DNA of 60,670 nucleotides from Desulfuromonadales bacterium (lineage in GTDB: Bacteria; Desulfobacterota; Desulfuromonadia; Desulfuromonadales; UBA2197): assembly GCA_014859605.1 (NCBI GenBank), contig JACUTW010000005.1:1-60670 (forward strand). Reading direction: 5' to 3'. The first letter of the stretch is position 1; each line of letters opens with the position of its first letter. This document shows positions 1-60,670 of the stretch, in pieces. The translations under genes and the position numbers were made by a program. The notes below the pieces were generated by a model, which saw only the letters and a list, made by a program, of their open reading frames with translations, had not been told where the DNA came from and ran no database searches.

Positions 1-20
1 TTGTTGTTATTCTTGCCAAC

Positions 21-302
21 ATGAATGCCAAGCTAATGCTCAGAGAGCGTCACGTCATCTCAGAGATTTCTTTCGTGGAAATAGTGGTATGGCATTTGCC
101 GGACCCCCTATCCGGGAGCAGTCATCGTTTCAAATACCGCTTGGCACTGGTGGTGAATGGTGTTTGTGTTCTTCGTTATGACAACGAAGCAGGCAAGGGC
201 GATCATAAACATGAGACCGGCGAAGAGAGCCCGTATCAATTCAGCTCACCCCAGGTTTTGTTGGGAGATTTTTGGCAAGAGGTAGACCATTGGAGGTCCT
301 GA
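21..302 (+). CDS. DUF6516 / TumE-family putative toxin of a toxin-antitoxin pair
   Basis: 93 aa with the family-typical pattern H.FKYRL...V.RYDNE.GKGDHKH and a C-terminal LL.DFW; stop is 1 bp before a small HTH gene. Confidence 0.75.
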   Translation: MNAKLMLRERHVISEISFVEIVVWHLPDPLSGSSHRFKYRLALVVNGVCVLRYDNEAGKGDHKHETGEESPYQFSSPQVLLGDFWQEVDHWRS

Positions 303-303
303 T

Positions 304-645
304 ATGAATAGCGTTACGTTGGAAGTTGCTTCCCGTGAAAAGACCAATAACCGGTTGCTGCACGCTTTCGATGGCGAAGCCCAAGGGCAATTTATCAGCT
401 TCGAGTCACCGGAACTTTTGTTCAAGGTGATTTCCGGCAAGCGTTGGGATTTACTCAAGGTCATGACCGGCGCCGAGGCGATGACGATTCGTGAGGCCGC
501 CCGGCGTATGGGGCGGGATGTGAAATCCGTGCATGGCGACGTGCAAGCGCTTTTGAAAGCCGGCATCTTGCAGAAGACCGAAAAAGGCCAGATCATCTTT
601 CCCTATGACGCGGTGCATGTCGATTTTGTCCTGAAGGCGGCGTGA
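304..645 (+). CDS. HVO_A0114/TumA-like winged-helix DNA-binding protein (putative antitoxin)
   Basis: 113 aa; pattern ISFES..LL.KV...KRW.LL...MTIREAARRMGRDVKSVHGDV..L...GIL (HTH); GGAGG RBS inside the end of the upstream gene. Confidence 0.75.
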   Translation: MNSVTLEVASREKTNNRLLHAFDGEAQGQFISFESPELLFKVISGKRWDLLKVMTGAEAMTIREAARRMGRDVKSVHGDVQALLKAGILQKTEKGQIIFPYDAVHVDFVLKAA

Positions 646-673
646 CCCGACATTCAACGGAGTCCCTTGCTAT

Positions 674-711
674 CTCCCCCTCCTTTTTTCAAGGAGGGGG
701 TCGGGGGGTGG
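674..711 (+). repeat. REP-like palindrome, CCCCTCCTT-loop-AAGGAGGGG plus G-rich tail family
   Basis: CTCCCCCTCCTTTTTTCAAGGAGGGGGTCGGGGGGTGG; related copies at 11718-11812 and 26460-26494. Confidence 0.7.
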
Positions 712-883
712 TGAAGCACTCCTGGTCCGCACCACCGTTGACAGGGGGGCAATGCCGGCTAACAGTGCGGAGTCTTTCACAACGGTAGAAGGCTTTTGAA
801 GCCAAAGTCAATTGCACACACTGTCATACGCTGACTTCTCTCCAAAATTAACTTTGTCCGTTTGTGTCGAAGAACTTGAGCAG

Positions 884-920
884 AAACGCCCCGGAATCAG
901 GATCGATTTCGGGGCGTTTT
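884..920. terminator. Probable bidirectional intrinsic terminator downstream of the helicase
   Basis: AAACGCCCCGGAATC / GATTTCGGGGCGTTTT inverted repeat, a few bp beyond the helicase stop and between convergent genes. Confidence 0.7.
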
Positions 921-925
921 CGTGA

Positions 926-2248
926 CTAATGTCCGCGTTGCGAGCGATTGTTGCGATGTTTTGGCGGCTGATTACCGGTCGGTGCAACCTTCTCTTTGGC
1001 CACTGGCGGCTTTGCAGTCTGGGGCGGCTTCGGTGCACTCCTGGGTGCACCCTCCGCCGGTTTGCGGCGTTGCTGCGGCGGCCGCGGCGGCCGGGCAAAC
1101 TCGATATCCTTCTTGGGCGCCGGGATGTTGTAATCGAAACCTTCGACCAGACGGCGCTCTATGGGGTTGCCGAGGACGCGCTCGATGGAGCGGACCATGA
1201 TCATGTCTTCGCGCGCCACAAAGGTGAAGGCATCACCGCTGCGGGCAGCGCGGCCGGTGCGGCCGATGCGGTGGATATAGGCGTCGGTCGTGGATGGGAT
1301 ATCGTAGTTGATGACGTGCGAGATCTTCGAGACGTCGATGCCGCGGGCAGCGATATCGGTCGCCACAAGAATCTGTACCGAGCCGTCGCGAAAGCCGTCG
1401 AGTGCGGCCTGCCGGCGGTTCTGGGACAGGTTCCCCTGCAACGAAGCCGCTTTGTAGCCGAGTTTGGTGAGCTGCTCGTCGAGACGCTTGGCGCGATGTT
1501 TGGTGCGGGTGAAGATCAGCACCGATTCGGTGTCGGTATGTTTCAACAGTTCGATGACCAGCGCCGTCTTCAGGTGCGGTTCGACCGGGTAAAGGGCATG
1601 GCTCACGGTCGCTGCCGGCGCGACAGTATCGACTTGGACAGTCTGCGGATTCTTCAGCACGTCATTCGCCAAGCTGCGGATCTCGATCGGCATGGTTGCC
1701 GAGAAGAGGAGAGTCTGGCGCTCTTTGGGGAGATGGGTGAGGAGACGGCGGATCGCCGGCAAAAAACCCATGTCGAACATCTGGTCGGCTTCGTCGAGGA
1801 CGAGAACCTCAAGCCGGGACAGGTCGATGGTCTTCTGCTGAATGTGATCAAGAAGACGACCGGGGCAGGCGACGACGATCTCGCTCCCCTTCTTCAGCTT
1901 CTGAATCTGCGGATTGATGCTGACCCCGCCGTAGACTGTGGTGCTGTGCAAGCCGGTCTTCTCGCCGAGAGAGACGAACGATTCGTGAATCTGTTCGGCG
2001 AGCTCACGGGTCGGGGCGACGATCAGGGCGCGGACATGCCCGCGGTTGCCGCTGTTGACCAGACGGTGAAGGATGGGGAGGGCAAAGGCCGCGGTCTTGC
2101 CGGTGCCGGTCTGGGCGAGGCCCATGACGTCATTGCCGGCCAAGACCTTGGGGATGGCCTGTTTCTGGATGGGGGTAGGGGTGTCGTAACCGGCGGCCGT
2201 GACCCCGGCGGCGACTTTCGGGTGAAGATTGAAGCTGGTGAAATCCAT
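926..2248 (-). CDS. rhlE: DEAD-box ATP-dependent RNA helicase (RhlE-like)
   Basis: Q motif (PTPIQ), AQTGTGKT, PTRELA, DEAD, SAT, ARGID, HRIGRTGRA; basic disordered C-tail; AAGGA RBS. Family is certain, rhlE orthology less so. Confidence 0.9.
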   Translation of the reverse strand: MDFTSFNLHPKVAAGVTAAGYDTPTPIQKQAIPKVLAGNDVMGLAQTGTGKTAAFALPILHRLVNSGNRGHVRALIVAPTRELAEQIHESFVSLGEKTGLHSTTVYGGVSINPQIQKLKKGSEIVVACPGRLLDHIQQKTIDLSRLEVLVLDEADQMFDMGFLPAIRRLLTHLPKERQTLLFSATMPIEIRSLANDVLKNPQTVQVDTVAPAATVSHALYPVEPHLKTALVIELLKHTDTESVLIFTRTKHRAKRLDEQLTKLGYKAASLQGNLSQNRRQAALDGFRDGSVQILVATDIAARGIDVSKISHVINYDIPSTTDAYIHRIGRTGRAARSGDAFTFVAREDMIMVRSIERVLGNPIERRLVEGFDYNIPAPKKDIEFARPPRPPQQRRKPAEGAPRSAPKPPQTAKPPVAKEKVAPTGNQPPKHRNNRSQRGH

Positions 2249-2292
2249 GTGATCCTTTCAAATGTCCGGATATGTGTTGTCCGGTTCTACTG

Positions 2293-2332
2293 ACCGCAAA
2301 AAAGGGCCTGGCGGTATACCGGGCCCTGCGGT
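2293..2332 (-). promoter_or_regulatory. Terminator-like hairpin plus U6 tract in the 5' leader of the helicase gene
   Basis: Minus strand reads ACCGC-AGGGCCCGG-TATACCG-CCAGGCCC-TTTTTT-GCGGT; it lies between the predicted promoter and the ATG. Confidence 0.5.
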
Positions 2333-2360
2333 GATCTCTGATTCAGGCAAATATCGAAAA

Positions 2361-2390
2361 ATAATAGCAGATTTGACGGCAAAGTGTCAA
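2361..2390 (-). promoter_or_regulatory. Sigma70-like promoter for the helicase gene
   Basis: Minus strand TTGACA-18 nt-TATTAT with an extended TGn before the -10. Confidence 0.55.
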
Positions 2391-2409
2391 GGAACGGGGT
2401 GAAGTGTGC

Positions 2410-2438
2410 TTGACTGTCACAGCGCCTTCAAGTAATTT
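2410..2438 (+). promoter_or_regulatory. Possible divergent sigma70-like promoter for the rRNA methyltransferase
   Basis: TTGACT-17 nt-TAATTT about 60 bp upstream of the ATG at 2498. Confidence 0.35.
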
Positions 2439-2497
2439 GACGGGCGCTTCAATTTGGGAAACTATATTTAACTTGCTGAATTTTGTAGAGGTCGTCC

Positions 2498-3715
2498 ATG
2501 CAGAAGAAGGAAGGTAAGGAACTGCCCAGGCTGGTCGTCGGCCCGGAAACGGTGCGGATGCTCGAACTCGGCCATCCCTGGGTCATTGCCGATCGCTTCA
2601 CCAAGAGCTGGCCGAAGCACCCCGCTGGTACGGTTGCAACCCTGGTGAGCGGTGCCGGGGAGTTTGTCGCGACCGCTCTTCTCGATCCGTATGACCGTAT
2701 TGTTGCCCGGATTCTGGCGCGGAAGCCGATGACCCTTGATCGGGCCTGGCTGGGACGACAGATTGACAAAGCCGTAACGCTGCGGGTGCAGCATGCCCGA
2801 CTGGAAGGGACGAGCGCTTATCGCCTGATCAATGGCGAAGGGGATGGCCTGCCGGGGGTGACAATCGATCGCTATGGTGACCACCTCCTCCTGCAACTTT
2901 ACAGCGAAGCCTGGCGTCCCCATCTCCCGCTTTTGAGCGCCGAGTTGCAGGCGCGCCTTAGCCCTGCCGGGATTTATGAAAAGACCCGTCCCCGGGAAAC
3001 CCGGGAGCTCGGTGCCCAGGGGGGAAAGAAGTACAGCCGCCTCCTGGGTGGCCGGCCGGCGCCGGGTCGCAGCGTCGTGCAGGAGAATGGCTTGAATTTT
3101 CTCGTTGATCTCGAAGAAGGGTTGAATACCGGCCTCTTCCTCGATCAGCGCCGTAACCGGCTCGATTTGATGGAGCGGGTGCGGGGGAAGAGGGTGCTCA
3201 ATCTCTTTGCCTACACCGGCGCCTTTTCGGTGGCGGCCGCCGCTTCTGGCGCAACCCAGGTTAGCAGTGTCGATGTCTCTGCCCCTTATCTTGATTGGGC
3301 GCAGGCAAACTTTCGCGCCAACCGTCTCGATCCGAAGCGGCACGAGTTTTTGACCGGCGACTGTTTTGCCGTCCTCGCCACTCTGCGCAAGGCGCGCCGC
3401 AGTTTCGATATCATCGTCACCGATCCGCCGAGTTTTTCGACGACGAGCAAGAGCCGCTTCACCACCCGGCAGGGGACCGCTGAAGTGGTGGCGGCGGCGC
3501 TCCCCCTTTTGGCGCCGGGCGGGTTGCTGATTACCTGCTCGAATCACCAGAAGGTCGATCTGCCTGATTATCTCAAGGAATTACGGCGCGGGGCGTTGCA
3601 GGCGGGGAGCGAGCTGCGGGTGATTCAGACCCTGGGACAGCCGGAGGATTTTCCTTATCCGGTGACCTTTCCCGAGGGGCGTTATCTCAAATATGTGATT
3701 GCGGTGCGGGATTAA
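2498..3715 (+). CDS. RlmI/RlmK-like class I SAM-dependent rRNA methyltransferase
   Basis: PUA-like N-terminus (GHPWV), RLINGEGDGLPG..IDRY, TGLFLDQR.NR, VLNLFAYTG.FS, DPPSF. Confidence 0.9.
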   Translation: MQKKEGKELPRLVVGPETVRMLELGHPWVIADRFTKSWPKHPAGTVATLVSGAGEFVATALLDPYDRIVARILARKPMTLDRAWLGRQIDKAVTLRVQHARLEGTSAYRLINGEGDGLPGVTIDRYGDHLLLQLYSEAWRPHLPLLSAELQARLSPAGIYEKTRPRETRELGAQGGKKYSRLLGGRPAPGRSVVQENGLNFLVDLEEGLNTGLFLDQRRNRLDLMERVRGKRVLNLFAYTGAFSVAAAASGATQVSSVDVSAPYLDWAQANFRANRLDPKRHEFLTGDCFAVLATLRKARRSFDIIVTDPPSFSTTSKSRFTTRQGTAEVVAAALPLLAPGGLLITCSNHQKVDLPDYLKELRRGALQAGSELRVIQTLGQPEDFPYPVTFPEGRYLKYVIAVRD

Positions 3716-3725
3716 TTTATGAGAT

Positions 3726-3749
3726 GTAGGGGCGCCGCGTGCTGCGCCC
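3726..3749 (+). repeat. GTAG-type REP element
   Basis: GTAG followed by the imperfect palindrome GGGCGC...GCGCCC; same architecture as 5223-5280. Confidence 0.6.
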
Positions 3750-3764
3750 GCTCTGACCTAAAAT

Positions 3765-3791
3765 CCCCTCTCCCCTTTAGAGGGAGAGGGG
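3765..3791. repeat. REP-like hairpin CCCCTCTCCC/GGGAGAGGGG between convergent genes
   Basis: Perfect 10-bp stem with a 7-nt loop; may also act in termination or mRNA stabilisation. Confidence 0.6.
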
Positions 3792-3799
3792 CGCTTTCC

Positions 3800-4306
3800 T
3801 TATTCGACAATCGTCACTTTGATGATGCTGATCGTCTCAACCGGGACATCGGCATGGCCGCCCTTGTTGCCGGTCTTGGCCTGCTCGATGGCGTAGACGA
3901 CATCCATGCCGTCGATGACCTTGCCGAAGACAGCATAACCGAATTTATCAGGGTTGAGGCCGGCGTTGTCGAGGAATTTGTTGTCGACGGTGTTGATGAA
4001 GAATTGGCTGGTGGCGCTGTCGACGACCGAGGTGCGGGCCATGGCAATCGTCCCGGCTTTGTTCTTCAAGCCGTTGGTCGCTTCATTCTTGATCGGCGCG
4101 TTCACCGGCTTCTGGCTCATCTCGGGAGTAAATCCGCCCCCTTGCAGCATAAAGCCCTTAATGACGCGATGAAAGATCGTGCCGTCATAATGACCGGCGC
4201 GGGCATAGTCAAGGAAGTTGGCGACTGAGATCGGGGCTTTCTCGGCGTCGAGTTCGAGGACGATCTCCCCTTTGCTTGTTTCCATCTGGACGAGCGGGTT
4301 GCTCAT
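3800..4306 (-). CDS. Cyclophilin-type peptidyl-prolyl cis-trans isomerase
   Basis: YDGTIFHRVIKGFMLQGGG, GTIAMART...SATSQFFIN, GYAVFGKV. Start moved to the ATG at 4306 (MSNPLV), which has an AAGGAG RBS. Confidence 0.95.
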   Translation of the reverse strand: MSNPLVQMETSKGEIVLELDAEKAPISVANFLDYARAGHYDGTIFHRVIKGFMLQGGGFTPEMSQKPVNAPIKNEATNGLKNKAGTIAMARTSVVDSATSQFFINTVDNKFLDNAGLNPDKFGYAVFGKVIDGMDVVYAIEQAKTGNKGGHADVPVETISIIKVTIVE

Positions 4307-4429
4307 GGGTTGGGCTCCTTTAGCGATAATTGATTTAGGACTTGTGGCTAATAACGGCGAGCGGATTATAGAAATCGTCGTCATTATGGTCAAGGACTAT
4401 TGCGTGAAATATTTTACTGAGGTCAGAGT

Positions 4430-5218
4430 ATGTTGATCAGCAGTTTGCAGAATCCCCGCGTCAAAGAAGCAGTGGCGCTACGCGAACGCCGGGCGCGTGA
4501 GAAGAGCGGCTTGATGCTGGTCGAGGGTTATCACGAACTCGCTCTGGCGGTGCGGACGCACATGGTGCCGACCGTGGTCTTTTACTGTCCGGAGCGGCTC
4601 CGCAGTGAAGAAACCGAGCTTCTCGACCACTTTCGCAGCACTCGCACTCCGCTCTTGGAGGTGACGATGGCGGTGCTGGGGAAGATCGCTTACCGGGAAC
4701 ATCCCGATGCCTGGTTGGCGATTGCGCCGATTCCGAAGCGGAGTTTGAGCGAGTTGGAGTTGCCGGAGAAGGCGTTGATCGTGGTCGCTGAGTCGATCGA
4801 AAAGCCCGGGAATCTCGGGGCGATCCTGCGTTCGGCTGATGCTGCCGGTGCTGATGCGTTGATTCTTTGTGATCGTGCCACCGACCTCTATAACCCGAAT
4901 GTGGTGCGGGCGAGCAAAGGGACGATCTTTCGCGTGCCGGTCGTCGAAGCGACCTCGGCCGAGACCCTGGCATTTTTGCGGAAACGGGGAATTTTCGTTG
5001 CGGCGGCGACGCCGGCCGGGACAGTCACTTATTGGGACGCGGATTTGCAAGGGAGCGTGGCGATTGCGGTCGGGACAGAGAAGGAAGGATTATCGCCGCT
5101 GTGGCTGGAGGGGGCGGATGCGCGGGTGACGGTGCCGATGTGCGGCGCCGTCAATTCCCTTAATGTTGCTCAGGCATTGACTTTAATCCTCTTTGAGGCC
5201 CGACGGCAAAGGCGGTGA
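4430..5218 (+). CDS. TrmH/SpoU-family RNA 2'-O-methyltransferase
   Basis: ISSLQNPRVK start, EKPGNLGAILRSADAAG, GTEKEGL, VPM.G.VNSLNVA SPOUT motifs. Confidence 0.93.
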   Translation: MLISSLQNPRVKEAVALRERRAREKSGLMLVEGYHELALAVRTHMVPTVVFYCPERLRSEETELLDHFRSTRTPLLEVTMAVLGKIAYREHPDAWLAIAPIPKRSLSELELPEKALIVVAESIEKPGNLGAILRSADAAGADALILCDRATDLYNPNVVRASKGTIFRVPVVEATSAETLAFLRKRGIFVAAATPAGTVTYWDADLQGSVAIAVGTEKEGLSPLWLEGADARVTVPMCGAVNSLNVAQALTLILFEARRQRR

Positions 5219-5222
5219 TGTC

Positions 5223-5280
5223 GTAGGGGCAGGCCCCCGTGCCTGCCCGGATTTGGGCACCCACAGGGGGGTGCCCCTAC
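5223..5280. repeat. Inverted pair of GTAG-type REP elements (REPIN-like doublet)
   Basis: GTAGGGGCAGGCCCCCGTGCCTGCCC (5223-5248) and GGGCACCCACAGGGGGGTGCCCCTAC (5255-5280), between convergent genes. Confidence 0.8.
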
Positions 5281-6674
5281 ACCGATAAATTGTAACGGCG
5301 GATCTTTTCAACCAGAGTGGTGCGGTTGAGATGGAGGAGTTCAGCCGCCTTGGTCTTGACCCCGTCGCAGCGCTCCAGGGCAGATTGAATCATCCGGCAT
5401 TCGAGCTCGGCGACCAGAGCGGGGAGATCGACACCATTTTCATTGAAGAGCGGGAAAGAGACACCGCTGTCGCTCTTTACATGTTGACTGATTTGGGTCG
5501 GCAGGTCGTCCAGTTCGATGCTCTCCCCATCGACCAAAGCAACAGCCCGTTCGATGACATTCTCCAACTCCCGCACATTCCCCGGCCAATCATATTGCTG
5601 CAGGGCCGCCGTTGCTTCCCCGTTCAGGGTGCAGGGCAGATGGTTCTGCGCTTCGCACGATTTTTTCAGAAAGTGTTTGACCAGGAGCGGAATATCCTCG
5701 CGGCGTTCCCTTAATGGCGGCAGATGGACCGGAATGACGTTGAGCCGGTAGTAAAGGTCTTCACGGAATTCCTTAGTTTTAACCAGTTCCGCCAGGTCGG
5801 CGTTGGTGGCTGAGATGATCCGCACATTGAGGCGGATCTTGCGACTGGAACCGACCCGTTCTACTTCCCTTTCCTGTAACACCCGCAACAACTTCATCTG
5901 CAGCTGCATCGGCATGGTGCCGATTTCATCGAGAAAGATCGTCCCCCCTTCCGCCGCTTCGAATTTCCCGGCTTTGTCGCTCCCCGCCCCGGTAAATGCC
6001 CCTTTCACATGACCAAAGAGTTCACTCTCCAGCAGTTCGCCCGGAATAGCGCCACAGTTGATGGCGATAAAAGGTTTCTCTTTGCGGGCGCTGTTGAAGT
6101 GTACAGCCCGGGCGACCAGTTCCTTTCCCGTCCCGGATTCGCCGAGGATGAGGACGGTTGAATCGGTCTGAATGATCTTCTCCATCTGTTTGAAGATCGT
6201 CTGCATCGCCGGACTGCTGCCGATCATGTTGGCGAAGTGGTATTTGCCGCGCAGTTGCTGGCGCAGGTACTGATTCTCGGCAACCAGGCGGCTCTTTTCC
6301 AGAGCATTGTCGAGGAGGATTTTCAGCTCTTTGACGTTGATCGGCTTAGTGAGGTAATCGAAGGCCCCCTCTTTCATCGCCTCGACCGCTGTTTCGGTCG
6401 AAGCGTTTCCGGTCATGAGGATGACATGGGTCTGCGGCGTTCGTTCTTTGCTATAACGGAGGATGTCGAGACCGCTGATCCCCGGCAAACGGAGGTCGGT
6501 AAGGACGATCGCAAAGGTCGTCTCGGCGAGGTGTTGCAGGGCCCCTTCGCCACTGTCGGTGGCTGTGATCTGGTACCCCACCTGGCGCAGAAGGAGGGTG
6601 AGGCCATCACGGTTGCCGCTATCGTCATCGACGATGAGGATCTGTGTTGTCGCTTCACTGGCGTTGACGGTCAT
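5277..6674 (-). CDS. Sigma54-dependent NtrC/AtoC-family response regulator (REC-AAA+-Fis HTH)
   Basis: ILIVDDD...TDLRLP...KP receiver; GESGTGKE, ESELFGHVKGAFTGA, FLDEIG, FREDLYYRLNV, WPGNVRELEN; C-terminal HTH. No cognate kinase adjacent. Confidence 0.95.
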   Translation of the reverse strand: MTVNASEATTQILIVDDDSGNRDGLTLLLRQVGYQITATDSGEGALQHLAETTFAIVLTDLRLPGISGLDILRYSKERTPQTHVILMTGNASTETAVEAMKEGAFDYLTKPINVKELKILLDNALEKSRLVAENQYLRQQLRGKYHFANMIGSSPAMQTIFKQMEKIIQTDSTVLILGESGTGKELVARAVHFNSARKEKPFIAINCGAIPGELLESELFGHVKGAFTGAGSDKAGKFEAAEGGTIFLDEIGTMPMQLQMKLLRVLQEREVERVGSSRKIRLNVRIISATNADLAELVKTKEFREDLYYRLNVIPVHLPPLRERREDIPLLVKHFLKKSCEAQNHLPCTLNGEATAALQQYDWPGNVRELENVIERAVALVDGESIELDDLPTQISQHVKSDSGVSFPLFNENGVDLPALVAELECRMIQSALERCDGVKTKAAELLHLNRTTLVEKIRRYNLSV

Positions 6675-7082
6675 GATCTCTGCTGCTCACTTCTCAAGAT
6701 GAAAAGAATCAGTTTATGTCACGGGCAAGCCGGTTGGCAGGATACTACTGATATTAAATACTTCCTCATTTCATGAGTCAATCATTTCTTGTCAATGGCC
6801 CGCCGGGTTGCATCCCGGAAGGTCACTGCTATTCTTCTTTCGGCGAATTGATTTATCCGCAGCGGGGACATGATCTTCACGGCTGCGAGGCAGCAGTTTT
6901 ATATATTCAGAACAAGATTATATGTTGACTTGCGCTGCCACATTACTTTACTTTGCACTCAATCTTGTTGGCGCGTAACCTATTGAATATAAATAAATAT
7001 TTTACTTAAAGTGAATTTTTACCAAGCTTGTACCTGTTTTATTTTTGATAAAACTTTCCACGAAACGATAAAGGAGAAGAGC

Positions 7083-10000
7083 ATGGGGATCAGAAAATTC
7101 AAGAAGATTATGGCCGCAAACCGGGGCGAGATTGCGATCCGGATCTTTCGCGCCTGTACCGAACTCGGCATCAAGACGCTTGCCATCTATTCCGAAGAGG
7201 ACAAGGGGTCGCTGCATCGCTATAAAGCCGATGAAGCCTACTTGATCGGCAAGGGCAAGGGGCCGATCGATGCTTATCTCGGCATCGATGAAATCATCGA
7301 TCTGGCCCGCAAAAAGGGGGTCGATGCGATCCATCCCGGCTACGGTTTTCTGTCCGAGAATGCCGAATTTGCCGAGGCCTGCGAGCGCGCCGGCATCGTC
7401 TTTATCGGCCCGACTGCGCTGATCCAGCGCCAGCTCGGCGACAAGGTGGCTGCGCGCGAGGTCGCGGTGGCCGCCGGCATCCCGGTCGTCCCCGGTACCG
7501 CCAAACCGGTCACCACCGACGAGGAGGCACTGATCTTTGCCAAGGATTGCGGCTACCCGATCATCGTCAAGGCGGCGGCGGGCGGCGGCGGGCGCGGCAT
7601 GCGTGTCGCCCGCAATCAGAAGGAACTTCTCGAAGGTCTGCGCAGCGCCGGCAGTGAAGCGCTGGCCTCCTTTGGCAATGCCTCGGTCTTTCTCGAAAAG
7701 TATCTGGAAAATCCAAAACATATCGAAGTACAGATCATGGGCGACACCCATGGCAACATTTTCCACTTCTATGAGCGCGACTGCTCGATTCAGCGTCGCC
7801 ATCAGAAGGTCATCGAACTCGCCCCCTCCCTCGATCTTACTGAGGAAAAGCGGCAGGAAATCTGTGCCTACGCGATCAAGATTGCCACCTCGGTCAACTA
7901 CGTGAATGCCGGAACCGTCGAATTCCTCATGGACCAGCAGGGGAAGTTCTACTTCATCGAGACCAACCCGCGCATTCAGGTCGAGCATACTGTCACCGAA
8001 CAGGTGACGGGACGCAATCTGGTGCAGGCGCAGATTCGTATCGCCGAAGGCTACAAATTCTCCGATCCCGAGATCGGTATCGCCAGTCAGGAAGATATCG
8101 AACTGCGCGGCTTTGCCATTCAGTGTCGTGTCACCACGGAAGATCCGCAGAACAACTTCGCCCCGGATTTCGGTACGATCAAGGCAATGCGTACCGCTGC
8201 CGGTTTCGGGGTGCGCCTTGACGCCGGCAACGGCTATGCCGGGGCACTGATTACCCCGCATTACGATTCGCTGCTGGTCAAGATCAGTACCTGGGGGCTG
8301 ACCTTCGATTCGGCGCGGCGCAGTATGTACCGGGCGCTGCAGGAATTCCGCGTCCGCGGGGTCAAGACCAATATCGGTTTTCTCGAAAATGTCGTCACCC
8401 ACCCGGAGTTCCTCGCCGGCAAGTGCAACACCTCCTTTATCGATGCCCATCCCGAGCTGATGGAGATTCCGGTGAAGAAAGACCGCGCCAGCAAGACGCT
8501 GCGCTTTATCGGTCACACCATCGTCAACGGCTATCCCGGCATTAAGCCGGAAAAAGCCCAGAAGTTCCGCAATTTGCGGGAGGCGGAGATCCCCGAGATT
8601 CCTTACGCCGCTCAGCGTCCTCGTGGCAGCCGCGACATCCTGCGCGAAAAGGGGCCGGAAGGGCTGGCCGCGTGGGCCCGCAGTGAGCGTCGTATCCTGG
8701 TCACCGATACGACGATGCGCGATGCCCATCAGTCGCTGATGGCGACGCGCTTTCGCACCGACGACCTCGACCGCATTGCCGAGGCGACGAGCTATCTCGG
8801 CGGCGGCCTCTTTTCTCTGGAGATGTGGGGCGGTGCTACCTTCGACGTCTCCATGCGCTTTTTGCGGGAAGATCCCTGGGAGCGGCTCGACCGTCTGCGC
8901 GCCAAGATTCCCAATATCTGTTTTCAGATGCTGCTGCGTGGCTCCAATGCCGTCGGCTATACCAACTATCCTGACAATGTCGTGCAGGAGTTCGTTGCTC
9001 AGGCGGCGAAGAGCGGTATCGATATCTTCCGGGTCTTCGACTCTCTCAACTGGACGCGGGGGATGGGCGTCGCCATGGATGCGGTGCGCAAGAATAACGC
9101 GGTCTGTGAAGCGGCGATGTGCTACACCGGCGATATTCTCGACCCGAAGCGGGACAAATATCCCCTGGCTTACTACGTCAATCTCGCCAAAGAACTGGAG
9201 AAGATGGGCGCGCATATCCTGGCGATCAAGGATATGGCCGGCCTGCTCAAGCCCTTTGCCGCCGAGAAGCTGGTCAAGACCCTGAAGCAGGAGATCGGTA
9301 TCCCCATCCATCTTCACACCCACGACACCTCGAGCAACGGCGGTTCCATGCTCCTTCTCGCCACCCAGGCCGGCGTCGATGTTGTCGATCTCGCTCTCTC
9401 CTCGGTCTCGGGCTTGACGGCGCAGCCGAATATGAATGCCTTTCTCGCGGCGATGGAAGGGACGATCTGGGATCCGAAACTTAATCAGGGCGATATGCAG
9501 CAGCTCGCCAATTACTGGGAAACGGTGCGCACTTATTACGCCCCTTTCGAGTCGGAACTGCGCAGCGGTACCGCCCAGGTCTACCATCATGAAATCCCCG
9601 GCGGCCAGTATTCCAACTACAAGCCGCAGGTCGAAGGCTTAGGTCTCGGCCATCGCTGGGAAGAGTGCAAAGAGATGTACCGCAAGGTTAACGATCTCTT
9701 CGGCGATGTCGTCAAGGTGACGCCGAGTTCGAAGATTGTCGGCGACATGGCGATGTTCCTGGTGCAGAACAACTATCAGCCGGAGGATGTCTTTACCAAG
9801 GGGGAGGAGATGACCTTCCCGCAGGGGGTCGTCGACTTCTTCAAGGGGATGATCGGCCAGCCCTACGGCGGGTTCCCCACGGAGCTGCAGAAGATCATCC
9901 TCAAGGGCGAGCAGCCTCTCACCTGTCGGCCCGGCGAGCTCCTCGAACCGATCGATTTTACCGCCAAGAAGGCCGAGATCGAGAAAAAGGTCGGGCACGC

Positions 10001-10535
10001 GCTCAGTGAGCGCGAAGTCCTCTCTGCCATCCTTTACCCCGGTGTCTTTGAAGAGTTCGACCGCCACCGCCAGGATTACGGCGATACCTCGGTCCTGCCG
10101 ACGCCGGTCTTCTTCTATGGTCTCGAAGTCGGCGACGAAGTGAGCATCGATATCGAGCCGGGCAAGACGCTGATTATTCAACTCAATGCGGTCGGCAGTC
10201 TGCAGAAGGACGGCACCCGCAACATCTACTTTGAGCTCAACGGCGAACCGCGTCAGGTGCAGGTGCAGGATCTCTCGGTGAAGAGCGACGACGCGAGCCA
10301 GCGCAAGGCTGATCCCGCCAATCTTCATGAAATCGGCGCGCCGATGCCGGGGAAGGTCTTCCGCATCAATGTCAAGGTCGGCGATGCGGTCAAAGCCGGC
10401 GACACACTATTGGCGACCGAGGCGATGAAGATGGAGACGAACATCAAGGCAAAGGAGGATGGGGTCGTCAAGGAGATCCTTTACAAGGAAGGGCAGCAAG
10501 TGCCGCAAGGGGCACTTCTGATGATCCTTGAATAG
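7083..10535 (+). CDS. pyc: Pyruvate carboxylase (single chain BC-CT-BCCP)
   Basis: ANRGEIA, HPGYGFLSEN, ERDCSIQRRHQK, RDAHQSL, IKDMAG, HLHTHDT, EAMKMET biotin motif. Start at ATG 7083 after AAGGAG. Confidence 0.97.
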   Translation: MGIRKFKKIMAANRGEIAIRIFRACTELGIKTLAIYSEEDKGSLHRYKADEAYLIGKGKGPIDAYLGIDEIIDLARKKGVDAIHPGYGFLSENAEFAEACERAGIVFIGPTALIQRQLGDKVAAREVAVAAGIPVVPGTAKPVTTDEEALIFAKDCGYPIIVKAAAGGGGRGMRVARNQKELLEGLRSAGSEALASFGNASVFLEKYLENPKHIEVQIMGDTHGNIFHFYERDCSIQRRHQKVIELAPSLDLTEEKRQEICAYAIKIATSVNYVNAGTVEFLMDQQGKFYFIETNPRIQVEHTVTEQVTGRNLVQAQIRIAEGYKFSDPEIGIASQEDIELRGFAIQCRVTTEDPQNNFAPDFGTIKAMRTAAGFGVRLDAGNGYAGALITPHYDSLLVKISTWGLTFDSARRSMYRALQEFRVRGVKTNIGFLENVVTHPEFLAGKCNTSFIDAHPELMEIPVKKDRASKTLRFIGHTIVNGYPGIKPEKAQKFRNLREAEIPEIPYAAQRPRGSRDILREKGPEGLAAWARSERRILVTDTTMRDAHQSLMATRFRTDDLDRIAEATSYLGGGLFSLEMWGGATFDVSMRFLREDPWERLDRLRAKIPNICFQMLLRGSNAVGYTNYPDNVVQEFVAQAAKSGIDIFRVFDSLNWTRGMGVAMDAVRKNNAVCEAAMCYTGDILDPKRDKYPLAYYVNLAKELEKMGAHILAIKDMAGLLKPFAAEKLVKTLKQEIGIPIHLHTHDTSSNGGSMLLLATQAGVDVVDLALSSVSGLTAQPNMNAFLAAMEGTIWDPKLNQGDMQQLANYWETVRTYYAPFESELRSGTAQVYHHEIPGGQYSNYKPQVEGLGLGHRWEECKEMYRKVNDLFGDVVKVTPSSKIVGDMAMFLVQNNYQPEDVFTKGEEMTFPQGVVDFFKGMIGQPYGGFPTELQKIILKGEQPLTCRPGELLEPIDFTAKKAEIEKKVGHALSEREVLSAILYPGVFEEFDRHRQDYGDTSVLPTPVFFYGLEVGDEVSIDIEPGKTLIIQLNAVGSLQKDGTRNIYFELNGEPRQVQVQDLSVKSDDASQRKADPANLHEIGAPMPGKVFRINVKVGDAVKAGDTLLATEAMKMETNIKAKEDGVVKEILYKEGQQVPQGALLMILE

Positions 10536-10559
10536 TCGTTTTTTGTAGGGTATGATCCT

Positions 10560-10603
10560 GAACGTCCGGTGAGCTCTGTGCCTGCCGGACGTTCTTGATT
10601 TTT
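10560..10603 (+). terminator. Possible terminator after pyc
   Basis: GAACGTCCGG...CCGGACGTTC 10-bp stem followed by TTGATTTTT. Confidence 0.45.
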
Positions 10604-10630
10604 AACCGTCGCATTTTCAAGGAGTCACTC

Positions 10631-11194
10631 ATGGGAATTGTCAGTGAATTCATGCTCGATCGTCATGATGCCGTGCTGGTGGTTATCGATGTCCAGGAAA
10701 AGCTTTGTCCGGCGATGGATGAAAAGGTCCTTGCCGGGTTGACCAAGCGGATCGGGATTTTGCAGGAAGCCGCACTGGAACTGCAGATCCCGCAGATCGG
10801 CACTGTGCAGTATGTCAAAGGGTTGGGGGAGACGATCCCGGCATTGAAGGAGCGCTTGACGGCGCCGGCGGTCGAGAAGATGACCTTCAGTTGCTGCGGG
10901 GAAGAGCCCTTTCCCGAGCAGTTGCGCAAACTCGGGCGCAAACAGATCATCGTCACTGGCATGGAGTCACATGTCTGCGTCCTGCAGACGGTGCTGCAAC
11001 TCTTGGAAGCCGGTTATATTGTTCATGTCGTTGCCGATGCAGTGATGAGCCGCAAGAAGGAAAACTGGAAGATCGCTCTAAGGATGGTGCAGCAGGCCGG
11101 GGCGGTGATCACCTCGACCGAGATCGCCCTTTTTCAACTGCTGCGGGTGGCGGGGAGTGAGGAATTCAAAAAACTCTCCAAGCTGGTGCGCTGA
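10631..11194 (+). CDS. Isochorismatase-family hydrolase (YcaC-like)
   Basis: VVIDVQEKL, QY.KGLGET, EKMTFSCC, GMESHVCVLQT, ADAVMSR. Start at ATG 10631 after AAGGAG. Confidence 0.9.
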   Translation: MGIVSEFMLDRHDAVLVVIDVQEKLCPAMDEKVLAGLTKRIGILQEAALELQIPQIGTVQYVKGLGETIPALKERLTAPAVEKMTFSCCGEEPFPEQLRKLGRKQIIVTGMESHVCVLQTVLQLLEAGYIVHVVADAVMSRKKENWKIALRMVQQAGAVITSTEIALFQLLRVAGSEEFKKLSKLVR

Positions 11195-11205
11195 CCGGTT
11201 CGCGA

Positions 11206-11700
11206 ATGAAAGAGCTCGTCCGCATCGGTGTCCTTTCCGATACACATCTGACTCTCGGTGATCCCCGGCTGGCGGCCTTGCTCGCCCATTGTCAGCACCA
11301 TTTTGCCGGGACAGAGCTGATTCTCCATGCCGGCGATGTCGTCGATCCGCAACTCCTGCCATTACTGCCGCAGCCGCTGCTGGCGGTGCGCGGTAATCTT
11401 GATCCCGCTGAACTGCCGGAACGGCGGATTGTCAAGGTGGCAGGGAAGCGCATCGGCCTCATCCATGGCTGGGGGGCCAAGTACGATCTTGAAGAGCGGG
11501 TCTTGCGGGCCTTTAGCGGTGAGCAGGTCGATTGCATCGTTTACGGCCACAGCCATCAGCCGGCCTGTCATGTCGTGAACGGTATCCTCCTCTTTAATCC
11601 CGGCAGCCCCACCGATCGACGTAACGCGCCGTTTCATTCTCTCGGCATTCTGACGATCGGTGAAGGGATTGACGGGGAGATTATTGCTTTGGATGAGTAG
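11206..11700 (+). CDS. YfcE/Vps29-like metallophosphoesterase
   Basis: SDTH, HAGD, VRGN.D, HG, GHSH, NPGS calcineurin-like motifs. Confidence 0.9.
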   Translation: MKELVRIGVLSDTHLTLGDPRLAALLAHCQHHFAGTELILHAGDVVDPQLLPLLPQPLLAVRGNLDPAELPERRIVKVAGKRIGLIHGWGAKYDLEERVLRAFSGEQVDCIVYGHSHQPACHVVNGILLFNPGSPTDRRNAPFHSLGILTIGEGIDGEIIALDE

Positions 11701-11717
11701 CAGGTCGTGCAGAAATT

Positions 11718-11812
11718 CTCCCTCCCTTTCAAGGGGAGGGTCGGGGTGGGGATGGGAAGATTTTAAACAAAAAGGCCCATCCCCCTCCTAGCCTCCCCCT
11801 TGAAAGGGGAGG
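11718..11812. repeat. Inverted doublet of REP-like palindromes
   Basis: CTCCCTCCCTTTCAAGGGGAGGGTCGGGGTGGGGATGGG and its inverted relative CCCATCCCCCTCCTAGCCTCCCCCTTGAAAGGGGAGG around an AT-rich spacer. Confidence 0.75.
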
Positions 11813-11834
11813 TACATGATACGGGAGGCACTAA

Positions 11835-12929
11835 ATGTCCAAAAGAATGAAGATTTGTATCAATACCGGCGGTGGGGATGCACCGGGCTTAAATGCCGTC
11901 ATCGAGGCGGTCACTATGGCCGCCTACACCCGGCAATGGGAAGTGTACGGCATAAAAACCGGCTATACCGGTCTGCTCAACACTGAAGAGATCATTCACC
12001 TGACTCCGGAAAAGGTGGACGGTATTGCCAGCGTTGGCGGAACGATCCTCGGTTCGACCAACAAAGGTAACCCGTTCATGATGCCGGTCTGCAACGTGGC
12101 AGGAGAATGTGCGCAGCGCGATATGTCGGACAAGGTCATCGATAACTTCCGCCGCCTCCGCTTCGATGCGCTGGTGGCCGTCGGTGGTGACGGCAGCATG
12201 GAGATTGCCCACCGCTTTGCCGAAAAAGGGATGCCGCTGGTCGGTGTTCCCAAGACGATCGATAACGACATGGGGGGGACGGATACCACTTTCGGGTTTG
12301 ATACAGCGGTCAGCATCGCCACCGAGGCGATCGACCGCCTGCATTCCACGGCAAAATCGCATGATCGGGTGATGGTGGTCGAGGTGATGGGGCGGAACGC
12401 CGGTTTTATCGCTCTTAATAGCGGCATTTCAGGGAATGCGGATGTGATTCTCATCCCCGAGATCCCTTTTGATATTGAAAAAGTTTGCGACAAGCTCATC
12501 GAGAACGAACTGCACGGCCGCAAATATGCCATCGTCGTCGTTGCCGAAGGGGCGCTACCCAAGGGTGGTGATGTGATCATTAAAAGTCCTGCTGAACCTG
12601 GTCGTCAACATGTCGTCCTCGGCGGGATTGCCGAATTTGTCGCCAAAGAGATTAGTCAGCGCACCGGCAAGGATACCCGTTCTATGGTTCTCGGGCACCT
12701 GCAGCGCGGCGGATCTCCCACTACCTTCGACCGTCTCCTCTCTCTGCGTTTTGGCGCCAGCGCCGTGCGCGCCATCGAGGCGGGGAAATTCGACCACATG
12801 GTCGCTCTTCAGTCTCCTGATATCGGCCTGGTGCCGTTAGCAGAAGCGCTGAAGATCCATAAGCGGGTGCGCGTTGATGGTGATACGGTGCTGACGGCTC
12901 GTGATCTCGGGATCTGCTTCGGAGACTGA
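11835..12929 (+). CDS. pfkA: 6-phosphofructokinase (PfkA superfamily, group III-like)
   Basis: TGGGDAPGLNA, GGTILG, GGDGS, PKTIDND, TFGFDTA, EVMGR, AEG, LGHLQRGG; GGAGG RBS. Confidence 0.93.
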   Translation: MSKRMKICINTGGGDAPGLNAVIEAVTMAAYTRQWEVYGIKTGYTGLLNTEEIIHLTPEKVDGIASVGGTILGSTNKGNPFMMPVCNVAGECAQRDMSDKVIDNFRRLRFDALVAVGGDGSMEIAHRFAEKGMPLVGVPKTIDNDMGGTDTTFGFDTAVSIATEAIDRLHSTAKSHDRVMVVEVMGRNAGFIALNSGISGNADVILIPEIPFDIEKVCDKLIENELHGRKYAIVVVAEGALPKGGDVIIKSPAEPGRQHVVLGGIAEFVAKEISQRTGKDTRSMVLGHLQRGGSPTTFDRLLSLRFGASAVRAIEAGKFDHMVALQSPDIGLVPLAEALKIHKRVRVDGDTVLTARDLGICFGD

Positions 12930-12995
12930 AGAGGTGATAGGGTAGGGTAAAATTCCGGGTGAGTTTATGGTGCGCAGTTCGCTGTGCACCATTTT

Positions 12996-13928
12996 TTATT
13001 CGATACGATTCTTGATGGAGACGCACTTATCGGTTCCCGGACAATCCGGGCGACGGCACGGTTCGACGTGGATCGTTACATTAGCGCCGCGAATCTCTCT
13101 GGCAATGGCTTCTTCGAGATGATCCGCCAGATCGTGCGCTTCCTGTACGGTGAGGTGTTTGCAGACGGTGAGATGAAAATCCATGAGCTTCTGTGAGCCG
13201 GCGCGACGGGTGCGGAGGTTGTGAATGTCGAGGAGTTCACCGCGGTGTTGATTGACGAGGCGGAGGACTTCGTTGCGCACCTCATCGGGGAGTTCGGCGT
13301 CGAGCATGTCGCGCAGGGCATGGCGGGCGAGGCTGAGGGCTTCCTTGAGGATGTAGAGGGCGACAAAGAGCGACATGACCGGATCGAGCCAGGGGGCATC
13401 GACAAAGGCGAGGACGATCAAGCCGGCGAGGAGCGCGCCGTTAGTGTAGATATCCATGGCAAAGTGCAGGGCGTCCGCCTGCAGCGCCGAAGAGTCGGTG
13501 GCTTTGCCGACGCGGCGCAGGTAGCGGCTGATTCCGAAGGAGGCTGCCATAGAGAGAGCAAGGACGATCACGCCATTGCCGATCTGATGTACCTTGAAGT
13601 CCCCGGAATTAAGACGGCGAATCGCCTCAAACAGAATCCACCCCCCTGAAGCGGAGATCACCAGTGCTTGAATGAGGGTTGCCAGGGTTTCAAACTTGCC
13701 GTGCCCGAAGGAGTGGTCGCTATCCGCCGGTTGTTCGGCTTGGCGGATCGCGAGGAAGTTGACTCCGGACATGACGATATCGAGGAGGGAATCGACGGCC
13801 GAAGCAAGCACCGCCAGCGAGCCGGTGAGGAGGCCGACGACGAATTTCATGATCGCCAGGGTCAGGGCGGTAAAGATCGAATAGCGCGCGGCGCGGAGTT
13901 TTAAGGCCGAGGCTTCACTCTGTTCCAT
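12996..13928 (-). CDS. Cation diffusion facilitator transporter (FieF-like)
   Basis: SLAVLASAVDSLLD, PAD.DH.FGHGKFE, ALQADALHF..D, LRTR.AG, EAHDLAD, IHVEP; Cys-containing C-tail. Confidence 0.92.
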   Translation of the reverse strand: MEQSEASALKLRAARYSIFTALTLAIMKFVVGLLTGSLAVLASAVDSLLDIVMSGVNFLAIRQAEQPADSDHSFGHGKFETLATLIQALVISASGGWILFEAIRRLNSGDFKVHQIGNGVIVLALSMAASFGISRYLRRVGKATDSSALQADALHFAMDIYTNGALLAGLIVLAFVDAPWLDPVMSLFVALYILKEALSLARHALRDMLDAELPDEVRNEVLRLVNQHRGELLDIHNLRTRRAGSQKLMDFHLTVCKHLTVQEAHDLADHLEEAIAREIRGANVTIHVEPCRRPDCPGTDKCVSIKNRIE

Positions 13929-13931
13929 GAC

Positions 13932-14453
13932 TCAGCCGTTGACCTTCTGCTGCGGACAGGCTTCATCCCAGCTTTGATAGCCCCCTTCACTGATCTCCCA
14001 GAACTTGTTGATCCGTTCTTCGTAATAATCGAGATCCTGACAGCCGGAAGCCACCTCCTCATAGCACTCTTTTGTCGCTTTACCGTGCTCTTGCAGGTAG
14101 CGGTAAAAGGCCTCGACCCCTTCGAGGATTTCACTGAGCTCAGCGCGATTCGGTTCGACGGTTTTGATGATGTACCAGTTGCCGGCAAAGTGCCGCACTT
14201 GTCCGGCCGGGAGGGTAAAGAGGTTGTTGCGGCAATGGTCGACAACAAAGTCGCGGAGAAAGTAGTCAGCGCCGCGAGCCCAGGCGCCGGCGCGCAGGGG
14301 ATCGACGCCGGCCGCCACCGAGTCGTGGCAGAAGGTTGACAGCAGCGCAACGATGAGCTGGTCGATGCGGATTTCATCGCTCAGGCTGCCGGGGAGAAAG
14401 TGTTCGGCAGCAAAGCCCGGGTCGTCGAGCGGAAGGACTTTTTTTTCGGTCAT
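13932..14453 (-). CDS. Hypothetical helical protein (173 aa)
   Basis: Co-oriented, 3 bp upstream of the CDF gene, with an AAGGA-like RBS; no firm family recognised. Confidence 0.7.
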   Translation of the reverse strand: MTEKKVLPLDDPGFAAEHFLPGSLSDEIRIDQLIVALLSTFCHDSVAAGVDPLRAGAWARGADYFLRDFVVDHCRNNLFTLPAGQVRHFAGNWYIIKTVEPNRAELSEILEGVEAFYRYLQEHGKATKECYEEVASGCQDLDYYEERINKFWEISEGGYQSWDEACPQQKVNG

Positions 14454-14573
14454 ATTCGTTCCTTATTCGTACTTTTTGAACTAATTACATCGGAGATTGA
14501 AGATGTTAACCGGACAATGCAGACAGATTGTATGAATTTTCAAAAAAAGGGAAAGGCTGAGGGGCAGGGCAGA

Positions 14574-15194
14574 CTAAATTTTTCTGGCAATGGGTGACAA
14601 ACCTTCCTGGCGGGAAAGTTTTGCGGCTGCTTCCTTTGTTGCCGCATCGGTTGAGTACGGACCGACATAGACACGGTACCAGGTTTTTCCCTTGACCTGG
14701 AACGGCTTGACTTCAGTTTTGTAGCCCTTGCTGCGCAGCCGTTTGCTGAGATTTTGTGCGTTTTCTTCGCTGGTGCTAGAGGCAGCCTGCAGGATCCATG
14801 CACTTTGCACTGGATCCTTGCTGGATGTTGGTGCTGCGGTGGGAGTTGTTTCAATCTTTTCGGCAGTAGCCACGGGCAGCACCGTCTCCATCCGATTGCT
14901 GGTCGCGGCGGGTGTTGTTGCTGCCGGTGCAGCTGTCTGGGGGCTGGCGTGGTTGATGCCGCTCCCCAGGGCCGTGGTCTCTCCCTTGGGCAGCGCTTTG
15001 TAGAAATTGAAGTTTTGTGCCGTTGCCGGTTGAGCTTCAACCGGCATGGTGACCTTGACGATCGGTTGTACCGGGGCGCTGCTGCGACCGATGATGATAC
15101 CGAGGACAAAGCTTACCGCGGCGGTAAAGAGGAGGAGAACGATTTGCCGCAGCGGTCGGGATTCCCCGGAATTATGTGAATAGGGTTGGGTCAT
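14574..15194 (-). CDS. SPOR-domain cell-division protein (FtsN/DedD-like)
   Basis: N-terminal TM helix, FNFYKALP motif, Ala/Thr/Pro linker, C-terminal SPOR (WILQAAS...WYRVYVGPY); directly downstream of argS. Confidence 0.85.
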   Translation of the reverse strand: MTQPYSHNSGESRPLRQIVLLLFTAAVSFVLGIIIGRSSAPVQPIVKVTMPVEAQPATAQNFNFYKALPKGETTALGSGINHASPQTAAPAATTPAATSNRMETVLPVATAEKIETTPTAAPTSSKDPVQSAWILQAASSTSEENAQNLSKRLRSKGYKTEVKPFQVKGKTWYRVYVGPYSTDAATKEAAAKLSRQEGLSPIARKI

Positions 15195-15203
15195 GACTGC
15201 GTT

Positions 15204-16889
15204 CTACATGCGTTCCGGTGCGTTGATCCCGAGCAGGGATAAGGCGTTGGCGAGAACGTGCCGGACAGCGTTGACCAGATACAGGCGGGCAGCACTGGTC
15301 TCGGCATCGTCAACCAGCACCCGATGCGAGTTATAGTAGTTGTGAAAAAGAGCCGCGATTTCTTGCAGGTAGATCGTCAAGCGATGGGGTTCACAGACAG
15401 ACGCGGAGGTATTGACGACCTCCGGATAATGGATGAGAAGTTTGATCAAGGCGAGTTCTTCGGTCAGTTGCAGTTTGGCGACAGGAGCCGTCCCGACGGT
15501 CGGGCAGATCATCCCGGCTTCTGTGGCGTTGCGATTGATGCTGCAAATGCGCGCATGGGCATACTGAACGTAAAAGACCGGATTGTCGACCGATTGCTGT
15601 TTGGCGAGATCGATATCGAAGACCAGTTGCGAATCGGATTTGCGCATGACAAAGAAGTAGCGGACCGCGTCCCGGCCGACTTCATCGATCAGGTCGCGCA
15701 GGGTGACATAGCTGCCGGCGCGTTTGGAGATTTTGACCTCTTCGCCGCCGCGCAGAACGGTGACCATCTGGTGCAGCACATATTCCGGCCACCCTTCGGG
15801 GATGCCGACAGCGAGGGCCTGCAAGCCGGCGCGTACCCGGGTGACGGTGCTGTGATGGTCGGCGCCCTGTTCGTTGACGACCCGGACAAAGCCGCGCTGC
15901 CATTTATTCAGGTGGTAAGCGACATCGGGGACGAAATAGGTGTAGCTGCCGTCTGATTTGCGCATCACCCGGTCTTTGTCATCGCCGTAAGCGGTGGTGC
16001 GTAGCCAGAGAGCGCCGTCCTGCTCATAGGTGTGGCCGTTTTCGATGAGACTTTGCACCGTCGCTTCCACCAAGCCGTCGCGGTACAGACTCGATTCGAG
16101 GAAGTAGTTGTCAAAGTGCACGTCGAAAGCGCGCAGATCCTGATCCTGTTCCCGGCGCAAAAAGGCGACCGCAAAATGTCGAATTGCTTCCAGGTCCTGG
16201 GCATCGCCGGTCGCAGTCACCGCCTGGTCGCCGGCACTGACGCTCTCCCTGTTTAAATAGGCGGCAGCAACATCTTTGATGTATTCCCCTTGATAGCCGT
16301 CCTGCGGCCACCCCGCATCCCCGGGTTCGATGCCAAGGCAGCGAGCCTGCACCGAGAGGGAGAGTTTGTTAATCTGGACGCCGGCATCGTTGTAGTAGAA
16401 TTCCCGACAGACCTCCCAACCGGTGGCGGCCATCAGGCGGCACAGAACATCGCCGATAGCGGCGCCGCGGCCATGACCGATATGCAGCGGGCCGGTAGGG
16501 TTGGCGCTGACGAATTCAACCTGCACCTTGCGTCCGTCGCCGCTGGCGCTTTGTCCCCATTGGCTGCCGCCGCGATGGATGGCGTCAAGGACCTGATACC
16601 AGCAGGACGGGTCCAGAAAGAAGTTGATAAAGCCGGGGCCGGCGATCTCAACCTGCTGAATCAGACCCGCACCGTTGCCGAGAGCCGCGACAATAATCTC
16701 CGCAATCTTGCGGGGTGCCTTTTTCTCGTCGCGGGCCAGAAGCATGGCGACGTTGGTGGCAAAGTCACCATGCTCGGGATTGCCGGGAACTTCAACGACA
16801 AAGGGGGGGGTGATTCCGGAGTGCAGGGAGCCATCTTCATAGCAGCGAAGCAGGGTTTGCTCGATAAGGCGGTACAGGGTTTCTCTCAT
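15204..16889 (-). CDS. argS: Arginyl-tRNA synthetase
   Basis: [54 protein letters not shown]-terminal APERM. Confidence 0.97.
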
Positions 16890-16976
16890 GTCAAACGTTG
16901 TCTTTCTCAGTCGTCTTCGCGGCGGGTGGCGGCGCGGTCGTACGGCTTCAGTATAATCGGGACAGTGAAGGTCTTT

Positions 16977-17342
16977 TTATTGCCCATCAGGTCGCACTTG
17001 CGTGGCACTGGATGGCTTTTCGCTGTTTGGAAACTGATAGATGATTTCATCGGCTTTGACCATACCGAGATCACGGCGGGCCAGGGATTCAATATATTTT
17101 CTGTTATGCATTAATGAATCTATCTCTCGTCGGGTTTGAGCGTTTTGTTCTTCAATCTTTTCCAGTTCGGCGCGGAGGGCCTTTTTGTCCTGATCGTACT
17201 GCAGCCAGCGCATCAAGCCGTGTCCGCCGAACAGGATTGTCAGCAGCAAAGCACAGCCGGCCACCGTCGCAATCACAAGCCAAAGATTGGGCCCCGGTTG
17301 TTTCGGTTCATTCTTTGGCGGAGTGGGCTCTGCTCGGGACAT
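16977..17342 (-). CDS. ftsB: FtsB/DivIC septum formation initiator
   Basis: Single TM helix, GGHGL, coiled coil, YIESLARRDLGMVK.DE.IY. Start taken at ATG 17342 to avoid overlap with ugd. Confidence 0.8.
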   Translation of the reverse strand: MSRAEPTPPKNEPKQPGPNLWLVIATVAGCALLLTILFGGHGLMRWLQYDQDKKALRAELEKIEEQNAQTRREIDSLMHNRKYIESLARRDLGMVKADEIIYQFPNSEKPSSATQVRPDGQ

Positions 17343-17352
17343 GGCGATCCTG

Positions 17353-18711
17353 TCAAGGCGCACTGCACGTCGTCGTGCCGCGACCCATGGCAAAATAAGT
17401 GAAGCCGTTTTCGCTCATCCGTTTTGGTTCGTAAAGGTTGCGACCGTCAAAGATCACCGGGGCAGCCATGAGTTCATTGACGCGCTCGAAATCGGGGCGG
17501 CGGAATTCGTTCCATTCGGTCACAATCGCCAGGGCTTCGGCTTTTTCTAGGGCCTGGTAGGCGTTGTCGGCAAAGCAGACGCGCTCGCCGAGGATGGCGC
17601 GGGCTTTAGGCATGGCAACGGGATCATAAACCGTCACAATCGCGCCGGCGCTGAGAAGTTCTTCAATCAGAACCAAGGACGGAGCTTCCCGCAGATCGTC
17701 GGTCTTCGGTTTGAAAGCCAGGCCCCAGACCGCGATCTTACGGCCGGCCAAAGGTTGCTGGGCTGCAGGGTCGCTTGCTGCAAAGTATCGGGAGATCTTT
17801 TTACCGAGGATCTGCTTTTGCAGGTAATTGGCGTCTTCGACAGCTTTCAGCAAAGAGAGATCGTAGTCGACACTGTTGGCACTGCGCACCAGGGCTTGCA
17901 CATCTTTGGGGAAGCAGGAGCCGCCATAACCGACACCGGGAAAGAGGAAGTCATAGCCGATGCGGGAGTCCGAGCCGATCCCTTCACGGACCGCTACGAC
18001 ATCTGCGCCGAGATGTTCACAGAGATTGGCAATCTGGTTCATGAAGGTAATTCGGGTGGCGAGCATGGCGTTGGCCGCATACTTGGTCATTTCGGCACTT
18101 TTGATATCCATGACGATGACCCGGTTGTTCTTGCGCATGAACGGTTCGTACAGTTCCTTCATCATTTCGGCGGTTCTGACGTTGTCCGTACCGATAATGA
18201 CCCGATCCGGTTTCATGAAGTCTTCGATCGCCGATCCTTCCTTGAGGAATTCGGGGTTGCTGACCACGTCAAATTCAAAGATTTCGCCGCGTTTTTCGAG
18301 TTCGGCAGCGATGGTTTTGCGCACCCGGTCAGCGGTTCCAACCGGGACTGTCGACTTGTCGACAATGATTTTGAAGCCGTCCATGCAGGCGCCGACGTCG
18401 GTGGCAACTTTGAGAACGTAGGAAAGATCCGCTGACCCATCTTCACCCGGCGGAGTGCCGACCGCAATAAAGCAGATGAGACTTGTTTGCACCGCTTTTT
18501 TAAGATCCGTAGAGAAGAAGAGCCGCGACTCGGCGACGTTTCGTTCAACCAACTCCTTGAGTCCGGGCTCGTAGATGGGAATAATGCCGCGATTGAGTCC
18601 TTCGATCTTTTCGCTATCAACATCGACACAGATGACGGTATTGCCGCTTTCGGCAAACGCTGCCCCGGCAACAAGTCCTACATAACCTGACCCAATCACA
18701 CAAAGTTTCAT
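17353..18711 (-). CDS. ugd: UDP-glucose 6-dehydrogenase
   Basis: IGSGYVG, IYEPGL, AVGTP, KSTVPVGT, SNPEFLKEG, KYAANA, GYGGSCFPKD, FKPKTDDLRE, DGRN. Start is either 18711 or 18723. Confidence 0.95.
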   Translation of the reverse strand: MKLCVIGSGYVGLVAGAAFAESGNTVICVDVDSEKIEGLNRGIIPIYEPGLKELVERNVAESRLFFSTDLKKAVQTSLICFIAVGTPPGEDGSADLSYVLKVATDVGACMDGFKIIVDKSTVPVGTADRVRKTIAAELEKRGEIFEFDVVSNPEFLKEGSAIEDFMKPDRVIIGTDNVRTAEMMKELYEPFMRKNNRVIVMDIKSAEMTKYAANAMLATRITFMNQIANLCEHLGADVVAVREGIGSDSRIGYDFLFPGVGYGGSCFPKDVQALVRSANSVDYDLSLLKAVEDANYLQKQILGKKISRYFAASDPAAQQPLAGRKIAVWGLAFKPKTDDLREAPSLVLIEELLSAGAIVTVYDPVAMPKARAILGERVCFADNAYQALEKAEALAIVTEWNEFRRPDFERVNELMAAPVIFDGRNLYEPKRMSENGFTYFAMGRGTTTCSAP

Positions 18712-18745
18712 GGCTGCATCCATTTCTGTTGATCATTTTAAAGAT

Positions 18746-18777
18746 TCCGGCCTGCTTGCCAAAGCAAGCAGGCCGGA
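18746..18777 (-). terminator. Hairpin downstream of the comEA-like gene
   Basis: Perfect 14-bp stem TCCGGCCTGCTTGC / GCAAGCAGGCCGGA with a 4-nt loop; weak U tract. Confidence 0.55.
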
Positions 18778-18803
18778 TGTCGCTAGTCTTTTCTATTTAA
18801 ATC

Positions 18804-19142
18804 TTATTCAAAGCGGATAAGCGGCTGAATCTTTTCGAGGGTTTTCTTTCCGACCCCATTGACCTTCAAGAGATCCTTCGAGGTCTTGAATGGCCCTTTT
18901 TCTGTCCGGTAAGCAACAATGGCGTCGGCACTCTTTTTCCCGACGCCGGGGAGTTTTTCAAGTTCCTTCGCAGTTGCCGTGTTGACATTGGTCAAGTTGG
19001 CAATGGCTGCCGATTCTTTGGCTGCGGGCGCTGCTGCTACTGGTGCAGGGACTGTAGTACTGGCCGGTTCCTCGGCCAACACTGGTGATGCAGTACAGGC
19101 CAGGCTTGCGATTACAACGAGAACCAGTAAAAATCTTTTCAT
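18804..19142 (-). CDS. comEA: ComEA-family helix-hairpin-helix DNA-binding exported protein
   Basis: Signal peptide MKRFLLVLVVIASL, then NVNTATAKELEKLPGVGKKSA.AIV.YR...GPF....DLLKV.GVGKKT; GGAGG RBS before ATG 19142. Confidence 0.88.
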   Translation of the reverse strand: MKRFLLVLVVIASLACTASPVLAEEPASTTVPAPVAAAPAAKESAAIANLTNVNTATAKELEKLPGVGKKSADAIVAYRTEKGPFKTSKDLLKVNGVGKKTLEKIQPLIRFE

Positions 19143-19446
19143 CTTCCCCTCCGTAACGTTAGGTGTTGATAGTGGATGGATTTCTGTGTGGGTGCCGATA
19201 ATCTTCCCTCCCAACGTCCGAAATTCGGGCCTGCTTTGACCCATCAGAGACATCCCGTTAACAGAAATTCATACGGCGTGATCTGCCGATTGCGAATTGC
19301 TATTGAATTAGCATGGCAGACAAAGAATCGTCAACTGATTTTAAACTTTCCTCCTCTGTTTTTCTGGTCAAAAATAGAAATGTCCTTACAGAAAAAGTGT
19401 AATTTTTTCGACGTGTTGTTCACTTTAACTGGTCATTTTCCTTTGC

Positions 19447-19475
19447 TTGACAGCCTTACCTTGCTGTGCTATTTT
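19447..19475 (+). promoter_or_regulatory. Sigma70-like promoter for the RomR-like gene
   Basis: TTGACA-17 nt-TATTTT with extended TGn, in an AT-rich intergenic region. Confidence 0.5.
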
Positions 19476-19585
19476 TGCAAAAATTTTTTATGTTTTCAGT
19501 AGGTTGTGTTCTAAATCGCAGTTGTATGCAGGAACCGCGGCGCTCATGAACTGTTATGTCGCTACGTCGGCCGAGGAGATTTTGA

Positions 19586-20806
19586 ATGAAGAAAAAGCTG
19601 TTGCTTGCGGATGACAGTGTAACGATTCAAAAAGTGGTTCAAATTACCTTTTCACATGATGATTACGATTTGACCGTTGTTGATAATGGTGACATTGCTT
19701 ACGAAAAGGCCCGTGCGCAACGACCTGATCTTATTCTTGCCGATGTCTTTATGCCGGGCAAGAATGGCTATGAACTCTGTGCTGCCGTCAAGAGTGATCC
19801 GACACTGGCGACGGTTCCGGTCCTTTTGTTGACCGGGACTTTCGAGCCCTTTGACGAAGCAAAAGCCCGGTCGGTGGGCGCTGACCGCTGGATCGCCAAG
19901 CCCTTTGAGTCTCAGGCGTTGATCGCCTGTGTTGATGAGCTTTTGACACGGGTCGTGCCGGCGCCGGTTGTTGCTCCTCAGGTCGCGACCCCTGCTCCTG
20001 CTCCTGTCGAGGTTGCTCTGCCGGAACTTTCCAGTGATCTGCCCGATGATATCTGGGGGAGTGAGTTTGTTGCTGAGGAAGTTGTTGGTAGCGACGAATT
20101 CCCCCCGCTCGATGCCTTCGCCGCGACGAGCCAGGATGATTTGTGGGATGTCAGCGGCTTTGAGACAGAACCAGTCGCCGCGGTTGCCGGGACTGATGAT
20201 CTTTGGGGCAATTTTGATGCGCCGCCTACAGTTGACCTCTCCCCTGCTCCGGCTGTGGTTGGCAGTTCGGATGATTCCTGGGAGAGTGAGGACTTTTCTT
20301 CGTCCTTTGCCGGAGTTGACACCAATATCTCGGCGGCGTTTGATTCGGTTGTCGAAGAAGTGCCGCTTGCCGACGAAGTAGAGGTTCTCGAAGAGATCGA
20401 TCTGCTCGAACCGGCAGCCAATGCAACGGCTGATATCGTGCTGGAAGACTCTTTTGACGCGGAGAGCTTCTCCTTTGCAGAAGAGATGGTTGAAGCTGAA
20501 GAGGTCGCGGCTGCTGATGTCTGGAGTGAGCCCGTTCCGACCCCCTCGATTGCCACGCCGCTGCCGCTCCCCACGCCTCCTGTCGTGCCACCGTATCCCG
20601 TTGCCGGTGCAGGGGACGCCGTCGCTCCTGCAGCGCTCAGTGATGCCCAGCTGGAGTCGATCGTCGAGCGGGTTGCGGACGTGGTTATTTCCCGACTCGC
20701 CGGGACGCTATTGGAAAAGATTGCCTGGGAGGTCGTTCCCGATCTGGCGGAGACGATGATCAAGGAAGAGCTGCGCAAGATTCGTGAGTCGGTTGCCGCC
20801 GACTAG
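19586..20806 (+). CDS. RomR-like response regulator (REC, long acidic/Pro-rich linker, conserved C-terminal helix)
   Basis: Receiver LLADDS...ADVFMPG..GYELC...KPF; about 230 aa D/E/P/A-rich linker; C-terminal EKIAWEVVPDLAETMIKEEL as recalled for RomR; lies upstream of valS. Confidence 0.8.
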   Translation: MKKKLLLADDSVTIQKVVQITFSHDDYDLTVVDNGDIAYEKARAQRPDLILADVFMPGKNGYELCAAVKSDPTLATVPVLLLTGTFEPFDEAKARSVGADRWIAKPFESQALIACVDELLTRVVPAPVVAPQVATPAPAPVEVALPELSSDLPDDIWGSEFVAEEVVGSDEFPPLDAFAATSQDDLWDVSGFETEPVAAVAGTDDLWGNFDAPPTVDLSPAPAVVGSSDDSWESEDFSSSFAGVDTNISAAFDSVVEEVPLADEVEVLEEIDLLEPAANATADIVLEDSFDAESFSFAEEMVEAEEVAAADVWSEPVPTPSIATPLPLPTPPVVPPYPVAGAGDAVAPAALSDAQLESIVERVADVVISRLAGTLLEKIAWEVVPDLAETMIKEELRKIRESVAAD

Positions 20807-20837
20807 GAAAACACAGCAGATTCGCATAAGTGAAAGT

Positions 20838-20868
20838 ATGGGGATTGCGAAATCCCCATTTTTTATTT
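20838..20868 (+). terminator. Intrinsic terminator after the RomR-like gene
   Basis: ATGGGGATT-GCGA-AATCCCCAT (GNRA loop) followed by TTTTTATTT. Confidence 0.75.
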
Positions 20869-20909
20869 CCCGGCCCCATTAATTTAATAGATTCGACCAG
20901 GATAAAACG

Positions 20910-23585
20910 ATGACGATCGATCGCACCCTCGCTAAAGCCTATGAACCGCACGACGTTGAAAAGAGATGGTATGCCGCCTGGGAGAGTCAGGGCTGCTTTC
21001 ATGCCGAACTTAACAACGGCAAACCCTCCTACAGTATCGTCATTCCTCCGCCCAATGTCACCGGCGCCCTGCATATGGGGCATGCCCTCAACAATACTTT
21101 GCAGGATATCCTTTGTCGCTGGAAGCGGATGCAGGGATATAACGTGTTGTGGATGCCGGGAACCGATCATGCCGGCATCGCCACCCAAAACGTGGTTGAG
21201 CGCCAGTTGGCTGCTGCCGGGCAGGATCGTCACGACCTCGGTCGCGAAGACTTTATCAAGCGGGTCTGGCAATGGAAGGCCGAGTCCGGCGGGCAGATTA
21301 TCGGCCAGCTCAAGCGTCTCGGCGCCTCCTGCGACTGGGAGCGGGAACGCTTTACCATGGATGCCGGCCTTTCGACGGCGGTACGCACGGTCTTTGTCAA
21401 ACTCTACGAAGATGGACTGATCTACCGCGCCAACCGTTTGATCAACTGGTGCCCGCGCTGCCATACTGCCCTTTCCGATATCGAAGTCGAGCATGAAGAT
21501 GCCAAGGGGCACCTTTGGCATATCCGTTATCCGGTGGTCGGCGTGCCCGGTCGCTTCATCATTGTCGCCACCACCCGCCCCGAAACCATGCTCGGCGATA
21601 CCGCGGTTGCCGTTCATCCTGAAGATGAACGCTACGCCGATCTTGTCGGCCAGCATGTCCGTCTCCCCCTGATCGATCGGGAGATTCCGGTCATTGCCGA
21701 CGCCTACGTCGACGGCGCCTTCGGCACTGGCGTCGTCAAGATCACTCCCGCCCATGATTTCAATGACTTTGAAGTCGGACAGCGGCACGGTCTCGATCAG
21801 ATCAACATCCTTGACGAATCGGGCAATATCAACGCCGCCGGACGCCAGTATGAAGGGATGGAGCGCTTTGCCGCCCGGACGAAGATTGTCGCCGATCTTG
21901 ACGCTTTGGGCCTCCTCGAAAAGATCGACGAACATGCCCTCTCCATCGGCGGTTGTTATCGTTGCAAGACGGTCGTCGAACCCTATCTCTCTCTGCAATG
22001 GTACGTTAAGACCGGCCCCCTGGCGGAACGCGCCTTGGCGGCGGTGCGGGCAGGGGAGACGCGCATCCTCCCCGAGCAGTGGGAGAAGAACTACTACGAG
22101 TGGATGGAGAATATCCACGACTGGTGCATCTCCCGGCAGATCTGGTGGGGACATCGCATCCCGGCCTGGTATTGCGATCACTGCGGCGCGGTGACAGTGG
22201 CGATGGACGAGCCGGCGCATTGCTGCCAATGCGGCAGTGACGAGCTCCGCCAGGAGACGGACGTTCTCGATACCTGGTTCTCCTCGGCCCTTTGGCCCTT
22301 CTCGACCATGGGCTGGCCGGAAAAGACCGCCGAGCTCGCCGCTTTTTACCCGACCTCCTGTCTGGTCACCGGTTTTGACATCCTCTTCTTCTGGGTGGCA
22401 CGGATGATGATGACGGGGCTGCACTTTATGGACAAAGTGCCGTTCAAGGAGGTCTATATCCATGCCCTGGTTCGCGATGCGCATGGCCAGAAGATGAGTA
22501 AGAGCAAGGGGAACGTCATCGATCCCCTGGTGATTATCGACGAATACGGCGCCGATGCTTTCCGTTTTACTCTCACCGCCTTTGCGGCGATGGGGCGCGA
22601 CATCAAGCTTGCCACCGAGCGCATTGCCGGCTACCGCGCTTTTGCCAATAAACTCTGGAATGCCGCCCGCTTTACCCTGATGAACCTCGAAGGGTTCACT
22701 CCAGCTCACGAGGGCTTAAGCGGACTCACTCTCTCCCTCCCTGATCAGTGGATCCTCAAGCGCCTGTCGCAGACCGCCGAGCAGGTCAATGTCGCCCTTG
22801 TGGAATACAAGTTTAATGAGGTCGCCTCCCTCCTTTACGCTTTTACCTGGAACGATTTCTGCGACTGGTACATTGAACTGGTGAAAGATGACCTCTACGG
22901 CAGTGATGCCGTTGCCAAGCTCCGGGCCCAGACCGTCCTCTACACTGTCCTGGAAGCGTTGTTGCGCCTTCTTCATCCCCTTATGCCCTTTATCACTGAA
23001 GAAATCTGGCAAAGCCTGCCCGGTACGCGGCCGACATCCACGATTATGTACGCTCCTTATCCTGATGGCGGTGGCTATATTTTCGATGCCGCCAGTGCCG
23101 CGCAGATGGAGCAGATTATGGAGGTTATCCGGGCAATTCGCAATATTCGCGGCGAGATGGATGTCAACCCCGGTCGCCAGATCAGTGTGGTTTTCGATTG
23201 CCGCAATGAAGGGGATTTGGCGGTCACCCGTGTCGGCGAGCGTTATATCCGCACCCTCGCCCGCGTCAAAGAGCAACTCGGTGCCATCAATGTCGCTCGA
23301 CCGGAGCAGGTCGCGACCCAGGTGGCGGGCGGGATCGAAATTCTCGTGCCCCTGGCCGGGCTGATCGATGTTGCTGCTGAAATCGAGCGCCTCGGCAAAG
23401 AGATTGCCAAAGTCCGGAAGGATGTCGAGATGTTCGAGAAGAAGCTCGGCAACGAAGCCTTTGTTGCGCGTGCCCCGGCGGAGGTGTTGGAGAAGGATCG
23501 CGCCAAACTGTCCGATGCCACCGAGAAACTGGCCATCCTTAATGCCAGCTTGGCAAAGATTCAGGAGCTGAAACCGAGTCGATGA
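20910..23585 (+). CDS. valS: Valyl-tRNA synthetase
   Basis: PPPNVTGALHMGH, DHAGIATQ, TTRPET, DWCISRQIWWGH, DVLDTWFSS, KMSKS, C-terminal coiled-coil arm. Confidence 0.98.
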   Translation: MTIDRTLAKAYEPHDVEKRWYAAWESQGCFHAELNNGKPSYSIVIPPPNVTGALHMGHALNNTLQDILCRWKRMQGYNVLWMPGTDHAGIATQNVVERQLAAAGQDRHDLGREDFIKRVWQWKAESGGQIIGQLKRLGASCDWERERFTMDAGLSTAVRTVFVKLYEDGLIYRANRLINWCPRCHTALSDIEVEHEDAKGHLWHIRYPVVGVPGRFIIVATTRPETMLGDTAVAVHPEDERYADLVGQHVRLPLIDREIPVIADAYVDGAFGTGVVKITPAHDFNDFEVGQRHGLDQINILDESGNINAAGRQYEGMERFAARTKIVADLDALGLLEKIDEHALSIGGCYRCKTVVEPYLSLQWYVKTGPLAERALAAVRAGETRILPEQWEKNYYEWMENIHDWCISRQIWWGHRIPAWYCDHCGAVTVAMDEPAHCCQCGSDELRQETDVLDTWFSSALWPFSTMGWPEKTAELAAFYPTSCLVTGFDILFFWVARMMMTGLHFMDKVPFKEVYIHALVRDAHGQKMSKSKGNVIDPLVIIDEYGADAFRFTLTAFAAMGRDIKLATERIAGYRAFANKLWNAARFTLMNLEGFTPAHEGLSGLTLSLPDQWILKRLSQTAEQVNVALVEYKFNEVASLLYAFTWNDFCDWYIELVKDDLYGSDAVAKLRAQTVLYTVLEALLRLLHPLMPFITEEIWQSLPGTRPTSTIMYAPYPDGGGYIFDAASAAQMEQIMEVIRAIRNIRGEMDVNPGRQISVVFDCRNEGDLAVTRVGERYIRTLARVKEQLGAINVARPEQVATQVAGGIEILVPLAGLIDVAAEIERLGKEIAKVRKDVEMFEKKLGNEAFVARAPAEVLEKDRAKLSDATEKLAILNASLAKIQELKPSR

Positions 23586-24655
23586 AAATCACCGGGACGA
23601 TGCCGCAGTCGATCCTGATCATTCGCCCCAGCGCCATGGGTGATATCATCATGGCTTCGCCGATGCTCGCCACTCTGCGCCGGGCTTACCCGCAGGCGCG
23701 GATTTGTTGGCTGGTGGAGCCGGGTTTTGCAGATCTCCTGCGGCATCATGGCGATCTTGATGAACTCATCCTTTGGCCTAAAGGGGAATGGCACCGACTT
23801 GCCCGGGAAAAACGCTATGTTGAACTCGCGCGCCGGGTTGTGGCCCTGCGTCGGCAGCTGCGCAGTCACCGTTTTGATCTCGCCATTGATGCCGTCGGTC
23901 TGATCAAGAGCCGCTTTCTCTTGTGGCTCAGCGGTGCCCGGCAAACGATCGGTTTTGTCTCCAAGGAACCCGGCGCTTTTCTCCTTCATCGTAAGGTTGT
24001 CAAGAGCAAGGATGATCCGGCGATGAGTTCGGAATACCGGGAGATGATGGTTGCCCTCGGCCTGGATCCTGGTTCCTTTGTGCCGAAGGTTGTGGTAGCC
24101 CCGGAAGATCGGGCCATTGCGCGGCAGCTTCTTTCCAGTCTTGGTGTTGGCAGCGATTATTTCGTCTTTGCCCCTTTTACGACACGGCCCCAAAAACACT
24201 GGTTCGATGAGCGCTGGGCGCTCCTGACCGGGGCATTGGTCGATAAATTTAGTAAACCAGTGATTATCCTTGGCGGGCCGGGAGACGCGGCGCGCGGCGC
24301 AGAGATCGCCCGGCAGAGTGACCACGCCCAGGTTCACAGTCTCTGTGGGCGGACAACCCTCGGGGAGAGTGCGGCGATTATTGAAGACGCGGCACTGCTG
24401 ATCGGGGTCGATACCGGTTTGACCCACATGGGGACCGCTTTTGCCATTCCGACGCTTGCTCTCTTTGGCGCCACCTGTCCTTATCGTACAACTGCGTCGC
24501 CGCGCACCCGGGTCCTTTACGATGCACCCGCCTGTTCCCCCTGTCGCCGTAAGCCGACTTGTCATGGTCAATTCGATTGCATGCGCGCTTTGACGGTCGA
24601 AAAGATCGTTGCGGCGGCCACGACTCTCCTCGATGAAGAGCGCGAGACCCCATGA
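23582..24655 (+). CDS. Glycosyltransferase family 9 (LPS heptosyltransferase-like)
   Basis: ILIIRPSAMGDII...P...LR..YP.A.I.W, KHW..ERW, G.TTL.E, GVDTGLTH, ALFGAT, CSPC..KPTC. True start may be a later ATG (MPQSILII). Confidence 0.9.
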   Translation: MKITGTMPQSILIIRPSAMGDIIMASPMLATLRRAYPQARICWLVEPGFADLLRHHGDLDELILWPKGEWHRLAREKRYVELARRVVALRRQLRSHRFDLAIDAVGLIKSRFLLWLSGARQTIGFVSKEPGAFLLHRKVVKSKDDPAMSSEYREMMVALGLDPGSFVPKVVVAPEDRAIARQLLSSLGVGSDYFVFAPFTTRPQKHWFDERWALLTGALVDKFSKPVIILGGPGDAARGAEIARQSDHAQVHSLCGRTTLGESAAIIEDAALLIGVDTGLTHMGTAFAIPTLALFGATCPYRTTASPRTRVLYDAPACSPCRRKPTCHGQFDCMRALTVEKIVAAATTLLDEERETP

Positions 24656-25731
24656 AAATTCTCCATATCGAAACCGGCCGTCATCTTTATGGTGGCGCGC
24701 TGCAGGTCTTTTATCTGCTGCGCGGTTTGCACGCAGCCGGGATCGAAAATATCCTCGTCTGCGCGCCTGGCAGTGAGATCGGTCACAAATGTTCGGAGAT
24801 TGCGACCGTCGTCGAGCTCCCCACTATCGGCGATATCGATCCCCGTCTCCTGGTCGGTCTCTGTCAGACCATCCGGCACCATCGTCCCGATATCGTCCAT
24901 GCCCATTCCCGCCGTGGCGCCGATTGGTGGGGAGGGGTGGCGGCGCAACTCTGCGGCGTGAAGTCGGTATTGACCCGGCGCGTCGATAACCCCGAGAGTG
25001 CGCTGCTGGTTCGTCTTAAGTACAATCGCTTCGATCGGGTGGTGACGATCTCTGAGGGGATTCGTCAAGTCCTCCTCAGCGAAGGGGTGGCGGAAAAAAA
25101 TCTAGAGTTGATCCACAGCGTCGTCGATCTTGAACAGTATAACTGCCCGGCGGATCGTTCCTGGTTTGAACGGGAGTTTTCTCTCCCTCCCGGCGAAAAA
25201 ACCGTAGCGATTATTGCCCAGTTAATCGAGCGTAAAGGGCATCGCTTCCTGTTGGCCGGGGCGGAAAAGATCCTGGCGGCTGTGCCGAATCTACGCTTTA
25301 TCTTCTTCGGCCAGGGGCCAGGGCGCCAAGAACTCGAAGCGGAATGTCAAGCGCGCGGTCTGGCCGAAAGAGTGATCTTTGCCGGCTTTCGTGATGACCT
25401 GCCCCGGGTTCTGCCCAATCTCGATCTGATTGTCCATCCGGCTTTGATGGAAGGGCTCGGCGTCTCGCTGCTGCAAGCTGCCGCTGCCGGTCGACCGATG
25501 ATCGGCGCCCGCGCCGGCGGGATTCCCGAGATCATTCGTGATGGCGTCAACGGCTATCTGGTGCCGCCGGCAGAAGTCGCGCTCTTGGCGGAAAAGACCA
25601 TTGAGCTCTTGTCCAATCGCGAACTTGCCCAAACTTTTGGTGCCAACGGGAGAGCCCTTGTCGAAAAGGAATTTTCCATCCCGGCGATGATCTCCAGTTA
25701 TCAGAGGCTTTATGCACAACTTTTGCGTTAA
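24652..25731 (+). CDS. Glycosyltransferase family 4
   Basis: MKILHI...GG, DIVHAHS, KGH, GFRDD, EGLGVSLLQA...G.P.I....GGIPE.I.DG.NG; ATGA overlap with the GT9 gene. Confidence 0.9.
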   Translation: MKILHIETGRHLYGGALQVFYLLRGLHAAGIENILVCAPGSEIGHKCSEIATVVELPTIGDIDPRLLVGLCQTIRHHRPDIVHAHSRRGADWWGGVAAQLCGVKSVLTRRVDNPESALLVRLKYNRFDRVVTISEGIRQVLLSEGVAEKNLELIHSVVDLEQYNCPADRSWFEREFSLPPGEKTVAIIAQLIERKGHRFLLAGAEKILAAVPNLRFIFFGQGPGRQELEAECQARGLAERVIFAGFRDDLPRVLPNLDLIVHPALMEGLGVSLLQAAAAGRPMIGARAGGIPEIIRDGVNGYLVPPAEVALLAEKTIELLSNRELAQTFGANGRALVEKEFSIPAMISSYQRLYAQLLR

Positions 25732-26449
25732 GCTTATTCTCCTCTGTCTGTTTCTGGCAGGGATGAGCGCCTGCACTGCCAAGGGGGGCTATCAGGTACA
25801 GGTGCATGAAAGTGCCGCGACCAGGAGCTTGAAAGGACACCAGAAACCTTATTCGGTTAATGGTCAGCTTTATCAGCCGCTGCAAGATCATCGCGGCTAT
25901 GTGGAAGAAGGGATCGCGAGTTGGTACGGCCCGGATTTCCATGGCAAAGCGACGAGCTGCGGTGAAATTTATGACATGAATGCCATGACCTCGGCCCACA
26001 AGATCCTGCCGATGGGGACAAAGCTGCGCGTCACTAACCTGCGCAATCATCGGACGATTGAAGTTCGGGTCAATGACCGCGGCCCCTTTGTCAAGAGCCG
26101 GATTATCGACCTGTCTTATGCCGCTGCCAAAGAGCTCGACATTGTCGCCAGCGGCACCGCGCCGGTTCGCATTGAGTCCATCTCCGGTCACGATCTAAAA
26201 ATTATTATGGGCCCCTTTACCGTTCAAGTCGGGGCTTTTACCAATCCGGATAATGCCTACCGTCTCGCCAGCCAACTGGAAAAGCGCTACGGTTCCTCTT
26301 CGGTGCAGCGCGGCTGGGTCAATGGCACCCTTTTTTATCGCGTCCGCGTCGGGAGTTACCCGCAGTTCGATGACGCCGAGGCGGTTCGTATCGACTTTGA
26401 AAAGAATGGCACCCCCGCTGCTTTTATCGTGGCTCTGGATAAAAGCTAG
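25712..26449 (+). CDS. rlpA: Septal ring lytic transglycosylase RlpA lipoprotein with SPOR domain
   Basis: Lipobox MSAC; GIASWYG..FHGK.TS.GE.YDM.AMT.AHK.LP, VRVNDRGPF..SRIIDLS; C-terminal SPOR (VQVGAF...YRVRVG). Confidence 0.93.
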   Translation: MHNFCVKLILLCLFLAGMSACTAKGGYQVQVHESAATRSLKGHQKPYSVNGQLYQPLQDHRGYVEEGIASWYGPDFHGKATSCGEIYDMNAMTSAHKILPMGTKLRVTNLRNHRTIEVRVNDRGPFVKSRIIDLSYAAAKELDIVASGTAPVRIESISGHDLKIIMGPFTVQVGAFTNPDNAYRLASQLEKRYGSSSVQRGWVNGTLFYRVRVGSYPQFDDAEAVRIDFEKNGTPAAFIVALDKS

Positions 26450-26459
26450 GTCAAATCGA

Positions 26460-26494
26460 CCACCCCCAGCCCCTCCTTAAAAAAAGGTGGGGAG
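26460..26494 (-). repeat. REP-like palindrome, same family as 674-711
   Basis: Reverse complement CTCCCCACCTTTTTTTAAGGAGGGGCTGGGGGTGG closely matches 674-711. Confidence 0.7.
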
Positions 26495-26519
26495 CTAAGG
26501 ATTGAATCCGGAGATGGTT

Positions 26520-27956
26520 ATGTTCCAACGCGGATGCAAAAGACTCGGGGTAATCTTCCTCTTCCTGCTTTTAGCCGGCTGTTCGATTTCGTCGACGTTC
26601 CAGCCTTATCCCCACAAAATTGCCCCCTTGCAGCAACAACTCAGCCGCCCTTCGCCCTCCGTCGATCTCTTGTCCAGCTTCAAAAGAGAAAGACGCGGCA
26701 GTGACAAAATCCTTTACAATCTTGAACATGGCCGGGCCGCCCAACTCCTTGGGCAGACTGCAATCAGTCGTAACGATTTTTCTGTAGCGATTGCCGCTAT
26801 TCGCAGTCATGAAGAGCGGGCGTTGGTCAGTGCCAGTCATATTGGCGCTTCACTGGCGTCTTTTGCTACGAATGATAATGCCCTGCCTTATGTGGGGGAA
26901 GGGTATGAACGGGTTCTCCTCCACCATTATCAAGCCCTCAATTATCTCCTTGAAGCCGATCTGACCGGGGCCGGGGTCGAGTTTCGCTGGGCGAATGCCG
27001 AGCAGCAGGAAGCCCTCAATCGTCACGCCAAAGAGTTGGATCGGGCCGAGAAAGAGGCGCAAAAGAAGGGTGTTGGAAACCCGGCGGAGAATAATGAGTA
27101 TCAACGCCGTTATGCGCAACTCGACGAAGTCGCCGGCCGGCTCAAGAACTCTTTTCAGAATGCCTACTCCTTTTATCTCTCCGGGGTGGTTTATGAACTG
27201 CAGGGAGAAGAGAACGACGCTTATATCGCTTACAAGAAGGCGTTGGAGATCTATCCAGAGAATAGTTATGTGCAGCGGGATGTTATGCGTCTGGCGCGGA
27301 AACTGCGTATGGATGACGATCTGACGGCTCTTGCCAAACGCTTCCCGGCCCTTTACAATGCGACAGCGGTTGCAGAGAAGAAAGACGGGGGAGAACTCAT
27401 CCTCCTGTATGAAGAGAATTTTGTCCCGTCCCGCGAAGAGATCAAAATTCCTTTCTTTGTCCCCGGTGGCCTCGTCACTCTCGCCTTTCCTTACTATCGT
27501 GGACCGTGGCGCGACTATCGCCCCCTTGAAGTCATTACCGGCAATGTTGCCGCGGGGCAGACGGAATTGCTTTGTGATGTGCGGGGGTTAGCGGTCAAAT
27601 CACTGCAGGAGAAGATGCCGGTTCTTCTCGCTCGTCAGTTGGTCCGGGCGGTCAGTAAGGTTGTGGCGCAAAGAGCCGCGAAAGAAAAACTCGGTCCCTT
27701 TGGCGAGTTGGGGATGATGGTGTACTCGGTGGTCAGTGAGAATGCCGACCTGCGCAGTTGGTTGACTCTGCCGGAGAATGTGCAGATTTTCCGGATCAAC
27801 CTGCCGGTCGGAGAGCAGCGCTTGCGTTTGCAGTCACCGCACAGTGCGCTCGGAACCGAGATCGCTGTTGACGTCAAAAGCGGCGGAAAGACGATCGTTT
27901 ACGCGGTCAAGACTGGAAATCAGTTTCACACGGCAACAGTTTCCTTTGAAAAGTAG
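26520..27956 (+). CDS. COG3014-like TPR-containing lipoprotein
   Basis: Lipobox LLAGC; NDNA.PY.GE.YE..LLH.YQALNYL, KNSFQNAY..YLSG.VYE, A.I.YKKALEI, ADLRSWLTLP. Start at ATG 26520 after GGAG. Confidence 0.75.
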   Translation: MFQRGCKRLGVIFLFLLLAGCSISSTFQPYPHKIAPLQQQLSRPSPSVDLLSSFKRERRGSDKILYNLEHGRAAQLLGQTAISRNDFSVAIAAIRSHEERALVSASHIGASLASFATNDNALPYVGEGYERVLLHHYQALNYLLEADLTGAGVEFRWANAEQQEALNRHAKELDRAEKEAQKKGVGNPAENNEYQRRYAQLDEVAGRLKNSFQNAYSFYLSGVVYELQGEENDAYIAYKKALEIYPENSYVQRDVMRLARKLRMDDDLTALAKRFPALYNATAVAEKKDGGELILLYEENFVPSREEIKIPFFVPGGLVTLAFPYYRGPWRDYRPLEVITGNVAAGQTELLCDVRGLAVKSLQEKMPVLLARQLVRAVSKVVAQRAAKEKLGPFGELGMMVYSVVSENADLRSWLTLPENVQIFRINLPVGEQRLRLQSPHSALGTEIAVDVKSGGKTIVYAVKTGNQFHTATVSFEK

Positions 27957-28011
27957 GGGCGCTGACCAAGGCGTTTCCTTTGGTTTTATCGGTTACGACA
28001 GGAGAAAGACG

Positions 28012-29004
28012 ATGCAGAAGAAGATCTTGACGTTGCTGATCATGGCTTTATTCCTGCCGCTGCTCGTTGGCGCTGCGGAGCTTTCCCAGAATGAGAAAGA
28101 TACGATCTTTATTGACGCAGTACGGATACCACCGTCGCTGCTTGAAAAAGCCCGACGCGACAATACAAACCTGGCTTTACAACGGGCCGCTGCAACCTTG
28201 GAGGCCGCGTTTACCAATGCCCTGAGCGCGACCCGGGTCTTCCAGTTAGTCGAGCGGCAGGAATTGGCAACGCTGGGACAGGAACAGGAATTGACCGACG
28301 GCGGCATGGTCGATGCCGAGTACCCCCATGCCGCCAGATTCGGGCGGCTGCACGGGGCGAAATTCGTCCTTATCCCCACTCTTGATGCTTTTGAAGAGCT
28401 CACAACAAGCAAACGCTATAGCGCCAGCGGGCGTTCCGATATCACCCGTACCCACTTCTTTTCAGCCACAATCCGGATTGTCGATACCAGGGCCGGAACA
28501 CTCCTCCCGGAGGCACCGAGCGTGCAACGCAAAGAGAGCGAGGTCCTGCGCAATATCAGAGAGGATCAGGCCGGAAGCGGCGAAGAGTTCCGCGTCACCC
28601 AGGTGAAAGAATTGGCCCGGCAGCTGGCTCAAGAAGCCGTGGCGATGCTGCGGCCGGCGAAGGTTCTGAAGGTCTCCGGCAAGCAGATCCTCATCAATCG
28701 CGGCCTTGAAGCCGGTTTTAGTCTCGGCGATCAGGTCGAGATCTTTGCCATCGAGAATGTTCGCGACGAAGAGAGTGGCGAAACCTATCGCAATGAGATT
28801 CCCGTCGGTCAGGCCGAGATCATCCGCATTGACAAAAAGCAAAGTTTTGCCATGATTAACGGTGATGACCTTGGTATTACTACCGGGGGGATCGTCAAAA
28901 TCTTTCGGGCTGCCAACGCCGGAAGTCAAAGCGATAAAGATCTCCCTCCCCCCGTCCTTGAAACGCCCGGTTCCAGCGAAAAACCACTGAAGTGGATCGA
29001 CTAA
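28012..29004 (+). CDS. Exported CsgG/HfaB-like domain plus FlgT-C-like beta domain protein
   Basis: Signal peptide from ATG 28012 (AGGAG RBS); L..TRVFQLVERQEL..L.QEQ.L...G.VD...A..GRL.GA; C-terminal AKVLKV....ILINRG...G...GD. Confidence 0.65.
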   Translation: MQKKILTLLIMALFLPLLVGAAELSQNEKDTIFIDAVRIPPSLLEKARRDNTNLALQRAAATLEAAFTNALSATRVFQLVERQELATLGQEQELTDGGMVDAEYPHAARFGRLHGAKFVLIPTLDAFEELTTSKRYSASGRSDITRTHFFSATIRIVDTRAGTLLPEAPSVQRKESEVLRNIREDQAGSGEEFRVTQVKELARQLAQEAVAMLRPAKVLKVSGKQILINRGLEAGFSLGDQVEIFAIENVRDEESGETYRNEIPVGQAEIIRIDKKQSFAMINGDDLGITTGGIVKIFRAANAGSQSDKDLPPPVLETPGSSEKPLKWID

Positions 29005-29018
29005 ACGGAGGTAACCCC

Positions 29019-29444
29019 ATGCAATTACTCAAACTCGCAGCACTGCTGATCGTGGGAATGGTAGCATTGTCCGGTTGTTCGGCGACATCCGGCGCCGAAG
29101 GACGCGCCAAGGTCGGCTGGACAGATGACGGCGCGCCGCTGCTCAACACCAAGGTCGTTTACAACAGCTCCAATCTGTCGCGCAAAGTCGCGATAGAAGA
29201 GATGACCAGCTCCAAAGCCGGAGATATGCTCCTGGCGCAAGTGACGATGCGCTCTAAAGCCGGGGATACCCTCAACCTCCAGTACAAATTTGAGTGGTTC
29301 GATCTTAATGGTCTCGCCCTCAACGCTGCATCGGCGACCTGGAAACCGTTGATCATTTACGGCAAAGAGAGCAAGACCATCCAGGGACTTGCCCCGGATC
29401 CCCGCGGCCGTGATTACAAGCTGCTGCTGCGCGACGCGGATTAA
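29019..29444 (+). CDS. YcfL/DUF1425-family lipoprotein
   Basis: Lipobox LSGC; LQYKFEWFD.NG......W..L.I.G.E...IQ..AP.P; GGAGG RBS. Confidence 0.75.
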   Translation: MQLLKLAALLIVGMVALSGCSATSGAEGRAKVGWTDDGAPLLNTKVVYNSSNLSRKVAIEEMTSSKAGDMLLAQVTMRSKAGDTLNLQYKFEWFDLNGLALNAASATWKPLIIYGKESKTIQGLAPDPRGRDYKLLLRDAD

Positions 29445-29474
29445 ATTAATTACCCGACGATAGGAGAACACCAA

Positions 29475-30071
29475 ATGAAGAGAATTTTTTCAGGCTGCAT
29501 TCTGCTCCTTCTGCTGGCATTGACGGCCGGTTGTGCTTCGAAGGTTCAGTACGGTGATGCCGGTTCGGCCAAGCCGCTGAGTGTCGAATTTGGCTCTTCG
29601 GATCTGCAACAGATCGGCGAAGCGATGGTCGATTCCCTGCTGACTTTCCCGCCGATTGTTGAGATGACAGCACAGCGGCGGCCGGTGATTGCCGTCGATA
29701 AAGTCAAGAACAAGACGATGCAGCATATCGATACCGAATCGATTACCGATTCGATCCGCGCCAAACTCATCCGTTCCGGTAAGTTCCGCTTCATTGACCG
29801 CACTACCGATGAAGCCGCTATTGCCGAGTTGACGATCCAGCAGGAGAGCGGTCTGGTCGATCCCAAGACGGCTGTCGACTTTGGCCAGCAGATCGGCGCC
29901 GAGTTTTTGCTGACCGCTAACTTTTCGGAAATCCGTCAGAGACAGGGGAACATCACCGATACCTACTATAAATTCACCATGAACCTGAAGAATCTCAGAA
30001 CCGGGATTCTCGAATGGTCCGATGAAAAGGAAATTCGTAAAACCTTTAAAAGATCGACTTTCGGAGGGTAA
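29475..30071 (+). CDS. lpoB: LpoB-like (COG3417) lipoprotein, putative PBP activator
   Basis: Lipobox TAGC; FGS.DLQ.I...MVDSLL, RPVI.V..VKNKT.QHIDT..ITD.I...L..SGKFRF, G.LEWSDEKEIRK; follows a YcfL-like gene. Confidence 0.75.
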   Translation: MKRIFSGCILLLLLALTAGCASKVQYGDAGSAKPLSVEFGSSDLQQIGEAMVDSLLTFPPIVEMTAQRRPVIAVDKVKNKTMQHIDTESITDSIRAKLIRSGKFRFIDRTTDEAAIAELTIQQESGLVDPKTAVDFGQQIGAEFLLTANFSEIRQRQGNITDTYYKFTMNLKNLRTGILEWSDEKEIRKTFKRSTFGG

Positions 30072-30077
30072 TTCATT

Positions 30078-30578
30078 ATGCGTCGAATTCTTCACCTCGC
30101 CGGATTCCTGGCCCTGCTCATTCTTCTGTCCGCCTGCTCGTCCAAGGTCAATCGCTTGGTCATGCAGGAAAAGACTGCCATCGACACTGAAACCGGTGTC
30201 ATCTGGATGAAGAACGCCAACCTCGCCAACAAGCCTCTCCCTTGGCGGGCTGATGACAATGTTTATGCCTTTATCCAGAATCTCAACAAAAGCACCTTCG
30301 GCGGTTATGCCGATTGGCGGGTGCCGACGCGCACCGAGATGACCTCACTGCTTAATTACGCTAAAAAGACCGGCAAGTACAAAATTGAAAAGGTCGAAAC
30401 CTGGCCGTATCAGGTCCTGCGTAATCTCGGCTTCCAGGATGTCAAAGATTACGGCTACTGGACTTCGACCCGCGAATCGAACAGTGAAATGTATATTGCC
30501 GATTTCGCCACCGGTAAAGTCACCGCTAAACCGGAGGATAAACCCTACTATCTCTGGCCGGTCCGCGGCGGGCGCTAA
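30078..30578 (+). CDS. DUF1566 (Lcl C-terminal) domain lipoprotein
   Basis: Lipobox LSAC; D..TG.IW.K.A, LN...FGGY.DWR.PT..E..SL, YWTST, terminal WPVRGG. Confidence 0.8.
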   Translation: MRRILHLAGFLALLILLSACSSKVNRLVMQEKTAIDTETGVIWMKNANLANKPLPWRADDNVYAFIQNLNKSTFGGYADWRVPTRTEMTSLLNYAKKTGKYKIEKVETWPYQVLRNLGFQDVKDYGYWTSTRESNSEMYIADFATGKVTAKPEDKPYYLWPVRGGR

Positions 30579-30599
30579 GTTTGATCTGTACAGGAATGA

Positions 30600-30636
30600 G
30601 AAGGGCACGGAAACGTCAGTTTTTCGTGCCCTTCTT
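30600..30636 (+). terminator. Hairpin closing the lipoprotein operon
   Basis: GAAGGGCACG...CGTGCCCTTC stem followed by TT. Confidence 0.55.
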
Positions 30637-30662
30637 AGGTATGAACCTGGAAAAAACTGTTG

Positions 30663-30767
30663 CACACGGATGACACGGATGTAACGGATAAGAGACGGAT
30701 TAATCTAAGGCATAATCCAGCTTTTTTTAATTCGTGAAAATCCGTATCATCAGATTTTATCCGTGTG
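30663..30767. repeat. Palindromic element built from about 9-bp ACGGAT-core units
   Basis: Left arm has four ACGGAT cores; right arm has inverted ATCCGT-like cores; termini CACACGGAT / ATCCGTGTG are a perfect inverted repeat. Confidence 0.7.
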
Positions 30768-30836
30768 AAATGTTTTTGTCTTTGAACCTGCAAAGGCCAG
30801 GGGCACAATCGGGAAAATGGAGATGTATCTGAATTT

Positions 30837-31460
30837 ATGGGTAATTACAGCGTGGTGGTGCTCGACTTCGAAACCACCGGCCTTTCCCCGGATGGTGGTG
30901 ATCGCGCCATAGAAATCGGCGCGGTCCTGCTGCAGGACAACCGGATCGTCGATCGTTTTCAGAGCCTGATGAATCCGGAGATGAGGGTCAACAGCTTCAT
31001 TTCGGAGTATACCGGCATCACCAACGCGATGCTCGCCAGTGCCCCCTCCACCTCCGAGGCGATGGAGAAGTTCGCCAAGTTCATGGCCGGGCATCATTTG
31101 GTGGCTCACAACGCCAGCTTCGACCGGCGATTTCTCGACGCCGAACTGCTGCGTATCAATAAGCGACGGCAGCAGGACTTCGCCTGTTCCATGCTTGTCG
31201 CCCGCCGTCTTTATCCCGACGCGCCGAGTCATCGGCTTGAAACTTTGGTCCGCTACAAAAACCTCGTCACCAGCGGTGTCTACCACCGGGCCTTGGCCGA
31301 TGCGGAGATGACGGCTCATCTCTGGATCAGCATGGTCATTGATCTCAAGGAAGACTTCCAATTTCGGCAGGTCCCTTTTGCGCTGATGCAGCAGCTGGCC
31401 AAGGTGCCGAAAGCCGCCGTGCCGACTTTTTTGCGGAAAGTTGCGGCGGAGCAGGGCTGA
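30837..31460 (+). CDS. DEDDh 3'-5' exonuclease (DnaQ/PolC-exo-like)
   Basis: VLDFETTG, IEIGAV, VAHNASFD, HRALADAE. Confidence 0.92.
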   Translation: MGNYSVVVLDFETTGLSPDGGDRAIEIGAVLLQDNRIVDRFQSLMNPEMRVNSFISEYTGITNAMLASAPSTSEAMEKFAKFMAGHHLVAHNASFDRRFLDAELLRINKRRQQDFACSMLVARRLYPDAPSHRLETLVRYKNLVTSGVYHRALADAEMTAHLWISMVIDLKEDFQFRQVPFALMQQLAKVPKAAVPTFLRKVAAEQG

Positions 31461-31530
31461 AAGTTATTCATACAGCGGAAAAACAGTTAAGTTCACAAAC
31501 CTCAGCCCATCACCAATACAAAGGAACTCC

Positions 31531-31723
31531 ATGAGCGCTCTCCCTCCCTGCCCAGCCTGCAAATCCACCTACACTTACGAAGACGGCAGCATGCTCATCT
31601 GCCCGGAATTTGCCCACGAATGGTCCCAGTCCGCAGCCGTCGCACCGTCCTAGCAGCAAAAAGTGGTGCGCGATGCCCATGGTAACGAACTGCACGACGG
31701 CGACGCGGTGACGGCGATCAAGG
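31531..31723 (+). pseudogene. Truncated, disrupted 5' copy of phnA/yjdM
   Basis: Colinear over 193 bp with 32842-33034; in-frame TAG at 31651 where the intact copy has GAG; second CxxC changed to CPEF; homology ends at GATCAAGG. Confidence 0.88.
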
Positions 31724-31760
31724 TTACGGTACTAACAGGCAGAATTTTGAAGGATGAACG

Positions 31761-32780
31761 ATGAATAATTCCGAAATTCTCATCTACCGGAACCCTGACG
31801 GAAAGATCAAAATCGACGTCCGCCTGGAGGATGAAACGGTCTGGTTGTCACAAGAGCACATGGCTCAGCTTTTCGGCAAGAGCAAGAAGACCATCTCCGA
31901 GCATCTTCGCAATATCTTTGCCGAGGGTGAACTGGACGAAGCAGTGGTTGTCCGGAATTTCCGGTCAACCACCCGGCACGGAGCAGTAGCGGGCAAAACC
32001 CAGTCACGGCAAGTTCAATTCTACAATCTCGATGTCATCATCTCCGTCGGCTACCGGGTCAAATCACAACAAGGGACTCAATTTCGCATCTGGGCTACTC
32101 AGCGCCTCAAGGAATATATCGTCAAAGGTTTCGCGCTGAACGATGAGCGATTCAAGAGCGGCAGTTCCATGAACTATTTCAAGGAACTGCAAGAGCGCAT
32201 TCGGGAAATCCGGCTTTCCGAACGGTTCTTCTACCAGAAGATCAAGGATATTTACACCACCAGCATTGACTACGATCCCAAGGACGAAAAGACACTGGAG
32301 TTCTTCAAGGTCGTGCAGAACAAACTGTTGTGGGCCATCAGTGAGCAGACCGCGGCGGAGTTGGTCTTCCGCCGGGTTGATGCCGAGTTGCCTTTGATGG
32401 GAATGCAGTCTTTCGATAAGAAAGGCGATCTACCCATTCGGAAAAGCGATGTCGGCATCGCTAAGAACTACCTGAACGTGGATGAAATCAAACTGCTGGG
32501 TCTGCTGGTCGAACAGTACCTCGCCTTTGCCGAGGTCATGGCACAGCAGCAAACGCCCATGTACATGAAGGACTGGATACAGCGCTTGGATGCCATTATT
32601 CACCTCAACGGCCGGGAACTTCTGACCCATGCCGGAAAGATCAGCCACCAGATGGCCTTGGAAAAATCGACGCTGGAGTATGATAAATACCGGGAAACGC
32701 AGCGGCAGATTGAGCATGAAGAGAGTCTCAAGGAGTTGGAGCAAGACCTTAAACAGCTCAAGCCCCAGCAAACAAAGTGA
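31761..32780 (+). CDS. RhuM-family protein
   Basis: ETVWLSQ..MAQLF......ISEHL.NIF.EGEL, YNLDVIISVGYRVKS..GTQFR.WAT..LKEY..KGF.L.DER, IR.IR.SE..FYQK..DIY, VQNKL, AKNYL, GKISH. Confidence 0.9.
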   Translation: MNNSEILIYRNPDGKIKIDVRLEDETVWLSQEHMAQLFGKSKKTISEHLRNIFAEGELDEAVVVRNFRSTTRHGAVAGKTQSRQVQFYNLDVIISVGYRVKSQQGTQFRIWATQRLKEYIVKGFALNDERFKSGSSMNYFKELQERIREIRLSERFFYQKIKDIYTTSIDYDPKDEKTLEFFKVVQNKLLWAISEQTAAELVFRRVDAELPLMGMQSFDKKGDLPIRKSDVGIAKNYLNVDEIKLLGLLVEQYLAFAEVMAQQQTPMYMKDWIQRLDAIIHLNGRELLTHAGKISHQMALEKSTLEYDKYRETQRQIEHEESLKELEQDLKQLKPQQTK

Positions 32781-32841
32781 ACAAGTACGCCGTTATTCGC
32801 GGCGATAACCACTGATTATCCACAACAACAAAGGATTCCCA

Positions 32842-33183
32842 ATGACCACACTTCCTCCTTGTCCAGACTGCAAATCCACCTACACTTACGAAGACGGCAC
32901 CTTACTCATCTGTCCGGAATGCGCCCATGAATGGTCCAGCGTCGCGGCGGCTGAACCGGTCGAGCAGCAAAAAGTGGTGCGCGATGCCCATGGCAACGAA
33001 CTGCACGACGGCGATGCGGTGACGGTGATCAAGGATCTGAAGATCAAGGGCTCATCGCTGGTCGTCAAGGTCGGCACCAAAGTCCGCAATATCCGCCTTG
33101 TCGACGGCGATCACGACATTGATTGCAAGATCGACGGTATCGGCGCGATGGGACTGAAGTCGGAATTCGTCAAGAAGAGTTAA
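32842..33183 (+). CDS. phnA: PhnA/YjdM zinc-ribbon protein
   Basis: [78 protein letters not shown]. Confidence 0.92.
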
Positions 33184-33215
33184 GTGCCACGGAGAACGCG
33201 AGGAGGTAATCGCCC

Positions 33216-34598
33216 TTGAACAACGCAATCCCCAGAGCTCAGTGGGCCTCGCGTCTCGGCTTCATTCTCGCCGCCGCGGGGAGCGCCGTCGGACTCGGCA
33301 ATATCTGGAAGTTTCCTTATGTGACCGGCCAGAATGGCGGCGGTGCCTTTGTCCTTGTCTACCTTGGCTGCATCCTCGTCGTCGGCCTGCCGATCATGAT
33401 GGCTGAGCTGATGATCGGCCGCCACACCCGCCGCGCCGCGGTCGGCGCCTTCATGGCTCTGGAAAAGCGCAAATCCCCCTGGATCCTTGTCGGCTGGGTC
33501 AGTACCCTCAGTGCCTTTGTTATCCTTTCCTACTATGCCGTTGTTGCCGGCTGGACTCTCGACTATGTCTACCTCGCCGTCGTTGGCAGCTTCAACGGCC
33601 AGAGCCCGGACACGATCGAGGGACTCTTCGGCAGCCTGATCAACGACGGTCTTCGTCAGACCGTCTGGCTCTTCATCTTCCTTGCCCTTTGCCTCGGGAT
33701 TGTCTTCGGCGGGGTACAGAAGGGGATCGAGCGCTGGAGCAAGATCCTGATGCCGATCCTTTTTGTCCTTCTTCTTCTCCTCTTCGGCAATGCCATGCTC
33801 AGTGACGGCGCGGCCGCGGGGCTGCGTTTCATGTTTCGCCCTGATTTCGGCAAGCTGACACCAGGGGCGATTCTCGAAGCGATGGGGCACGCCTTCTACA
33901 CCCTCTCCCTCGGCATGGCTGCGATGATTACCTACGGATCCTACCTGCGCCGGGATGAGGATCTCTTCGGGGCGAGTGTGAAGATCGCCAGCCTCGACAC
34001 CACCATCGCCCTGGTGGCTGGTCTCGCCATCTTCCCCGTCGTCTTCGCTGTGGGGATGGAGCCGGCAGCCGGCCCCGGTCTCGTCTTCAAGACCCTACCG
34101 GTAACTTTCTCCCGGCTCCCGGGCGGTTATGTTCTGGGGATTCTCTTCTTTCTCCTCCTTGCTTTTGCTGCCCTGACCAGTGCCGTCTCTCTCCTCGAAG
34201 CCCAGGTCGCCTACCTCATCGACGAAAAAGGGTGGGGCCGCAAGAAGGCAACAACGGTCCTGACCTGCATCATTTTTCTGGTCGGTATCCCCTCGGCCCT
34301 GTCTTATAACGTCCTTGGCGACTTCAAGATGCTCGGCGACCGTTCTTTCTTTGACGCCCTTGACTTGATCGCCTCCAACTATCTGCTGCCGATCGCCGGT
34401 CTCTTTACTGCCATCTACGTCGGCTGGTTCTGGCGCGGCTCCGAGGAGAAGAAAGAGTTGGTGGCCGGAGGCTCCGGCTGGATCTATCCGGTCTGGCACT
34501 TCCTCATTCGCTACGTCACGCCGCTGGCGGTTGGGGCGGTACTGTACTTCAAGATTGAAGAATCGGGCCTTTTCGCCTGGTTCAGCACTCTCTTCTAA
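33216..34598 (+). CDS. Sodium-dependent transporter, NSS/SNF family
   Basis: W.SRLGFILAAAGSAVGLGNIWKFPY..G.NGGGAF, TLSLGM..MITYGSY, GPGLVF, AALTS..SLLE; TTG start after GGAGG. Confidence 0.95.
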   Translation: MNNAIPRAQWASRLGFILAAAGSAVGLGNIWKFPYVTGQNGGGAFVLVYLGCILVVGLPIMMAELMIGRHTRRAAVGAFMALEKRKSPWILVGWVSTLSAFVILSYYAVVAGWTLDYVYLAVVGSFNGQSPDTIEGLFGSLINDGLRQTVWLFIFLALCLGIVFGGVQKGIERWSKILMPILFVLLLLLFGNAMLSDGAAAGLRFMFRPDFGKLTPGAILEAMGHAFYTLSLGMAAMITYGSYLRRDEDLFGASVKIASLDTTIALVAGLAIFPVVFAVGMEPAAGPGLVFKTLPVTFSRLPGGYVLGILFFLLLAFAALTSAVSLLEAQVAYLIDEKGWGRKKATTVLTCIIFLVGIPSALSYNVLGDFKMLGDRSFFDALDLIASNYLLPIAGLFTAIYVGWFWRGSEEKKELVAGGSGWIYPVWHFLIRYVTPLAVGAVLYFKIEESGLFAWFSTLF

Positions 34599-34619
34599 TG
34601 ACGCAGGCAGGGGAGGCGT

Positions 34620-34649
34620 TTGACTCTATTTCTCAGCCCGTGCTATAAA
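34620..34649 (+). promoter_or_regulatory. Sigma70-like promoter for the metal efflux operon
   Basis: TTGACT-18 nt-TATAAA with extended TGn, just upstream of GAGG and ATG 34673. Confidence 0.55.
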
Positions 34650-34672
34650 TTCAGCTTGATTTGTGAGGTTGC

Positions 34673-35122
34673 ATGCGTCAATCGTCGATTAAAATAATCA
34701 TCCTGCTTCAGGTCTTTCTTTATCTCCTCGGCGGGCATGCGACGGCGCATGGGCTGGCCTGGTGCCTGAGCGCCGATGGTCACGCCCATGTGGAGACCGC
34801 CGCTGGCTGCATGACCGGACAAGAAGAGCGCTCATCTGCAAGCGTTGATTTTTGTCTCAGTGCGGTTGATGAAGCGAATCGGGCGGCTCACAGCGGGGTT
34901 GAATGCCGGCATTTGCCAGTCACTGCCCCGCACGCGTCCAACGGCATTTCGGCGCAAAAAGTTGCCGCGGTTAGTGTTGCCGTTATTATTCCGGCACGTT
35001 TCGATTCTACTTTGCGGTGCCTCACGGCCGCTGTTTATCAGCAAACCCCATTCCTTTCTTTTCTAGAACTCCCCCCCAATGTGGCGCTTGTTTCTCTCCG
35101 AACCATCGTCCTGGTCATTTAA
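34673..35122 (+). CDS. Small exported Cys/His protein heading the efflux operon (CzcI-like position)
   Basis: Hydrophobic N-terminus; WCLSADGHAHVE...C, H...C.H.P; Pro-containing hydrophobic C-terminus LPP...LVSLRTIVLVI; has its own promoter and RBS. Confidence 0.65.
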   Translation: MRQSSIKIIILLQVFLYLLGGHATAHGLAWCLSADGHAHVETAAGCMTGQEERSSASVDFCLSAVDEANRAAHSGVECRHLPVTAPHASNGISAQKVAAVSVAVIIPARFDSTLRCLTAAVYQQTPFLSFLELPPNVALVSLRTIVLVI

Positions 35123-35224
35123 AAACTTCCCGCCAACAAACTGCGACAGTTCTTTTCTCCGGACGTAACACTGCGTCGGAGCAATCTTTCTTTGCGTTTT
35201 ATCCCTCATTTTGGAGTCATCCTG

Positions 35225-36562
35225 ATGTTTGCCAAGACCCGCTTTGTTTGCGGCGCCGCCCTTGGATTGCTGTGCTTTGCCACCCCTGCGTTGCAAGCGG
35301 AGGCTGCCGAACCGGTTACCGCGGCGATATTTCCATCCCCTATGCTCTCAGCCTTTCCGGCAGAAACCGAACTGTCGCTGCGGGAAGTACTGAATCTTTC
35401 TCTGCAATCGCATCCGGAGCTGAGCGCTTACGCCGCTGAAAGTCGGGCTCGTGCCGCGGAAATTTCCCAGACCGCCCGTTTCATTAACCCCGAACTCGCT
35501 GTCGAAGTGGCGAATGTTGCCGGCAGCGGTGCCTACAGCGGCTTCGATGCGGCTGAAACGACGCTGCAGCTGAGCCAGCAGATTGAGCTTGGCAACAAAC
35601 GGCAACTGCGGCGCGGCCTGGCCGAACTGGAGCATGACCGGGCGCTGCGTGACCTTGAGGTCGTCACAGTGGAGGTGCAGGCGCGCATTGCCAAGCATTT
35701 CTGGACGCTGCTTGCTGCCCAGGAGCGTCTTAAACTCGCCGACGAACAAGTCGCTGTGGCGACAGCAACGTTGGCGGTTGTCGAGGAGAAGATTTCCGCG
35801 GGACGGGCTCCGAGCGTGGAAAAGTATCGTTTCCAATCTGCATTGGCTGAGGCCCGATTGAGCAGAGAGCAGGCGCTGCTGGCGCAGACCGCGGCACGCC
35901 AGACCCTGGCTGACCATCTTGGCCTTGAAGCGGCGGCGCCGAGCAAAGTCTTGGGTGATCTGAGCCGTCTGCCCCTGTTGCCCGCATACGCCGGGATTCA
36001 GGCGCAGCTGGAGAAAAGCCCGGAGATCGCCCGCCGGCAACTGGAGAGCGAAGCGAAACGTCGTGATCTGGCTTTGACGCGAGCCAACCGCATCGCTGAT
36101 CCGACCCTTGCTCTGGGTCTGCGTCATTATCAGGAATCCGACGACAACGCTTTGATCTTCGGCTTCTCCCTGCCGCTCCCCCTCTTTGACCGCAATCAAG
36201 GGAATGTTCAGGCCGCCACGCATCGTCTGGTCGCAGCGCAGGCACAGGAAGCCAGTGGATTGATCCAGAGCCGCGCCGGCCTTGTCGAGAAATGGCAGTC
36301 TCTTGCCGCCAGTTCGGCCGAAGCGCAGGCGCTGCGCGAGCAGATCATCCCCTTTGCACAGCAAACTTACGAAGCAGCCAGCTACGGTTATCAATCCGGA
36401 AAGTTCGGCGTGCTGGAAGTACAGGATGCCCAGCGAAGTCTGGTTGAGGTTCGTGGGCGTTATCTCGATGTGCTACTGACCGCCCACCTGGAAGCGGTCG
36501 AACTGCAACAACTGCTTGGACGCGCACCGTTGTCCACTACTGATCAATTTATGAAAGACTGA
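35225..36562 (+). CDS. czcC: TolC-family outer membrane factor (CzcC-like)
   Basis: Signal peptide; NPEL, LSQ.IELG.KR..R, SLPLPLFDRNQGN, Y..GKFG.LEV.DAQR. Start at ATG 35225 after GGAG. Confidence 0.88.
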   Translation: MFAKTRFVCGAALGLLCFATPALQAEAAEPVTAAIFPSPMLSAFPAETELSLREVLNLSLQSHPELSAYAAESRARAAEISQTARFINPELAVEVANVAGSGAYSGFDAAETTLQLSQQIELGNKRQLRRGLAELEHDRALRDLEVVTVEVQARIAKHFWTLLAAQERLKLADEQVAVATATLAVVEEKISAGRAPSVEKYRFQSALAEARLSREQALLAQTAARQTLADHLGLEAAAPSKVLGDLSRLPLLPAYAGIQAQLEKSPEIARRQLESEAKRRDLALTRANRIADPTLALGLRHYQESDDNALIFGFSLPLPLFDRNQGNVQAATHRLVAAQAQEASGLIQSRAGLVEKWQSLAASSAEAQALREQIIPFAQQTYEAASYGYQSGKFGVLEVQDAQRSLVEVRGRYLDVLLTAHLEAVELQQLLGRAPLSTTDQFMKD

Positions 36563-36571
36563 GGAATCATC

Positions 36572-37927
36572 ATGAAGATAACGCGAATTGTCACAATCAT
36601 CGTTATGCTGATCGCGGCCGCTGCCGGCGGCTGGTTTGCCGCTTCATCGCGGAGCCACAACTCTGAACATGGGGAAGAACAGGCGCATGTCGCAGAGAGC
36701 AAGGCGACCGATCACGATGATCACGATGATCATGACGAAGAAGAGGCTGAAGAGGATGGCCACGAAGGGCACGGCCATGGGAAGAAGCCGGCTGCCGGTG
36801 AATATTGTCCGGAGCATCGGATGCTGGAAGCGGTCGATGCCCTGTGCAATCCGGATCTGATTATTCCGCTCTTGCCGGGGCAAGGGGTCCTGGTGCGTTT
36901 AGGGACACCGGAAGCGGCGGCGCGGGCCGGGGTGGCGACGGTTCTGCCGCAAAAGGTGGCGAGCGCCACTGGTCCGATCTTTCCGTCGCAGACCATTTAC
37001 AGCCGCAACGGGCTGGCGCAGGTTGCCGCCCTGACCTCCGGGGTGGTGCAACGGCTGTATGTCGATGTCGGAACCGCGGTGGTCAAGGGGCAGATTCTCG
37101 CTGAAATCGCTTCGACCGAGGTCTCCAGTTCCCGCGCCGAATTAGCAACGGCGCAGAGCCGGCTGAACCTGGCCGAAACGGCGCTGCGGCGGGAAGAACA
37201 GCTCTTCGCCAAAGGGATCAGTGCCCGGCAGGAGCTTGAACAGATCCGGGCAGAGCAGGAAGCTTCTATCGCAACCCTGGAGCAGGCGCGGCAGCGGCTG
37301 GCTCTTTACGGTGCCGCTGCCCAGGGGAGCGGCGCGACGATAACCCTGCGTTCACCTTTGACCGGGATCGTCGCGGAACGGAGTGTCGTTGCCGGGCAGT
37401 CGATCCTGCCGGAAACGCCCCTCTTCACCGTCGTCAATCTCGCCCGCATGGGGATCGAACTCTCCCTGCCGGCGGATCGCATTGCTCTCGCCAAGGTCGG
37501 CGCGCCGATCGAGGCGCTCTTTGACGGCATGGAAGGGGAGCGATTCACCGGAAAAATTGTTCAGATTGCTCCCGCTCTCGACAGCCAGACGCGCTTGCTC
37601 AAGGTGTTGGCCGAGGTGGAAAATCCGCAGCAGCTGCTCAAGAGCGGTCTCTTTGGCCAGGTCCGTTTACTCGGGGCCGTGGCCGGCGAGGCCCTGGAGA
37701 TCCCCGGCAATGCCGTGCAGATGATCGACGGCAAACCCTTTGTCTTTATTGAGCGGGAATCCGATCTCTTTGAGCTGCGTCGCGTGGCGACCGGACCGCG
37801 GCGGGGGAAGTTTATCCTGGTCGAAGCCGGCCTGCACGACGACGAAAAGGTCGTGGCGACGCAGGGCTTTGCCCTGAAATCCGAAGTCCTCAAGTCGCGT
37901 CTCGGCGCGTCCTGCGCCGATCACTAG
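36572..37927 (+). CDS. czcB: RND periplasmic adaptor (CzcB-like) with His/Asp-rich and Cys/His N-terminal region
   Basis: TM anchor, DHDDHDDHD...GHEGHGHG, lipoyl-like V.KGQ.LA / LRSPLTG.V, D..TR..KV..EV.N....LK.G.F. Confidence 0.88.
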   Translation: MKITRIVTIIVMLIAAAAGGWFAASSRSHNSEHGEEQAHVAESKATDHDDHDDHDEEEAEEDGHEGHGHGKKPAAGEYCPEHRMLEAVDALCNPDLIIPLLPGQGVLVRLGTPEAAARAGVATVLPQKVASATGPIFPSQTIYSRNGLAQVAALTSGVVQRLYVDVGTAVVKGQILAEIASTEVSSSRAELATAQSRLNLAETALRREEQLFAKGISARQELEQIRAEQEASIATLEQARQRLALYGAAAQGSGATITLRSPLTGIVAERSVVAGQSILPETPLFTVVNLARMGIELSLPADRIALAKVGAPIEALFDGMEGERFTGKIVQIAPALDSQTRLLKVLAEVENPQQLLKSGLFGQVRLLGAVAGEALEIPGNAVQMIDGKPFVFIERESDLFELRRVATGPRRGKFILVEAGLHDDEKVVATQGFALKSEVLKSRLGASCADH

Positions 37928-37936
37928 GGGGCCGTT

Positions 37937-40900
37937 ATGTTTGAACGCTTGATTGAATTCTCCCTGAGGAACCGCCTGCTGGTGGTCCTCCTCTTTGTCG
38001 TCACCTTGAGCGCCGGTGCCTGGTCGTTGCTGCACCTGCCGATCGATGCCTTCCCCGACACCACCCCGGTGCAGGTACAGATTAACACCATCGCCCCGGC
38101 CCTCGGGCCGGAAGAGGTGGAACGGCAGCTGACCATGCCGGTGGAGCTGGCTGTTTCCGGTCTGCCCTCCTTGGTCAGCGTCCGCTCCATCTCCAAGTTC
38201 GGTCTTTCCCAGGTCGTCGCCACCTTTAGTGACGACATGCCGATCTACGATTCGCGGCAGCTGATCATGGAACGACTCGCCAGCGTCACCCTGCCGCCGG
38301 GGATAGAACGCCCTGAACTCGGGCCGATCTCCACCGGTCTCGGCGAAGTTTTCCATTATCTCCTTCGTTCCGACAACCCGAAGCGCAGCCTCGACGAACT
38401 CCGCACCCTGCACGACTGGGTGGTGAAGCCGGAGTTGCGCAAAGTCGCCGGCGTTGCCGAGATTAATTCCTGGGGCGGGGTGGAGCGGCAGTATCACGTC
38501 ATTGTCGCCCCTGAGTCGCTGATCAAGTACGGTCTCACCCTCGGCGATGTCAGCGAAGCACTGCAAGCAAACAACGCCAACGTCGGCGGCGGTCAGGTGA
38601 TTACCGCCGGGCAGACGCTGCTGGTGCACGGCATCGGTCGCGTCACCAGCCTCGAAGAGGTCGGCGCCATCGTTCTGAGTTCTTACAGTGGCGCAGCGGT
38701 GCGGGTGCGGGATGTTGCCGAAGTGCGCATCGATCACGAATTACGGCGTGGCGCCGTCTCTGCGCAGGGGAAGGGGGAAGTCGTCCTCGGCCTCGGTTTC
38801 ATGCTCATGGGGGAGAACAGCCGCGACGTGACAACGGCGCTGAAAGAACGTTTGGAGAAGGTGCGCCAGGCGTTGCCCGAAGACATTATTCTTGAAACTG
38901 TCTATGACCGCACCGAATTGATCGATCACGTGATTGAGACGGTGCAGCATAACCTCGTTGCCGGCGCGATTCTTGTCATCGCCATCCTCTTTTCCCTCCT
39001 CGGCAATCTGCGCGCCGGACTCCTGGTGGCCGCCGCCATCCCCATGTCGATGCTCTTTGCCACCCTCGGCATGGGGCAGATGGGGATTGCCGCCAGCCTC
39101 CTTTCGCTCGGGGCGATTGACTTCGGCATTCTCGTTGATGGTTCGGTGGTGATGACCGAGGCCAATCTGCGCGGATTGAACGAACGGCAGCTGCAGCTCG
39201 GTCGCCCGCTTACCGCGCAAGAACGGATGGCGTCGATTCTGGCGTCGAGTTGTCAGGTCGGCCGTCCCATCGCTTTCGGCATGGGGATCATCGCCTTGGT
39301 CTTTCTGCCGGTCCTGACTCTGCAGGGGATCGAAGGGAAGATGTTTCAGCCGATGGCGTGGACCTTTATCTTTGCCCTTTTGGGCGCGCTGCTGGTGGCG
39401 ATCTTTTTGTCGCCGATCCTCTCTTTTCATTTTTTGCCGAAGGACGGCAAAGCGCACACAGGTTGGGCCGAGACCTGGCTGCAACGTCTCTACACTCCGG
39501 CTCTTGCCCGGGTGTTGCAGTATCGTCGCCTGGCCCTGCTGGTGGCGGCGCTTTTGGTGATTGTGACGGGAATTGCCGCGACCCGCCTCGGCGGCGAGTT
39601 TCTGCCGCGCATGAGTGAGGAGGCTATCGTCGCCAGCGTCGTCCGTCTCGCCGGTGTCTCGGTCGATGAATCGATGGCCTATAACCAGCAACTGGAAAAG
39701 CTGGTTCTGGAAAAGTTCCCCGATGAAGTCAAAGTGGTCTGGAGCCGCCTCGGGAGCGCTGAGACCGCGACCGATCCGATGGGGACAGAACTGACCGATA
39801 TCTTCATGTCGCTGTATCCCCGTGAGCAGTGGATTAAGGCCAAGACACAATATGAGTTGGCCGCCGCCATCGAGAAGGAGATGGTCGGGCTCCCCGGGAT
39901 TCGTGTCGTCTTTACCCAGCCGATCGAACTGCGCGTCAATGAAATGCTCTCGGGGATTCGCGGTGATGTCGGGATCAAGATCTACGGGGACGATTTTGAA
40001 CAGTTGGTAGTACTCGGTGAACAGGTGAAACAAACGATGGAGAAGGTGCGCGGTGCTGTCGATGTCGCCGCCGAGCAGATCACCGGTCAGCCGACTTTAC
40101 AGATTAAACTTGATCAGGAAAAGCTCGCCCGCTATGGCATCCCGGCCAAAGATCTCCTCGACGTCATCGCCGCGGTCGGCACCCCGCGGGTCGGCGAGGT
40201 CTTTGAGGGGGAGCGCTCTTTCCCGTTGGTCCTGCGCCTCCCCGATGACCGGCGCGAAGATGTCGCCGCCCTTGCCGCCACTCTGATTCCGACCCGGAAC
40301 GGGGCGATTCTGCCGCTGCGCGCCCTGGCGACGTTGAGTGAGGAGCAGCGGCCGTCAACGATTAATCGCGAGTGGGGGCGGCGACTGCTCAAGGTCTCGG
40401 TCAATGTTCGTGACCGCGATGTTGCTTCCTTTGTCGCTGAGGGCCGGGAGAAAATCGCCCGGGAGGTCAAGCTGCCGCCCGGCTACTTTATCGAATGGGG
40501 CGGGCAGTTCGAAAATCTCGAACGTTCGCAAAAGCGTCTGGCGTTGGTGGTGCCGCTGACTCTGCTCCTGATCTTTGTCCTCCTTTGGTTCAGTCTCAAG
40601 CGCTTGCGTGACGTTCTGATCATCTATACCGGCATCCCCCTTGCGGCGGTCGGCGGCGTCTTTGCCTTGTGGCTGCGGGGGATCCCCTTCTCGGTCAGCG
40701 CTGCGGTCGGCTTCATCGCTCTGGCCGGTCTCGCGGTCCTCAACGGCCAGGTGTTGGTCGCGGCGATCCGGACTTTTTATGCCGATGGAGAAACATTGGC
40801 CGATGCCGTAGTCAAAGGGGCCCGGCAGCGTCTGCTGCCGGTCGTCGCCACAGCCTCCGTTGCTGCCGCCGGTTTTCTGCCGATGGCCCTGTCGAGCGGA

Positions 40901-41029
40901 GTCGGTGCCGAGGTGCAGCGACCTCTCGCCACGGTCGTTATCGGCGGGGTCCTGACCTCGACACTGCTCACCCTCTTTGTGCTGCCGGCATTCTATCTGT
41001 TGCTGGATAAGAAGAGAGCTGACACTTAG
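37937..41029 (+). CDS. czcA: Heavy-metal efflux RND permease (CzcA/CusA family, divalent-cation type)
   Basis: LPIDAFPD.T..QVQINT, LGPISTGLGEV, SLGAIDFG.LVDG.VVM.E, EGKMF.PMA, GAEVQRPLATVVIGG. Confidence 0.93.
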   Translation: MFERLIEFSLRNRLLVVLLFVVTLSAGAWSLLHLPIDAFPDTTPVQVQINTIAPALGPEEVERQLTMPVELAVSGLPSLVSVRSISKFGLSQVVATFSDDMPIYDSRQLIMERLASVTLPPGIERPELGPISTGLGEVFHYLLRSDNPKRSLDELRTLHDWVVKPELRKVAGVAEINSWGGVERQYHVIVAPESLIKYGLTLGDVSEALQANNANVGGGQVITAGQTLLVHGIGRVTSLEEVGAIVLSSYSGAAVRVRDVAEVRIDHELRRGAVSAQGKGEVVLGLGFMLMGENSRDVTTALKERLEKVRQALPEDIILETVYDRTELIDHVIETVQHNLVAGAILVIAILFSLLGNLRAGLLVAAAIPMSMLFATLGMGQMGIAASLLSLGAIDFGILVDGSVVMTEANLRGLNERQLQLGRPLTAQERMASILASSCQVGRPIAFGMGIIALVFLPVLTLQGIEGKMFQPMAWTFIFALLGALLVAIFLSPILSFHFLPKDGKAHTGWAETWLQRLYTPALARVLQYRRLALLVAALLVIVTGIAATRLGGEFLPRMSEEAIVASVVRLAGVSVDESMAYNQQLEKLVLEKFPDEVKVVWSRLGSAETATDPMGTELTDIFMSLYPREQWIKAKTQYELAAAIEKEMVGLPGIRVVFTQPIELRVNEMLSGIRGDVGIKIYGDDFEQLVVLGEQVKQTMEKVRGAVDVAAEQITGQPTLQIKLDQEKLARYGIPAKDLLDVIAAVGTPRVGEVFEGERSFPLVLRLPDDRREDVAALAATLIPTRNGAILPLRALATLSEEQRPSTINREWGRRLLKVSVNVRDRDVASFVAEGREKIAREVKLPPGYFIEWGGQFENLERSQKRLALVVPLTLLLIFVLLWFSLKRLRDVLIIYTGIPLAAVGGVFALWLRGIPFSVSAAVGFIALAGLAVLNGQVLVAAIRTFYADGETLADAVVKGARQRLLPVVATASVAAAGFLPMALSSGVGAEVQRPLATVVIGGVLTSTLLTLFVLPAFYLLLDKKRADT

Positions 41030-41056
41030 CCCTAAACCATATATTGATCGATCTTT

Positions 41057-41098
41057 AGCGAGAAGAGCCCCCCTGGCAGCAGGGGGGCTCTTCTCGCT
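41057..41098. terminator. Long perfect hairpin after czcA
   Basis: 19-bp perfect stem AGCGAGAAGAGCCCCCCTG / CAGGGGGGCTCTTCTCGCT, loop GCAG; no long U tract. Confidence 0.65.
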
Positions 41099-41221
41099 CA
41101 TGAGAGGGTCAATCGTATACGCTGGCCGTCCTGAATTTGCCGTTCTCTTACTTGACTCAGTGGCAAGGGGCGTTGTATTACTATCGCTTTTACGCTTTTA
41201 CCTGCACAGTGAAGGGTATCA

Positions 41222-42073
41222 ATGAAGATTATCAGGGCCGAACGGGCGGGAATGTGTATGGGGGTTAATCTGGCACTGAGCAAGCTCGACGCTCTCATCG
41301 CCCGGATGCCGCAGCCCGGCGCCCTCTTTATCCTCGGTTCGATCATTCATAATCCGCAGGTGGTGCGGGCCTACGCGGAAAAGGGCGTGATGACCGTCCA
41401 GTCTCCGGCGGAGATTCCGGCCGGGGCCACGGCGGTGATTCGTGCCCACGGTGTCACCAAGGATGTCGAGACGGAACTGAGTCAGCGCGGCGTGCAGATT
41501 GTCGATGCCACCTGCCCCAAGGTCAAGGCGGCCTGCCTCCTGATTGAAAAACATACGGCGTCCGGGCGGGTTCTCCTCCTTTACGGCGAAGCGACCCATC
41601 CGGAAGTGAAGTGTCTCCTCAGTTATGCGGCAGCCGGGGCCTTTGTCTTCGACAGTCGCGAAGCATGTGCGGCCCTGTTGCTCAATGCGGCGCACAGTTA
41701 TTGTCTGGCAGCCCAGACAACGCAGGACAAAGCGATCTTCAAAGAAATCAGCTCGGCGTTGAAAGGTCGCGTTGACCTCGATCTTATCGTTCTCGACACC
41801 ATCTGCGACGCCACCCGCGAGCGTCAGGACGAAGCGGTGCGTATCGCCCGCGAGGTCGATTTTGTTGTGGTTGCCGGTGGTTATGAAAGCAGCAATACCC
41901 GGCGCCTGGCGCAGGTTGTTCTCGCCCAAGGGACACCGGCGCTGCATATCGAGACGGCCGCAGATCTCCCCCTGGGTGAATTGAAAAAATATCAGCGTAT
42001 CGGCCTGACCGCCGGTGCTTCAACGCCGAAAGCGATCGTTGATGAAATAGAGCGGGTTCTGGAAGCCCTGTAG
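41222..42073 (+). CDS. ispH: 4-hydroxy-3-methylbut-2-enyl diphosphate reductase (IspH/LytB)
   Basis: Three Fe-S Cys motifs (GMCMGV, DATCPKV, TICDAT..RQ), IIHN, IRAHG, HPEV, AQTT, SSNT, GLTAGASTP. Confidence 0.92.
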   Translation: MKIIRAERAGMCMGVNLALSKLDALIARMPQPGALFILGSIIHNPQVVRAYAEKGVMTVQSPAEIPAGATAVIRAHGVTKDVETELSQRGVQIVDATCPKVKAACLLIEKHTASGRVLLLYGEATHPEVKCLLSYAAAGAFVFDSREACAALLLNAAHSYCLAAQTTQDKAIFKEISSALKGRVDLDLIVLDTICDATRERQDEAVRIAREVDFVVVAGGYESSNTRRLAQVVLAQGTPALHIETAADLPLGELKKYQRIGLTAGASTPKAIVDEIERVLEAL

Positions 42074-42084
42074 GAAGAATATTG

Positions 42085-43692
42085 ATGATTATTGCCCCGA
42101 AGAATAAAGCCCCCTTCGGCCTCTTTTCGCCGAGCGGCGATGAAAACGCTCCCCCCCTGGAACTGTTGCGGCAGATCACTCTGCCGCTCTTCGTGACGGA
42201 ACAGGGAGGGAAAACAGTCCTGCTGCCGGGAGCGACCGGGCATGAGAATCTTCTTCCCTTCACCGCCATGGTTACGCCTGCGCCCCTCTCTTCCCTCGGC
42301 GATGCCAACTTTTGCCGCGATCATCACCTCCTTTATCCCTATGTCGGCGGGTCGATGGCGAAGGGAATCAGTTCGGTGGCGATGGCCAAGGCTTTCGGTG
42401 AAGCTGGCATGCTCGGTTTTTTCGGCGCGGCCGGGTTGCCCCTGGCGACGGTCGAGGCAGCGATCAGCGAGCTTAAGGCCGCCGGGGATTTCCCCTTTGG
42501 CTGCAATCTCATCCACAGCCCGCACGAGCCGGAGTTAGAGAACGCCCTTGTCGATCTTTATCTGCGCCACGGGATCAAGTTGATCGAGGCTTCAGCTTTT
42601 CTTGCCCTGACTCTGCCGCTGGTGCGTTATCGTACCCACGGGATTCACCGGGATGCGGACGGTCGCATCATTACTCCCAACCGCATCATCGCCAAGATTT
42701 CCCGCGAAGAAGTGGCGGCCCGCTTCTTCGCGCCGCCACCAGAGAAATTTCTGCATCAACTCGTCGAGGCTGGCGAGCTGACAGCGCAGCAGGCGGAGTG
42801 GGCGACGCAGATCCCGATGGCGCAGGATGTCACGGCCGAGGCCGATTCCGGTGGACATACCGACAATCGTCCGGCTCTGTCTCTGCTGCCGACGATTCTC
42901 AGCCAGCGGGCGCAGTTCCAGGCGCAGTACAATTACGAGCAGACCCTGCGGGTCGGTCTTGGCGGCGGCATCGCTACCCCGGCTTCGGCAGCGGCGGCCC
43001 TGAGTCTGGGGGCGGCCTATCTCGTTACCGGCTCGGTCAATCAGGCCTGTAGCGAAGCCGGCACCTGCGACGAGGTTCGCCAGCTCCTTGCCGAAACCCG
43101 CCAGGCGGACATCACCATGGCGCCCTCCGGCGATATGTTCGAGATGGGAGTCAACGTCCAGGTCCTCAAGCGCGGCACGATGTTCTCGATGCGGGCGGCC
43201 AAACTTTATGAGCTTTATCGTGCTTATCCCAGTCTCGACGCCCTGCCGGCGGAAGAGCGTGCTAAACTGGAAAAGACGGTCTTTCGCGCTCCCCTCAGCG
43301 AGATCTGGGAAGCGACCCGCGCCTACTTTGCGCAACGCGATCCCCGCCAGGTCGAGCGGGCGTCCACTGATCCCAAACACCAACTCGCTCTGGTCTTTCG
43401 CTGGTATCTTGGCCAGTCCCCGGTCTGGGCGAGTTCCGGCGAATCGTCGCGCCGCATCGATTATCAGATCTGGTGCGGGCCGGCGATGGGGGCTTTCAAC
43501 GAGTGGAGCAAAGGCTCTTTTCTCGAAAATGTTGCGCGCCGGCAGGTTGTGCCGGTGGCTTTGAACATCCTCTTTGGCGCCGCGGTTCTACTGCGGGCCA
43601 ACCAATTGGCGCTGCAGGGGATTTATCTTTCTGCCGCGGATAAACTCTCCGAACCGTTGGAGATTGCACAGATCAAGGAGTACCTCCATTGA
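42085..43692 (+). CDS. pfaD: PfaD-family trans-acting enoyl reductase
   Basis: LG...F..DH.L.YPY.GGSMAKGISS, NLIHSP.EP.LE, EASAF, EADSGGHTDNRP, GGGIATP, DMFEMGV.VQVLKRGTMF, DYQIWCGPAMGAFN. Confidence 0.93.
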   Translation: MIIAPKNKAPFGLFSPSGDENAPPLELLRQITLPLFVTEQGGKTVLLPGATGHENLLPFTAMVTPAPLSSLGDANFCRDHHLLYPYVGGSMAKGISSVAMAKAFGEAGMLGFFGAAGLPLATVEAAISELKAAGDFPFGCNLIHSPHEPELENALVDLYLRHGIKLIEASAFLALTLPLVRYRTHGIHRDADGRIITPNRIIAKISREEVAARFFAPPPEKFLHQLVEAGELTAQQAEWATQIPMAQDVTAEADSGGHTDNRPALSLLPTILSQRAQFQAQYNYEQTLRVGLGGGIATPASAAAALSLGAAYLVTGSVNQACSEAGTCDEVRQLLAETRQADITMAPSGDMFEMGVNVQVLKRGTMFSMRAAKLYELYRAYPSLDALPAEERAKLEKTVFRAPLSEIWEATRAYFAQRDPRQVERASTDPKHQLALVFRWYLGQSPVWASSGESSRRIDYQIWCGPAMGAFNEWSKGSFLENVARRQVVPVALNILFGAAVLLRANQLALQGIYLSAADKLSEPLEIAQIKEYLH

Positions 43693-46600
43693 AAAAGAGT
43701 GTAGAGAAGACCGGGCAGGCGTCGGCAACGATGGCCCCTATCGCCATAGTCGGTATCGGCTGCATCTTTCCGCAAGCCGAAGATAAGGTCGCTTTCTGGA
43801 GTAATATCCGCTCCGGCCGGGATGCCATCAGCGAAGTGCCGGCCAGTCACTGGCGCGCTGAGGATTACTTCAATCCCGACCCGAAAGCTCCGGATCAGGT
43901 CTACGCCAAGATGGGTGGCTTCCTCCCCCCGGTCGATTTTCATCCGATGGAGTACGGCATCCTCCCCAATGCTCTGGAGGCGGTCGATACCGCCCAGCTC
44001 CTCGGTCTGGTTGCGGTTGAGCAGGCTCTGGTCGACGCCGGCTACAGCGCGGACAAGGAGTTTGATCGCGAAAAGGTCAGCGTCATCCTCGGCGTCACCG
44101 GCAGTCTTGAGCTCGTCATCCCTCTCGGCGCCCGGCTCGGTCATCCCCGCTGGCGGGCCGCCCTCAAAGAGGCCGGCGTTGCCGATGATATTGCCGCCGA
44201 TGCCATCTCCCGCATCAGTGATTCCTACGTCCCCTGGCAGGAGAACTCTTTCCCCGGCCTCCTCGGCAATGTCGTGGCTGGCCGCATCAGCAAACACTTC
44301 AACTTCGGCGGCACCAACTGTGTTGTCGATGCCGCCTGCGGCAGCTCCCTCTCTGCCCTCAATCTCGCTGCCCTCGAACTCAGCGCCGGCAAGGCCGACA
44401 TGGTCGTCACCGGCGGGGTCGATACCTTCAACGATATCTTCATGTACACCTGTTTCAGCAAGACGCCGGCCCTCTCTCCCACCGGCCATGCCCGGCCTTT
44501 CGATGCCAATGGCGACGGCACCACCCTTGGCGAAGGTCTCGGGGTTGTCGTCCTCAAGCGCCTTGTTGACGCCGAACGCGATAATGACCGCATCTATGCC
44601 GTTATTCGCGGCATCGGCACTTCCAGTGACGGGCGCGGTTCGGCGATCTACGAGCCGAGTGCCGCCGGGCAGGAGAAAGCGCTGCGCCGCGCTTACCAGC
44701 AGGGAGATGTCACCCCGGAGACGATCGAACTGATCGAAGCGCACGGCACCGGCACCAAGGTCGGTGATGCCGTCGAGGTCAAGGCGTTGCGCCAGGTCTT
44801 CGGTGCAGCCGAGCGTCCCTGGTGCTCTCTCGGCTCGGTTAAGTCGCAGATCGGTCACACCAAGGCTGCCGCCGGTTCAGCCGGGCTGATCAAGGCAACC
44901 CTCGCCCTGTATCACAAGATTCTGCCGCCTACCCTCAAGGTGCAGAAGCCCCAGGATGTTGTCGTCGGCAAGGACAGCCCTTTCTACCTTGACACCGTGG
45001 CGCGTCCCTGGATCGCCAATCCGGATCACCCGCGTCGTGCCGGGGTCAGCGCCCTCGGCTTTGGCGGCAGCAACTACCATTGTCTCCTTGAAGAGTATCA
45101 GGCGGAGAAAGTCGTCGTCGACGAAAGCGGCGAAGTGCAGATTGCCGCCTTCAGCGCTGTTGACGGCGCGGGCCTGGAAAGCCGCCTGCGCGCCTTTCCG
45201 GCCGAAGCCGCCTGGGCGGAGCTCCGGCTTGCCGCGCATGCGAGCCGGCAGCAATTCGATCCGCAACAGGCCTGCCGTCTGGCGCTGGTGATGGAGAAAG
45301 GGAAGAGCAATCCTCCGGCGCAGATCAAGAGCGCTCTGAGCATGCTGGCGAAGGCGGGGACGCAGAGCTCCTGGCAGACCCCGGACGGCGTTTACTTCGC
45401 GACCGGCGGCGCTAGCGACAAGCTCGCAATCCTCTTTCCCGGCCAGGGGGCGCAATACCCCGGCATGCTCGCCGGACTGGCCCTGCAATTCCCCGATTTT
45501 TTTGCCACGATCCAGGCCGCCGATCAGGTGTTTGCTGCTGCGGTCGGCACCAGCGGTCGCCTCGCTGAAGCGATCTATCCGCGTGGCAGTTTTGACGATG
45601 CCAGCCGCTCGGCCGAGGTGACCCGGCTGCAGGCGACAGAAGTCGCCCAGCCCGCCCTCGGCGCTGTCAGCCTCGGCGCTCTCAAGGTCCTGAATGCCTT
45701 TGGCCTGCAGGCCGATGCCTTTGCCGGCCACAGTTATGGCGAACTGACCGCCCTTTGTGCCGGTGGTTACTTCGCTGAAGAGGCTTTGCATCGCCTTTCC
45801 CGCCGCCGCGGCGAACTCATGGCCGCCGGCGAGGGCGATCGCGGCACGATGCTCGCCGTCTCCGCTCCCCTCGCGGACGTCGAAAAGCTGTTGACCGACG
45901 AAGGTCTCGATCTCGTTCTCGCCAACCGCAATACCCCGGAGCAGGGGGTTCTTTCCGGAGCAACAACGGAGATTGCCAAGGCGGTCAAACTCCTCGAAGT
46001 CCGCGGTCTGCGCTACAAAGAGCTGACCGTCGCCGCCGCTTTTCACAGCCCCCTCGTTGCTGCTGCCAGCGCTCCTTTTGCCGCGGCGTTGGCGAGCACC
46101 GAGTTTCAAGTCGGCCAGGCCGCGGTCTTTGCCAACAGCAGCGGTCAGGCTTACCCGGCGAGCGCCGAGGGCGCCCGGCAGCTCCTCGCCACCCAGCTCG
46201 CCAGTCCGGTCGAGTTTGTCAGCGAGGTCGAGAGTCTTTATGCCAGCGGGATCCGCACCTTTGTTGAGGTCGGCCCTGGCGCCCGCCTGACCGGCATGGT
46301 CAAGGCGATTCTCGCTGGGCGTGAGCATCAGGCTTTGGCCCTCGATTCCTCCGGCGGGCAGCGTTCGGCAATTCACGATTTCGCCCGTACTCTCTGCCAG
46401 TTAGCAGTTCTCGGTTACGGGATTGACCTCAGTCGCTGGGATGGCGATTATGCGCAGGAGCGGAGCCGGGTGGCGAAGAAGAAGGGGATGGTCGTCCCCT
46501 TGTGCGGCGCCAACTACTTTAATCCGCCGGAGAAACGGCCGGCGCGGGTACCGCAACCCCTGCCAGCCGCTCCGGCTGCAGTTACCGCGGCACCGGCAGC

Positions 46601-49600
46601 CGTCACCCCGGTCGCGCCGACCCCGGCTGCCGCCCCGGCAGCTCTGCAGGATGCCCTGCGCCTCACGCAGCAGAGTATGCAGGCCTTGCAGTCGTTGCAG
46701 GAGCAGACTTCCCGCCTGCATCAGCAGTTCTTGAGTGGTCAGGAGGCGGCGACCCGCTCTTTTCTGACCTTGATCGAACAGCAGCGGCAGATGTTTTATG
46801 GCGGAGTAGTTGCTCCGGTTGCCAGTGTTGCAGCTCCGGTCTTGGCTCCAGTCGATGGGAAGCATGAGAATTCTGGGAGTTATAATTCCCATAGTTCCCA
46901 TGACTCCCATGCTCTTCCCGTTTTGACGCCACCGGTCACTAGCACCTCCTCAACAGATCGAATTAACGCCGTCCTCCTCGGTATCGTCGCCGAGAAGACC
47001 GGTTATCCCCTGGAGATGCTCGAACTCGACATGGCGCTCGATGCCGACCTCGGCATCGATTCGATCAAGCGGGTCGAGATTCTCTCCGCCCTGCATGAAC
47101 AACTTCCGGAAGCCCCGGCGATCCGCCCCGAGCACCTCGGTACCTTGCAGACCCTTGGGCAAATTGTCGATCATCTGCTTGCTGGTCTGGTTCAGTCTCC
47201 GGTGTTGGCTGCAGTTGATGGGAAACATGAGAATAATGGGAATTATAATTCCCAGAGTTCCCCTGATTCCCAGGTTGCGACTGTTCTCCTCGCCGTCATC
47301 GCCGAGAAGACCGGCTATCCTTTGGAGATGCTTGAACTCGACATGGCGCTTGACGCCGATCTTGGGATCGATTCGATCAAACGCGTCGAGATCTTTGCGG
47401 CGTTGCAGAGCGAACTGCCGAACGCGCCGGCGGTGCGTCCCGAGCAGCTTGGCACCTTGCAGACCCTCGGCCAGATCGTCAATTATCTGGTCGCGCCCAC
47501 CACCACTCCGGCCCCGACGCAGCTCGCGGTCAAGAGTGAGCAGATCGACCGGGCGACCGTGGCGCAAACCCTTCTGGCGGTCATCGCCGACAAGACCGGT
47601 TATCCTCTGGAGATGCTCGAACTCGATATGGCCCTTGATGCCGATCTGGGCATCGATTCGATCAAGCGGGTGGAGATCCTCTCGGCTCTGCAGGAGCGCC
47701 TGCCGGCCGCCCCGGCGATCCGTCCCGAGCACCTCGGCACCTTGCAGACCGTCGGCCAGATCGTCGACTTTCTCGCCAGCGTGGCCGGTGCCCCGGCGGC
47801 GCCAGTCGCACCAGCACCGGCAATCGCCGCGGAAGTGAGCGGGGAAGGGGTATCGCGCCAGGTCCTCAAGGCGGTGCCGCTCCCGGCCAGCACTAAACGT
47901 GAGGCGCTGCCTTTGCCGTCCGCAGCAGTGGTCGGTATCACTGATGACGGCTCCGAGCTCACCGCTGCCATTGCTCACGAATTGACTCTCCTCGGTTATA
48001 CGCCACTCGTTCTCGCCATCGAACAGTCGTTGCCGCCTCAGCTCGGCGGGCTGATCATCCTGACTCCGGTTGCCGGAGCCAGCGACCTCTTTTTGCGCCA
48101 GGCCTTCGAGTTGGTGCAGGCCTCCGCTGGAACAGCCACGGTCCTCCTCACCGTTTCGCGCCTCAACGGCTACTTCGGGCTGTTGCCGGGGGAAAATTTG
48201 CACGATCCCCTCTCCGGCGGTCTCGCCGGTCTCTGCAAGACGGCCGGGCACGAATGGCCGCAGGTCAGTTGCAAGGCCCTCGATCTCGCGGCTGACCTTC
48301 CGGTTGCAAGCGCCGCCAAGGGAATCGTTAGTGAACTTCTCCTGGTCGGACCGGGCGAAGTCGGAATCTCCGTCCAGGGGCTGCACAGCCTGAAGCTCTC
48401 CACGGCCCCCCTTGCTGAAAGTGGCGCCCTGCCACCGTTGCAAAAAGGCGATCTCGTCGTCATCAGCGGCGGGGCGCGCGGGGTGACCGCCGAGGTAGCG
48501 ATCGATCTTGCCGTCGCCACCCAGGCAACCCTTCTCCTTCTCGGCCGCAGTCCGGTACCGCAGCCAGAACCTGTCTGGTTGCAGGGGCTGAACAGCGAGG
48601 CCGAGATCAAAAGGGCTCTGCTCAGTCATGCCGAAACGCCCCTCAAGCCGAAAGAGGTGGAGGAACGCTATCAGAGCCTCCTCGGTCAGCGTGAAATCAG
48701 CAAGAATCTGCAACGGATGCGGACCGCCGGGAGTGAGGTTCACTACCGCTCTCTCGATCTGCGCGACCGTGGAGCTGTTGTCTCCGCTATCGATGATCTC
48801 CGTCGGAGTCACGGCCCGGTCAAAGGGCTGATTCACGGCGCCGGCGTCCTCGCTGATCGCCTGATCAAGGACAAGACCATCGAGCAGTTTAGCGCCGTTT
48901 ACAGCACCAAGGTTGACGGCTTACGCTCGCTCCTGGCTGCCGTCGCGCCGGACGAGCTGAAGTTCATCGCCCTCTTCTCCTCCTCGACCGGTCGCTTCGG
49001 CCGCACCGGTCAGGTCGATTATGCCGTTGCCAACGAAGTGCTGAACAAGATGGCGCAGCAGGAAGCGCGTTTGCGTCCCGCCTGCCGGGCCGTTTCGCTC
49101 AACTGGGGCCCCTGGGATGGCGGCATGGTTACCCCGGCCCTGAAGAAGCTCTTTGCACAAGAAGGGGTCGAGGTCATCGCGCTGCGCGCCGGCAGTCGCT
49201 ATCTCCTCCAGGAGCTGGCCACGCCGCCGGGAGGGGCCACCGAGATCGTCATCCTTGGTGCCCACGCCGCCGGACAGGTGGAAGAGGTAGAAGCGCCGCG
49301 CGAGAATATCTACGTCTCCAAGGCCTTCGATCTTGATCTTTCCATCGAACAGTTCCCTTTCCTCAAGTCGCATGTCATCGACAAAAAGGCGGTATTGCCC
49401 CTGGCGATGATCGTCGAATGGCTGGGGCACGGTGCCATCCATAACAATCCCGGTCTGCGTTTTCACGGTTTCAATGACCTGCGTGTTCTCAAGGGGGTCA
49501 TTCTGGAGCCGGGGCAGCTCCATAACCTCCAGGTTATGACCGGCAAGGCCTTCAAGAGCGGCGGCTTTCATGTCGTCCCGGTCGAACTCTCCGGCAGCTC

Positions 49601-50183
49601 GGCGAGCGACCAGCACTTCATCCATGCCCGCGCCAAGATCGTCCTCGCCAACCGTCTCCCGGAAGGGAAGCCGGCGATCGAGCGCCAGGAGCTCCCCCTG
49701 TATCCACATCCGCTGGCAGAGATTTACCGGCCGGAGCGCCTTTTCCACGGGGTCGATTTCCACGGCATCCGCGAGGTGATCGGCTGTGCCGCCGAAGGGA
49801 TTGCCGCCCTGTCGCGTCCCGCGCCGTTGCCCGGCGCCTGGATCGCTCAGCCGCTGCGCAACAGTTGGCTGGCTGATCCCTTGGTCCTCGATGCCAGTTT
49901 TCAGATGATGATCCTTTGGAGCTTCGAGCGTTATCAGGCCGCTTCCCTGCCGGTCTTTGCCGGGCGCTACCGTCAGTACAGCGAGAAGTTTCCGGAGTGT
50001 GGCGCTGAGATTAGGATTCGCGTCAGTAAGCAGAATCCCCACAAAGCGACGGCGGAGATCGATTTTGTCCATCCCCTCTCCGGCGAGCTTTTGGCGCGGC
50101 TGGAAGATTATGAATGCGTCATCGATGCCTCCTTGAATGAAACTTTTCAGCGCAATACCCTGCAGGGGGCGACGAGCGCATGA
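43689..50183 (+). CDS. pfaA: PfaA-like iterative type I PKS: KS-MAT-ACPx3-KR-DH
   Basis: KS DAACGSS, EAHGTGT, IGHTK; AT GHSYGE and AFHS; three LGIDSIKRVEI ACP motifs; KR GGARGV and DYAVANE; PKS-type DH SHVI...VLP, LFHG, LDA.FQ. Start may be the ATG of MAPIAIVG. Confidence 0.92.
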   Translation: MKKSVEKTGQASATMAPIAIVGIGCIFPQAEDKVAFWSNIRSGRDAISEVPASHWRAEDYFNPDPKAPDQVYAKMGGFLPPVDFHPMEYGILPNALEAVDTAQLLGLVAVEQALVDAGYSADKEFDREKVSVILGVTGSLELVIPLGARLGHPRWRAALKEAGVADDIAADAISRISDSYVPWQENSFPGLLGNVVAGRISKHFNFGGTNCVVDAACGSSLSALNLAALELSAGKADMVVTGGVDTFNDIFMYTCFSKTPALSPTGHARPFDANGDGTTLGEGLGVVVLKRLVDAERDNDRIYAVIRGIGTSSDGRGSAIYEPSAAGQEKALRRAYQQGDVTPETIELIEAHGTGTKVGDAVEVKALRQVFGAAERPWCSLGSVKSQIGHTKAAAGSAGLIKATLALYHKILPPTLKVQKPQDVVVGKDSPFYLDTVARPWIANPDHPRRAGVSALGFGGSNYHCLLEEYQAEKVVVDESGEVQIAAFSAVDGAGLESRLRAFPAEAAWAELRLAAHASRQQFDPQQACRLALVMEKGKSNPPAQIKSALSMLAKAGTQSSWQTPDGVYFATGGASDKLAILFPGQGAQYPGMLAGLALQFPDFFATIQAADQVFAAAVGTSGRLAEAIYPRGSFDDASRSAEVTRLQATEVAQPALGAVSLGALKVLNAFGLQADAFAGHSYGELTALCAGGYFAEEALHRLSRRRGELMAAGEGDRGTMLAVSAPLADVEKLLTDEGLDLVLANRNTPEQGVLSGATTEIAKAVKLLEVRGLRYKELTVAAAFHSPLVAAASAPFAAALASTEFQVGQAAVFANSSGQAYPASAEGARQLLATQLASPVEFVSEVESLYASGIRTFVEVGPGARLTGMVKAILAGREHQALALDSSGGQRSAIHDFARTLCQLAVLGYGIDLSRWDGDYAQERSRVAKKKGMVVPLCGANYFNPPEKRPARVPQPLPAAPAAVTAAPAAVTPVAPTPAAAPAALQDALRLTQQSMQALQSLQEQTSRLHQQFLSGQEAATRSFLTLIEQQRQMFYGGVVAPVASVAAPVLAPVDGKHENSGSYNSHSSHDSHALPVLTPPVTSTSSTDRINAVLLGIVAEKTGYPLEMLELDMALDADLGIDSIKRVEILSALHEQLPEAPAIRPEHLGTLQTLGQIVDHLLAGLVQSPVLAAVDGKHENNGNYNSQSSPDSQVATVLLAVIAEKTGYPLEMLELDMALDADLGIDSIKRVEIFAALQSELPNAPAVRPEQLGTLQTLGQIVNYLVAPTTTPAPTQLAVKSEQIDRATVAQTLLAVIADKTGYPLEMLELDMALDADLGIDSIKRVEILSALQERLPAAPAIRPEHLGTLQTVGQIVDFLASVAGAPAAPVAPAPAIAAEVSGEGVSRQVLKAVPLPASTKREALPLPSAAVVGITDDGSELTAAIAHELTLLGYTPLVLAIEQSLPPQLGGLIILTPVAGASDLFLRQAFELVQASAGTATVLLTVSRLNGYFGLLPGENLHDPLSGGLAGLCKTAGHEWPQVSCKALDLAADLPVASAAKGIVSELLLVGPGEVGISVQGLHSLKLSTAPLAESGALPPLQKGDLVVISGGARGVTAEVAIDLAVATQATLLLLGRSPVPQPEPVWLQGLNSEAEIKRALLSHAETPLKPKEVEERYQSLLGQREISKNLQRMRTAGSEVHYRSLDLRDRGAVVSAIDDLRRSHGPVKGLIHGAGVLADRLIKDKTIEQFSAVYSTKVDGLRSLLAAVAPDELKFIALFSSSTGRFGRTGQVDYAVANEVLNKMAQQEARLRPACRAVSLNWGPWDGGMVTPALKKLFAQEGVEVIALRAGSRYLLQELATPPGGATEIVILGAHAAGQVEEVEAPRENIYVSKAFDLDLSIEQFPFLKSHVIDKKAVLPLAMIVEWLGHGAIHNNPGLRFHGFNDLRVLKGVILEPGQLHNLQVMTGKAFKSGGFHVVPVELSGSSASDQHFIHARAKIVLANRLPEGKPAIERQELPLYPHPLAEIYRPERLFHGVDFHGIREVIGCAAEGIAALSRPAPLPGAWIAQPLRNSWLADPLVLDASFQMMILWSFERYQAASLPVFAGRYRQYSEKFPECGAEIRIRVSKQNPHKATAEIDFVHPLSGELLARLEDYECVIDASLNETFQRNTLQGATSA
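46855..46919. repeat. Intragenic palindromic 9-bp-period element 1 (linker before ACP1)
   Basis: ATGGGAAGC ATGAGAATT CTGGGAGTT ATAATTCCC ATAGTTCCC ATGACTCCC ATGCTCTTCCC. Confidence 0.8.
47218..47271. repeat. Intragenic palindromic 9-bp-period element 2 (ACP1-ACP2 linker)
   Basis: ATGGGAAAC ATGAGAATA ATGGGAATT ATAATTCCC AGAGTTCCC CTGATTCCC; perfect centre GGGAATTATAATTCCC at 47238-47253. Confidence 0.8.
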
Positions 50184-53100
50184 AGCATGGCAAATCGGTG
50201 GCGATCGTCGGGGTCGGCGGTATCTTCCCGGCGGCGCCGACCCTGGAGAGTTTCTGGACCAACATTACCGGTAATGTCACAGCGGCGCGTACTCCGCCAA
50301 AGGGGCGCTGGCTCCTCGAAGCGGAGGAGGTCTATGCGCCGACGCGCGGCGCAGCGGATAAGGTCTATGCACAAAAGGGCTGCTTCGTCGAGACGGCGGG
50401 CAGCGAACTCTGTTTCGATGGTCTCGATCTGCCCCCGGATTTTCTGGAGCGTTTCGATCCCCTCTTTCACCTCCTGCTGCACAGCGGACGTCAAGCTTTT
50501 CACGACGGGGTGACGACCAATCTCCAGCGCGAGCGGGTTGGAGTCATCATCGGCAATCTGGCGCTGCCGAGTGAACTCTCTTCTGCCCTGTCCCGCGACA
50601 CCCTCGGTCGCACCTTCGCCGAGCAGCTCCTCGGCGCCGAGGTTGCGCTTGAGAATCCGGAGATCGATCCGCTCAATCGTTATGTCGCCGGTTTACCGGC
50701 TGGTCTTCTCGCCCGCGCTCTTGGCCTTGGCGGCAGCTCCTACACCCTCGATGCTGCCTGCGCCTCCTCCCTTTACGCCATCAAACTGGCGGTCGACGAG
50801 CTTCTGTCCCACCGCGCCGATGCGATGTTGACCGGCGGCCTTTCCCGTCCTGATCCTCTCTACACGCAGATGGGTTTCTCCCAGCTGCACGCTCTCTCCC
50901 CGACGGGCTGCTGCTCCCCTTTTGACGCCAAAGGGGATGGTCTGGTGGTCGGCGAAGGGTGCGGCATCTTCCTCCTCAAACGGACCGAGGATGCACAGCG
51001 CGACGGCGATCATATCTACGCCGTGATCCGTGGCATCGGTCTTTCCAATGATCTCGGCGGCAGCCTCCTTGCTCCGGCTTCGGAAGGGCAGTTGCGCGCC
51101 ATGCGGGCGGCCTACGCGCAGGCGGGCTGGGCGCCGGAGGATGTCGATCTCATCGAATGTCACGCCACCGGCACTCCGGTCGGCGATGCCGTCGAGTTTG
51201 CCTCGCTGCAGGAGCTCTGGGGGGCCAGCGGCTGGCGTCGCGGCCAGTGTGTCCTCGGCTCGGTCAAGGCGAATATCGGCCATCTTCTCACTGCCGCCGG
51301 TTCTGCCGCCCTGCTTAAAACCCTCTTTGCCTTCAAGACAACGACCTTGCCGCCGACCGCCAACTTTGTCACCCCGGCCAAAGGGATCAATCTGGCGGAG
51401 AGTCCCTTTAAGCTCCTCAATACCGCCACTCCCTGGCCGGCGCGGGGCAAGGATGTGCCGCGCCGGGCGGCGATCAGCGCCTTCGGTTTCGGCGGCATCA
51501 ATGCCCATCTCCTTGTCGAGGAGTGGCTCCCCTCCCGTCCGGCCAAGAAGGGGACGGTCGCTTTTCATCCGGCTTTTCATAAACAGAATCAGCCGATTGC
51601 CATTGTCGGCATGGGGGCGCATTTCGGTCCCTGGGATTCTTTGGCCACCTTTGCGCCGCGGGTCCTCGGCAGTCGTCAACCGGTCGAAGCGACGCCGCCG
51701 GCGGTGTGGTGGGGGGCGGAGAGTAGTCAGTGGTTCGAAAAGGCCGGTCTCGGCAAGGTCGATTTTCGTGGTTACTTCCTCCCCGAAGTGGCTGCCGTCC
51801 CCGGCGAATTCCGCATCCCCCCGAAAGAGCAGGAGGAGATGCTCCCCCGCCAGTTGCTGATGCTGCAGGTCGCAGGGGCGGCATTACAGGATGCCGGGCT
51901 GCAGAATGAAGAGCTCCACTTCACCGGCGTCTTTATCGGCACCGGTTTCGATCTCAATGCCACCAACTTCAGCGTCCGCTGGTCGATGCAGCGCCAGGCG
52001 CAGCTCTGGGCGGAGCAGCTCGACCTGCAATTGACCGCGGCGGAGATGAACGACTGGGTGGCGGAGCTGCGCACGGCGGTCGGACCGCCTTTGACCGCCA
52101 ACCGGACGATGGGCGCCCTCGGCAGTATTGTCGCCAGTCGCGTCGCCAAAGAGTATCGCATCGGCGGCCCGAGCTTCACCATCTCCAGCGAAGAGAACTC
52201 CGGGCTACGTGCCCTTGAAGTCGGGATTCGCGCCCTGCAGGAGGGGCAGATCAACCGCGCCCTGGTCGGCGCTGTCGATCTTGCCGGCGATCTGCGCGCC
52301 GTCCTTGGGCAGCATGGCAGTCGTCCCTATTCAGCCACCGGGATGAGCCGTCCCTTTGACAAGGAGGCGGACGGCACGATCATCGGCGAAGGCGCGGCAG
52401 CGGTTGTCCTTAAACGTCTCGATGACGCCCAGCAGGATGGCGACCGTATCTATGCCGTCATTCGCGGCGTCGGTTCGGCCATTGGCGGGCCGGCGACACA
52501 GACGGCCCCGGATGCAAAGACCTACAATCTTGCTTTAGAGCGGACCTTTGCCGGCGTCGATTTTCAGCCGGGAAGTATCTCTTATCTGGAGACACACGGC
52601 AGTGGCTGTCCGGCTGAGGACGAGGTCGAGGTCAATGCTCTCGGCGCCTTCTTTGCCGCTTCTGCCAATGAAAATCCCTGTTATGTCGGCAGCGTCAAGA
52701 GCGACATCGGCGATGCCGGCGCCGCTGCAGGACTGGCCTCCCTGGTCAAGGCGACCCTGGCCCTGCACCGGCAGATTATCCCGCCGCTGCGCAACGTCCG
52801 GAATCCCCGTTACGAATGGATTCGCGCCCGGCGCGAGTTCATTCTCCCGCAGGCAGCCCAGTTCTGGCTGCGCAATCGCGCCGAAGGGCCGCGTCGCGCT
52901 CTGGTCAGCTCTCTCGCCGTTGACGGCAGTGCCGCCCATGTCCTCCTCGAAGGTTATGACGAGAAGCAGCGCGCGACGTTGCCGCTGGCGCTGCGTCAAC
53001 CCCTTGGCCCTCGCGCCGAAGGCCTTTTTTCTCTGGAAGGGGAGACACCGGCGGAATTGTCATCGCAGCTCCTGCGCCTGCGTGCCTTTGCTGCACCGGC

Positions 53101-56100
53101 GGATGAGGTCGGAATCGAAACTTTGGCGGCGCGCTGGTGGCGCCAGCATCCGCCGGCACCGGGTAAAAAATTAGCGGTCGCCATGGTCGCTGCGAGCATT
53201 TCCGAGTTGGAGGAAGCGATCAGCTCGGCGCTCCGCTCCCTTGAGGAGAATTCGGAGCAGTCCTTTGCCCAGAACGGCGGGCTGCGCGACCGCCTCTTCT
53301 ATAGTCCGCAACCGTTAGCGCCGGCCGGCAAGATCGCCTTTGTCTTCCCCGGTTCAGGGAACCACTTTGCCGGCATGGGGCAGGAGATTTCGGCGCAGTG
53401 GCCGGAGATCTTCCGCCGCCAGGATGAAGGGAGCCAGTTCCTGTCCCGCCAGTACCTGCCGCAAGCCTTCTGGCGCCCCGAGCTTGCACCGGCCCTGCAC
53501 CACGACCATAACGCTCTGGTCATCGGCCAGGTGGCGGTGGGGACGGCCTGCAGCGATCTGATTCGCTCCTTTGCCATCGAACCGCACGCCGTCAGTGGCT
53601 ACAGCCTCGGCGAATCTGCCGGGCTCTTCTCCCTCGGCGCCTGGAAAGATCGCGACGGCATGGCGCGGCGCCTCAAGGAATCGCCCCTCTTTACCGACGA
53701 GTTGGCAGGACGCTGCACCGCCGCCCGCCAGGTCTGGGGCTTGCCCCCGCAGGAAAGTGTCGACTGGGTGCTCGGCCTGGTCGCTGCCCCGGCAGCGGTC
53801 GTCAGCAAGGCCTTGGCCAACTACCCGCGCGTCTATCTCCTGATTATCAACACCTATGAGGAGTGTGTGATCGGCGGCGACCGCCGGCAGCTCGAAGAGC
53901 TGGTCACCACCCTCGGCTGCCACTTCTTTCCCCTGCAGGGAGTAACGACCGTGCACTGCGAAGTTGCTCAGCCGGTGGCGGAGCCTTATCGCCAGCTGCA
54001 CCTCTTCCCGACCACGCCGCCGGCAGGAATCGATTTTTACAGCAGCGCTTATGGGCAGCGTTACCCGTTGAGCGAAGAGGCGGTGGCCGATTCGATCCTG
54101 GCCCAGGCGCTGCGGACGGTCGACTATACCAAGGTGATCGAAGAGGCGTACCGCGACGGCGTCCGGATCTTTCTGGAGATGGGGCCGGGGAACTCCTGCA
54201 GCCGGATGATCGGGCGCATCCTCACGGGGCGGCCGCATCTTGCCCGGGCGGTCTGTTATCCCGGTCAGGATCCGACCTCGCTGATCCTGCGCTGCCTGGC
54301 CCAGGCGATCAGCGAGCGGGTGCCGGTGAATCTGGCGGCGCTTTATGCGGATGTCGAGGTCGCGGCAGCGCCGGAAAGGGCCAAAGGCAAAATCATGACG
54401 ACGATCGGCGGCAGTGCTTTTGCCCCGAAGTTGCCGGCGAAGAAAATGATTCCCATGACTCCCATACTTCCTATTCCTCCCATGGGAGCTATGGGAAGCA
54501 TGGGAAGTATGGGAAGTATGGGAAGTATGGGAAGTATGAAGACCGTCCCCGATCCGCTTGTTGCCGATTTGCAACAGATGCTGACTCTGCAGGCCGAGAG
54601 TCATGCCGCTTACCTCCGTTTCAGTGAGGCGATGACCGCCTCGCTCAGCGCCAACATTGCATTGCAGACCACTTTGTTGCAGCAGTTGGGTGACAACGCG
54701 ACGTTGACTGTTCCGCCGGCCGTTAAGCCGGCTTTCGATCGCGCCCTTTGTCTCGAATTTGCCGTCGGCTCCATTGCCAAAATGCTCGGGCCGGAGTTTG
54801 CCGCCATCGATAGCCATCCGACCCGGGTCCGCCTCCCCGACGAGCCGCTGATGCTCGTCGATCGGATCATGGCCGTCGAAGGGGTGGCGCGCTCGATGAC
54901 GCACGGTCGCGTCATCACCGAGCACGATGTCACCGCGGATCGCTGGTATCTTGATGGCGGCCGCATCCCCACCTGTGTTGCGGTCGAGGCCGGACAGGCC
55001 GATCTTTTCCTCTCCGCCTACCTCGGTATTGACTTCATCACCAAGGGGCGCGCGGTCTACCGCCTCCTTGATGCGGTGGTCACCTTCCATCGGCCGCTGC
55101 CGGTGCCGGGGGATGTCATCCGTTACGATATCCGCATCGATGAATTCTTCCGTCAGGATCAGACCTATCTCTTCCGTTTCAGTTTCGAGGGGACGGTCAA
55201 TGGCGAGCCGCTGCTGTCGATGCAGAAGGGTTGTGCCGGTTTCTTCACTGCCGAAGCGCTGGCGGCCGGGCAGGGGATCGTCCACACTCGTCTCGATCTG
55301 CAACCAAAACCCGGGATTCGCCCAGCGGACTGGCAGGATCTCGTGCCGCTGGCGATCGAGGCCTACAGCGACAGCCAGGTGCAGGCTTTGTACAATGGCG
55401 ATCTCGTTGGCTGTTTCGGCCCCGCCTTCGCTTCCCTTGGCTTGCAGCGTCCCTACACCCTCCCCGGCGGCAAACTCAAACTCGTCGACCGCGTTATCGA
55501 GCTCAATCCAACCGGGGGCCGTTACGGCCTCGGGCAGATCCGTGCCGAGATGGATATCGATCCGCAGGCCTGGTTTTTGACCTGCCACTTTGTCGATGAT
55601 CGGGTCATGCCCGGCACCTTAATGTACGAATGCTGCATGCATACCCTGCGTATCTATCTGCTGCGCATGGGCTGGGTCGGTGAAGAGGGGCAGACCTGGT
55701 GCGAGCCAATCCCCGGCGTTGACAGCGGCCTCAAGTGCCGGGGTCAGGTGACGGAGAGGACCAAGACCGTCACTTATCAGGTGAGTATCAAGGAGCTTGG
55801 CTACCGTCCCGAACCGTATGCGATCGTCGATGCCTTGATGTTCGCCGACGGCAAAGCGATTGTCGAGATTCCCAACATGTCGGTGCGTCTCGCCGGCCTC
55901 GACCAGAAGTTTCTTGCGGGGCTGTGGCATGATTCCCATGATTCATATGGGAGTCAGAGGAATTATGGGAATCATGGGAATCATGGGAAATCGGATGATT
56001 CGCTTGTCACCAAACCGGTTCTCTACGACTACGAGCGCATCCTCGCTTTTGCCATCGGCAAACCCTCCGAGGCCTTTGGCGCGCCTTATGAAATTTTTGA

Positions 56101-57094
56101 TCACGAGCGCAAGATCGCCCGTCTCCCTGGTCCGCCTTTCCAGTTTATCGACCGGATTACCGCCGTCAGCGGCGAAGCGTGGAAGTTGGTGGCGGGAGCG
56201 ACAGTGGAAGCGGAGTACGACGTTCCCGTGGATGCCTGGTACTTCCGCGAGTCGCGTCAGCCGCAGATGCCTTTCTCGGTCCTGCTGGAGATCGGCCTGC
56301 AGCCCTGCGGTTGGCTCGCTGCCTATCTCGGTTCAGCGCTGACCAGTCCCATCGACCTCTCCTTCCGTAATCTCGATGGCAAGGCCGTGCAGCACCGGGC
56401 GGTGACACCGCAAAGCGGGACGCTGACAGTGAATGTCAAGATCACCCGTATCTCCAGCAGCGGCGGCATGATCATCCAGGGCTACGACTTTGTTGTCAGC
56501 GACAGGGAAGGGCCGGTCTACAGTGGCGACACCGTCTTCGGCTTCTTCTCCAAGGAATCCCTGGCCCAGCAGGTCGGAGTGCGCGATGCCAAACTGTATG
56601 CGCCGACCCCGGCGGAACTCAGCCACGCCCGCTCCTTTTCTTATCCGCCAGCCGCGCCGTTCCCGGCAGAAATGCTGCGCATGGTCGATAGCATCGACCT
56701 CTTTATCCCGGATGGCGGCCCGGCCGGTCTCGGCTTTATCCGCGGCAGCAAGAAGGTCGATCCGCAGGAATGGTTCTTCAAGGCGCACTTCTTTGAGGAT
56801 CCGGTCTGTCCCGGCTCCCTCGGCCTCGAATCGTTTTTGCAGCTCCTCAAGATCGTGGCGGTCGAGCGCTGGGGCGGCGATGACACCAGTATCTTTGAAA
56901 CCGTCGCTCTCGGTGAAGAGCAGCGCTGGAATTATCGCGGCCAGATTATTCCGGCGAATGAGCTGGTGCAGATCGAGGCGGTTATCATTGCCGTCGACGA
57001 TGCCGGGCATCTCCTCAAGGCGAACGGTTTCCTTTCTGTCGATGGTCGCACCATCTATCAGCTGCACGACTTCTCCCTGCGGATGCATTTGTAA
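50180..57094 (+). CDS. Fused PfaB/PfaC-like PKS: KS-CLF-AT-(pseudo-DH/FabA-DH)x2
   Basis: KS DAACASS, ECHATGT, IGHLL; second KS lacks the catalytic Cys (ISSEENS); AT GYSLGE; FabA-like motifs WFLTCHFVDDRVMPGTLMYE and WFFKAHFFEDPVCPGSLGLE; ATGA overlap with pfaA. Confidence 0.92.
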   Translation: MKHGKSVAIVGVGGIFPAAPTLESFWTNITGNVTAARTPPKGRWLLEAEEVYAPTRGAADKVYAQKGCFVETAGSELCFDGLDLPPDFLERFDPLFHLLLHSGRQAFHDGVTTNLQRERVGVIIGNLALPSELSSALSRDTLGRTFAEQLLGAEVALENPEIDPLNRYVAGLPAGLLARALGLGGSSYTLDAACASSLYAIKLAVDELLSHRADAMLTGGLSRPDPLYTQMGFSQLHALSPTGCCSPFDAKGDGLVVGEGCGIFLLKRTEDAQRDGDHIYAVIRGIGLSNDLGGSLLAPASEGQLRAMRAAYAQAGWAPEDVDLIECHATGTPVGDAVEFASLQELWGASGWRRGQCVLGSVKANIGHLLTAAGSAALLKTLFAFKTTTLPPTANFVTPAKGINLAESPFKLLNTATPWPARGKDVPRRAAISAFGFGGINAHLLVEEWLPSRPAKKGTVAFHPAFHKQNQPIAIVGMGAHFGPWDSLATFAPRVLGSRQPVEATPPAVWWGAESSQWFEKAGLGKVDFRGYFLPEVAAVPGEFRIPPKEQEEMLPRQLLMLQVAGAALQDAGLQNEELHFTGVFIGTGFDLNATNFSVRWSMQRQAQLWAEQLDLQLTAAEMNDWVAELRTAVGPPLTANRTMGALGSIVASRVAKEYRIGGPSFTISSEENSGLRALEVGIRALQEGQINRALVGAVDLAGDLRAVLGQHGSRPYSATGMSRPFDKEADGTIIGEGAAAVVLKRLDDAQQDGDRIYAVIRGVGSAIGGPATQTAPDAKTYNLALERTFAGVDFQPGSISYLETHGSGCPAEDEVEVNALGAFFAASANENPCYVGSVKSDIGDAGAAAGLASLVKATLALHRQIIPPLRNVRNPRYEWIRARREFILPQAAQFWLRNRAEGPRRALVSSLAVDGSAAHVLLEGYDEKQRATLPLALRQPLGPRAEGLFSLEGETPAELSSQLLRLRAFAAPADEVGIETLAARWWRQHPPAPGKKLAVAMVAASISELEEAISSALRSLEENSEQSFAQNGGLRDRLFYSPQPLAPAGKIAFVFPGSGNHFAGMGQEISAQWPEIFRRQDEGSQFLSRQYLPQAFWRPELAPALHHDHNALVIGQVAVGTACSDLIRSFAIEPHAVSGYSLGESAGLFSLGAWKDRDGMARRLKESPLFTDELAGRCTAARQVWGLPPQESVDWVLGLVAAPAAVVSKALANYPRVYLLIINTYEECVIGGDRRQLEELVTTLGCHFFPLQGVTTVHCEVAQPVAEPYRQLHLFPTTPPAGIDFYSSAYGQRYPLSEEAVADSILAQALRTVDYTKVIEEAYRDGVRIFLEMGPGNSCSRMIGRILTGRPHLARAVCYPGQDPTSLILRCLAQAISERVPVNLAALYADVEVAAAPERAKGKIMTTIGGSAFAPKLPAKKMIPMTPILPIPPMGAMGSMGSMGSMGSMGSMKTVPDPLVADLQQMLTLQAESHAAYLRFSEAMTASLSANIALQTTLLQQLGDNATLTVPPAVKPAFDRALCLEFAVGSIAKMLGPEFAAIDSHPTRVRLPDEPLMLVDRIMAVEGVARSMTHGRVITEHDVTADRWYLDGGRIPTCVAVEAGQADLFLSAYLGIDFITKGRAVYRLLDAVVTFHRPLPVPGDVIRYDIRIDEFFRQDQTYLFRFSFEGTVNGEPLLSMQKGCAGFFTAEALAAGQGIVHTRLDLQPKPGIRPADWQDLVPLAIEAYSDSQVQALYNGDLVGCFGPAFASLGLQRPYTLPGGKLKLVDRVIELNPTGGRYGLGQIRAEMDIDPQAWFLTCHFVDDRVMPGTLMYECCMHTLRIYLLRMGWVGEEGQTWCEPIPGVDSGLKCRGQVTERTKTVTYQVSIKELGYRPEPYAIVDALMFADGKAIVEIPNMSVRLAGLDQKFLAGLWHDSHDSYGSQRNYGNHGNHGKSDDSLVTKPVLYDYERILAFAIGKPSEAFGAPYEIFDHERKIARLPGPPFQFIDRITAVSGEAWKLVAGATVEAEYDVPVDAWYFRESRQPQMPFSVLLEIGLQPCGWLAAYLGSALTSPIDLSFRNLDGKAVQHRAVTPQSGTLTVNVKITRISSSGGMIIQGYDFVVSDREGPVYSGDTVFGFFSKESLAQQVGVRDAKLYAPTPAELSHARSFSYPPAAPFPAEMLRMVDSIDLFIPDGGPAGLGFIRGSKKVDPQEWFFKAHFFEDPVCPGSLGLESFLQLLKIVAVERWGGDDTSIFETVALGEEQRWNYRGQIIPANELVQIEAVIIAVDDAGHLLKANGFLSVDGRTIYQLHDFSLRMHL
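54446..54538. repeat. Intragenic palindromic 9-bp-period element 3 (AT-DH linker)
   Basis: ATGATTCCC ATGACTCCC ATACTTCCT ATTCCTCCC ATGGGAGCT ATGGGAAGC (ATGGGAAGT)x4; centre CTCCCATGGGAG at 54477-54488; encodes MIPMTP...MGSMGS. Confidence 0.85.
55928..55991. repeat. Intragenic palindromic 9-bp-period element 4 (DH-DH linker)
   Basis: C ATGATTCCC ATGATTCAT ATGGGAGTC AGAGGAATT ATGGGAATC ATGGGAATC ATGGGAAAT; encodes HDSHDSYGSQRNYGNHGNHGK. Confidence 0.8.
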
Positions 57095-57096
57095 AA

Positions 57097-57861
57097 ATGA
57101 GTTGTGAGATCAGTATCGACAAATTTGAAGGGCCCCTCGATCTCCTCCTTCACCTCATCCGCAAGGAGGAGATGGATATCTATGAGATTGAAATTGCCCA
57201 GATTACCAGGCAATATCTCGATTTCATCGATGCCATGCAGAGTCTGAATCTTGATATCGCCGGCGAATATCTGGTCATGGCCGCGACCCTGCTGCAGATC
57301 AAGTCGCGGATGCTATTGCCGGTGCACGAAGAGGAGATACTGGAGGAGGAAGAGCTCGATCCCCGCGCCGAATTGATTCGCCGCCTCCTCGAATACCAGC
57401 GTTACAAGGATGCCGCTCTCACCTTTGCGGCACTGCCGCAGCTCGATCGCGATATCTTTCTGGCAACGCCGCAGGTCGCAGAAGTCGGGAATGAAGAGGG
57501 CCCGGAGCTCGAACCGGTGAGCCTATATGCCCTGGTCGAAGCTTTTCGCGACCTGCTCAAGAAGGCGCCGAAGGATTTTGTCCATGAAGTGACGGCGGAG
57601 CATCTCTCGGTGACAGAGCGGATTCAGACCATTCTCAACCTCCTGCAGCAGCGGCCGCAACTCCCCTTCAGTGAACTCGTACCGGTGCCCCTGGTCCGCT
57701 CCGAAGTCGTCGTGATGTTCCTGGCGATGCTCGAACTCGTCAAGATGAGTCTGATCAAGATCTATCAGAATCAGCGCTGTCATGAAATCTGGCTGGCGCC
57801 GGCGGTCAGCATGGACGACGAAACTGTCGCTGTCCGTGAGGAGTCCTTTGGATACGCGTGA
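57097..57861 (+). CDS. scpA: Segregation and condensation protein A
   Basis: FEGPLDLLLHLI.K.E.DIY.I.I..IT.QYL, EYLVMAATLL.IKSRMLLP, DPR.EL..RLLEY..YK, FLA.LELVK. Confidence 0.95.
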   Translation: MSCEISIDKFEGPLDLLLHLIRKEEMDIYEIEIAQITRQYLDFIDAMQSLNLDIAGEYLVMAATLLQIKSRMLLPVHEEEILEEEELDPRAELIRRLLEYQRYKDAALTFAALPQLDRDIFLATPQVAEVGNEEGPELEPVSLYALVEAFRDLLKKAPKDFVHEVTAEHLSVTERIQTILNLLQQRPQLPFSELVPVPLVRSEVVVMFLAMLELVKMSLIKIYQNQRCHEIWLAPAVSMDDETVAVREESFGYA

Positions 57862-58441
57862 GGTCAAGGCGATCATCGAGGCCCTCCTCTTTGCGGCGGA
57901 GACACCGCTCAAGAGTGAGAAGCTCAGCGAAATCCTTGGCCTCGAGCGTGGGATGATCACCGCCCTGTTGCGCGAACTGGTGCAGGAGTCCGAGAGTGCC
58001 GGGCACGGTTTTCTTCTCTGCAGCGTTGCTGAGGGCTATCAATATCGCAGCCGTCCGGAGTATGCTGAGTGGATTCGCCGTCTCGGCCACCACCGCCCCT
58101 TTCGCTTTTCGCGAGCGGCCCTGGAGACGCTGGCGATCATTGCTTACCGTCAACCGGTGACCCGGGCAGAGATCGAGTACCTGCGCGGCGTCGAATCCGG
58201 CGCCGTGGTCAAGACGCTGATGGAGAAGCGCTTGGTCAAGATCCTTGGTAAAAAAGAGATCGCCGGCCGGCCGCTGATCTATGGTACCACCCGTGATTTC
58301 CTTGAATTTTTCGGCCTCCGCGATTTGAGCGGACTGCCGACCCTGCGCGACTTCAGTGAGCTGGCACCGGATGCTCTTGAGGGGATGCTCCCTCTGGCGG
58401 ATGAGGATTCCTCAGTCGCCCCCATCGAAACGACGGAATAA
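57848..58441 (+). CDS. scpB: Segregation and condensation protein B
   Basis: IEALLFA, SRAALETLAIIAYRQPVTRAEIE..RGV, GRP..YGTT..FL..FGL..L..LP. Start placed at TTG 57848 after GAGGAG. Confidence 0.93.
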   Translation: MDTREVKAIIEALLFAAETPLKSEKLSEILGLERGMITALLRELVQESESAGHGFLLCSVAEGYQYRSRPEYAEWIRRLGHHRPFRFSRAALETLAIIAYRQPVTRAEIEYLRGVESGAVVKTLMEKRLVKILGKKEIAGRPLIYGTTRDFLEFFGLRDLSGLPTLRDFSELAPDALEGMLPLADEDSSVAPIETTE

Positions 58442-59205
58442 TGAAAGATCGACTGCAAAAGATAATGGCGGCGGCAGGACTGGCTTCACGCCGCCAGGCG
58501 GAAACCTGGATTACGGCCGGACGGGTCACGGTCAACGGTCGGATTGCCGAACTCGGGGAATCGGCCGATCCCCAGACCGACAAGATTCTTGTCGACGGCA
58601 AGCCGCTGCCGATTCAGACCACCTTGTACTATGTACTGCTCAACAAACCTTCCGGCTATGTCACCTCCCGCCAGGATCCGCAAGGGCGCGACTGCGTCAT
58701 CGATCTGGTGAAAGATCTGCCGGTCCGCCTCAATCCGGTGGGACGCCTCGATTTGACCACCGAAGGGCTTCTCCTCCTCACCAATGACGGCGATCTCGCT
58801 TATCGCCTGACTCATCCCAGTCACGAAATCGACAAGACCTATCTGGTGCGGGTGCGGGGGGAACTCGATCCGGTGGCGCGAAAGAAACTGGAGATGGGGA
58901 TGCTCCTCGATGACGGCATGACCGCCCCGGCCCGCATCGATCATCTGCGGCGCAGCGGCAGTCATAGCTGGTTTGAAATCACCATTCACGAAGGGCGCAA
59001 CCGCCAGGTACGCCGCATGTGTGAAGCGCTCGGCTATCCAGTCAGTCGTTTGATGCGGATCCGTCTCGGTTTTTTAGAGCTGGGACGCCTGAAGAGTGGC
59101 GAATATCGCTTGTTGACGAGCGAAGAAGTGGCACGTTTACGGGAAGAGTGCAATAAGCCGCCGCAACCGCGTCCGCCGGCTTCGTCCTTGACTCCTGAGA
59201 AGTAA
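58441..59205 (+). CDS. rluB: 23S rRNA pseudouridine synthase (RluB/RsuA family)
   Basis: S4 domain RLQKIMA.AG.ASRR.AE; NKP.GY; PVGRLD..TEGLLLLTNDG; EGRNRQVRRM; standard position after scpAB. Confidence 0.92.
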   Translation: MKDRLQKIMAAAGLASRRQAETWITAGRVTVNGRIAELGESADPQTDKILVDGKPLPIQTTLYYVLLNKPSGYVTSRQDPQGRDCVIDLVKDLPVRLNPVGRLDLTTEGLLLLTNDGDLAYRLTHPSHEIDKTYLVRVRGELDPVARKKLEMGMLLDDGMTAPARIDHLRRSGSHSWFEITIHEGRNRQVRRMCEALGYPVSRLMRIRLGFLELGRLKSGEYRLLTSEEVARLREECNKPPQPRPPASSLTPEK

Positions 59206-59258
59206 GTCGGATATTTTAGTAATTCAGTTTTATTTTCAACCTGACAATTGGGGAAGAT

Positions 59259-60670
59259 GTGGCGACTAAAGATCAGCTGATTGCTTCAGCACAAAAAAAT
59301 CTTGAAAAAGGTCAAATCAAGAAGGCCATTAAAGATTATCAGGAACTGCTCAAACTGGAGCCGAAGAATGACCAGTTTAAGCAGAAGCTTGCCGATTTGA
59401 TGTGTCGCATCAACCTCAAGGAAGATGCCCTGAATCTTTACGATTCCCTGGCTAAAGGGTATGCCGAGCGGGGTTTTTTCGCCAAAGGGGTGGCTGTTTA
59501 CAAGCAGATGCAGCGAATTGATCCAACCCGTCTCGATGTCTATCTGCGTCTGGCAGAGCTGAATCGCAGCCTCGGACTTTCCGGTAATGCCATGGCCGAG
59601 TATCGCAGCGTTCTCGATCTTTACGAGAAACGCAATATGCTTGCCGATGCCGCCGGCGTTCTGCAGAATATGGTCGAACTGGAGCCGGACAATATCAGTT
59701 TGCAGTTGCGGGTGCTGCAAAACTATCTCAAGGAAAAGCTTTACACGAAAGCGGCGGAAACGGCTCTTAAGGCTTGCGAGATTTGTTCTAAGTCCGGTGA
59801 TAGCGCGAAAAGTCAAAAAATTCTCCAGTCGATCCTTTCTCACCTGCCCGACAACAAAGAATTTCATACGGATCTTGCCAGCAGGCTGAGTACCGCCGGC
59901 CTCTTCACTGATGCGCTATATCTCTTTCAGTCGCTGTACCAGAGCGATCCGCAAGATCCCGTGATTCTCAATGAGTTGGCTGCGTTGTACGGCAAGGTTG
60001 GTGACGGGCAGAATGAACGGCTCTTTACGGAACAACTCCTGGCGGTGCAACCGACAGCTCCCGTAGCGGAGCGCCTGGTTCGCATCTGTCTCGACTCGGG
60101 GGATTACGTTCAAGCCGGGCGCACATTGGCAGAGCATGAAGCTCTTTTCGGTGATGAAAAACGGACAGAACTGTATCGGGAACTGGAGGGGCATCTTCCC
60201 GGTCAGCAGCGGGTGTCTGGCGTTGTGGCCCCTCACTCTGACGAAGTTGCTGTGTTGCCGCCAGTTACAGCTCCCTTCTCCCCGCCGCTCGATTTGCTCC
60301 CCCCGGCGACGACCGCAGCTATCAATGTAGCTGCGCCGCCGGAAGACCTTCCCTTCGGCGACGAAGAGTTCGGGCTTGACGATCTCCTTGCTCCGCGTCC
60401 ACGCAGCAGTGCACCTGCACCTGCACCTGCGCCGCTGCCAGCGCCGGTAGTGGAAGAAAGTGTTGCGGTGGAGCTTGCCGAAATCTCGATTGAGCTGCCG
60501 ATGGGGGAGGTCTCTTTTGATGACATCGACACTTTTGCTGAGGATCTGGACGATTTCGCAATCGAAATTGCGGATGAAGAGCTAGCAGTTGAAGAGCTAG
60601 CAGTTGAAGAGCTGACAGTTGAAGAGCTGACAGTTGAAGAGCTGACAGTTGAAGAGCTGACAGTTGAAGA
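59259..60670 (+). CDS. Tetratricopeptide-repeat protein (SgmX-like N-terminus), 3'-truncated by the window end
   Basis: Not in the ORF track because it has no stop. From GTG 59259: ATKDQLIASAQKNLEKGQIKKAIKDYQELLKLEP...YAERGFFAKGVAVYKQMQRIDP...LRLAELNRSLGLSGNAMAEY, then an acidic Pro-rich linker. Confidence 0.85.
   Translation, partial: MATKDQLIASAQKNLEKGQIKKAIKDYQELLKLEPKNDQFKQKLADLMCRINLKEDALNLYDSLAKGYAERGFFAKGVAVYKQMQRIDPTRLDVYLRLAELNRSLGLSGNAMAEYRSVLDLYEKRNMLADAAGVLQNMVELEPDNISLQLRVLQNYLKEKLYTKAAETALKACEICSKSGDSAKSQKILQSILSHLPDNKEFHTDLASRLSTAGLFTDALYLFQSLYQSDPQDPVILNELAALYGKVGDGQNERLFTEQLLAVQPTAPVAERLVRICLDSGDYVQAGRTLAEHEALFGDEKRTELYRELEGHLPGQQRVSGVVAPHSDEVAVLPPVTAPFSPPLDLLPPATTAAINVAAPPEDLPFGDEEFGLDDLLAPRPRSSAPAPAPAPLPAPVVEESVAVELAEISIELPMGEVSFDDIDTFAEDLDDFAIEIADEELAVEELAVEELTVEELTVEELTVEELTVE
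60576..60670 (+). repeat. 15-bp coding tandem repeat (EELAV/EELTV)
   Basis: GAAGAGCTAGCAGTT x2, GAAGAGCTGACAGTT x4, plus a partial copy; in frame with the TPR gene. Confidence 0.95.

What the first reader, a model, noticed from the sequence alone, without database searches (positions are those of the whole stretch)
46855..55991. Four in-frame palindromic 9-bp-period DNA elements inside the PKS interdomain linkers
Seen: AT-richer islands at 46855-46919, 47218-47271, 54446-54538 and 55928-55991 are all built from ATGGGA(A/G)NN units and their reverse complements, so each can fold back (perfect centres GGGAATTATAATTCCC and CTCCCATGGGAG). Arm order is GGG-arm first in pfaA and CCC-arm first in pfaBC. 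They are read in different frames, giving unrelated peptides (GKHENSGSYNSHSSHDSH; MIPMTPILPIPPMGAMGSMGSMGS; HDSHDSYGSQRNYGNHGNHGK), so the conservation is at the DNA/RNA level, not the protein level. All four fall in linkers (AT-ACP, ACP-ACP, AT-DH, DH-DH). Inference: a miniature selfish or structural element whose 9-bp period preserves frame and lets it survive in coding linkers, conceptually like Rickettsia palindromic elements. Alternatively, mRNA hairpins that pace translation or stabilise a very long transcript.
Basis: partly seen in the sequence, partly recalled or inferred. Interest (0 to 1): 0.8.

Follow-up and report, generated by a model that had tools for sequence, protein, structure and literature searches.

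The report
Repeat hairpins translated inside PKS linkers
Four short hairpin-forming DNA repeats sit in frame inside the flexible linkers of two giant fatty-acid/polyketide synthase genes; they look like gene-less copies of the repeat arms that normally bracket a small, horizontally travelling four-helix-bundle gene, so selfish DNA has become protein linker here.

Summary
Four AT-richer islands (GC 0.41-0.47 against 0.62-0.63 for the genes) made of ATGGGANNN units and their complements lie in frame in PfaA and PfaBC linkers. They fold strongly (z -3.3 to -6.6) and are far beyond chance (12 three-unit matches against 0.01 expected).

They are not unique to the PKS. The same units occur in this genome's MutL linker and around a four-helix-bundle (4HB) gene of the 23S-rRNA-IVS-protein family (TIGR04258), which lies in a decayed type I restriction-modification operon. 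ATGGGA-type arms sit next to TIGR04258 genes in several phyla.

Orthologues show presence/absence:
- Sites 1 and 3 occur in all four genomes of the genus and in no other genus aligned.
- Site 2 occurs in two genomes and copies site 1.
- Site 4 occurs only here.

Changes inside site 1 are mostly nonsynonymous, so no peptide is conserved.

Best reading (0.6): these are gene-less hairpin copies of a 4HB-cassette repeat family. They are tolerated in ORFs because the unit is 9 nt and two of three frames are stop-free. A 7-nt family around this genome's second 4HB gene is almost wholly intergenic. A host function for the hairpins is not supported.

This scan has noted hairpin-flanked 4HB cassettes before on other DNA. 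I found no paper describing them.

The parts
43689..50183 (+). pfaA-like PUFA/secondary-lipid synthase gene (KS-AT-3xACP-KR-DH); host of sites 1 and 2
   Evidence: ORF, translation, Pfam domains
50180..57094 (+). pfaBC-like gene (KS-CLF-AT-FabA-type DH domains); host of sites 3 and 4
   Evidence: ORF, translation, Pfam domains
46855..46919 (+). Site 1: G-arm then C-arm hairpin in the AT-ACP1 linker (PfaA residues 1056-1077). Present in all 4 genomes of the genus, absent from the 8 other genomes aligned.
47218..47273 (+). Site 2: G-arm then C-arm hairpin in the ACP1-ACP2 linker (residues 1177-1195). It copies site 1 including the upstream flank (87% over 61 nt). Present only in G000 and G002.
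54446..54541 (+). Site 3: C-arm then G-arm palindrome in the AT-DH linker (PfaBC residues 1423-1453), read in a different register. Present in all 4 genomes of the genus.
54482..54538 (+). Near-perfect tandem run of ATGGGAAGT units inside site 3 (6.3 copies), longer here than in the three congeners; likely slippage expansion
   Evidence: contigs of the probable source run break here
55928..55991 (+). Site 4: C-arm then G-arm palindrome in the DH-DH linker (residues 1917-1938). Found only in this genome; about 120 nt of linker is replaced relative to G001 and G003.

Best explanation
The four islands are gene-less copies of a hairpin repeat family built from 9-nt units (ATGGGANNN and its complement). 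The home of this family is the two ends of a small four-helix-bundle gene of the 23S-rRNA-intervening-sequence-protein family (TIGR04258 'suffix' subfamily). That gene travels horizontally, often inside type I restriction-modification operons. Copies of the arms reached the pfa genes at different times: sites 1 and 3 before the genus diversified, site 4 only in this lineage, and site 2 by intragenic duplication or conversion of site 1 together with its ACP linker. They persist for three reasons. The unit is 3 codons long. Two of three frames on the coding strand are free of stops. Interdomain linkers tolerate low-complexity peptides. Afterwards they drift by point mutation and gain or lose whole units by slippage. 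The cell translates them as linker peptide. Shown: family membership, presence/absence, lack of peptide constraint, the association with the 4HB gene across phyla, and horizontal transfer of the gene. Inferred: the direction (cassette arm to solo hairpin) and the insertion mechanism. One possible route is that palindromes at both ends of a cassette are also direct repeats, so recombination between them would delete the gene and leave a hairpin.
For: Same units elsewhere in the genome. Scanning with up to 2 mismatches in 3 units finds 9 arms: 6 in the pfa genes, 2 at C3 and 1 at C46. At up to 3 mismatches there are 13 arms against 5 for a control word. C46 is the MutL interdomain linker, and that copy is also present in G002 and G003. 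At C3 a full hairpin lies directly upstream of a gene matching TIGR04258 (2.8e-24) and TIGR02436, and a further arm lies just after its stop. The G-arm of site 4 matches the G-arm of that hairpin at 30 of 34 positions, with the same order of variant units. Association with the 4HB gene: 8 of 30 TIGR04258 loci from 41 related genomes carry arms, 14 arms in 90 kb. That compares with 9 arms in 2.76 Mb genome-wide in G000, 2 of which are at its own 4HB locus. Of 58 named-genome loci in which the conserved motif was found (80 fetched), 22 have arms at the 5' end and 12 just after the stop. These loci include Nitrospirota, Armatimonadota, Planctomycetota and Acidobacteriota. By eye, all 23 fetched relatives have an N-terminal tail that reads as G-arm then C-arm. 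Mobility of the gene: the G000 copy is 92.8% identical over 726 nt to one in another family, whose PfaA segment is only 56% identical in protein. In 1643 locus pairs nucleotide homology is confined to the ORF core. Upstream neighbours are HsdM in 14 of 54 loci and unrelated genes in 18. Presence/absence at the pfa sites; metagenome contigs of relatives skip sites 3 and 4. No peptide constraint: 5-9 nonsynonymous against 0-1 synonymous codon changes in site 1, against 4-8 and 20-26 in the adjoining ACP1. Frame argument: each site is stop-free in 2 of 3 plus-strand frames. In the same genome the heptamer (GTGACGN) family around the second 4HB gene has 6 of 7 loci outside any spanning open frame, while all 8 nonamer loci lie inside one.
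Against: No insertion mechanism is shown. I saw no target-site duplication at sites 1 or 4. Site 4 replaces about 120 nt of linker rather than inserting cleanly. No pfa gene holding a full cassette was found. G001-G003 carry sites 1 and 3 but no TIGR04258 match. Copy number is low, with 4 loci in this genome. G005, from another family, has an element at nearly the same place in the PfaA AT-ACP linker. That could mean old inheritance with selection rather than repeated insertion. The 5' hairpins inside 4HB ORFs pair no better with their own partner arm than with arms from other loci, so they are generic rather than exact palindromes. The earlier notes of this scan that agree are unchecked AI notes, not independent evidence.
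Confidence: 0.6

Rival explanations
1. The hairpin is an independent non-autonomous mobile element (MITE/REP-like), moved in trans by some transposase. It merely lands often next to, or inside, 4HB genes; the 4HB gene is a favoured target rather than the source.
For: Solo palindromes with no 4HB gene within 1.5 kb exist in other genomes of the order: 14 of the 21 loci examined. G001-G003 hold solo copies but no TIGR04258 match. G000 encodes two Y1-transposase-like proteins.
Against: No arm lies on the two contigs holding the Y1-transposase-like genes. No target-site duplication was seen. Copy numbers are far below those of typical REP or MITE families. The hairpin-encoded N-terminal tail looks general to a whole 4HB subfamily across phyla. 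That is hard to explain by repeated chance landing.
Confidence: 0.15
2. The hairpins are kept in the PKS genes because the RNA (or DNA) structure is useful there. It might pause ribosomes between domains for co-translational folding, or protect a very long mRNA.
For: All four are strong hairpins placed exactly between domains. Other lineages carry other palindromes in the same DH-DH linker (G016, G021, G003). G005 has an element in the same PfaA linker.
Against: All 8 other genomes aligned at site 1 lack the element, and so do the genomes of other genera that cover sites 3 and 4 in the alignment. Hairpin strength falls to z -1.6 to -2.6 in some congeners. A sliding-window fold of 14 orthologues showed no consistent hairpin at these linkers: about 5 of 14 had a top-5 window near site 3, where roughly 3 are expected, and 1 of 14 near site 4. 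The same elements lie in MutL and in a dead R-M operon.
Confidence: 0.1
3. The elements arose on the spot in each linker by replication slippage and template switching from chance seeds. Their likeness to one another and to the 4HB arms is convergent.
For: Site 3 holds a near-perfect tandem run that differs in length between congeners, so slippage does act here.
Against: The same 6-nt core, 9-nt period and even the order of variant units recur in unrelated genes and in other phyla. The chance expectation is 0.01 per window.
Confidence: 0.08
4. Selection acts on the peptide: His/Ser/Gly-rich or Met/Gly/Pro-rich linkers are wanted, for example for flexibility or metal binding. The DNA symmetry is a by-product.
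For: Sites 1, 2 and 4, the MutL copy and the 4HB tails are all read in the same register, giving His/Asn/Gly and Ser/His/Asp runs.
Against: Site 3 gives an unrelated peptide. Changes in site 1 are 5-9 nonsynonymous against 0-1 synonymous, and variable columns are not concentrated at third codon positions (4 of 20, against 5 and 7 of 20). A peptide need does not explain why each G-type run is followed by its reverse complement.
Confidence: 0.04

Closest known systems
Rickettsia palindromic elements (RPE)
   Same: Palindromic repeats inserted in frame in unrelated protein-coding genes and translated as extra peptide (passages of the MITE review PMC10969869).
   Different: RPEs are about 150 bp, form ten families with a conserved encoded peptide, and number dozens per genome in Rickettsia (same passages). 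Here the elements are 54-96 bp, modular in 9-nt units, low in copy number (4 loci in this genome), carry no conserved peptide, and share their units with the arms around a specific small gene.
ORF-bearing intervening sequences (IVS) of 23S rRNA with an S23p / PF05635 four-helix-bundle gene (Coxiella, Leptospira)
   Same: A gene of the same protein family is enclosed by sequences that can pair. The Coxiella IVS is called a selfish element in the abstract of PMC4990558 (search listing only).
   Different: Those sit in rRNA and are cut out of it at the RNA level (recalled). Here the cassette sits in mRNA operons, and the window holds only gene-less arms, which are translated.
Multicopy nucleotide sequences inside genes of Geobacter metallireducens and G. 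bemidjiensis (Aklujkar et al. 2009, 2010)
   Same: Related bacteria. [quoted passage not shown] One palindromic copy lies within a polyketide synthase lipoprotein gene (supplementary Table S6). In G. metallireducens, a family with four GGACCGG heptanucleotide repeats lies within genes (PMC2700814 passages).
   Different: The consensus sequences differ. 'ATGGGA' was not found in the 12 of 15 supplementary files that were searched. No link to a four-helix-bundle gene is mentioned in the passages I read.
REP/REPIN elements with their RAYT transposase
   Same: A single gene flanked by the same hairpins that are dispersed as solo copies in the genome (arrangement recalled from the REP literature).
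   Different: The flanked gene here is a four-helix-bundle protein, not a Y1 transposase. The elements are intragenic and few. The two Y1-like genes of this genome have no such arms nearby.
[quoted passage not shown]
   Same: Coding repeats whose DNA shows dyad symmetry and that appear to spread horizontally (abstract of PMC2996958).
   Different: PARCELs encode a defined 25-residue amphipathic domain in tandem arrays in surface proteins. Here there is no conserved domain.

Membership tests
Gene-less hairpin of a four-helix-bundle (PF05635/TIGR04258) cassette repeat family | Built from the same repeat unit as the arms next to a 4HB gene | tested here: met
   ATGGGANNN arms flank the TIGR04258 gene at G000 C3. 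They also flank TIGR04258 genes in 8 of 30 related loci and at 22 (5' end) and 12 (3' end) of 58 named loci.
Gene-less hairpin of a four-helix-bundle (PF05635/TIGR04258) cassette repeat family | Two inverted arms able to fold back | tested here: met
   z -3.3 to -6.6 for the four sites
Gene-less hairpin of a four-helix-bundle (PF05635/TIGR04258) cassette repeat family | Comes and goes between related genomes | tested here: met
   Site 2 in 2 of 4 congeners. Site 4 in G000 only; absent in G001 and G003, and G002 is masked there. Sites 1 and 3 are limited to the genus.
Gene-less hairpin of a four-helix-bundle (PF05635/TIGR04258) cassette repeat family | Derived from a cassette (direction of descent, mechanism of insertion) | not testable with these tools
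   No filled pfa site was found and no junction signature was seen.
Rickettsia palindromic elements | About 150-bp element with a family-specific conserved peptide | tested here: not met
   Elements are 54-96 bp. The peptide is not conserved. The RPE size comes from passages of PMC10969869.
Rickettsia palindromic elements | In-frame insertion in unrelated genes | tested here: met
   PfaA, PfaBC and MutL here; an HsdM gene in locus L143
MITE | Target-site duplication flanking terminal inverted repeats | tested here: not met
   No duplication seen at site 1 against G004 or at site 4 against G001/G003. At site 4 the flanking linker is replaced.
MITE | Parent insertion sequence with the same ends | tested here: not met
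   The only gene bracketed by the arms is a 4HB gene. No arms lie near the Y1-transposase-like genes. Other transposase families were not searched.
REP/REPIN-RAYT | RAYT gene flanked by the repeat; many extragenic copies | tested here: not met
Known RNA families (Rfam 15) | Match above the gathering score | tested here: not met
   Only sub-threshold miRNA-precursor look-alikes at site 3 (36.2 bits against a gathering score of 100)
Geobacter multicopy intragenic sequences (Aklujkar 2009/2010) | Same consensus as a published family | tested here: inconclusive
   'ATGGGA' is absent from the 12 of 15 supplementary files searched. Three files and the G. metallireducens supplements were not searched.

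The most novel reading that the evidence does not exclude
Four-helix-bundle 'suffix' genes with their cognate short-period hairpin arms are a transposase-less selfish cassette, the mRNA-borne counterpart of rRNA intervening sequences. The 4HB protein acts on its own hairpins, as RAYTs act on REPs. When the repeat unit is a multiple of three, shed arms can colonise open reading frames. They then become new interdomain linker peptides in megasynthases and repair proteins, a so far unrecognised source of linker innovation.
Probability: 0.3. Interest if true: 0.8.

Novelty: new variant of a known kind. Interest (0 to 1): 0.6.

Why it matters
It shows concretely how selfish repeat DNA can become protein. 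A 9-nt-unit hairpin family now contributes 18-31 residues to each of four linkers of a PUFA-type megasynthase, and also to the MutL linker. It ties these translated hairpins to a small four-helix-bundle gene family that has thousands of relatives (all 8000 scored candidates had E <= 1e-10). My searches of the held paper library found no study of that family. The contrast within one genome, 9-nt units inside ORFs against 7-nt units between genes, is a simple and testable rule for where such repeats can survive. For annotation and PKS engineering, these linker stretches are dispensable insertions and not functional motifs. The repeat tracts are also places where short-read assemblies break.

Tried and rejected
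1. RNA evidence: no RNA holder was listed for the stretch. Only contigs could be laid, so unit-number variation in reads could not be checked. Contigs of the probable source run break inside the site 3 tandem tract.

2. Rfam: only sub-threshold miRNA-like hairpin matches.

3. Conserved-hairpin test: 60-nt sliding folds over 14 pfaBC orthologues gave no consistent peak at the linkers.

4. Target-site duplications: none seen at sites 1 and 4.

5. Transposase link: two Y1_Tnp matches in the genome, neither near an arm. Other transposase families were not searched.

6. Whole-segment z-scores of 14 hairpins at the 5' ends of 4HB genes were weak (median -1.2; 3 of 14 below -3), because 121-nt segments include flanks. 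In a swap test on 50 arm pairs, an arm's own partner was favoured overall (median 0.26; 15 of 50 below 0.1). That was true mainly for hairpins outside the ORF, not for the 5' coding ones.

7. Two-unit matches in several relatives (loci L031-L037) looked like ordinary coding sequence and were not counted as elements. Two three-unit matches (L090, L104) are His-rich proteins. One arm in G000 (C71, Gly/Met-rich coding run) was judged unrelated.

8. Literature: searches on nonanucleotide repeats plus Geobacter (0 papers) and on 'four helix bundle suffix', TIGR04258 and PF05635 (5 papers, none on repeats by title or abstract) found no description. Subscription journals are not covered.

9. My first regular expression for the 4HB start motif failed for most loci and was corrected. 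22 of the 80 loci still had no recognised motif and were left out of the counts.

Full report
OBSERVATION. The window carries two long genes. One is pfaA-like (43689-50183): KS, AT, three PP-binding domains, KR, PS-DH. The other is pfaBC-like (50180-57094): two KS-type domains, AT, four FabA-type stretches. At the coordinates given there are four islands built from the unit ATGGGANNN (G-arm) and its complement NNNTCCCAT (C-arm).

Sites 1 and 2 run G-arm then C-arm. Sites 3 and 4 run C-arm then G-arm. The GC content of the islands is 0.41-0.47, against 0.62-0.63 for the genes. Tandem Repeats Finder reports period 9. Three 9-spaced cores with up to two mismatches occur 12 times in the window, against 0.01 expected; 0 of 100 shuffles reach that number. 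All four fold into strong hairpins as RNA: -28.4, -22.9, -49.1 and -29.7 kcal/mol, z -4.8, -3.3, -6.6 and -5.1.

The islands fall at PfaA residues 1056-1077 and 1177-1195 and PfaBC residues 1423-1453 and 1917-1938. Pfam domains and orthologue alignments place these in the AT-ACP1, ACP1-ACP2, AT-DH and DH-DH linkers.

OTHER COPIES IN THE SAME GENOME. The genome (G000) is 2.76 Mb in 153 contigs. Earlier notes of this scan call it a Desulfuromonadales bacterium, and I did not re-test that. It has few copies, but they are not confined to the PKS.
- With up to 2 mismatches in three units there are 9 arms: 6 in the pfa genes, 2 on contig C3 and 1 on C46.
- With up to 3 mismatches there are 13 arms, against 5 for a control word. 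I dropped one, a Gly/Met-rich coding run on C71, as unrelated.
- The C46 copy is a G-arm in the disordered linker of MutL. It is also present in G002 and G003.
- On C3 a complete G-arm/loop/C-arm hairpin (z -5.1) lies directly upstream of a gene that matches TIGR04258 (four helix bundle suffix domain, 2.8e-24), TIGR02436 and PF05635 (23S rRNA intervening-sequence protein).
- On the same contig another unit run lies inside that gene, and a further G-arm lies just after its stop.
- That gene sits in a decayed type I restriction-modification operon: an HsdM N-terminal remnant is fused in frame upstream, a truncated hsdS start lies downstream, and an HsdR C-terminal fragment follows.

ORTHOLOGUES.
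- Site 1 is present in all four genomes of the genus (G000-G003). It is absent from the eight other genomes aligned, which belong to seven other genera.
- Site 2 is present only in G000 and G002. It is 87% identical to site 1 over 61 nt, including the upstream flank. It is best read as an intragenic duplication or conversion among the near-identical ACP modules. G003 has an extra ACP at that position.
- Site 3 is present in all four congeners, with different unit numbers; the run of ATGGGAAGT units is longest in G000.
- Site 4 is present only in G000. G001 and G003 have other sequence there, and G002 is masked. About 120 nt of linker, not just the element, differs from the congeners.
- Metagenome contigs of relatives in three other runs skip both site 3 and site 4.
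- G005, from a different family, carries its own elements. One is a G-C hairpin at nearly the same place in the PfaA AT-ACP linker. The other is a C-arm in the PfaBC AT-DH region, about 60 residues from site 3.

MODE OF EVOLUTION. Across the four congeners, codon changes within site 1 are 5-9 nonsynonymous against 0-1 synonymous per pair. In the adjoining ACP1 they are 4-8 nonsynonymous against 20-26 synonymous. Variable columns are not concentrated at third codon positions. No peptide is therefore being conserved.

Hairpin strength is kept in some congeners and lost in others (z -1.6 to -6.0). A sliding fold over 14 pfaBC orthologues gave no consistent hairpin at these linkers. This looks like drift of a tolerated insertion, not a selected structure.

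THE REPEAT FAMILY AND ITS HOME. In 41 related genomes the two-unit pattern occurs in 15, with 37 matches against 2 control matches. In 233 genomes of the order, three exact cores occur in 18, with no control match. I examined 21 such loci:
- 7 hold a 4HB gene within 1.5 kb.
- 2 are ordinary His-rich proteins.
- Most of the rest are, by inspection, C-G palindromes between genes or at gene ends.

Starting instead from the gene, TIGR04258 is present in 18 of the 41 genomes, and 8 of 30 loci carry arms: 14 arms in 90 kb. The protein family is very large; all 8000 scored candidates had E <= 1e-10. By eye, all 23 relatives I fetched have an N-terminal tail that reads first as G-arm (Gly/Asn/His) and then as C-arm (Ser/His/Asp) before the conserved core. 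A peptide need does not explain that pattern; a hairpin in the nucleic acid does.

80 loci were fetched from named genomes, and the conserved motif could be located in 58. Of those 58, 22 have ATGGGA-type arms at the 5' end, 12 just after the stop and 2 inside. Nine further arms lie in 138 kb of flanks. The organisms include Desulfuromonadales, Nitrospirota, Armatimonadota, Planctomycetota and Acidobacteriota.

THE GENE MOVES.
- The G000 copy is 92.8% identical over 726 nt to one in G031, a different family, whose PfaA segment is only 56% identical in protein.
- In 1643 locus pairs, nucleotide homology is confined to the ORF core. The median start is 112 nt before a conserved motif and the median end is 39 nt before the stop.
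- Upstream neighbours are HsdM in 14 of 54 loci, other R-M pieces in 2, unrelated genes in 18, and no family in 20.
- Hairpins outside the ORF are near-exact palindromes specific to their locus, whereas the 5' coding ones are generic.

A CONTROL WITHIN THE GENOME. G000 has a second 4HB gene (C131, PF05635, 1.8e-38). It is flanked by arms of a different unit, the heptamer GTGACGN, and gene-less hairpins of that unit are scattered over at least five other contigs. I tested 7 heptamer loci: 6 are not spanned by any open frame. All 8 nonamer loci lie inside one. Each site is stop-free in two of three plus-strand frames.

INTERPRETATION. I read the four islands as gene-less copies of the hairpin arms of a 4HB-gene cassette family. 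They were inserted at different times, are tolerated as linker peptide, and have been reshaped by slippage and drift (confidence 0.6).

The family membership, presence/absence, lack of peptide constraint and gene association are shown. The direction of descent and the mechanism are inferred. One plausible route follows from the symmetry of the arms. The palindromes at the two ends of a cassette are also direct repeats of each other, so recombination between them would delete the gene and leave a hairpin. The C-G order of sites 3 and 4 is the order in which arms adjoin the gene on C3 (C-arm, gene, G-arm).

The points against this reading are:
- no target duplication was seen;
- site 4 is a replacement, not a clean insertion;
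- no filled pfa site was found;
- G001-G003 lack the gene;
- G005 has an element at nearly the same PfaA position.

The rivals, scored in their own section, are an independent MITE/REP-like element, a selected hairpin, origin on the spot, and a selected peptide.

WHAT IS KNOWN. In-frame palindromic insertions are known from Rickettsia (RPE; passages of PMC10969869). For Geobacter genomes, Aklujkar and co-workers listed multicopy sequences lying inside genes without frameshifts, including one in a polyketide synthase gene. Their consensus sequences differ from this one (PMC2996986 section 21 and searches of supplementary Table S6; PMC2700814 passages).

I found no paper on TIGR04258 or on repeats around PF05635 genes outside rRNA. 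The library lacks most subscription journals.

After I had reached the 4HB link, a look-up showed that this scan has repeatedly noted hairpin-flanked four-helix-bundle cassettes and their gene-less hairpins in other genomes. One note describes heptamer arms translated in a double-UvrA linker. Those are unchecked AI notes. They agree with this reading but do not add independent support.

VERDICT. It is a new variant of a known kind: an in-frame palindromic repeat, here modular in 9-nt units and tied to a four-helix-bundle gene cassette. Interest 0.6.

Noticed in passing
G000:C131:84-600 (other contig of the same genome): A second four-helix-bundle gene (PF05635, 1.8e-38) is bracketed by arms of a different unit, the heptamer GTGACGN. 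Gene-less hairpins or runs of that unit lie on C51, C71, C131:1318, C144, C148 and C151, and two contigs end in such runs.
   Followed up: partly
G000:C3:16081-17904 (locus L009 7085-8911): A decayed type I R-M operon. An HsdM N-terminal remnant is fused in frame, through the hairpin, to the 4HB gene as one 469-codon open frame. A 12-codon hsdS start is then interrupted by a G-arm, and an EcoEI_R_C fragment follows.
   Followed up: partly
Loci L072 (G016) and L078 (G021), pfaBC DH-DH linker: Other genera carry a different palindrome type (GGGGACAGTCCCC-like, repeated) in the same linker as site 4. It resembles a palindromic family listed for G. bemidjiensis.
   Followed up: no
Locus L070 (G003), position orthologous to window 55928-55991: The 'empty' site 4 of G003 holds a perfect 20-nt palindrome of its own, and G001 holds a 14-nt one.
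   Followed up: no
Locus L143:618-691: In an Armatimonadetes MAG, an ATGGGA-type hairpin lies in frame inside the hsdM gene directly upstream of a TIGR04258 gene. This is an in-frame copy in another phylum.
   Followed up: partly
Locus L167:2020-2450: In a Schlesneria MAG, three tandem repeats of about 140 nt lie downstream of the 4HB gene. Two hold a complete G-C hairpin and the third only a G-arm.
   Followed up: no
window 54490-54538: Logan contigs of the probable source run end and restart inside the ATGGGAAGT tract, so the assembled unit number is not independently confirmed.
   Followed up: partly
Locus L013 (G003) against window 47100-47600: The number of ACP domains differs between congeners: G003 has one more ACP than G000 between ACP1 and ACP2.
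   Followed up: no
G000:C3:17261-17293: A run of the same units lies inside the 4HB coding sequence, in the loop before the suffix domain. Other subfamilies carry other short-period runs at the same place.
   Followed up: partly
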